IMG/VR virus record: IMGVR_UViG_3300031460_000005
Coordinates: 1-32,523 of that record
Strand: one strand, 5' to 3'
Source: a virus
Lineage: Duplodnaviria > Caudoviricetes
Length of the DNA stretch: 32,523 bases
Both the position numbers and the translations under genes were made by a program. A model generated the notes under the pieces. The model saw nothing but the letters and a program-made list of their open reading frames with translations. It did not search any database and was not told the origin of the DNA. This document shows, piece by piece, positions 1 through 32,523 of this stretch. Each line of letters opens with the position of its first letter. Within the stretch, counting starts at the first letter, position 1.

Positions 1-165
1 TAGGGGCTGCGAGACGTGCTGTCATGCGGGGAGTATCTTCCTTTGGTGTCGTTCGGGGGAGCGTCCGTCACGCGTGTTCGATCTCTACTTTACCATAACA
101 AAGACTTTCTGGATAGGCTGTTAGGGCAGGTAAGAGAAACGAGTAGCCACGAAAGGACACGACCA

Positions 166-444
166 ATGCCACGCACGACCCGCACCCCGAAGCCCGCCTA
201 TCGCCCGCGCGTCAAGCCCTCGAGTACGATGGGGATTTTCCTGGTCCAGGCTGAGAGCGCGCCCGAGACCTACTATACCGTCGATGCGGTTCTCGAAAAG
301 TGCTCGTGTAAGGCGGGTGAGTTCGGCTATCGCTGCAAGCATGTTCGCATCAGCCAAGGTGTTTTTGACGCGCTCGTGCGGGTGCGGGTGGCGACGCGGC
401 GGCAGCAGCAGGAGGCGGCCGGGGTGTACCTGGTCGCGGCGTAG
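166..444 (+). CDS. SWIM-type zinc-finger protein
   Basis: Motif YTVD...CSC-x8-CKH matches SWIM CxC-xn-CxH. GAAAGGA RBS at 151-157 favours ATG 166 over the track start at 16. Confidence 0.8.
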   Translation: MPRTTRTPKPAYRPRVKPSSTMGIFLVQAESAPETYYTVDAVLEKCSCKAGEFGYRCKHVRISQGVFDALVRVRVATRRQQQEAAGVYLVAA

Positions 445-541
445 CGCAGACGGTTCGCAGACTCAATCGCATAAAAACAACCGGCGCGCCTCCCCTCAGA
501 AAGCAGACGCGCCGGCCCATTCCCCCTGAAGGAGCACCTCA

Positions 542-799
542 ATGGGAACACTGTCCATGATAACCACAATGCTAACCACGCAGGGCGCGAGCGAGAGCAC
601 ACCAGAGACCGGCAACACGAGCGAGACCTGGGCCAGGCGGTTGGTGGAGCGCCCCGGCGTGACGGCGACGGTCTACGGCTGCGGGCATGCCCAGGAGCGG
701 TACAGCAGTGCAGACCTCGACCGCGCGCCGGCCGAGCGCTTGACGGACGGCGGGGCATTGTGCCCCGACTGCGCCCGGCGCCTGGAGGAGGACCGCTAG
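542..799 (+). CDS. Small hypothetical protein with CGH...CPDC zinc-binding motif
   Basis: AAGGAG RBS upstream of ATG; CGH and CPDC motifs; GC3-rich codons. Confidence 0.65.
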   Translation: MGTLSMITTMLTTQGASESTPETGNTSETWARRLVERPGVTATVYGCGHAQERYSSADLDRAPAERLTDGGALCPDCARRLEEDR

Positions 800-844
800 G
801 CGCCGCGGCATGAGGGAGGGCTGATCCGCACCGGGCGTGTATCC

Positions 845-880
845 GCGCGTCGCCCCGTGGGGGCGGCGCGTGTTATGTTT
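845..880 (+). terminator. Probable intrinsic terminator
   Basis: GC-rich stem GCGCGTCGCCCC/GGGGCGGCGCGT (two G-U pairs) followed by GTTATGTTT, just after ORF 542-799. Confidence 0.55.
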
Positions 881-1045
881 ATGCGATGACGCTAGGCGGA
901 TGATGGCGTTTTTGTTATGTTAGTGGTAGCCGCCGTCCGGGGCTGTTGCGGACGGCGACGACAGGCGTTCGCGGCGCCCGTCTGAGATTATTTTATCGCC
1001 TTTGTGTCGATATGACACGAAAGCATCTCAGAGAGGACACCCGCG

Positions 1046-1426
1046 ATGCCGCCTTACCCGGCCCCATCCCACTCCGTGTCGCCCTCCGGCATCTCTCCGA
1101 CCCGCGCGCCCGCCGCGCCACCCATCCCCGAACGCGCTATCCAGGCGTCCATGATGACGTACCTACGCCTGCGCGGGTACTATGTCCTCCGCTTGAACGC
1201 TGGCGCGCTGCCGAACGCGCAGGGGCGGCCGGTCCACATGCTGCCAGCCGGCTGCCCCGACTTATTGGCAATCAAGGCTGGACGCGCGACGTTCATAGAG
1301 GTCAAGCGGCCTGGCAAGATGCCGACCGAGCGGCAACGCCTGATGATGGAGACGTTGCGCCTGTACGGCGCGCGCTGTATCTGCGCCACGAGCGTCGAGG
1401 AGCTGGAGCGAGAGTTGCCGCAGTAA
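1046..1426 (+). CDS. VRR-NUC (PD-(D/E)xK) nuclease, Holliday-junction-resolvase-like
   Basis: E-x-x-IQ...GCPDL...FIEVKRPG...T-x-x-Q...SVEE is the typical phage VRR-NUC signature; GAGGA RBS. Confidence 0.9.
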   Translation: MPPYPAPSHSVSPSGISPTRAPAAPPIPERAIQASMMTYLRLRGYYVLRLNAGALPNAQGRPVHMLPAGCPDLLAIKAGRATFIEVKRPGKMPTERQRLMMETLRLYGARCICATSVEELERELPQ

Positions 1427-1510
1427 ATGTCCACGTCATCGGCGCGTTCCCGCCTGTTCTCATTCATCAAGGTTCACCGCATGGTGAGCAGAGAGGCTCA
1501 CGGTTACCCC

Positions 1511-2149
1511 ATGGCCAAATCGAAAAGTCGCCAGCAGCAACGGATCCGGGTCTCCGACGACAAGAGGGAGCGCGACCGTCTCCTGCTGAAAGAGGAGATG
1601 CTCCGCTGGTATCGCCTGCGCATCGGGCAGTTCCTGGAGCCGGACGACGCCCGCATGGCCGCCTACCGCACGGCCGGGCTCGCCTCCGAGCTGGGCACGG
1701 CGCGCCGCGGGAAGGGGACCGTGTGGGACTGGCTCGCCGCCCACGGCGACCGCGCCCGCGCCGGTTGGCGCATGGTGACGTACCCGCATATCGAGGTCAG
1801 GACGGCCGCCCTGCCGCACCTGCGCGAGGCGCTCGACAACGAAGAGCGCCTCGCCAGGGCGCTCGTGCGCCTGCACCAGCAGTCTCCCACGCTCTCGCTG
1901 ATCGTCCACCTGACCTGTTTCGACAGTCCGTGGAGCGAGCATGACGTGGCCCGCGCGTTCAACGACGGCGGGGCGCGGAGTGGGTGGACACGTGAGAACG
2001 TGACCAAGCGCAAAGCGAAGGCGTGCCTGTGGCTCCGGGCGTGGACGGACCCGCGCCCGCTGCCACAGCGCAAGGAGGGGGAGTATCCGTACGGTAAGGG
2101 GGCGACCGTGGAGGAAGAGCCTCACGGAGAGCGTGCCAGGGCGTCGTAA
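1511..2149 (+). CDS. Putative late transcription regulator (C-terminal sigma-region-4-like HTH; Q/RinA/ArpU position)
   Basis: C-terminal LIVHLTCFDSPWSEHDVARAF...TRENVTKRKAKACLWL resembles a sigma4-type HTH. It sits after the resolvase-like gene and before the late operon. GAGAGG upstream favours ATG 1511 (track start 1427). Confidence 0.55.
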   Translation: MAKSKSRQQQRIRVSDDKRERDRLLLKEEMLRWYRLRIGQFLEPDDARMAAYRTAGLASELGTARRGKGTVWDWLAAHGDRARAGWRMVTYPHIEVRTAALPHLREALDNEERLARALVRLHQQSPTLSLIVHLTCFDSPWSEHDVARAFNDGGARSGWTRENVTKRKAKACLWLRAWTDPRPLPQRKEGEYPYGKGATVEEEPHGERARAS

Positions 2150-2159
2150 AACAGGGGGC

Positions 2160-2199
2160 TTGACTGATTACCCATTTTCACACATACTACGTACATAAT
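2160..2199 (+). promoter_or_regulatory. Sigma70-type promoter with a second -10-like element at about +1
   Basis: TTGACT (2160-2165), 17 nt, CATACT (2183-2188); CATAAT at 2194-2199; AT-rich island in high-GC DNA. Confidence 0.7.
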
Positions 2200-2251
2200 C
2201 TCTGGCAGTCCACCTACCGACCATCCAGGCCCCGCGGGGCCGCTCTCTCGC

Positions 2252-2285
2252 AGGCCGCTCACTCTCCTGGTGAGCGGCCTTTTCT
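2252..2285 (+). terminator. Intrinsic terminator in the late leader
   Basis: 11-bp perfect stem AGGCCGCTCAC/GTGAGCGGCCT, 7-nt loop, followed by TTTCT. Confidence 0.75.
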
Positions 2286-2317
2286 ATGCCCTCCGACCCG
2301 ATCCGCCAGCACAGCGC

Positions 2318-2351
2318 ACCCGCTGTGAGCGATGCGACCCGCTGTGAGCGA
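2318..2351. repeat. 15-bp direct repeat ACCCGCTGTGAGCGA x2
   Basis: Exact copies at 2318-2332 and 2337-2351. Confidence 0.9.
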
Positions 2352-2363
2352 GCGAGGTGTCCC

Positions 2364-2591
2364 ATGCCGGACAGCGACCGCTACCGGCGCGGCCTGGTGG
2401 GGCGTTCGGCTCCCTCACCTCACGACCACTGGACGGACGGACTCGATGGCGTGCCGCTGCCGGTAGACGGCCAGGGCCACGACCACGTTCAGGCGCGGCG
2501 ACGGCGCGTGCGCCTGACGCAGGCGCGCCAGGAGCGCAAACGCCGACGCGCCGATGAGGCGCTGTGGAGGCAATCGCTATGCACACGCTGA
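2364..2591 (+). CDS. Hypothetical Arg-rich protein
   Basis: GAGGT RBS before ATG 2364; overlaps the next gene start. Confidence 0.5.
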   Translation: MPDSDRYRRGLVGRSAPSPHDHWTDGLDGVPLPVDGQGHDHVQARRRRVRLTQARQERKRRRADEALWRQSLCTR

Positions 2592-2815
2592 TTCGGACGG
2601 AGCCTCTGCCGTCGGCCGAGCGCTTCCTCGCCGCCGATGTGATCCGCCAGACCCTCGTGGACCTGGCGGGTCACCCGACGTCGCGCGCGCATCGCGCCGC
2701 GCTCCGGGACATCGACAATGGCGGGCTGCAGTACTGGCTTGACCTGATGGAGCTGACGCCAGGCGCGCTGGCCCTCGTGCGTGAGCGAATCGACGTGGCC
2801 ATAAAGGGCGCATGA
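2579..2815 (+). CDS. Hypothetical protein
   Basis: GGAGG RBS at 2566-2570; helical-looking sequence; GC3-rich codons. Confidence 0.6.
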   Translation: MHTLIRTEPLPSAERFLAADVIRQTLVDLAGHPTSRAHRAALRDIDNGGLQYWLDLMELTPGALALVRERIDVAIKGA

Positions 2816-2838
2816 CCGGGACAGGGAGTGGAGGCCAT

Positions 2839-3000
2839 ATGACAACTGACGCTGGCACACGCTGCGCTCACGCGCTGGAGATCGTCGGTGTCAACGGCGG
2901 CGTGGCGCCAGGGCCGGGCGAGGTCCTGCTGCCTGCACGAACCTGGCGTGCCGCCAATGGTCCCGCGTGCCCGGCCCGTCCCTTGACGTGGCGCGCGTGA
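2839..3000 (+). CDS. Small hypothetical protein
   Basis: GGAGG RBS before ATG 2839; packed in the operon. Confidence 0.45.
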   Translation: MTTDAGTRCAHALEIVGVNGGVAPGPGEVLLPARTWRAANGPACPARPLTWRA

Positions 3001-3058
3001 CCACGGAGAGCCTGCGTCTGTGGCGGCCGTACCTGCGGGGACCGTCGGGGGGTGCACG

Positions 3059-3232
3059 ATGACCGATCAGGCCGCGACCTCACGGCCGGGCATGTGCCAC
3101 CGGTGCGACCGCTACTACACGGTTCGAGTGTTGCACCCGGTGATGGAGGCGTGGCTCTGTCAGGGGTGCGCCGGCTGGATCGACTACTTGGTGGCGCGCG
3201 GCGTCGAGATCACCGTCATATGGAGACGCTAA
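3059..3232 (+). CDS. Small Cys4 zinc-finger protein
   Basis: CHRC...CQGC pair; GGGGGG upstream as a possible RBS. Confidence 0.55.
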   Translation: MTDQAATSRPGMCHRCDRYYTVRVLHPVMEAWLCQGCAGWIDYLVARGVEITVIWRR

Positions 3233-3236
3233 GGGC

Positions 3237-3554
3237 GTGAGCATGACGAGCGCGGCGGGCACGACCACTCCTGGCGCCGCACGGCGCGCGCCGGCGACGG
3301 TCCACATCACGGACGCCGGCTGCCGGCTGCACGTGCGCGTGACGCATCCCAACCGTGCGGCGCAGGATGACGCCAGGATGAGCTTTAGGAGCTGCTTCCC
3401 GCGCCACGGTCAACGCGTCTGGCTTGCCGGCGACCCGACGGCGAAAGAGCCGCGCGGCTGCTGGTCGATCCCGCGCGCGGCCTGGCGCATGTTGGAAGCG
3501 TGGGCCGTGGGGCAGGGCTACCGCGTGGTGTGGGCCGATGCGGATGAGGCCTGA
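3237..3554 (+). CDS. Hypothetical protein
   Basis: Fills the gap before TerS; Trp-containing globular-looking C-terminal half. Confidence 0.5.
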   Translation: MSMTSAAGTTTPGAARRAPATVHITDAGCRLHVRVTHPNRAAQDDARMSFRSCFPRHGQRVWLAGDPTAKEPRGCWSIPRAAWRMLEAWAVGQGYRVVWADADEA

Positions 3555-3571
3555 GGGCGAAGGCAACGGTG

Positions 3572-4261
3572 ATGGCGAAAAAACTTCCCAAAACTGCCCA
3601 TGAATCTGCTCCCCTGTCGGGGCATCGGGAAGAGGCCGCACAACTCGTGGCTGCCGGTCGCCTCACCCTCGACGAGATCGCTGAACGGATGAACGTGACG
3701 CGACGCCAGCTCTACACATGGCGTCAGCAGCCGGAGTTCACGGCGCGCGTCGACGCGATCAACGCCGCGTTTGCCGAGGAAACGGGGCGCTACGCCATCG
3801 CCCAGCGCGCCCGCCGCGTGGCCGCGCTCGACGATCAGCGCCGGCGCCTTGCACGCATCATCGACGCACGGGCCGCAGCCGTCAGCGCCGCTGACCCCAC
3901 GCACGACCCGCTGTGTCTGGGCACGTTCCGTTCGGCGGCGCTCGCGGCCGGCTTCGACACCGGGTTCGTGACGCTGGAGTGGGCCACGACGCCAAAGGGC
4001 GGCTTCCGCCCCCAATTCAAAGTCGACGTCGGGCTCTCGGCCGAACTGCGGGCGCTGGCGAAACAGGCCGCCCAGGAGCGTGGCGAATGGGTCGACAAGG
4101 TGGCGCCGACAACGCCTGACGGGAACGCATCCTACACGCCTCTTGATTACTCCCGGTTGAGTGAGGCGCAAGCGCATGAGTACGAATCTATTCTCGCGTC
4201 ACTTCTCGACGAGGGAGGGGATTCAGGCGGAGATGGACAGGTTCCAGGCATGGAAGGCTAG
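3572..4261 (+). CDS. terS: Terminase small subunit (N-terminal HTH)
   Basis: EAAQLVAAGRLTLDEIAERMNVTRRQLYTWRQQPEF HTH; C-terminal DYSRLSEAQ motif; directly upstream of and overlapping TerL. Confidence 0.8.
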   Translation: MAKKLPKTAHESAPLSGHREEAAQLVAAGRLTLDEIAERMNVTRRQLYTWRQQPEFTARVDAINAAFAEETGRYAIAQRARRVAALDDQRRRLARIIDARAAAVSAADPTHDPLCLGTFRSAALAAGFDTGFVTLEWATTPKGGFRPQFKVDVGLSAELRALAKQAAQERGEWVDKVAPTTPDGNASYTPLDYSRLSEAQAHEYESILASLLDEGGDSGGDGQVPGMEG

Positions 4262-5696
4262 CCAGTCCCTCTACGAGTTCATGCGCCAGGCCTGGCCCAT
4301 CGTGGAGCCCGCCCGCCCCTTTATCGACGCGTGGCATTTACGCGCCATCTGCGCACACCTTGAGGCCGTGACGGACGGCCACATCCGCAAGCTCCTCATC
4401 AACATCCCGCCTGGCCATGCCAAAAGTTTAGCTATTGCTGTGTTCTGGCCCGCGTGGGAATGGACGCGCTATCCCGCGCGCCGCTGGTTGTTCTCGTCGT
4501 ACGGACTCTCCCTGTCCGTGCGTGACAGCGTGAAGTGCCGGCGCATCATCGAGTCGCCGTGGTACCGCGCGCGCTGGGGCCACGTTTTCGCGCTGCGCGA
4601 CGACCAAAACGCCAAGCTCAAGTTCGAGAACGATAAGACGGGCTACCGTCTCTCGACCTCGGTGGGCGGGGCGGTCACGGGCGAACGTGGCGACCGCGTG
4701 GTGGTCGACGACCCGCACAACATGCTCGAGGTCGAATCGGACGTGCGCCGCCAGGAGGCGTTGACGTGGTGGGACGAGGCGATGAGCACGCGCCTCAACG
4801 ACTACCATACGGGCGCCCACATTATCGTCATGCAGCGCCTGCACGCCGACGATCTCACCGGCCATGTCCTCGCGCAGGGCGGCTACGAGCACCTCTGTCT
4901 TCCGACCGAATACGATCCGGCCACAACAAAAGCGACGGGGATCGGTTTCCACGACCCGCGCACCGAGGACGGTGAGTTGCTGTGCCCCGCCCTCTTCGGT
5001 CCCGACCAGAACGCCGACGCGAAGGTGCGGCTCGGTCCCTATGGCTACGCCGGCCAGCATGGGCAGCGCCCATCGCCGCGCACGGGCGGCATGATCCCCA
5101 TCGATAAATTGGAGATCGTGGACGCCGCGCCCGTCGTCGCACACCGCGTTCGTTATTGGGATAAGGCTGGAACGCAGGGTGGTGGCGCGTACACGGCCGG
5201 CGTGTTGATGGCGCGTGACCACGCCGGCGTCTACTACATCGAGGACGTCGCGCGGGGCCAGTGGGGCGCGGACGCGCGCAACGCCGTGATGCGCCAGACG
5301 GCCGAGACCGACGGCGTACGGGCGCAGGTCTGGGTCGAGCAGGAGCCGGGCTCGGGCGGCAAAGAGTCCGCCGAGATCAGCGTCAAGTTATTGGCCGGCT
5401 TCGTCGTGCAGATCGAGCGCGTGACTGGCGAGAAGGCGGTGCGCGCGACCCCATTCGCGGCGCAAGCGCAGGCAGGCAATGTCCGCCTCGTGCGCGGGGC
5501 CTGGAATCGCGCGTTCCTCGACGAGGCGCGCGACTTCCCCGCGAGCACATACAAAGATCAGATCGACGCCGCCGGCGGCGCGTTCAACAAGCTGGCCCTG
5601 GCCGTCGCCGGACGCCAGCCCGTCCCGACCGCCGCCGCCCCGCGCCCCATCGTCGACGCCGCGCGCGACCAGTACCGCCGCTTCGGCGTCCGTTAG
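4176..5696 (+). CDS. terL: Terminase large subunit
   Basis: Walker A INIPPGHAKS, Walker B VVVDDPH, IIVMQR coupling motif, nuclease RYWDKA and KDQIDA. GTGAGG RBS before ATG 4176. Confidence 0.97.
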   Translation: MSTNLFSRHFSTREGIQAEMDRFQAWKASQSLYEFMRQAWPIVEPARPFIDAWHLRAICAHLEAVTDGHIRKLLINIPPGHAKSLAIAVFWPAWEWTRYPARRWLFSSYGLSLSVRDSVKCRRIIESPWYRARWGHVFALRDDQNAKLKFENDKTGYRLSTSVGGAVTGERGDRVVVDDPHNMLEVESDVRRQEALTWWDEAMSTRLNDYHTGAHIIVMQRLHADDLTGHVLAQGGYEHLCLPTEYDPATTKATGIGFHDPRTEDGELLCPALFGPDQNADAKVRLGPYGYAGQHGQRPSPRTGGMIPIDKLEIVDAAPVVAHRVRYWDKAGTQGGGAYTAGVLMARDHAGVYYIEDVARGQWGADARNAVMRQTAETDGVRAQVWVEQEPGSGGKESAEISVKLLAGFVVQIERVTGEKAVRATPFAAQAQAGNVRLVRGAWNRAFLDEARDFPASTYKDQIDAAGGAFNKLALAVAGRQPVPTAAAPRPIVDAARDQYRRFGVR

Positions 5697-5726
5697 CACA
5701 GACAGCCGGAGAGGGAGGTCGCGCCG

Positions 5727-5984
5727 ATGGCCAGGACCTCTACTACGGCGTCCAAGCCACAAGCGGCCCCCGCGTCCTCCGGCACGACGGGGACAGGCCG
5801 CGAGATCGTCAGCACCGTCACGGTCGGCGGGTCGCCCGCGCCCACCGGCGCCGGCCGGCGCGGCTCCAGCGGGGGCGGGATGGGCTCTCGCCTGCCGGCC
5901 TCACGGGCCACGCTCACGGCCGGGGCGCGCGATGAGTACGTCGCGGGCAGCCCCGTCAACGCCTACGTCAATTATGCGCCCTAG
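5727..5984 (+). pseudogene. Orphaned original 5' end of the portal gene (intact 85-aa ORF)
   Basis: Occupies the portal position after terL with RBS GGGAGGT. Ends DEYVAGSPVNAYVNYA-P*, 12/16 identical to portal DEYVAGSPLNLYSAYA-Q at 7372-7422. Confidence 0.85.
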
Positions 5985-6415
5985 ACAATAACATCTTTGG
6001 ATTCATTATCTAGCCATTCGTAGAACTCATCGCCCGTCATCGTTGTTACCTGCCCGTCTGACTCCAGCTTCACGTGCGACAAGATGTATCCTGAGCGCGG
6101 CCGATAGCCGCGCCCCGGCCCCTTGCCCCAATCTAGCTGGGTTGTATACCACCCCGGACGAGGGGCGCCGTTGACCAGGACATCCGATTCGTCAACGGGT
6201 CGCGCCTGGACGCTCACGTAGCCTGGATCGGACCATGGGACGTACTCAACGCGCTCGACGAATAGTCGTCCCGACGCCGTGCGGAACAAATCGTACGCTG
6301 CGATTCGACCGCCCTCATCGGTGAAGGGGAACGGGTCCGCCTCGCAGGGCGTGTCGTTTGTGACCGTGGCTTGTGCCCCGCAGCAGGTGCAAATCATGGT
6401 GTGCGTGTGGCTCAT
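5981..6415 (-). CDS. Hypothetical passenger protein (N-terminal CTCC)
   Basis: ATGA overlap with the HNH stop and GGAGAAAGG RBS; stop overlaps the orphan ORF stop in CTAG. Confidence 0.7.
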   Translation of the reverse strand: MSHTHTMICTCCGAQATVTNDTPCEADPFPFTDEGGRIAAYDLFRTASGRLFVERVEYVPWSDPGYVSVQARPVDESDVLVNGAPRPGWYTTQLDWGKGPGRGYRPRSGYILSHVKLESDGQVTTMTGDEFYEWLDNESKDVIV

Positions 6416-7173
6416 TGGGTTATCCTTTCTCCCCCAGGCGCGCGGACGCTTCTGTGTCGTTTGCCGGGCGGGCGGTGGGGTACACCAGCCTCGCGGGCGA
6501 TCAGTTGCACGCGCTTTACCGTCAGGCCCATGGCGTCGGCTATCTCTGACATGAAAACATCTGCCGCGCGCTGCTCCCTAACATAGAGTTTCTGCCGATC
6601 CGCGTATGTCAATGACGGGTCGGGGTAGCGCGCGAGCAGCATCAGCCCCGCGTCCTGCTTGCGCGAGATGCCCAGATCGACCGGGTTATCCACGTGTTTC
6701 CACGTCAACCCCCTGATCGCACACCGCATGTTGTGCTCGGTGATGTCGTGGCGCGCGGCCAGATCGGCTATGGTCACGCCGCCCTGGCTATACTCCGCAC
6801 GCAAGCTACGCACCAGGGGCGTCGTGAGCTTGGACCGTGCGTTCGCTTCCCCAATGTGATGTGGGCGCGCCGACCGGCCCTTCGCTGCCTTATCGCGCAT
6901 ATTATCCGCATGGGTCCCAAGAAAGATATGATCGGGATTGTGGCAGCGACGATAGGTGGTATCACCTATCGGATAGTTCTTATCGCAGGTGTGGCACGCG
7001 AGCAAGCCGTCCGGGATCGGGCCGTACTTAAGTTCGTACGCCGCGCGATGCACGAGATACTTCCGGCCCTTGAAAGACACCTCGCCGTATCCACCCGCGT
7101 TGATGAAGCCGGTCCATAGGCAGCAGCCGCGCGTCCGCTTGGTGTCCGCGTTGATTCGCGCTTTCAGGTCCAT
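6412..7173 (-). CDS. HNH homing endonuclease with two C-terminal HTH-like DNA-binding modules
   Basis: CCLWTG...GYG...VHRAAY...HTCD...CHNPDH...GTHADNMRD is a phage HNH_3-type core; GEANARSKLT...WKHV module; MSEIADAMGLTVKRVQLI HTH; AGGAGG RBS. Confidence 0.92.
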   Translation of the reverse strand: MDLKARINADTKRTRGCCLWTGFINAGGYGEVSFKGRKYLVHRAAYELKYGPIPDGLLACHTCDKNYPIGDTTYRRCHNPDHIFLGTHADNMRDKAAKGRSARPHHIGEANARSKLTTPLVRSLRAEYSQGGVTIADLAARHDITEHNMRCAIRGLTWKHVDNPVDLGISRKQDAGLMLLARYPDPSLTYADRQKLYVREQRAADVFMSEIADAMGLTVKRVQLIAREAGVPHRPPGKRHRSVRAPGGERITQ

Positions 7174-7189
7174 TTAGCGTCATCCTCCT

Positions 7190-7242
7190 ACGGTTATTGT
7201 ACCGCGTGCAATTGTCAAGCTGCACGCTATTATCAACAGAGG
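7190..7242. promoter_or_regulatory. Divergent promoter region between HNH (-) and portal (+)
   Basis: TACAAT on - strand (7196-7201), TATTAT on + strand (7228-7233), inverted repeat GCGTGCA-N10-TGCACGC (7204-7227), RBSs on both strands. Confidence 0.55.
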
Positions 7243-7248
7243 TTGACG

Positions 7249-8904
7249 ATGCCTGATGGTACTAAGGGCGCTGTTATCACGAGCACGCCGACTATACCGG
7301 CGTCCCCCGTAAAGCATGCGGGAGTGGGGAGAACCCCGGCCAGAAAGGTCCGGATTTCCGCATCGGGGAGCGACGAATACGTTGCAGGTAGCCCTCTTAA
7401 CCTCTATAGCGCTTATGCACAGTCGCTCCCCGCCTACATCGATGACATCACGCGTGACCTCGGCCTCGACGTGTACCGCAAGATGCTGTGGGACGACGCG
7501 GTGGCCTCGGCCATCGGCACGCTGCAGAGCGCCGTCCTCGAAGATGGCGCCCACCTCACGTCGGCCATCGCCCAGAAGGACGATTCCGCCTTCGATAAAG
7601 CCGCCACGTACACGGCGGACGCCGAGCGGATGCTGGCCGACCTGGAGACCCCACTGGGCGCGGTGCTGTGGGACATGACGCGGGCGTTTGCCTACGGGCA
7701 CAGGGTCGCCGAGCAGGTCTACGCGCTCGACACCTCGCCCACGACGAAGAAGCGCCAGCTCACGCTGCGCGCGCTCAAGGTGAAGCCGGCCCGCGCCACG
7801 GCCTTCGTCGTGGACCCGTTTAACAACGTCCTCGGGCTCCTGGGTGTCATTCCTGGCGTGGGCCTGCCGGTGCAGCAAGGGACCATGCTGCTGGGCGACC
7901 TGGCGCAGGTCCCGAACCTGATCCCGCGCGAGAAGTTCGCGATCTTGACCATCCGGCCTGAGGACAACGACCCGCGCGGGACCTCCTTGCTACGGCCGGC
8001 CTATTGTGCCTTCTACGACAAAGTGTCATTGGCCCCGGAGTTCATCAAGTTTTTAAGCAGTTTTGGCACGCCGTCGATCGTGGCCCATACGGCCGAGGGA
8101 GCGGGCCTTCAGTACGAGACGGACGTCGTGACGGGGCAGCCGATCACAACCCCTGATCCGGTGACGGGGCTACCCGTGCCGCTGCTGCGCGATCCCCTCC
8201 ACGAGCTGACGCTGGCGTTGACCAACCTGCGCAACAATTCGATTCTGGCGCTCCCATTCGGGGCCGACGCGCGTGTGATCGAGAGCGCCGCCGACGGCTC
8301 GACGTACCTGGAAGCGTTCGATCGTTTGGACCGACGCATCACGCAAGCTATTTTGTACAACACGCTGTCCTCGCTGGAGGGCAAGCACCAGACCCGCGCC
8401 AGTTCGGGGACGCACGAGAACCGCTTCGAGACCCTCGTGAAGCAGCTCAAAGAGTTCGTCACGTCGATGATCCGGCGCGACATCCTGCGCCGCTATCTGA
8501 TCCTCAATTATGGTCAAGAGGCCGCGCGCCTGACGCCGCTGGTGAGCCTGGGCGCGCCGGCCAAAGAGGACAAGACAGAGCGGGGCAAGATGTATGTGGC
8601 GGCGGGCTACCGCGTCGGGCGCTCGCAGTTGGCGAAGATCGACGAGGACCTCGGCGCCCCGGAGCGCGACCCCGACGAAGACCCAATTCCGGCGGGCGAG
8701 ACCGTGCAGTTGAAGGGCGCGGCCGAGGGGGCCGTGGATGAGGCCCCGGCGACCGACGGCGATAAGGCGGATGACGCCGGTAGCGACGGAGGCGATGGAG
8801 GCGACAATGGCGGGGGTGGTGGGACCGGGACGGCGCAACCCGTTAAGGGCAAACGCGCGGCCAAAAGTAAGGCAGGTGTGGGCAAGGGAGGAAGCAGTGG
8901 CTAA
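7249..8904 (+). CDS. Portal protein, DUF935/Mu gp29-like
   Basis: VYRKMLWDDAVASAI, AFAYGHRVAEQVY, PRGTSLLRPAY...FGTP and ITQAILYNTL...GTHEN motifs; position after terminase; AGAGG RBS before ATG 7249. Confidence 0.88.
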   Translation: MPDGTKGAVITSTPTIPASPVKHAGVGRTPARKVRISASGSDEYVAGSPLNLYSAYAQSLPAYIDDITRDLGLDVYRKMLWDDAVASAIGTLQSAVLEDGAHLTSAIAQKDDSAFDKAATYTADAERMLADLETPLGAVLWDMTRAFAYGHRVAEQVYALDTSPTTKKRQLTLRALKVKPARATAFVVDPFNNVLGLLGVIPGVGLPVQQGTMLLGDLAQVPNLIPREKFAILTIRPEDNDPRGTSLLRPAYCAFYDKVSLAPEFIKFLSSFGTPSIVAHTAEGAGLQYETDVVTGQPITTPDPVTGLPVPLLRDPLHELTLALTNLRNNSILALPFGADARVIESAADGSTYLEAFDRLDRRITQAILYNTLSSLEGKHQTRASSGTHENRFETLVKQLKEFVTSMIRRDILRRYLILNYGQEAARLTPLVSLGAPAKEDKTERGKMYVAAGYRVGRSQLAKIDEDLGAPERDPDEDPIPAGETVQLKGAAEGAVDEAPATDGDKADDAGSDGGDGGDNGGGGGTGTAQPVKGKRAAKSKAGVGKGGSSG

Positions 8905-9118
8905 GGACGCTCGGATTGACGAGATCCGCGCCGCCGTGGTGTGCCCCGCGTGCGCCTTCCCGGCCCCGGTCCCGGCCGGGTCATCGGTCGCCGTCTGCCA
9001 GTGGTGTCACGCGGTCATCCGCGTGCCCGTCATCCCGACGTGGCCGCCGGTGGCGCGGACTAGCCCCGACGAGACCCTGACGACGCGGCCAGAGCTGCGT
9101 GTGGAGTCAGAGCCATGA
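8897..9118 (+). CDS. Small zinc-ribbon protein
   Basis: GTG start overlapping the portal stop, GGGAGG RBS; CPAC...CQWC. Confidence 0.6.
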   Translation: MAKDARIDEIRAAVVCPACAFPAPVPAGSSVAVCQWCHAVIRVPVIPTWPPVARTSPDETLTTRPELRVESEP

Positions 9119-9489
9119 TAACGCTGTGTGACCGCGTGTGGGCCGATGGCTTCGAGCGGCGTGTCGCGGCGGCTATCGAGCGGTTGAAGCGGGGCGGGTA
9201 CGTGCCGGTGACGCCGTTAGGGTCACCGCCTCAGGGTGAGCCTGCCCTCGCGCCCGCATCACCACCGCGCTGCTGGCGTTGCGGAACGACAGCGGAGGTG
9301 TCCGCTGTGACCATCCACATAAGCGGCGGGGACGCGCGGCATCACCATCTGTGCTGGACCTGTCGGGTCGCGTTGGGCGCGCTGATCACCCTTTTCTTGA
9401 ATGGGCGTTGTTTCACCAGCAGACCTGGCCCGTACACTCTCACGCCTGGTCCCTATGAGCCGATACTCCATGCGCAGGCAGACCCGTAG
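9115..9489 (+). CDS. Hypothetical Cys4 zinc-finger protein
   Basis: ATGA overlap with the previous gene; CWRC...CWTC. Confidence 0.55.
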   Translation: MITLCDRVWADGFERRVAAAIERLKRGGYVPVTPLGSPPQGEPALAPASPPRCWRCGTTAEVSAVTIHISGGDARHHHLCWTCRVALGALITLFLNGRCFTSRPGPYTLTPGPYEPILHAQADP

Positions 9490-9493
9490 ACCC

Positions 9494-9922
9494 TTAGTCA
9501 CCCCGGATCTGTCTAAGCCCCTCGACCGTATCGAGTTGATCAATCTCAGACTCAACGGGTTGACCGTCGATGGGCGGCGGCGGGTCGATAGGCCAGCCGG
9601 GCCACGCGTTGAAGAGCGCGTCGATGTTGTGCAAGCCATCGTTGGTGTTGGTCGGGTCGATCATCACAGCATCCTCGGTCTCGTGGCCGCGTCCGTCGAT
9701 GAGATGGAGTGATGTCACCAGTCCCGTCGTCAAGCCGACGGCGACAGCGGAGCCATAGATCAGGCGACGCGCGTCATCTGGCCCCACGTACACAGTGGCA
9801 TCCGCGGGATACCCCGCCCCAGGCCAGTGATGCGTGTCGCCGTACGGCTTGACGAGCCCGATCGCGATCACGTCAGGACCGATCTGCTTTTTCGTGGCAA
9901 CAACATACCGCGGTTTGTCCAT
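9494..9922 (-). CDS. Hypothetical protein (weak DUF3892-like resemblance)
   Basis: AGGAGGG RBS and TGATG coupling to the upstream gene; YVVA...DPTNTNDGLHNIDAL pattern. The family call is weak. Confidence 0.6.
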   Translation of the reverse strand: MDKPRYVVATKKQIGPDVIAIGLVKPYGDTHHWPGAGYPADATVYVGPDDARRLIYGSAVAVGLTTGLVTSLHLIDGRGHETEDAVMIDPTNTNDGLHNIDALFNAWPGWPIDPPPPIDGQPVESEIDQLDTVEGLRQIRGD

Positions 9923-10647
9923 CAGTCCCTCCTGAGCGTGTAGAGCCCGCTCGGCTGCAAATCGAACACCAGGGGCGGCGGTTCCGGCGCGAACTCCAGA
10001 CCATCGTCGTCCGACAGCGTGGCGCTGTCGTCGCCCCCATACATCGGCGCGGCCTCGAAGAGCGCGCGGATCTCGCGCGCGGATAGGGCGTCCAGATCGA
10101 GGTCGTCGGGCCAGTCGATGGTGGCGACGTACACGAAGAGGCCATGCGGATCAGTGTTATCATCGTCCATAACCAATTCGACGTTCCCCTGTAGCAGGTT
10201 GAGCGTGCAGGTGTGCTCGTCGTAGAAGTACCGCTGACCATAGCCCACTTTATCTGAGGCGAGGCGACGGCCGGAAACGATGAGACGCCCGGCGTCAGTC
10301 ACCGGGAAATAGAGCATCGTCAGCGTGTCCACATGGTCATAGGCGGGATCGCGCTCCACCGCGACGCGGGGGACGATGTTGCCGGGCTTCAGGGCGGGCC
10401 AGAGATCCTCGTACGTCACGGTGACACGGTAGCCCGCGCCGCAGTCGTCACAGACCCACGGCCCGACGGACTGTGAGCGACCGCGATACCGGATCTTGTC
10501 CTCCTCGCTGTAGAGGTGGTCGATGCGCCCGGCCTTTTCGCCGCACGCGGGGCAGGCGACATACAGGCGCATCTCAGCGATGATCCGGGCGCCGCTCGGC
10601 TCTATCACCGGCCGCGTCAGGTCGATGGTCGCATCATCGTCAGTCAT
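9922..10647 (-). CDS. Hypothetical zinc-ribbon protein with acidic tail
   Basis: Start MTDDD at 10647 overlaps the upstream gene end; CPAC...CDDC and FYDEHTC; GC3-rich codons on - strand. Confidence 0.7.
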   Translation of the reverse strand: MTDDDATIDLTRPVIEPSGARIIAEMRLYVACPACGEKAGRIDHLYSEEDKIRYRGRSQSVGPWVCDDCGAGYRVTVTYEDLWPALKPGNIVPRVAVERDPAYDHVDTLTMLYFPVTDAGRLIVSGRRLASDKVGYGQRYFYDEHTCTLNLLQGNVELVMDDDNTDPHGLFVYVATIDWPDDLDLDALSAREIRALFEAAPMYGGDDSATLSDDDGLEFAPEPPPLVFDLQPSGLYTLRRD

Positions 10648-10894
10648 TCGTTGCGTTCCCCGCACTCTCCGGGAGCGTCGCCCGCATGCGCGCCTGCCCC
10701 CGCTCGCTCTGCCAGTAGGCCCATTCCTGGCGGCTGGACGCCACCTGCATCCCGCGCGCGTCGGGGTGTGGCCGGAAGTGGACGCTCCACGCGGCGCCCA
10801 CCATGGCACCGCCGTACAGGCACGACACCTGGCACACGGCTAGGCCGGCGGCCTGTATCGCGCGGGCCAATTCCACCGCATCGTCGAAGCTCAT
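10640..10894 (-). CDS. Hypothetical protein
   Basis: AAAGGGGG RBS and ATGA overlap with 10891-11154. Confidence 0.6.
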   Translation of the reverse strand: MSFDDAVELARAIQAAGLAVCQVSCLYGGAMVGAAWSVHFRPHPDARGMQVASSRQEWAYWQSERGQARMRATLPESAGNATND

Positions 10895-11154
10895 CGGTCC
10901 CCCTTTCGCTCGAAACACCAGCGCGTCGTCATCCCGTCGCGCTGCTCCACCAGGACCGCCTCGTCGGGAGCGATGGTGGTGTGCAGGAAGTAGGCGGCGG
11001 CCATCGCCTCGATGTAGCCACGCCGTTGGTCGAGCTGCGCGGTGACGCCCTCATGGAACGCGGCAATCGCCGCGTCGAGCGCGTCCAGGGACGTTTGTTC
11101 GGCCTCGCCAATCGGCCGGCTATAGCCGCGTTGCAGCAGCGGGATGTTGTCCAT
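10891..11154 (-). CDS. Hypothetical protein, first gene of the antisense operon
   Basis: Purine-rich GAGGAGGAGAGGG leader before ATG; GATACT -10-like box at 11181-11186 on - strand. Confidence 0.65.
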   Translation of the reverse strand: MDNIPLLQRGYSRPIGEAEQTSLDALDAAIAAFHEGVTAQLDQRRGYIEAMAAAYFLHTTIAPDEAVLVEQRDGMTTRWCFERKGDR

Positions 11155-11216
11155 AATCCCTCTCCTCCTCTCCTGTCCACAGTATCACCGATGCGTCTTG
11201 TCATGAGGAGGCCTGC

Positions 11217-12896
11217 ATGAGCGTCCTGAACGCCATCACGAGCGCGACGTGGGCGATCGAACCCGCGAGCCTGGCACGCATTATTGGCATCGTCGAGGAC
11301 CACGCCACGCTCTCGAAAGAGGAGTGGGACGAGCGCCTGACCATTGTCGAGAAGCAGCGCGGCCGGCCGCTCTCGAACGAGCGCAAGGGCGTCACGATGC
11401 GCGACGGCGGCGTGGCCACCATCGAGGTCGTCGGCCCGATCGTGCGGCGCGCCGACCTCTTCTCGCAGGTCAGCGGCATGACCAGTATCGACACGCTGGC
11501 CAAAGACTTTGGCGCGGCCATGGACGACCGCGCCGTCAAGGCGATCGTGCTCGCGATCGACAGCCCCGGCGGCGAGGTGACCGGCGTCGCCGAGTTTGCC
11601 GACATGATCCGGGGCGCGCGCTCCGGCCCCACCACCAAACCTGTCGTCGCCTACGTCGGGGGTATGGCCGCCTCGGCAGGCTACTGGCTCGCCAGCGCGG
11701 CCGAGCGCGTCGTGTGCGACTCCACCGCCCTCCTGGGCTCCATCGGCGTCGTGCAGGCCGTCCGCGACCCCTCGCGTGATCGCGGCGGCACGATTGAGTT
11801 CGTCAGCAGTCAGAGCCCGCACAAGCGGCCGGACCCGACGACGGGGACCGGCGCGGCGCAGATCCAGAACGTGGTGGACGCGATGGCTGGCGTGTTCGTC
11901 GCGGCCGTCGCCCGCAACCGCGACGTGTCGGAGGAGACCGTGCTCGCCGACTTCGGCGGCGGCGGGCTGTTCGTGGGCCAGGCGGCGGTCGCGGCGGGCC
12001 TGGCCGATCGCGTCGGCAGCTACGAGTCGGTGATCGCCGACCTCGCGGCGGGCCGGCTGCCGGAGAAGGCTCCGCCCGCATCGAACGATGGGACGACTCA
12101 GCCCGCTCTCCCGAGCGGATCGCTACCAATCGCCGCCCGGATTGATGGACGGGCGACGAGCGCGTTAGGAGCGGCCAGTGGCCGCATTGCAGCAGGACAA
12201 GGAGACACACGAGTTATGGCAACTACGAAAACGACCGACGACGCCAGCGAGCAGCCCGCGGGCGCCACCGAGACCGCGCCACCGACGGCCGGCGCGGCGA
12301 GCCCCCAGACCCAGGCGCAGGCCGCGAACGCACACGCCCAGGCCGCGGCCCAGGCGCAGGCCGATCACGCGCAGCGTCAGCAGATGGCGGCGCTGGAGGC
12401 GCGGCTGGCCGAGAGCGAGACCAGGAACGCGGCCGCCGCGGCGCAGATCGCGCGCATCAACGCCGAGCGCATCCAGGATCAGGCCGTCGCCTTCGCCGAG
12501 AGTGAGCTGCTGGCCGGCCGCGCCACGCCGGCCGAGGCCGAGCCTCTCGTGGCCCTGTACGCGCAGGCCGCGCACGACGACGCCGAGCGCCCCGCCGCCG
12601 CCCTGGGGGAGGGGAAGAGCCGCGTGTCGCACCTCAAGGCCACGCAGGCGCTCCGCGCGCCGCACGGCCTGACGCAGGAGCAGCTCGACGCGACCCAGGA
12701 CGGCGCGGCCGCCGCGGCCGCGTTCGACCCCTCGAAGCTGCGCGCGCTCGCGACGCCGGCGACCGTCGCGCCTGTGACGACGCGCGACGAGAAGCCGAAG
12801 GCGGCGGCGGACGTGTCCGAGGATCGCAAGACGGCCTTGCTCAACAAGAGCCAGGTCGGGCGCACCGCCGCCCAGGCCCGCGCCGCCACCAAATAG
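11217..12896 (+). CDS. S49-family prohead protease fused to scaffold (lambda C-like)
   Basis: IDSPGGEV, MAASAGYWLASAA and GSIGV S49 motifs, then an Ala/Gln-rich coiled-coil C-terminus; GAGGAGG RBS. Confidence 0.93.
   Translation: MSVLNAITSATWAIEPASLARIIGIVEDHATLSKEEWDERLTIVEKQRGRPLSNERKGVTMRDGGVATIEVVGPIVRRADLFSQVSGMTSIDTLAKDFGAAMDDRAVKAIVLAIDSPGGEVTGVAEFADMIRGARSGPTTKPVVAYVGGMAASAGYWLASAAERVVCDSTALLGSIGVVQAVRDPSRDRGGTIEFVSSQSPHKRPDPTTGTGAAQIQNVVDAMAGVFVAAVARNRDVSEETVLADFGGGGLFVGQAAVAAGLADRVGSYESVIADLAAGRLPEKAPPASNDGTTQPALPSGSLPIAARIDGRATSALGAASGRIAAGQGDTRVMATTKTTDDASEQPAGATETAPPTAGAASPQTQAQAANAHAQAAAQAQADHAQRQQMAALEARLAESETRNAAAAAQIARINAERIQDQAVAFAESELLAGRATPAEAEPLVALYAQAAHDDAERPAAALGEGKSRVSHLKATQALRAPHGLTQEQLDATQDGAAAAAAFDPSKLRALATPATVAPVTTRDEKPKAAADVSEDRKTALLNKSQVGRTAAQARAATK
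12216..12896 (+). CDS. Probable nested in-frame scaffold protein (lambda Nu3-like)
   Basis: Internal AAGGAG (12199-12204) before in-frame ATG 12216 (MATTKTTDD), with a local dip in GC typical of a translation start. Confidence 0.65.
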   Translation: MATTKTTDDASEQPAGATETAPPTAGAASPQTQAQAANAHAQAAAQAQADHAQRQQMAALEARLAESETRNAAAAAQIARINAERIQDQAVAFAESELLAGRATPAEAEPLVALYAQAAHDDAERPAAALGEGKSRVSHLKATQALRAPHGLTQEQLDATQDGAAAAAAFDPSKLRALATPATVAPVTTRDEKPKAAADVSEDRKTALLNKSQVGRTAAQARAATK

Positions 12897-13014
12897 CGCT
12901 CTCGCCCCCACTCCCATCTCATCGCCGCAGCCGTTGTTGTTGTCGCAGCCATCGCCATCTCGCTAGCCGGTCCCCGACCACACCCGACCGGACCGGAGAG
13001 GACAGGACACAGTT

Positions 13015-13434
13015 ATGCCGCTACAGCCGACCGCTATCTGGTCGAGGACGCGCCTCGATCCCGTGATCAACCCACGCGAGGCCGTGGCCTCGATGATCCA
13101 GGCCACGCTCCCCCCCAATGTCAGCTATCCGCAGGGCCAACTGTTGGGAGAAGTGACGGCCACGCCCGGCACGTACAAGGCGTACGTCCCCGGCGCCGCC
13201 GTCGCCGACGGCAGCCAGAACCCCACCGCCATCCTGCAGTACCCCTGCGTGACCGACGCCAACGGGAACGTGACGAACATCGGTGAGTGGGGTTACCCCG
13301 AGCCGTCGACCCCGGTGTTTACGCAGGGCTATTTCCGCTGCCAGGAGCTGACCGGCCTCGACGCCAACGCGGTCACCAAAATGGGTGGTCGCCTTGTCGA
13401 GGGCAGCGTCACCACGGGCCTGTTCCGGTTCTAA
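13015..13434 (+). CDS. Head decoration protein (lambda gpD-like)
   Basis: GQLLGEVTATPGTY...DGSQNPTAIL...GYF motif; lies between protease and capsid. Confidence 0.85.
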   Translation: MPLQPTAIWSRTRLDPVINPREAVASMIQATLPPNVSYPQGQLLGEVTATPGTYKAYVPGAAVADGSQNPTAILQYPCVTDANGNVTNIGEWGYPEPSTPVFTQGYFRCQELTGLDANAVTKMGGRLVEGSVTTGLFRF

Positions 13435-13447
13435 CCAGGGCGGGCGT

Positions 13448-13482
13448 GTCGGGTGTGTCGCGTTCATTGTGAGACACCCGAC
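13448..13482 (+). other. Intergenic hairpin between decoration and capsid genes
   Basis: GTCGGGTGTGTCGCG / TGTGAGACACCCGAC, 15-bp stem with one mismatch and two G-U pairs; no U-tract. Confidence 0.5.
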
Positions 13483-13580
13483 CGCCGTCGTCCTCGTCCC
13501 TTTCCCCTTATCGCGTCGTCTCACCCTCGCGCCGTGTGGCTATCGAGGGTCTCGTTCCACCAGAACCAGGAGATCGCCAC

Positions 13581-14600
13581 ATGGCAGTGGATTATTTGTA
13601 TCCCGACTCGATCGAGCTGCGCGCCATCGAGCAGGACAAGATTGCCCGCCTCACGCAGGACCGCCCCATCTTCGAGATCTTTCCCGTCCGCGAGGTCGAC
13701 GACTGGGTCATCGCCTGGGAACAATTAGACAACTACCGCGGCCTGCAGCAGTTGCGCGGCCTCAACGGCGCGCCGCCCAAGGTCACCAAGACGGGCTCCA
13801 AGCGCTACACGGAAGAGCCCGGCGTCTACGGCGAGTTCGAGGAGATCGACGAGCGCGAGTTGACGCGCCGCCGCCGCATCGGCACGCTGGGCCAGCCCGT
13901 CGATATCGAGGATCTGGTCGTGCAGGCGCAGGACAAGCTCATCGGGCGTCGCCTTGATCGTATCGAGTCGATTGGCTGGACGCTGCTCGCCGCCGGCCTC
14001 TTCTCCGTTCCCTCGGTCTCCGGCGCCATCGCCCACACCGCCGCGTACCAGATGCAGCAGTACGCCCCAACCGTGCCCTGGGCGACCTCCGCCACGGCGT
14101 CGCCCCTGATGGACTTCCGCAACGTCAAGCTGCTCGGCCGCGGCCACTCGGTCGTGTTCGACCGCACGGCCAAAGCCTACATGAACAGCTCGACGGCCAA
14201 CCGGCTCTACAGCAACCAGAACTCGGCCGACCTGTACGGGCGGCGCACGATGGGCCTGGGCACGTACAACAGCCCGGAGCAGATCAACCAACTGCTGTTG
14301 GGCGACAACCTGCCGCAGATCGTCGAGTACGACGAGACGTATCAGGACGAGACGAACGCTTTCCAGTTGTTTATCCCGATCGGCACGGTCGTCCTGGTCG
14401 GCCGGCGCCCCAGCGGCGTCCCCGTCGGCGAGTACATTATGACGCGCAACGTCAACAACCCGAGCGGTGAGCCCGGCGCGTATACGCGCACGATCGACCG
14501 CGGCGAGAACACCGTGCCCCGGTCCATCGAGGTACATGATGGTCACAATGGAGGTCCTACACTTCAATATGGTAGTGCTGTAGTAAGAATGACCGTTTAG
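13581..14600 (+). CDS. Major capsid protein (lambda gpE-like)
   Basis: 339 aa, follows the D-like gene; RRLDRIESIGWTLL and WATSATASPLMDF motifs; AGGAG RBS before ATG 13581. Confidence 0.9.
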   Translation: MAVDYLYPDSIELRAIEQDKIARLTQDRPIFEIFPVREVDDWVIAWEQLDNYRGLQQLRGLNGAPPKVTKTGSKRYTEEPGVYGEFEEIDERELTRRRRIGTLGQPVDIEDLVVQAQDKLIGRRLDRIESIGWTLLAAGLFSVPSVSGAIAHTAAYQMQQYAPTVPWATSATASPLMDFRNVKLLGRGHSVVFDRTAKAYMNSSTANRLYSNQNSADLYGRRTMGLGTYNSPEQINQLLLGDNLPQIVEYDETYQDETNAFQLFIPIGTVVLVGRRPSGVPVGEYIMTRNVNNPSGEPGAYTRTIDRGENTVPRSIEVHDGHNGGPTLQYGSAVVRMTV

Positions 14601-14611
14601 ACCCCTTTTAA

Positions 14612-14641
14612 GCGTGAAAAGTTAACATTGACTTTTAACGC
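14612..14641. promoter_or_regulatory. AT-rich inverted repeat after the capsid gene
   Basis: GCGTGAAAAGTTAA-CA-TTGACTTTTAACGC, 12/14 symmetric. Confidence 0.5.
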
Positions 14642-14663
14642 ATTGCCGTGAGGAGATGAGGAT

Positions 14664-14960
14664 ATGGCCACGGCCATCTATAAAATCTTGCAGCCGACGG
14701 GGCCGCATGCGGTCGATGAGATCGTCGAGGTGACCGACGCGGACCGGGAGCGCGGCGTGGACCCCGACTGGCTCGTGCGCATCGGGCACATCGAGCCCTA
14801 CAAGCCCGCGAAAACAGAGGGGACCACGCCCGTCGATGTGTCGGCGGACCCCGACCGCAACGCCACGGCGATCCCGGCCGTGCAGGGCGATCCCCTGCGC
14901 TCTGAGAACCCGCCCACGCTGCCCCAGGCGGGCGTGTCCGACACCACGACACCCGCCTAG
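14664..14960 (+). CDS. Small capsid-adjacent protein
   Basis: GAGGA RBS; WLVRIGHIEP motif plus low-complexity tail, as often seen right after capsid genes. Confidence 0.75.
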   Translation: MATAIYKILQPTGPHAVDEIVEVTDADRERGVDPDWLVRIGHIEPYKPAKTEGTTPVDVSADPDRNATAIPAVQGDPLRSENPPTLPQAGVSDTTTPA

Positions 14961-15020
14961 ACCAGCGCGTCGCGTCGCGCCCGGCGGAAGCGGAGGCGGA
15001 GGCGGAGGAGAGAGGACCAC

Positions 15021-15626
15021 ATGGCATTGACAAGCGCCCAGATCGCGGCCATCATCGCCGCGGGCGGCACCGTTGGTTTCAACGGACAACTCATCGCGCG
15101 CCCACAAGACGTGCCCACCGACGCGCAGATCGCCGCGTCCTACCCGTCCGCGTTCACGCCCGGCAACGGCCTGACCGCGCCGCAGGCGGCCCCCGTGGGC
15201 GCATTCGGGATGGTGTTCAACGGGACCTCGTGGGACCAGGCCATGGCCAACCTGCAGGGACCGTTGCTGGCGTCGCTCGCGCGCATCGCGCCCACGTCGT
15301 CCCCGTTGCAGACCAACCCCAATCACCGTGGCGCGCTGATCACGCTCTCGGTCACCGTGGCGCCCACCGCGCCGGCCGCGGGTAGTGGCCTCGTGCCGCG
15401 CATCGGGGCGGTGGATGTCGTGTCGGGGAATGTCGCGTATCTCAATGCCCCGCCCACGCCCATCGCCGCGGCCGGCACGTACGCCTTCGTCGTGTACCCC
15501 GGCGCGACCGGCGGGAACGCGGCGCAGGTGGTGGGGGTGCCGCTGTCGCGCGCGTGGCGGCTCGATGTGGCGCAGGTCGGGGCCGACAGTTACACGTACA
15601 GCGCGTCGTTCAGTCTCATCCTGTAG
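15021..15626 (+). CDS. Hypothetical virion-associated protein (beta-rich C-terminus)
   Basis: GAGAGGA RBS; GC3-rich codons; within the structural operon. Confidence 0.75.
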   Translation: MALTSAQIAAIIAAGGTVGFNGQLIARPQDVPTDAQIAASYPSAFTPGNGLTAPQAAPVGAFGMVFNGTSWDQAMANLQGPLLASLARIAPTSSPLQTNPNHRGALITLSVTVAPTAPAAGSGLVPRIGAVDVVSGNVAYLNAPPTPIAAAGTYAFVVYPGATGGNAAQVVGVPLSRAWRLDVAQVGADSYTYSASFSLIL

Positions 15627-15643
15627 CGCGTTAGGAGGGTCGC

Positions 15644-15931
15644 ATGGCCGCGTCGGTCCTGTCCGTCGCCGCCCCCGCGGGGGGGCACGTCGCGCACACG
15701 GTGTGCGTCGCGTTCAACGCTGGTACCGGCCAGTGCGCGCCCCGGTTCGATCCCGCCGGGCGCGTCAAGCCCAATCCGACGCCGCGTTACCCGGCGGGAT
15801 CGCCCTTCCCGGGCGACGCCCGCACGCCGGCGCAGATCGCCGCGGTGAGTCAGGCCGAGGCGGTCGCGCTGTTTGGCCAGCCGACCGCGCTCGCCACGAC
15901 GGCCCACGAGATGCTCGTGAGCATGCGCTAG
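15644..15931 (+). CDS. Hypothetical protein
   Basis: AGGAGG RBS; operon packing. Confidence 0.7.
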   Translation: MAASVLSVAAPAGGHVAHTVCVAFNAGTGQCAPRFDPAGRVKPNPTPRYPAGSPFPGDARTPAQIAAVSQAEAVALFGQPTALATTAHEMLVSMR

Positions 15932-16038
15932 CCGGCCGCCGGCCGGCGGCGGTGACGGCCGGTGACGGGCACGCGTCCCGCGCGGTCGGAGGCTAAAGGC
16001 CGCGGGCGCTCTCGCGGCCAGAGGAGCACAAGACAAGA

Positions 16039-16338
16039 ATGGCGATCCAGAAAACGGCCAGCGCGGTCGCCGGCGGGCAGTATGTCGTGACCGTGAGCGC
16101 CACCTACGACCCTGTGGCGGGCGTGTCGCAGCCGCTCTATGACGCGGCGGGTAACCGCCTAACCGATCCCAGCTTCACCTTCCCGCAGAGCGACCCGACC
16201 GGCGTGCAGGCAGACGCGGCGTGGCGGACCAACCGCGACGCCGAGGCGGTCGCGCTCGTGTCCACCGCGCTGGCGGAGGTCGGCGCCGGCGTCCCCGTCG
16301 ACACCCTCGCCGACGACAGCATGGCCGCCTACGGGTAG
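16039..16338 (+). CDS. Hypothetical protein
   Basis: GAGGAG RBS; operon packing. Confidence 0.75.
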   Translation: MAIQKTASAVAGGQYVVTVSATYDPVAGVSQPLYDAAGNRLTDPSFTFPQSDPTGVQADAAWRTNRDAEAVALVSTALAEVGAGVPVDTLADDSMAAYG

Positions 16339-16388
16339 CGCGGCGGCCCGCGCTCGACAGACACCGCTCCCTGACAGGAGGCCGCGCC

Positions 16389-16886
16389 ATGCCCGCTTTG
16401 TCTCCCGCCGACGCCGTGCGCCTGATCGCGCTGCAGGTGCGCGACGTGACCGGCGCCGACGCGCTGGCCGACCCGACGTACGCGCAGGCTCTCGCGGCCG
16501 AGCTTCCCATCATATGGGACGGCTACCTGCCGCTAGCGGCCATCCACCCCGACCTCCAATTCCTGTACACGAAGCGGGCTGCGGTCGAGATCATGCTGGG
16601 CCAGGTGCGCGACCAGGTGGACATCGCCACGGCCGCCGACCAGAAGGCCACGCTCAACCAACTCACGATCCACCTGCGCGCGATGTACGACGCCGCGCAG
16701 GCCGAGATCGCGCGGATCGAGGCGATCGCGCGGGCCAGCCACGCCCCCGTTATGGCGCAGCTCGCGGTGACGGGGCCAGGCCTTCCGGCGATCGTCACGG
16801 TCGACCCGGCGACGGGCCGGCTGCTGCCAAGCGTGGACCTCTACAGAGGGAACCCCTACCTGCCCTCGGGTAGGCGCTACTGGTGA
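16389..16886 (+). CDS. Putative head-tail adaptor
   Basis: AGGAGG RBS before ATG 16389; helical protein in the neck-gene position. Function inferred from synteny. Confidence 0.55.
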   Translation: MPALSPADAVRLIALQVRDVTGADALADPTYAQALAAELPIIWDGYLPLAAIHPDLQFLYTKRAAVEIMLGQVRDQVDIATAADQKATLNQLTIHLRAMYDAAQAEIARIEAIARASHAPVMAQLAVTGPGLPAIVTVDPATGRLLPSVDLYRGNPYLPSGRRYW

Positions 16887-17674
16887 GCATGACGCCCGGG
16901 CAGCCTCCGTCGCCGCCACCTCCCCCGCGGGGGGGAGCGGCCATCGACCGTTCGTTCCGCGCGGCCCTGGCGCGCCTGCAGCCCGATACCGTCGCCACTC
17001 TGCTGGAGAGCGACGGGTCGAACCCGCGCCCGCTCACGATCACCATCACCAACACGCGGTCGATGAAGACGACGCGCGAGAGCGGCAAGTTCGCCACCGG
17101 CGCCGCGCCCGCGGGCACGGCCATCGCGCCCGGCCAACTCATCGCGCACGGCGCGGCCGCCGCGGTCGCGGCCGACATCGCCGGGGGGACTGCGACGGCG
17201 GTGTGGTACATCGTCCAGGATGTGGCACTGGCCCCCGCTGGATCGCTGTCCGTGATGCCGCGCGAGGTCCAGATGCGGGCGCTGCCCTATGTTTTGACGG
17301 TCGAGCGCGCCGTCCCGACGGCCGCCGGAGCCCCGCGCCGCTTCGATAACAGCGGCGCGGCGCTCGTCATCGCGCCGCAGACGGACGCCGCGCTCGTCAC
17401 CACGACGACGATCAGGGCCGCGTTCTCGACGGACAATAATCTGCGTCAGGACACCACCGGCGGCGCTGGCCCTGCCGTGACCGGCCTGACGACGCTGATC
17501 ACGCCACTCGGGAGCGCGGTGGCCGAGGGGGATGTGGTGATCGTGCCCGCAGGCGTCGTCGGGGCCGCAGGCGGAGCGGTTCCGGCCTCGCGCTATCGTG
17601 TCACCAATCGCCAGACGGCGGACGCGGCCGGGGCCATCTACGCGGCCCAACTTCTTCTCCGGGAGGAGATCTAG
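16883..17674 (+). CDS. Putative head closure/neck protein
   Basis: GTGA overlap with the previous gene; C-terminal EGDVVIV...YRVTN beta-barrel-like pattern; synteny. Confidence 0.5.
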   Translation: MSMTPGQPPSPPPPPRGGAAIDRSFRAALARLQPDTVATLLESDGSNPRPLTITITNTRSMKTTRESGKFATGAAPAGTAIAPGQLIAHGAAAAVAADIAGGTATAVWYIVQDVALAPAGSLSVMPREVQMRALPYVLTVERAVPTAAGAPRRFDNSGAALVIAPQTDAALVTTTTIRAAFSTDNNLRQDTTGGAGPAVTGLTTLITPLGSAVAEGDVVIVPAGVVGAAGGAVPASRYRVTNRQTADAAGAIYAAQLLLREEI

Positions 17675-17699
17675 CTAGCTAGTCAGGAGCGACGCCACC

Positions 17700-18023
17700 A
17701 TGCAAACAACCCTGTACCCGCCAACGCCCGCGACCACGGGCGTCACGTTCGGTTCCACCAGACGCGCCATCGCCGTCGTTGATGGCCGCATCGAGGCCGA
17801 CCTCAGCGACGCCGAGATAGCCGACGCCACTGAGGCTGGCTTCACCCAGGCCGCGCCCGCGCCAGCAGCGCCTGATCCGGCACAGCCCACGCCCGTCGTC
17901 GAGCCTGCGCCGGCCGTCGAGCCTGCGCCGGCCGTCGAGCCTGCGCCCGTCCCGGCCGTGGCCCAACCGGCCGTGGAACCCGCGCCTGCCCCGACCGTCG
18001 AGCCCGCCCCTGTGGCGCTCTAA
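17700..18023 (+). CDS. Hypothetical protein with VEPAPA repeats
   Basis: AGGAG RBS; five VEPAP units in the C-terminal half. Confidence 0.7.
   Translation: MQTTLYPPTPATTGVTFGSTRRAIAVVDGRIEADLSDAEIADATEAGFTQAAPAPAAPDPAQPTPVVEPAPAVEPAPAVEPAPVPAVAQPAVEPAPAPTVEPAPVAL
17898..18011 (+). repeat. 18-bp coding tandem repeat GTCGAGCCTGCGCCGGCC
   Basis: Two exact copies and a partial third at 17898-17948, plus two degenerate copies up to 18011. Confidence 0.9.
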
Positions 18024-18469
18024 TGAGCCTCATCGGCGGCGACCTCCTGCGCGGCCTGTTCGACCGCCTCGGTCAGGTCGAGATGGTCATGGAGGAGGAA
18101 CAGGTCCTGGATCTGACCGGCGACGACATGCTGACCGACATTCGGGAGAAGTTCGGCCACCAGCAACCGGGCTGGGACGACCTCGCCGAAAGCACGCAAG
18201 CTGATCGCATCCGGCAAGGCTACCCGGCCGACGAGCCGCTCCTCCGGGAGGGCACGCTGCGCGACGCCTACGAGGTGTGGCGCGACGGCCCCGATGTGGT
18301 GGTGGGCGTGCGACTAGAGAGCGACCAGGCGGTGATCGCTGAGGTGCAGGAGTTCGGCACGGCCACGATCCCGCCCCGGCCGGTGCTGGGACCGACCGCC
18401 GCCGAGGACGCGCACAAGCTGCCCGAGCGTGTGTGGGAGACCCTGGACCATATCGCTAAACCACGCTAG
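18023..18469 (+). CDS. HK97 gp10-like / virion morphogenesis (neck) protein
   Basis: WDDLAEST...PLLREGTLRDA...QEFGTATIPPRPVLGP signature. Confidence 0.85.
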   Translation: MSLIGGDLLRGLFDRLGQVEMVMEEEQVLDLTGDDMLTDIREKFGHQQPGWDDLAESTQADRIRQGYPADEPLLREGTLRDAYEVWRDGPDVVVGVRLESDQAVIAEVQEFGTATIPPRPVLGPTAAEDAHKLPERVWETLDHIAKPR

Positions 18470-18487
18470 CTGAGGCGAGGAGGGCTG

Positions 18488-19162
18488 ATGGCGACGCAGG
18501 TCATCGAGCCGGTTTCAGCGGTCACAGGCGCGTTGATCGCCCTGCTGACGCCCGCGCTCGCGGGCGTCGTCGCGCGGGAGAACATCCGGCGCGGCTACCC
18601 ACGCGACGCCATGGCCGCCGCCCTCTCGTCACAGACGCCCCAGGGCCTCCCCGTGGTGGGCATCCTGGCCGGCGACCTCATGCTGGCCAGGGACGCCGCG
18701 GGCGGTGGGTCGGCGCGCTACGTCACGCCGGCGCGGCCCCTCGGTCAGACGTCGGCGACGCTCTACGCCGAGGCCGACATCGTGGACCACCAGTGGACCC
18801 TGATCGTCGTCGCCGGCGGGAACCACGGCGCCTACGCGCGTGATCTGGTGGCGACCATCGTCGGCACGACGCTGGCGCGCACGCCGTCCCTCGTGCTTCC
18901 CGACAGCGGTGACGCCACGGCGGACGGTTCCCTGGGGCCGACCACGCTCGGCCTGACGGCCCGGGTGACGCCGGGGCGCGACCGGCCGGACCACCGCCGC
19001 GACGACGACGGCCTGTACCGGCGCGACCTCCTGTACACGCTGCGCTACGCGCGCTATGCCGCGCCCACGCCTGCCGGCGTCGTCCAGCAGGTCCAGTACA
19101 GCATCGTTCCGACCGTCGTTACTCTCTCCATTCCCGTCGCCGGCCTGCCCCGCGGGGCCTGA
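18488..19162 (+). CDS. Putative tail terminator/completion protein
   Basis: Directly before the sheath; GAGGAGG RBS. Function inferred from synteny. Confidence 0.55.
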   Translation: MATQVIEPVSAVTGALIALLTPALAGVVARENIRRGYPRDAMAAALSSQTPQGLPVVGILAGDLMLARDAAGGGSARYVTPARPLGQTSATLYAEADIVDHQWTLIVVAGGNHGAYARDLVATIVGTTLARTPSLVLPDSGDATADGSLGPTTLGLTARVTPGRDRPDHRRDDDGLYRRDLLYTLRYARYAAPTPAGVVQQVQYSIVPTVVTLSIPVAGLPRGA

Positions 19163-19220
19163 CCACACGATCGTCTGTCGCCTCGTCACGACCAGCGCCT
19201 AGCCGCCACCAGGAGTCACC

Positions 19221-21275
19221 ATGCCCGCCACGATCATCGCCAGCCCGTTCCCCTCCACGAACCGCGACGGTGTGTTCGTGGACATCCAGCAGGCGGACCA
19301 GTCGCCGCCCCAGCTCGTCTCCGACATGCTCGGCGTCATCGGCGAAACGTCGAAGGGCCAGCCCAACGTGGGGGTCCGCGTCGGGTCCATCACCGATTTC
19401 ACCGACACCTACGGCCCCGAGACCATCAGCCCCGCGACCGGGCGGCCGCTCTCCGGGTACGTGGCGACGCGGGCCATCAAGGCGCAGCGGGCGTACGATG
19501 AATGGTTCGTGCGCGTCATGAACGCCTACGGCGCCACGGCCTACGTCACCCTGAAGACGGCCGCCGCCGCGTCGATCATGGCTATCAGGGCCAGCAGCCC
19601 GGGCACCTGGGCGCGCGGCCTCTCCGTCACGTCCGCGCCCAACGCCGGCAACGCGGCGCTGACCGACGTGACGACCACCGACAGCCTCAGCGGCAAGTCG
19701 GAGACTGTCTACGGCGTCGACTTCACAAATAATGCCGGGGCGATCGCGGCGATCAACAGGGCGGCGACCCTCGTCGTGGCCTCCCCGCCGGTGCTGGACG
19801 CGCCCACGGCGGCCCCGACGGCGACGGTAGGCGCGGGCGGGACGCTCCCGGCTGGAACGTACTACGCGGGCCTCGCCAAGCACGCCGCGGGCGGGGGCCT
19901 GACGTCGATGGGGCCGGAGTCGGGCCCGATCACCGTGGCCGCCAACGGCACGGTCACGCTCACGACACCCGCCGACGCCAACGCCGACCTGATCTACGGC
20001 TACCTGACGCCGGCTAACGGCGCGCCAGGCAGTGAGGTGTTCGCTGGCCAGGCCGCGCCTGGTTCCTCACTCATTATCGCGGCCGCGCCCGCCGCCGGGG
20101 CGGCCACCCCTGCCGTCGTCAACACGGCGACCTACGGGCCGGGCGCGGCGGCGGCCCCCGCCGCCGGAACCGTGCCGTTCGTCACCGCGTCGGCGCCCGG
20201 CGCCGGGGCCGGCAATGACGGCGCTGGCTGTACGGCCGCGCAGTACCTCGGGGCGGCGTCGCCCCTCTCGGGCGCGAACGCCTTCGCCGCGCTCGACGTG
20301 AAGCCCAACGCCGTGCTGCTGGCCGAGGACGCGGGCGCCGATACGACGCAGTGGCAGGCGCAGGCCGACCTGGCCTTTGCCAACGGCTGGCAGGCGTGGC
20401 TCTGCCTCCCGCGCGGCACGTCGTACGCGGCCGTGGCCGGCCTCATGACCGCCGCCGCCGTGCAGTCGGTCAAGGCGTCGCCGACCGGCGGCTCTCTCTC
20501 GGTCGAGTACCCGGAGTACACCCTCTACGACGCCGTGCTGGGCGCGACGACCACGCTCATGCCGACCAGCCTGGCGGCCGGCGTCGTTGCTGTTCAGGAC
20601 TCCAATGCCTCGGGGGCGAACAAACCGATCTCCATCGGCTTCGGGGCGTCTCCGCGTCCGGCCGACCGCGTGGGGCCAGCGATCGACCTGACCGACGCGC
20701 AGGTCCAGGCGCTCATCGCGCTCGGCGTCAACCCGCACACGCGCCACATTCAGGCCGGCGGCATTGGCCGCGAGAAGGACCTGACGCTGGGGCCGGGCCC
20801 GTGCGGCACGGGGCGCGGGGCGCACCTCCGCATGGTCAACCTCACCGCCCGGGCGCTGGGCGACATCGCGGGGCCGTTCGTCGAGCAGTTGGACACGCCC
20901 CAACTCAGGACCCAGGTCGAGAGCGCCGTGCTGGGCCTCTTGCAGCGGTGGGCCAACGACGGCTTGATCCCGGGCAACGCGTCGGGCGCGCCGCAAACCG
21001 CCGCTCCGGCCGCGACGCCGACGGCCACGGGCGGTAAAAGGGCCAATCCGGCCACGACGCCGCAGACAACGACCAGCGCTCTGGCCACGAGTTCGACGAC
21101 GACGTACTACAGCACCGCGTGCGACAGCACGAGCAACGGGCCGGGCGCGCCGGCTGGCCTGCTGCGCTGCCGCGTCGCCGTCAGCTACTACGGCGTGGCC
21201 GAGCAGATCGTGTTCGACCTCTACCCCACGATTGCGAAGGTGGCTATCGCCTCCGCTCAAACGGTCACCAGCTAG
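19221..21275 (+). CDS. Contractile tail sheath protein
   Basis: N-terminal DGVFVDI...GVIGETSKGQPN; RASSPGTWARGL; C-terminal LIALGVNP...FVEQLDTPQLR...EQIVF sheath pattern. Confidence 0.88.
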   Translation: MPATIIASPFPSTNRDGVFVDIQQADQSPPQLVSDMLGVIGETSKGQPNVGVRVGSITDFTDTYGPETISPATGRPLSGYVATRAIKAQRAYDEWFVRVMNAYGATAYVTLKTAAAASIMAIRASSPGTWARGLSVTSAPNAGNAALTDVTTTDSLSGKSETVYGVDFTNNAGAIAAINRAATLVVASPPVLDAPTAAPTATVGAGGTLPAGTYYAGLAKHAAGGGLTSMGPESGPITVAANGTVTLTTPADANADLIYGYLTPANGAPGSEVFAGQAAPGSSLIIAAAPAAGAATPAVVNTATYGPGAAAAPAAGTVPFVTASAPGAGAGNDGAGCTAAQYLGAASPLSGANAFAALDVKPNAVLLAEDAGADTTQWQAQADLAFANGWQAWLCLPRGTSYAAVAGLMTAAAVQSVKASPTGGSLSVEYPEYTLYDAVLGATTTLMPTSLAAGVVAVQDSNASGANKPISIGFGASPRPADRVGPAIDLTDAQVQALIALGVNPHTRHIQAGGIGREKDLTLGPGPCGTGRGAHLRMVNLTARALGDIAGPFVEQLDTPQLRTQVESAVLGLLQRWANDGLIPGNASGAPQTAAPAATPTATGGKRANPATTPQTTTSALATSSTTTYYSTACDSTSNGPGAPAGLLRCRVAVSYYGVAEQIVFDLYPTIAKVAIASAQTVTS

Positions 21276-21311
21276 CGAGCGAACGAGCGAGCGTTAAGGA
21301 GTCACTGAGCG

Positions 21312-21770
21312 ATGGCTAACCCCGCCGCCAAGAATGCCGTCCTGGGCCGCGCGATCACCTTCGGGCTCTCCGGCCAGGGCGGCAACATCGCCGCCTACAA
21401 CCGCGACCTTGACACGCAGATCCAGGCCTTCACGGCCAAGCATATCATCAAGACGCTGACGCGTGAGCCGTCCGGGGCCGCCGAGGAGTACGAGCAGTAC
21501 GTCTCGGACCACTGGGATGTGACCCTCGACGCCGAGCAGATCCGCTCGACCTTCATCAAGATCTCCAACTTCCAGGCCGGCCAGCGCCGCCGTGGCGAGA
21601 AGGTCGACCTGCTGCATCTCACGGCCAAGACCGTGTTCGAGGACGGTAGTTCCGACGTCGAACGCTATATGAACGGGACCGTGCTCGACGCCGATCGCAC
21701 GAGCGGCGTCATGAGCAAGGCGGCGACATCCAAGATTCATATTAAATTTACGAGTATGCGTGATAGTTAG
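21312..21770 (+). CDS. Tail tube protein
   Basis: 152 aa, beta-rich, directly after the sheath; AAGGAG RBS. Confidence 0.75.
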   Translation: MANPAAKNAVLGRAITFGLSGQGGNIAAYNRDLDTQIQAFTAKHIIKTLTREPSGAAEEYEQYVSDHWDVTLDAEQIRSTFIKISNFQAGQRRRGEKVDLLHLTAKTVFEDGSSDVERYMNGTVLDADRTSGVMSKAATSKIHIKFTSMRDS

Positions 21771-21827
21771 CGGTAGCACCGCTAACCGCTGACGTCCACA
21801 CACCACCAGCGAAGCACGGAGGCGCCC

Positions 21828-22355
21828 ATGAGAGAAGCTTTGACCGACCAAGACGACGACGAGCAGCCCCCGCAGTCGGCGCCCGCGGTCACCATCACCC
21901 AGGGGTGGCCTGATAGCGCGCCCCGTGTGGCGACGGATCAGGCGACGGACACGCCTGCACCCAAAAGCGAGAGCGATGTGGTGCTGGCCAAGCTCAAAGA
22001 GGCGGGCTTGCCATTCATCGACAGCACGGACCCGGTGGGCACGGTCACGCTGGGCGATGGGACGCGGCTGACGCTGCGGGATCTGAACGGTCTGGACGAG
22101 GTACACGTCGAGCGCATGCTTGATCACTACGACCTCAAGCCGGACGGCGCGGGCCAGAGCGCGGGCCTGCGCTTTCTGAGCCTCATGTCGATCTCGCATA
22201 TCGACGGCAAGGAGCAGGTGGAGGTCCGCCACGTCCAGCAGCTAGAGAATCTGCTGCTCTATAAGCGAGCGGACCTGGCGCGCATCGTCGCGGCCTACAT
22301 CCGGTACAACATCTCCACGGCCGGGAATGATGGCACGTTTCGACGCGCGAGTTAA
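21828..22355 (+). CDS. Tail assembly chaperone (G)
   Basis: Between tube and tape measure; VTLGDGTRLTLRDLNGLDE motif; GGAGG RBS. Confidence 0.75.
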   Translation: MREALTDQDDDEQPPQSAPAVTITQGWPDSAPRVATDQATDTPAPKSESDVVLAKLKEAGLPFIDSTDPVGTVTLGDGTRLTLRDLNGLDEVHVERMLDHYDLKPDGAGQSAGLRFLSLMSISHIDGKEQVEVRHVQQLENLLLYKRADLARIVAAYIRYNISTAGNDGTFRRAS

Positions 22356-22512
22356 CGGACTCGCGGCGAACAACGCCGTCCGGGAAGCGGTCGCCATCAC
22401 CAGCATCGGGGGCGTGAGCTGGGACGAGGCCATGCGCATGCCCCGCTCGATGCGCCACGCCTACCTCTCTGTCTACGTCGAGTTGAACCCGCCGCCCGAC
22501 GACAACAATTAA
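22339..22512 (+). CDS. Tail assembly chaperone frameshift extension (T), +1 frame
   Basis: Overlaps the G stop in the +1 frame; SWDEAMRMPRSMR resembles P2 gpE'-type extensions; TTT-CGA at 22338-22343. Confidence 0.6.
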   Translation, partial: FDARVNGLAANNAVREAVAITSIGGVSWDEAMRMPRSMRHAYLSVYVELNPPPDDNN

Positions 22513-22579
22513 TGATGAGGAGGGATAGGTCTACCCCATTCCCACCCATTCGTCCCCTGATTCCATCTACGTCATCAGC

Positions 22580-22609
22580 GTGACACGTGGTAGGTGTTTA
22601 GGCTATCAT
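22580..22609 (+). promoter_or_regulatory. Candidate moron promoter
   Basis: GTGACA-N18-TATCAT, 45 nt upstream of ATG 22655. Confidence 0.45.
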
Positions 22610-22654
22610 GCTTTACACAGCCCGTTCACAGCCAGGGAGAAAGGGGACTGGGAC

Positions 22655-23284
22655 ATGCACCGAGGGAAACGGACAATCGCGGCTGGGGTGATCGTCGCGC
22701 TCGTGGCGCTCCTGCCGGGATTGGCGCACGCACAAACGCGCTCATCAGACTATAATCTCGGCTACTGGGCCGTGACGTGTCGCCTCCAGTGGCAAGGCAG
22801 CGACGAGACAATTACACTGGGCTCGGATGGAGGATGGGCGCGCACGGCGTGTGACGCGATCGCCGGGAATACATCGCCCGACAACCAGTATGTCTATTAC
22901 CCTCTGACCCAACCGCGCCCGGGCACGGTCCAGTGCGCGTACATCTACACCTACGGCGGCTACTGGCTCACCGAACGGCCACCCTATCAGGGGTACACGG
23001 GCTCTGCGCAAATCGCAGTGCGGGATGACGATGGTTCACCTGTCGGGCAGGCGGCGTGCTCCAGCGTGGGCGGACAGGCGGACGCGTTCAATAGCAATCA
23101 CGGGTTCAATATCGCCGACAATCCGCTAGCGCCCATTCAAGAATGCACCCAGTGCGGTGGTGGTGGCGGTGGCGGCGGCGCTCCGGTCACAGGGAGCCTG
23201 ACCACCAGCCTGCCAGGGGCGCCGAAGGCGAAGCATCCGCACAAGAAACCACCGGTCTACGTCAACGGCAAACGCAAGAAGTAA
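22655..23284 (+). CDS. Secreted Cys-containing moron protein
   Basis: Signal peptide MHRGKRTIAAGVIVALVALLPGLAHA|Q, six Cys, Gly linker, Lys-rich tail; lower GC; AAAGGGG RBS. Confidence 0.8.
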   Translation: MHRGKRTIAAGVIVALVALLPGLAHAQTRSSDYNLGYWAVTCRLQWQGSDETITLGSDGGWARTACDAIAGNTSPDNQYVYYPLTQPRPGTVQCAYIYTYGGYWLTERPPYQGYTGSAQIAVRDDDGSPVGQAACSSVGGQADAFNSNHGFNIADNPLAPIQECTQCGGGGGGGGAPVTGSLTTSLPGAPKAKHPHKKPPVYVNGKRKK

Positions 23285-23308
23285 CGTCCCCCTGCGTCGT
23301 TCTCGCAC

Positions 23309-23361
23309 CGCCCCATAAGAAAGGCCCGTTGGTTGAACCAACGGGCCTTTCTTATGGGGCG
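23309..23361. terminator. 53-bp palindrome, probable bidirectional terminator
   Basis: 26-bp perfect arms CGCCCCATAAGAAAGGCCCGTTGGTT around a single G at 23335; inner GC stem flanked by AAGAAA/TTTCTT. Confidence 0.7.
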
Positions 23362-23416
23362 TGTCTGCCCACTGTTTCTGCTGCATACACCCTCCTCTCT
23401 AAAGGATATAACGCCG

Positions 23417-25786
23417 ATGGACTCCCTTTATAGCGTGGTCGTGCGCCTCGGGATGGAGTCAACAGGGTTTACGGCCGGCGCGGGCCTGGCCATGGGCGTC
23501 TTGCAGAAGCTAGAGCAGCAAGCGGTCGCGGCGGGCAGTTCGGTCGGCGCGCTCCACAGGTCGATGGGTCTTCTGGCCGGCGGCATAGCCCTGACGGGCG
23601 CCGGCTTCTTGCTCGCGGGCGGCCTCGACAAGGCGGCGAAGAAGGGCGCGGAGTTACAAGTCGTCATGGCCGGGATTGGCCTGGCCACGGGCGCGACGCA
23701 CGCGCAGATGGCGGCGCTCGAATCGTCGTTCACGACCATCGGCCTCAAGAACCAGATGAGCAAGACGGATGCGGCCCACATCGCTCTTGCCGCGACGCAC
23801 GCCGGCATCACCGACACGCGCCAGTTGCAGGCGACGATCCCCACGCTGGCGAACTTCGCTGAGGTGCAGAACCTCTCGACAGGCGCAAGCCGTGAGACGG
23901 CGGCGACCACCGGCGCCGAATACGCCCACCTCTTCGGCGCGTACTCCTCGCAACTCCTGGTTCCGCTTGTCAATGACCTGTCAAAGGCACTGACGCACAC
24001 ACCACTCTCGGCGGCCGGCTTCCTGCGTCTGACCAGCCAGTTCGCCGGTCAGACAGCCTCGGTCTACGGCAAGACCACGCCGGAACAACTCAGGATGCAA
24101 CGTGACGACACGATGATGGGCGTCCTCCTGGGTCAGATGGGACAGGGCTCCAGGGGCGGCACGCAGTTCGGTAGTTCGATCACGCGCATGGCGACAGCCA
24201 AGGAAGGCGGCGCGATTGACCGCGCCATCGACTTCCTTGAAAAGGCCGGCAAAGGGCAATTCTTCGACGCCGGCGGGCGCTTCCTGGGCGACCGCAACAT
24301 GCTCGCTATCTTGCAGCGCGATCGCGCTGCGCTCCCGCTCAACGTGCTCGCCGCCGCCAATAAAGAGGCGTTCGCCGCGGTCGGCACGAAGCTGATGGGC
24401 AATCTTGAATTGCCCGCGCGTCTACAGCAGTGGGACACCAACGCCACGACATTCGCGCGTATTCCAGGCATCGACCAACAGCAACAGGTCTATAACGCGA
24501 CAGCGGCCGGCCAGTCGCAGCAGTGGCACAAAAACATCGAAACGGCGGTCACGCTGTTCGGCACGGCGTTGCTCCCGACGCTCATCAAGGTCTCGCAGGC
24601 GCTTGTGGGCATCACCCGTACCGTCGTAGAGTTGATGCAAACCCACCCACAGATTGTCCAGTTCGCTGCGACGTTCGCTATGGTTGCGGCCGGGGCCGCC
24701 TTGATTGCGGGGCCTGTCCTCATAGCAGCCGGCGCGTTCGGCATCCTATCAGCGGCCGGGATCGTTGCCGATGGCGCGTTCTTGCCCTTTACAGCTGTGG
24801 TCCTCGGCATCGTGTCCGCCGTGGCAGGTGTGACCATGGCAATCCAGCACTGGGGCGACATCATGCGGTGGGCGCGCGACCACATGGTCATGTTACACAA
24901 CGCCGTTTTCGCCCTGTCCGTGCTGGTCCCGCCGCTCGGGCTCGCGATCGGCGCGGGCGTCCTGATCTTTCAGCACTGGGGGGATATCACGCGGACCGTG
25001 GGCGACGCCCTGGGCGCGCTCGGGACGGTCATCGCGCCCTACGTTGCCCTGCTGACGCCCATTGTCCAGCTTGCCGGTCAACTCATCGGCGCGTTTGGCC
25101 AGTGGATCAGTACCACGGACCTGCTCAAGGCGAGCATGAGCCAGTTGACCGCGCCCTTCGTGGCGCTTGGCGGGATGATTCACGAGGTACAAGTCGGCCT
25201 TGGCAACCTTGTTGGCGCCTACAATAAACTGCCGGCCCCGTTGCGCGCGGTTATCGCGACGGGCGCGCAGGGCGCGGCGCTCTCGCTCCTCCATAACATC
25301 CCGCTCGTGGGTGGGCTCTTTGGTCAGGGCGGCGGCGGCGGCGGCGCGGCCCCTGGCGGTACGCCCGCACGTTCCATGACCACATACCAGACGACGAACG
25401 CGGCCATGGCCATTCATCAGGCGACACACGCGACGCACCACAGCGCGGTCGTCCATAACCACCACGCCGCCGCCGCGATCCAGCAGGCGACGCACGCGGC
25501 CCATCCCGCCGTCGTCCAGAACCACCACACGACGACGGCGGCGGCCCATCACACGATGACGCCAACGCCGACGGCGCGCGGCGGAGACACGCACATCCAT
25601 GTGCATCCTGGCGCGGCGCCCATCCACGTGCACCCCAGCCCGACGCACGACCACAGGAAGATCGCGGACGAGGTGGCCAAAGCGGCGGGTGACCACCTGG
25701 GCCACCACATCGCCAACGCGTTGCGCACATCGGGCGTCCTGCCCTCGACCACACGGCCCACGCTGCACCAGATCGGGATGAGCTGA
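23417..25786 (+). CDS. Tape measure protein
   Basis: Long Ala/Gly-rich helical protein with TP901-like core, hydrophobic segments and QHWGDI repeats; AAAGGA RBS before ATG 23417. Confidence 0.92.
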   Translation: MDSLYSVVVRLGMESTGFTAGAGLAMGVLQKLEQQAVAAGSSVGALHRSMGLLAGGIALTGAGFLLAGGLDKAAKKGAELQVVMAGIGLATGATHAQMAALESSFTTIGLKNQMSKTDAAHIALAATHAGITDTRQLQATIPTLANFAEVQNLSTGASRETAATTGAEYAHLFGAYSSQLLVPLVNDLSKALTHTPLSAAGFLRLTSQFAGQTASVYGKTTPEQLRMQRDDTMMGVLLGQMGQGSRGGTQFGSSITRMATAKEGGAIDRAIDFLEKAGKGQFFDAGGRFLGDRNMLAILQRDRAALPLNVLAAANKEAFAAVGTKLMGNLELPARLQQWDTNATTFARIPGIDQQQQVYNATAAGQSQQWHKNIETAVTLFGTALLPTLIKVSQALVGITRTVVELMQTHPQIVQFAATFAMVAAGAALIAGPVLIAAGAFGILSAAGIVADGAFLPFTAVVLGIVSAVAGVTMAIQHWGDIMRWARDHMVMLHNAVFALSVLVPPLGLAIGAGVLIFQHWGDITRTVGDALGALGTVIAPYVALLTPIVQLAGQLIGAFGQWISTTDLLKASMSQLTAPFVALGGMIHEVQVGLGNLVGAYNKLPAPLRAVIATGAQGAALSLLHNIPLVGGLFGQGGGGGGAAPGGTPARSMTTYQTTNAAMAIHQATHATHHSAVVHNHHAAAAIQQATHAAHPAVVQNHHTTTAAAHHTMTPTPTARGGDTHIHVHPGAAPIHVHPSPTHDHRKIADEVAKAAGDHLGHHIANALRTSGVLPSTTRPTLHQIGMS
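25400..25528 (+). repeat. His-rich coding duplication in the tape measure C-terminus
   Basis: AAMAIHQATHATHHSAVVHNHH followed by AAAAIQQATHAAHPAVVQNHH. Confidence 0.85.
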
Positions 25787-26313
25787 TGGCGACCAGTCCG
25801 ATGCAGATCACCCTGGGCGGCGTCCTCATCTGCGAGGCGGACATGCCCGCCTCGGTGGCTCTGGACGGCGGCACACTCAAGCACACCGTCCTGTATACGG
25901 CGGACGGGCGCAAGATCCTCAAGATCGCCGGCCTGGACCTGGACGACATCACGCTCGACGGCGACCTGCGGGAGACCGACCGGGGTGGAACGCCCCGCCA
26001 CAAGGCGCGGGCGCTGGCCGCGCTGCGCGACGCCGGCCAGGCCGTCACGTTTACGTACGGCCGACGCTCTATTCCGGGCGTGACGATCACCGACTTCAAG
26101 CCGGAGATCCTGTTTGGCAACGCCGTCAAATATCACCTCGTCCTCTCGCGTGGGATCAACGGCGCGCCGCCTCTCTCAGCCACCGTGTCGAGCCAGCAGC
26201 AGGCGGAGCGCCACGGCGCGACGATCCGGGAGCACGCGCCCCGCGTGGGGTCGGGGACGGCGGCGGCGGCGGGGACGGTTACGGCCCTCCTGACGGCGCG
26301 GCGGGGACGCTAA
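25786..26313 (+). CDS. Tail tube initiator (P2 gpU-like)
   Basis: TGATG coupling to the tape measure gene; GLDLDDITLDG...LAALRDAGQAVTFTYG...ITDF pattern. Confidence 0.7.
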   Translation: MATSPMQITLGGVLICEADMPASVALDGGTLKHTVLYTADGRKILKIAGLDLDDITLDGDLRETDRGGTPRHKARALAALRDAGQAVTFTYGRRSIPGVTITDFKPEILFGNAVKYHLVLSRGINGAPPLSATVSSQQQAERHGATIREHAPRVGSGTAAAAGTVTALLTARRGR

Positions 26314-26388
26314 ACGACGGAACAGACGAGACGAGGCGCACGGGCGGGGACGGGGCAGACTGGCGGGGACGGAGGGGGAGGGTAGCGC

Positions 26389-26721
26389 ATGGCGACAACC
26401 GTGAGCGCGCCTCCGACGGACGCGGCCATCGTGCGGGCGCTCCAGGCGCTTATCGCGAGCGCCCAGCATGAGGCCACAACCCCGGCCCAGCAGGCGTCGG
26501 CCCGCGCGGTCGTGGCCGCCGCCTCGGCCCTCGTGGCGTTTTACACGCCGGCCCAACAGCAGGCCACGACGACGATCACGGTCGAGCAGGGCGACACGCT
26601 CTTTAGCCTGGCCCTGGCCGTGTATGGCGACGCCCGACGGTACGGCGGCCTCGTGACGCTGAACGGGCTGACCGATCCACGCCTGACGCCCGGGCAAACG
26701 CTGGTCGTGCCCGTGCTGTAG
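26389..26721 (+). CDS. LysM-domain baseplate protein (gpX-like)
   Basis: ITVEQGDTLFSLALAVYGDARRY...NGLTDPRLTPGQTLVVP. Confidence 0.92.
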   Translation: MATTVSAPPTDAAIVRALQALIASAQHEATTPAQQASARAVVAAASALVAFYTPAQQQATTTITVEQGDTLFSLALAVYGDARRYGGLVTLNGLTDPRLTPGQTLVVPVL

Positions 26722-26736
26722 AGGTAGAGGAGAGCT

Positions 26737-28932
26737 ATGCCCGCCTGGTCACTGCCCTTTGCCGGCACATGGGGTCCCCCGGCAACATTCCCGGTGATAC
26801 AGGGATATGGACCGACCGCTGTACAGAATGAGCCGTTGGTCGCCGGGGTCCACTTCCACTTCGGCCTCGACTTCGGCATGCCGATCGGGACGCAGATCCT
26901 GGCCATGGCCGACGGCACGGTGACGACGGCCGGCCGCGATCCATACGGGAATCTTTTTCCATCGGCGGACGGTATTGGCGGCTTCGGCAATCTTGTGGTG
27001 GTTGACCACCTGGACGGCACGGGCGCCTACTACGGCCACAACAGCCAGGTCCTGGTCGCGGTCGGCCAGCACGTCAAACGCGGGCAGGTTGTGTCCCTCT
27101 CGGGCATGTCGGGCAACAGCGGCGGCGTGCCGCACCTGCACGCCCAGGCCAACCAGGGCGTTGGCTACCGCCCCATCGACATCACGCTCCTCTTAAATGG
27201 CGCGGCGGGTATCGCGCAGGGGCCATCGGTTCCCGTTCCGACGCAGCCAGGCGGCCCGATCTCCTATAGCGACGCCGTGTACTACGCGCGGGGGGCGGGT
27301 ATCCCCGAGGGTCGCCTGGCGACCTGTGTCGCCATCGCCCAGGCCGAATCGAGGCTGGACCCGCGCGCCGTCAACACCAACAACAGCGATGGATCGATAG
27401 ACCGGGGCCTCTGGCAAGTGAACTCGGTGCACTGCCAGCCGCGTGGGCCGTACGTTGCCGACGCGCTCTTTGACCCGACCTACAACGCCCGCGCGATGGC
27501 CGACATCTCCTCACACGGCGCGGCGTGGGGGCAGTGGACAACCTATAGTGGCGCGGGCTACGCGGGGCCGCCAAAGTACCTTCAGTACCTGGACGCCGCG
27601 ACCAAAGCCGTCGCGGCCACTCCGCTCGGGTACACGCCGACCTACAGCGCCGGTACGGCTAATGGGGGAAGCGCTGGCAGCGCGACCGACCCCACAGCCC
27701 CGGCGGTTCCGGCCGACACGACGCCACAGCTCCCCGCGATCCGGGTTGAGGTCACGCCAGTGACGCCGCGCCTGGACCTGTTCGCCTCCGTCGCCAACAC
27801 GTTCGAGGTGGCCAAGGCGTGGATCGCCGGATCCGGAGCGGGAGAGGAGGGGCACTACCTGGATCCCATCGCGCTCGCGTTCAGCGTCAGTGAGTACGAG
27901 ACGCCGGGCGTCCTGACCGACCTGACGCTGGCCATGGCCGACGTGCCCCAGGCCGTGCGCGACGCGCTCAGACAGCGCGCGTTCACGCAGGTCATCCTCT
28001 ACGGCGGCTTCGTGACGGCCTTGCCGGCCATCGTCGACCAGACGCTGCCGCTGTGGACCGGCGTGGTCGGGCAGCCACAAAGGGACTTCGACGCCGGGGA
28101 ATACAAGCTCAGTGGCACGGACTACTCGGAGGTCTTTTCGAACCCCAACGCCACCGCCTCGGATCTCTCGCAGTTCGCCAATAGCACCGGCGCCCAGATC
28201 GTCGAAGCGTTCGTCGCGGGGCACCAGAAGAAAGGCGCGCCGGGTCTCTCGGTCGTGACCGACGCCTCCACGATTAAGGGCCAGGCGCTCGGCGCGGACA
28301 CCATCAAAACGCGCCAGTCGCACACGACCGAGTGGGACGTGATGCAGGCGCTGGCGCAGGGCGATTCCAAAACCTTGTATTGCGAGGGGACCACCCTCTA
28401 CTATAGGGACCTGCCGCCCGAGGGCCACCCGCTCTACCTCAACTACAAGGTGGATGGTGAGCCAGCCTCACTCCTTACGAATCCGGTGATCGCCGATCAG
28501 CCGCACGCGAAGCGGGACGTCCGGGTTGAGGTGAAGAGCTACTCAGCCAAAGATGGGAGCGTGGTCGGACCGGCGATCGCGGGCAACCACGACGGGGCCA
28601 CCGTCAAGCGCGACGTGTTGCCACCGGGCTCCTCGCTCGACGCCTGCCAGAAGCGCGCCGACTGGCTCGCCACCCTGTTCGCCGCCACCGAGTACACGTT
28701 GACCTGCGCGATCCAGGGCGTCGTGCCGCTGGCGCGCGGGCAGGCCATCGTGATCGTGAGCGATGACCCCGACATGCGTGAGTACGCCGGCCAGAAATGG
28801 TATCCGAGCAAACGCACCTATCGGTATTCCAGCGCCGGCGGCTGGACCATGTCTATCGACGCGACCAGCCTGCCGCTTACGGTGACGGCGAAGAACACAT
28901 CTACGAGCGGCGTCGGTAACCTCGGCTTCTAA
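26737..28932 (+). CDS. M23 peptidase + lytic transglycosylase + baseplate hub (gpD-like) fusion
   Basis: M23 HFGLDF...YYGH...HLH; transglycosylase AIAQAESRLDPRAVN...DRGLWQVNSVH; C-terminal hub-like WTGVV...LSGTDYS...TEWDVMQALA. Confidence 0.85.
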   Translation: MPAWSLPFAGTWGPPATFPVIQGYGPTAVQNEPLVAGVHFHFGLDFGMPIGTQILAMADGTVTTAGRDPYGNLFPSADGIGGFGNLVVVDHLDGTGAYYGHNSQVLVAVGQHVKRGQVVSLSGMSGNSGGVPHLHAQANQGVGYRPIDITLLLNGAAGIAQGPSVPVPTQPGGPISYSDAVYYARGAGIPEGRLATCVAIAQAESRLDPRAVNTNNSDGSIDRGLWQVNSVHCQPRGPYVADALFDPTYNARAMADISSHGAAWGQWTTYSGAGYAGPPKYLQYLDAATKAVAATPLGYTPTYSAGTANGGSAGSATDPTAPAVPADTTPQLPAIRVEVTPVTPRLDLFASVANTFEVAKAWIAGSGAGEEGHYLDPIALAFSVSEYETPGVLTDLTLAMADVPQAVRDALRQRAFTQVILYGGFVTALPAIVDQTLPLWTGVVGQPQRDFDAGEYKLSGTDYSEVFSNPNATASDLSQFANSTGAQIVEAFVAGHQKKGAPGLSVVTDASTIKGQALGADTIKTRQSHTTEWDVMQALAQGDSKTLYCEGTTLYYRDLPPEGHPLYLNYKVDGEPASLLTNPVIADQPHAKRDVRVEVKSYSAKDGSVVGPAIAGNHDGATVKRDVLPPGSSLDACQKRADWLATLFAATEYTLTCAIQGVVPLARGQAIVIVSDDPDMREYAGQKWYPSKRTYRYSSAGGWTMSIDATSLPLTVTAKNTSTSGVGNLGF

Positions 28933-28946
28933 ATCTCTAAGGAGCA

Positions 28947-29471
28947 GTGATGGATGAGGTGTACACGCAGATTCAGCAGATGATCGGGCGCGCCCTGGCC
29001 GCCGTGCGCCTCTTTAGCTGGTGTACCGTCATCTCGTACTCCGCGGCCGATCACACGGCTCAGGTGCGCGTTGAGCCCGACGGCCTCACCTACCCCGCCG
29101 TGCCTGTCTTGGTGCCGTTCCGGGGCGTGAAGATGCCGACGAGCGGCGGGATGCAAGGGTGCTGCCTGCTCCTCGGCGGCGTGCCCCAGGTGCTCCTCGG
29201 CGTCACGTACACGACGCGCGACGCGCATCCGCCCACGGGGATGATGCTCGAGGAATCGCTCCTGGTCGTCGGCGACGTGACGGTCGCGGGCGGCCTCTAC
29301 CTGGGTGTGTCGATGGAGATTCCGCCGACGCTGCCCCAATACAAGTACGCGCTCGTGATTGTCTCAGAGCGGCCGGCGTCCGTCGGGACAGCCCGGCCGG
29401 CCCGAACGTACCAGTGCCTACCGTCGGCGAACGGGGCGCTCACCTGGGTCCAGGTGGCGACGGGAGTCTAA
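28947..29471 (+). CDS. Baseplate spike (gpV-like)
   Basis: N-terminal VISYSAADHTAQVRVEPDG OB-fold pattern; VVGDVTVAGGL; position after the hub. Start could be 28950. Confidence 0.7.
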   Translation: MMDEVYTQIQQMIGRALAAVRLFSWCTVISYSAADHTAQVRVEPDGLTYPAVPVLVPFRGVKMPTSGGMQGCCLLLGGVPQVLLGVTYTTRDAHPPTGMMLEESLLVVGDVTVAGGLYLGVSMEIPPTLPQYKYALVIVSERPASVGTARPARTYQCLPSANGALTWVQVATGV

Positions 29472-29743
29472 TCATCCAATGAACGCATGGCCCGTTCGAG
29501 GGCGTGGCGCAGTTCGTCGATGAGTGAAGGGTCGAATCGCGCCGTGATCGTGAAACGCATCTCCCCCGTGTGCTCAACGCTATAGGACTCGGTCGCCATG
29601 GCTGCGTCGATGTATTTCGTCATGACCGCCGTCGCGCGCATGGCGGCGTCCAGGCGCGCGACCACGCTATCGCGGTGGCCGGTCAGCGGCGAGAGGGCCA
29701 TCATCAAATCGGCGTCGAGGCACAGGCGCGTCGCGTCATCCAT
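29468..29743 (-). CDS. Hypothetical protein (antisense cassette)
   Basis: ATG two nt after the upstream antisense gene stop; stop overlaps the spike stop. Confidence 0.55.
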   Translation of the reverse strand: MDDATRLCLDADLMMALSPLTGHRDSVVARLDAAMRATAVMTKYIDAAMATESYSVEHTGEMRFTITARFDPSLIDELRHALERAMRSLDD

Positions 29744-29745
29744 CG

Positions 29746-30096
29746 TCAGTCGATGTCCGGCGTCAATGTGAGCGCAACAAGCTGTCCGATGGATGGCGTG
29801 TCCTTCCCGCGCGGCCACATACACGTGACCGTGATCTCGCGCCCGTCCTGGTTGAACGCCGCCACAACGCTGACAGCGATGGGTGTCCTGCTGTCCCCAG
29901 GCGGGCATGGTTTGCCACTCTCTAGCGTCAACTGCGTAATCCGCCCCATCAGTTGCACCATTGTCGTATCCTCTCTTTTCGCGCGCCGGTCCCGACGCCA
30001 ATGGCAATCCACACAGATGAGACACACGATCTCTTCCGCGTTCACCCGCGCTCGGAGGAGCCGCCCGCACTGGCCGCATGGAGTTATCTCATTCAT
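29746..30096 (-). CDS. Hypothetical protein (CxxC...CxxC N-terminus; alternative start 29961)
   Basis: Overlaps the upstream antisense gene; internal GAGAGGA RBS before MVQLM at 29961. Confidence 0.55.
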   Translation of the reverse strand: MNEITPCGQCGRLLRARVNAEEIVCLICVDCHWRRDRRAKREDTTMVQLMGRITQLTLESGKPCPPGDSRTPIAVSVVAAFNQDGREITVTCMWPRGKDTPSIGQLVALTLTPDID

Positions 30097-30346
30097 CGTC
30101 GAGGGCTGGATCGCTAGAGACCACTGGCGCGATAGTCACGCGCCAGCGGGAATGCAGAAACGGAGTCTCCTTGAGACTTCCTGGCCAGGGAACATCAATG
30201 GAATCGCCAGAGCTAAGCGAGAGTGTCACCAGGGGCGCGTGCTCCACTCTGTAGTTCACGCGGTCATCCCCAGGCACCCGCACACGCGTCTGGCGGTAAT
30301 CAACGCACGTCACGATGCCGTCGATGGTGATTGTTGTCGCTGCCAT
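30089..30346 (-). CDS. Hypothetical beta-rich protein, first gene of the antisense cassette
   Basis: GGAGGT RBS and TATACT -10-like box at 30369-30374 on - strand. Confidence 0.65.
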   Translation of the reverse strand: MAATTITIDGIVTCVDYRQTRVRVPGDDRVNYRVEHAPLVTLSLSSGDSIDVPWPGSLKETPFLHSRWRVTIAPVVSSDPALDDE

Positions 30347-30387
30347 CGCACCCACCTCCCACCCTCCCAGTATAAGGGGCTCCTGGT

Positions 30388-30768
30388 ATGCCGACCGCGC
30401 CCCTCTTCGACCGCGACACACGCGCCGGTGACCGCGCCTCTGCCGCGTCGCGCGACACGGCCATGGTCGCCGGTCGCCGTCTCGTCGTGCAGCGCCTCAC
30501 ACGCCGCGCCTTCGTCAAGCCGGGGTCGATCCCGCTGCACCCTGACTTTGGCTGCGGCCTGGGCGACTTGGTGGAGGAAATCGTCGATGACACGCTCACG
30601 GCCAGGATACGGGGGCGCGTCGAGACACAGTTCGTGCGCGACCCGGCCGTCACGTCGGTCGACGACGTGCGCGTGAGTAGCTCCGTGTCAAACACGCTCC
30701 TGGTCGAGGTGAGGGTCACGCTCACCGCCGACAGCAGCCAACTCGTCGTCCCCGTCAGCATTCATTAG
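30388..30768 (+). CDS. Baseplate wedge protein (gp25/gpW-like)
   Basis: PGSIPLHPDFGCGL...DPAVTSV signature. Confidence 0.9.
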   Translation: MPTAPLFDRDTRAGDRASAASRDTAMVAGRRLVVQRLTRRAFVKPGSIPLHPDFGCGLGDLVEEIVDDTLTARIRGRVETQFVRDPAVTSVDDVRVSSSVSNTLLVEVRVTLTADSSQLVVPVSIH

Positions 30769-30797
30769 CCGGTAGCCGTCGTTAGGAGCCGCCCACG

Positions 30798-32336
30798 ATG
30801 CCCTACACTCCACCGACCTACGACAACCTGGTCAGTCAGCTCGTCGCGCTGGCCCAGTCCAAGCTGCAGGTCTCCGTCGGCGGCGTGGCCGGTCAACCGG
30901 ATCTGACCGAGGGCAGCGATATTCTGACGCAGATCGAGAGCCAGGCGTTCCTCGCGGACTTCTTCAACGCCGCGCTGGCCCAGTTCTACGTCGATCACGA
31001 CTTTGACCAGGCGATGGGCGCGGCGCTAGCGAACCTGCTGGCCCCGCGCGGGCTCCGTCCGATCCCGGCCGGCTACGCCATCGCGCCGGTCCTCTGCGGG
31101 CGCAACGCGGCGAGCGCGACGCTGGGCCAGCCGGTCGTGATCCCGGCGGCGATCCCGGCCACGCCCACCTCGGCGGGACAAACGGGCTACCGCTTCCTCG
31201 CGGCCGACCAGATCGGCGCGTTGACGATCGCCTTCCAGGCCATGCAGAACCCCTATCTCCCCGTGGGGCAGGCAGGGGTGATCCCGGCCGGCGCGTCGGC
31301 GACGTGGGTGCTGGCCCTGGCCGAGGTCACCGGCAGCGCGGGCAACGTCGCGGCCGGGGCCATCCGGGGCATTGGCTCCGCTGTCCTCGCGGGCCTTGAT
31401 ACCGTCAGCAACCCGCCCGTTTCCTCGACCGCCGCGCCCACGATCGGGCAGGGCGGGACGCCGGGCGCTGCGACGAATCAGTACGCCGTCGTGGCCCGGG
31501 GGCAGCAGGGCCGCGCCTTGATGAGCGCGGCCGGAACCACCACGACCGCGCCGGCCGTGTTGACGGCTATCAATTTCAACAGCGTGTCGTGGCAGCCGGT
31601 CGATAACGCCAGCGGGTACGATGTGCTCACGCTCGTCGGCGCCTCCTGGATGCTCCTCGGCGCGGTCGGCCAATCGACGACCAGCCTGAACGATACGGGC
31701 CAGACGCCCCAGGCGTACAGCGTCCCCCTCGCGGCCGACGCCAATGCGGGCGCGGGCGGGACCGACGCGGAGAGCGATACGGCCTTCCGCGCGCGGGCCC
31801 TGGCGAACGCCACTGTGGGCGGCGGCGGCGGGGGGAGCGACGGCGCGCTGGTCGCGGCGGCGCTGGGCATCGCGGGTGTCACGGCCGCCTTCGTCGTCGA
31901 CAACCCCACGGCGGGGACGTGCACGCTCTCCTACGTCGCGCAGCCGAACCCGTTCCCGCCGCTCCTGGCGCAGCAGCTAGGCGCACAGGTCGACCAGGCG
32001 GCGGCGGCCGGGGCCATGACCACCGTCCAGCAGCTGACGCCAACGCCCGTGGCCGTCGCCTACACGTATGTCCCGACCCGGAACGCGCCGGCAACGACGA
32101 TCAGCAACGTCAACGCGGCGATCGCGGCCTACTTTGGGACGCTGGCGCCGGGGCAAGCGGTGCGCGACTCCACGCTGGCGGCGGCGATGGTGGCGGTCGG
32201 CGGGAGCGGCCTCGATCATCTAGGGAACCGCGCGTATACAGTGACGGGCGGCGGGACGTTCACGAACACGGACGCGCCAGGGCAAGCAGGGCTGCTTTTT
32301 GCAATCGGACCGATCACGGTGACGACGGGCGCCTAA
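30798..32336 (+). CDS. Baseplate J/gp47-like protein
   Basis: DLTEGS, AMGAALANL...GLRP, VTGSAGNVAAGAI and GGTDAESDTAFRAR motifs. Confidence 0.92.
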   Translation: MPYTPPTYDNLVSQLVALAQSKLQVSVGGVAGQPDLTEGSDILTQIESQAFLADFFNAALAQFYVDHDFDQAMGAALANLLAPRGLRPIPAGYAIAPVLCGRNAASATLGQPVVIPAAIPATPTSAGQTGYRFLAADQIGALTIAFQAMQNPYLPVGQAGVIPAGASATWVLALAEVTGSAGNVAAGAIRGIGSAVLAGLDTVSNPPVSSTAAPTIGQGGTPGAATNQYAVVARGQQGRALMSAAGTTTTAPAVLTAINFNSVSWQPVDNASGYDVLTLVGASWMLLGAVGQSTTSLNDTGQTPQAYSVPLAADANAGAGGTDAESDTAFRARALANATVGGGGGGSDGALVAAALGIAGVTAAFVVDNPTAGTCTLSYVAQPNPFPPLLAQQLGAQVDQAAAAGAMTTVQQLTPTPVAVAYTYVPTRNAPATTISNVNAAIAAYFGTLAPGQAVRDSTLAAAMVAVGGSGLDHLGNRAYTVTGGGTFTNTDAPGQAGLLFAIGPITVTTGA

Positions 32337-32413
32337 ACAAAACGCCATCCGGCGGCGCCGTACGCGACCAGCGACGGGGCCGCCGGCTGCGCTTATGATG
32401 AGGAGAACGACCT

Positions 32414-32523
32414 ATGCCCACCCCGTACACGGGCACAGCCACGGGCGCGCCGACCTATGTGTCCGGCCAGTTCGGCAAGCAGGCCATCACGCTGGATGGC
32501 GCGACGCAGTATGTCTCCCTACC
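32414..32523 (+). CDS. Partial LamG/concanavalin-like domain protein (truncated by window end)
   Basis: GAGGAG RBS; translates MPTPYTGTATGAPTYVSGQFGKQAITLDGATQYVSL, typical of a LamG-like domain start. Confidence 0.6.
   Translation, partial: MPTPYTGTATGAPTYVSGQFGKQAITLDGATQYVSL

What the first reader, a model, noticed from the sequence alone, without database searches (positions are those of the whole stretch)
5727..7422. HNH cassette that splits the portal gene and repairs it with its own recoded 5' end
Seen: ORF 5727-5984 sits in the portal position and ends DEYVAGSPVNAYVNYA. The portal at 7249 contains DEYVAGSPLNLYSAYA 1441 bp downstream (12/16 identical), with further upstream similarity (EIVSTVTVGGSP vs VITSTPTIPASP; PASRATLTAGAR vs PARKVRISASGS). 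Six of the eight DEYVAGSP codons differ synonymously, five of them to A/T in the second copy. Joining 5979 to 7421 restores one continuous high-GC3 frame (...TAT GCG C|AG TCG CTC...). Between the copies lie an antisense HNH gene, a passenger gene and a divergent promoter region. Known: homing endonucleases usually invade essential genes as introns or inteins, or sit between genes next to a cleavage-resistant allele. Inference: this is a splicing-free insertion into an essential gene, tolerated because the element carries a replacement, nuclease-resistant N-terminus with RBS and promoter.
Basis: partly seen in the sequence, partly recalled or inferred. Interest (0 to 1): 0.9.

Follow-up and report, generated by a model that had tools for sequence, protein, structure and literature searches.

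The report
Homing nuclease carrying spare portal start
A DNA-cutting-enzyme gene sits backwards inside this phage's essential portal gene and brings its own diverged copy of the gene's first 57 codons, which likely keeps the gene working without splicing; intact, invaded and hybrid versions all occur in related phages, as expected if the element spreads by cutting uninvaded copies, although that cutting is untested.

Summary
Confirmed and extended. A 1,441-bp cassette (5978-7418) sits after codon 84 of a Mu-type portal gene. It holds an antisense I-HmuI-like HNH gene, an unknown passenger gene, an AT-rich spacer and a low-GC replacement 5' end with its own RBS and ATG. Empty alleles exist: P0002 is identical to ORF 5727 for 84 residues and runs straight into the portal body, and 8 of 9 distinct related loci are empty. 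A second invaded allele (L032) has the same anatomy on another portal haplotype, with a nonsense codon in the old start. Empty and invaded alleles share metagenome runs. One run holds an HNH-free hybrid lacking exactly 1,441 bp. Variation among empty alleles peaks at the junction (p=0.003). Best reading: a splicing-free homing element that replaces the 5' end, mirroring yeast WHO elements and fungal mORFs. Cleavage, promoter and lack of splicing are inferred, and no RNA run was listed. I found no such phage case in 10 paper searches, but unchecked notes from this scan describe the same layout elsewhere.

The parts
4161..5696 (+). Large terminase, upstream neighbour
   Evidence: PF17289; phrog_38, E 2e-79
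5714..5719 (+). GGAGGT, likely RBS of the original portal start
   Evidence: sequence; kept in L001 (L002 has GGAGGG)
5727..5984 (+). Orphaned original 5' end of the portal (84 codons, then P and stop)
   Evidence: 84 of 84 aa identical to the start of intact P0002; other invaded alleles end YVN* or NYALL*
5972..5977 (+). Left junction, TTATGC shared with the right junction
   Evidence: independent invaded alleles leave the window sequence after 5977 (X4) or 5979 (X8)
5978..7418 (.). The 1,441-bp cassette
   Evidence: absent from 8 of 9 distinct related loci; empty joints in 7 of 8 laid runs
5981..6415 (-). Passenger gene of unknown function, 144 aa; start overlaps the HNH stop (ATGA); variable between alleles
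   Evidence: 70% identical in L032; other sequence in X4 and X8; no Pfam or PHROG hit, best Atlas score 0.77
6412..7173 (-). HNH endonuclease, 253 aa: His-Me nuclease domain (about 1-101) plus two HTH-like domains
   Evidence: PF13392; model pLDDT 89.8; best fold matches I-HmuI Z 8.1, rmsd 2.4, 82 aligned and I-PpoI Z 6.8
7174..7248 (.). AT-rich spacer (GC 0.48): HNH RBS AGGAGG (7184-7189, minus), TACAAT (7196-7201, minus), palindrome 7205-7226, TATTAT (7228-7233), AGAGGT (7238-7243); promoter role inferred
   Evidence: 72 of 75 nt identical in L032; no sigma-70 consensus hit
7249..7418 (+). Replacement portal 5' end, about 57 codons, low GC3, in frame with the body
   Evidence: residues 11-60 modelled at pLDDT 83-92 with beta-strands
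7413..7418 (+). Right junction, TTATGC
7419..8904 (+). Native portal body
   Evidence: PF06074, E 4.6e-35; 94-96% identical to close empty alleles; portal folds in PDB, best E 4e-15

Best explanation
This is a 1,441-bp cassette inserted after codon 84 of the phage portal gene, carrying an antisense HNH nuclease gene, a passenger gene and a diverged replacement for the portal's 5' end; it is likely a homing element whose nuclease is predicted to cut uninvaded portal alleles at this site, and the replacement start would keep the portal working without splicing. Steps: (1, shown) empty and invaded alleles coexist and differ by exactly this cassette. (2, inferred) In mixed infection the HNH nicks or cuts a long site spanning ...AATTATGC|N in empty alleles. 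(3, inferred) Repair copies the cassette, using the old 5' end as left arm and the portal body as right arm, so the recipient's own start becomes the orphan. (4, shown for sequence, inferred for function) Each invaded junction keeps only half of the site: foreign DNA follows the left one and a diverged copy precedes the right one, so both would resist cutting. (5, inferred) The portal is translated from 7249; deleting the cassette carelessly would remove the only working start, which would lock it in. (6, shown once) A crossover between the two DEYVAGSP copies gives an HNH-free allele that keeps the diverged site, a likely escape route.
For: Empty alleles equal ORF 5727 plus body. Of 27 full-length portals listed in the five nearest clusters, 23 have the native start and 4 a replacement. 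Each of the 4 has an orphan start with the same longest-contig length, and 3 of 4 also an HNH. L032 shows the full anatomy: HNH 97% identical, while its first 45 body bases match empty L027/L028 (0 differences) and not the window (9), whose nearest is L001 (4). The orphan carries TAT>TAG in L032 and has three different tails. The HNH has 15 synonymous against 7 non-synonymous codon changes and intact motifs in 4 of 4 proteins checked; its nearest folds are I-HmuI and I-PpoI. Among 7 empty alleles the 60 nt around the junction hold 28 variable sites against a mean of 11; p=0.0026 for the maximum window over 1,380 nt under codon shuffles. Invaded and empty forms share runs X4 and X8, and X8 has a joint 5948>7390 skipping exactly 1,441 bp with 5 shared letters. 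The replaced N-terminal stretch is structured, and its EYV motif lies in the first 120 residues of 65 of 88 portal homologs, so a plain restart downstream would lose it.
Against: No cleavage, RNA or protein data. These phages are highly mosaic (terminase and portal blocks are swapped), so a cassette on two haplotypes could come from ordinary recombination. The replacement shows no clear purifying selection: 8 non-synonymous against 4 synonymous codon changes, window against L032, 3 of the 8 at the presumed target. No sigma-70 promoter was found in the spacer. Foldseek gave I-HmuI only E 0.14, Z 8.1 is modest, and phmmer found no PDB relative. The second lineage rests on matching contig lengths, its break lies 3 codons further on, and its replacement is not significantly like this one upstream of EYV (z 0.4). 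The hybrid is one 246-nt contig at depth 10.5 in 1 of 8 runs.
Confidence: 0.75

Rival explanations
1. Same anatomy without homing: a moron-like block taken from a divergent phage by chance recombination, with that phage's portal start attached. It spreads by ordinary recombination or because the passenger helps; the HNH cuts elsewhere or nothing.
For: Heavy mosaicism in these phages; passenger of unknown function; no cleavage data. Free-standing T4 endonucleases often cut far from their insertion site (PMC2988022, passages).
Against: Related HNHs sit at nearly the same codon in two portal lineages. Variation peaks at the junction. The HNH is conserved (97%) while the passenger is 70% identical or replaced.
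Confidence: 0.15
2. The insert is a self-splicing intron: ORF 5727 is exon 1 and the second start is a by-product.
For: Phage structural genes and terminases often carry HNH introns (PMC10448857, section 21). No RNA could be checked.
Against: No intron family in Rfam down to E 5 (2 weak unrelated hits). The insert is filled by two antisense ORFs, a 75-nt spacer and the replacement. The boundaries lack the exon-U / intron-G pattern of group I introns (rule recalled; sequence). L032 has a stop two codons before the junction. All 4 replacement starts are in frame with the body.
Confidence: 0.04
3. The orphan 85-aa peptide is still used: it complements or regulates portal assembly in trans, as in split nrdA of phage Aeh1.
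For: It keeps a strong RBS and is identical to the start of an intact allele; 4 synonymous changes and 1 nonsense change over 60 codons against L032.
Against: The downstream protein already has its own homologous N-terminus. Orphan tails vary freely. Identity to empty alleles is expected if each homing event turns the recipient's own start into the orphan.
Confidence: 0.04
4. The HNH is a packaging helper of the HK97 gp74 / Skunavirus HrdP kind, which also lies between terL and portal.
For: Its position between terL and the working portal start; HrdP lies there in 89 of 89 Skunavirus genomes (PMC12724721, passages).
Against: Absent from 8 of 9 related loci, antisense, 253 aa with HTH tails, and nearest to I-HmuI by fold.
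Confidence: 0.02

Closest known systems
WHO elements at yeast FBA1 (PMC7282813, abstract and Discussion read; bioRxiv 10.64898/2026.08.13.744650, abstract and passages read)
   Same: Splicing-free homing into an essential gene. The element carries a diverged copy of one gene end, leaves the old end as a fragment, is transcribed independently (sometimes antisense), and its target is hypervariable.
   Different: WHO replaces the 3' half, uses a LAGLIDADG-zinc-finger enzyme and forms clusters in yeast nuclei. Here the 5' end is replaced, which also needs a new RBS and probably a promoter; the enzyme is HNH and the host is a phage. Cleavage is proven for WHO, not here.
Fungal mitochondrial mORF gene hybrids: Allomyces atp6; Glomus atp6, atp9, cox2, nad3 (PMC3630166, passages read); Tremella (PMC7315562, section 8 and first part of Discussion read)
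   Same: An endonuclease inserts with a foreign copy of part of the host gene and the native part is orphaned; the native piece matches relatives better than the inserted one. The Tremella model includes loss of the element leaving a hybrid gene.
   Different: The duplicated piece sits at the upstream end of the insert and stands in for downstream sequence; LAGLIDADG or GIY-YIG enzymes; organelles.
Free-standing phage homing endonucleases: T4 seg/mob genes, mobE in Aeh1 nrdA, mobA in gene 60 (PMC2988022, passages read); I-HmuI-like HNHs of Skunavirus (PMC12724721, abstract and passages read)
   Same: HNH nuclease with DNA-binding tail, no intron, near essential genes; resistance through an alternative allele; embedded host promoters lock the gene in.
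   Different: These lie between genes or split a gene into separate coding parts, as the passages read describe them. None of those passages describes a duplicated replacement start with an orphan.
Integrative elements at dusA (IMEVchUSA3) and prfC (SXT) (bioRxiv 10.1101/2021.06.18.448947, passages read)
   Same: Insert into the 5' end of a gene and supply a new promoter and a diverged N-terminus (61% identical over 35 residues for dusA).
   Different: Integrase-driven and excisable; here there is no integrase and spread is by predicted nuclease-triggered gene conversion.

Membership tests
Homing element with gene-end replacement (WHO/mORF-type organisation) | Occupied and empty alleles of the same host gene coexist | tested here: met
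Homing element with gene-end replacement (WHO/mORF-type organisation) | Element carries a diverged, in-frame copy of one gene end; the native end is left as a fragment that matches empty alleles | tested here: met
   orphan 84/84 identical to P0002; replacement 41% identical and in frame
Homing element with gene-end replacement (WHO/mORF-type organisation) | Endonuclease cuts empty alleles and spares its own | not testable with these tools
   indirect only: variation peak at the junction
Homing element with gene-end replacement (WHO/mORF-type organisation) | Host gene expressed without RNA or protein splicing | tested here: inconclusive
   no Rfam intron hit; stop in would-be exon 1 of L032; no RNA data
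WHO elements proper | LAGLIDADG plus zinc-finger enzyme replacing the 3' half of FBA1 | tested here: not met
   HNH_3 enzyme, 5' end of a phage portal: works like WHO, not a member
I-HmuI-like HNH homing endonucleases | N-terminal His-Me finger nuclease domain followed by HTH DNA-binding domains | tested here: met
   PF13392; Z 8.1 to 1u3e over 82 residues, HTH matches for about 111-173 and 177-238; Foldseek weak, E 0.14
I-HmuI-like HNH homing endonucleases | Nicks one strand at a long target near its insertion site | not testable with these tools
   needs a biochemical assay
Group I/II intron-encoded endonuclease | Ribozyme core on the sense strand around the ORF | tested here: inconclusive
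   no Rfam intron match and little non-coding room; a divergent intron cannot be excluded without RNA
Packaging HNH (gp74/HrdP) | [quoted passage not shown] | tested here: not met
   absent from 8 of 9 distinct related loci

The most novel reading that the evidence does not exclude
Phages harbour a third, splicing-free class of intragenic homing element that swaps gene starts, and this portal site is a long-standing hotspot for it. Related HNHs have struck the same 13-codon stretch in at least two and perhaps six portal lineages (candidate orphans P0214, P0222, P0224, P0225). They drive an arms race visible as target hypervariability and leave behind HNH-free, resistant hybrid portals, so the N-terminal arm of the portal evolves by repeated invasion and escape.
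Probability: 0.5. Interest if true: 0.8.

Novelty: new variant of a known kind. Interest (0 to 1): 0.66.

Why it matters
Homing endonucleases inside essential phage genes are usually assumed to need an intron, an intein or a split protein. Here every stage expected of a splicing-free cycle is seen in natural DNA: empty allele, invaded allele on two haplotypes, decaying orphan, hybrid escape allele and a variable target. That makes the yeast WHO model directly testable in phages with one small enzyme and a ready panel of natural targets. It also warns that short ORFs ahead of phage genes, often annotated as hypothetical proteins or exons, can be orphaned gene starts, and that the two ends of a portal gene may have different histories.

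Tried and rejected
No RNA holder was listed among 24 runs, so expression and splicing are untested. GTDB genomes held no portal relative (35 pattern matches, 0 confirmed), so the host is not known. The 18 viral loci found with the HNH or P0091 are distant, and none showed portal-body similarity in the fetched flanks. A weak passenger match in L009 lies antisense to a methyltransferase-like ORF and was dropped as chance. The passenger has no Pfam, PHROG or Atlas match. The one sigma-70-like site (5982-6009, 9 of 12) is at chance level (0.5 expected). The idea that both lineages share one replacement start is not supported (z 0.4), and no donor for it was found among 65 homolog N-termini (best outside score 46). 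No viral context was found for candidate orphans P0214 and P0222; P0225 was not searched. Five other short hits (P0221, P0223, P0227, P0228, P0229) look like contig-end fragments and were dropped. The tails of P0224 and P0210 are not frameshifted portal sequence. No look-alike earlier finding by place or sequence. Paper searches for a phage precedent (targeted fungal and integrase analogues) found none; the library lacks most subscription papers and no supplements were read.
Full report
Setting. The window is a high-GC tailed-phage region: terminase, Mu-type portal, S49 protease, head decoration protein and capsid by Pfam, followed by tail-like ORFs. Its assembly is this one contig. Public runs that hold the stretch are labelled rock metagenome. 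The host is not known.

Observation. All sequence claims check out. The two DEYVAGSP copies are 1,441 bp apart, 12 of 16 residues are identical, and 6 of 8 codons differ synonymously. GC3 falls to 0.57 in the first 58 portal codons against 0.84 after (p 3e-6), while ORF 5727 has 76 of 86. The similarity beats all 2,000 shuffles. The promoter claim is not shown. The scan finds no sigma-70 site in the spacer. The spacer has two -10-like hexamers back to back around a 6-bp palindrome and an RBS-like motif on each strand, and 72 of its 75 bases are kept in L032.

Empty alleles. Scans of viral and metagenome contigs gave 9 distinct loci of these two portal lineages besides the window's own record (L023); L026, L029 and L034 duplicate L001 or L002. 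Eight are empty (L001, L002, L024, L025, L027, L028, L030, L031) and one, L032, is invaded. Of 29 proteins listed in the five nearest clusters (2 of the 17 members of one cluster were not listed; 2 short proteins were set aside), 23 of 27 have the native start and 4 a replacement. The junction falls in a TTATGC shared by both ends.

Other invaded alleles. L032 has terL, orphan, passenger (70%), HNH (97%), replacement (86%) and body. Its orphan carries TAT>TAG two codons before the junction, and other orphans end NYALL*. Its first 45 body bases match empty L027/L028 exactly and differ from the window at 9, while the window is nearest L001 (4 differences); the window's left arm is nearest L030 (1 in 179). 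The cassette therefore lies on different portal haplotypes. By matching longest-contig length, not by seen DNA, further sets are P0182+P0205+P0183 (17,835), P0212+P0193 (16,559), P0211+P0090 (4,779) and P0208+P0089 (6,141). In a second lineage (portal 56-59% identical), P0203 has a start unlike its 7 cluster mates. HNH P0091 (51%) and orphan P0210, which breaks after YVNYARSL, share its 80,615-bp length, one contig each. The two replacements are not significantly alike upstream of EYV, so this is either an old element or a second capture. A profile search of 1.84 billion representatives gave 24 hits. Four further short proteins turn into unrelated sequence within about 13 codons of the same motif (P0214, P0222, P0224, P0225). 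For P0224 an intact twin exists (L037, 96% over 54 residues), and the break follows the same NY codons and is not a frameshift. No neighbouring DNA was seen for any of the four, so they are leads.

Populations. I laid 8 of 24 listed runs (X3-X10; contigs only). Seven show an empty joint. X3, X4 and X8 bridge the left junction of an invaded allele, and X4 and X8 hold both forms (depth 168 against 53.5 in X4). In X4 and X8 most of the passenger is other sequence. X8 also has a 246-nt contig (depth 10.5) joining 5948 to 7390, skipping exactly 1,441 bp with 5 shared letters: old start plus diverged target, no HNH. This is what a crossover between the duplicate copies would give. It is one contig in one run. 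Among 7 empty alleles, variable sites peak at the junction: 28 in 60 nt against a mean of 11, p=0.0026 for the maximum over 1,380 nt under codon shuffles. Mosaic haplotypes are not independent draws, so this p is a guide only.

The proteins. The HNH has PF13392 and PHROG HNH hits and a confident model. Its best VIA-align matches are I-HmuI (Z 8.1, rmsd 2.4, 82 aligned) and I-PpoI (Z 6.8), with HTH domains behind. Foldseek alone was weak and phmmer found nothing. It shows 15 synonymous against 7 non-synonymous codon changes to L032. The portal model places residues 11-60 at pLDDT 83-92, and an EYV-type motif lies in the first 120 residues of 65 of 88 homologs, so the replaced part is a structured, conserved piece. 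Against this, the replacement itself shows 8 non-synonymous and 4 synonymous changes. The passenger is unexplained.

Mechanism. Shown: anatomy, allele classes, co-occurrence, orphan decay, hybrid and variation peak. Inferred: cutting of the empty site, repair with orphan and body as homology arms, resistance of both chimeric junctions, translation from 7249, and a promoter in the spacer. I put 0.75 on the whole mechanism and about 0.9 on the anatomy with no splicing. The rivals are a non-homing moron (0.15), an intron (0.04), a functional orphan peptide (0.04) and a packaging HNH (0.02).

Known systems. It works like yeast WHO elements (PMC7282813, abstract and Discussion; bioRxiv 10.64898/2026.08.13.744650, abstract and passages) and fungal mORF hybrids (PMC3630166, passages; PMC7315562, sections), but at the 5' end and with an HNH; it is not a WHO member. 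New promoters and N-termini are known from dusA and prfC integrative elements (passages). Phage papers read in passages or sections (PMC2988022, PMC10448857, PMC12724721, PMC7344957, PMC9957025, PMC8351571) describe introns, inteins, intergenic and gene-splitting endonucleases, and none of those passages describes a duplicated replacement start. Ten searches found no phage precedent, within a library that lacks most subscription papers; supplements were not read. Unchecked notes from this scan report the same layout in other phage and archaeal genes, including another portal. I did not test them. They are not support, but they suggest the design recurs.

Verdict. A real and well-anchored new variant of a known kind. 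Its value lies in the nearly complete natural allele series at one site. Interest 0.66.

Noticed in passing
L001, L002, L024, L025 upstream of the portal; window 3543-5631: Close relatives carry a different terminase region: in L001, L024 and L025 only the last ~22 terL residues match, and L002 matches at 40% over ~100 residues, while the portal body is 94-96% identical. The terminase module is swapped just upstream of the homing site.
   Followed up: partly
L024:3100-3140; run X8 joint 5957>7429: An empty allele reads VQLYAAYA at the target, like the replacement's LNLYSAYA but with high-GC codons. In the second lineage, intact P0199, P0200 and L031 read QIWANYA, like replacement P0203's LLWANYA. 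These may be older hybrid or resistant alleles.
   Followed up: partly
P0214, P0222, P0224, P0225 (no loci); L037:2285-3805: Short complete proteins that begin as portal N-termini and turn into unrelated sequence near the same motif, on contigs of 3-51 kb; candidate orphans in more distant portal lineages.
   Followed up: partly
L039:2771-3460, minus: Another antisense ORF that looks like a homing endonuclease by eye sits just behind the 3' end of a distant portal gene.
   Followed up: no
window 5981-6415, minus; runs X4 and X8: The passenger's 5' part (6302-6415) is conserved while the rest is 70% identical or replaced, suggesting an exchangeable C-terminal domain.
   Followed up: partly
window 8890-11200: Several small ORFs of unknown function, one antisense (9494-9922), lie between portal and protease; parts are missing in L001 and L002.
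   Followed up: no
window 22580-23284, plus: A 234-aa ORF with a signal-peptide-like start lies between the likely tail chaperone and tape-measure genes, like a moron.
   Followed up: no
window 6950-6971, plus: A 9-pair hairpin lies in the part of the HNH gene coding KNYPIGDTTYRR, a stretch absent from P0090 and P0091.
   Followed up: no
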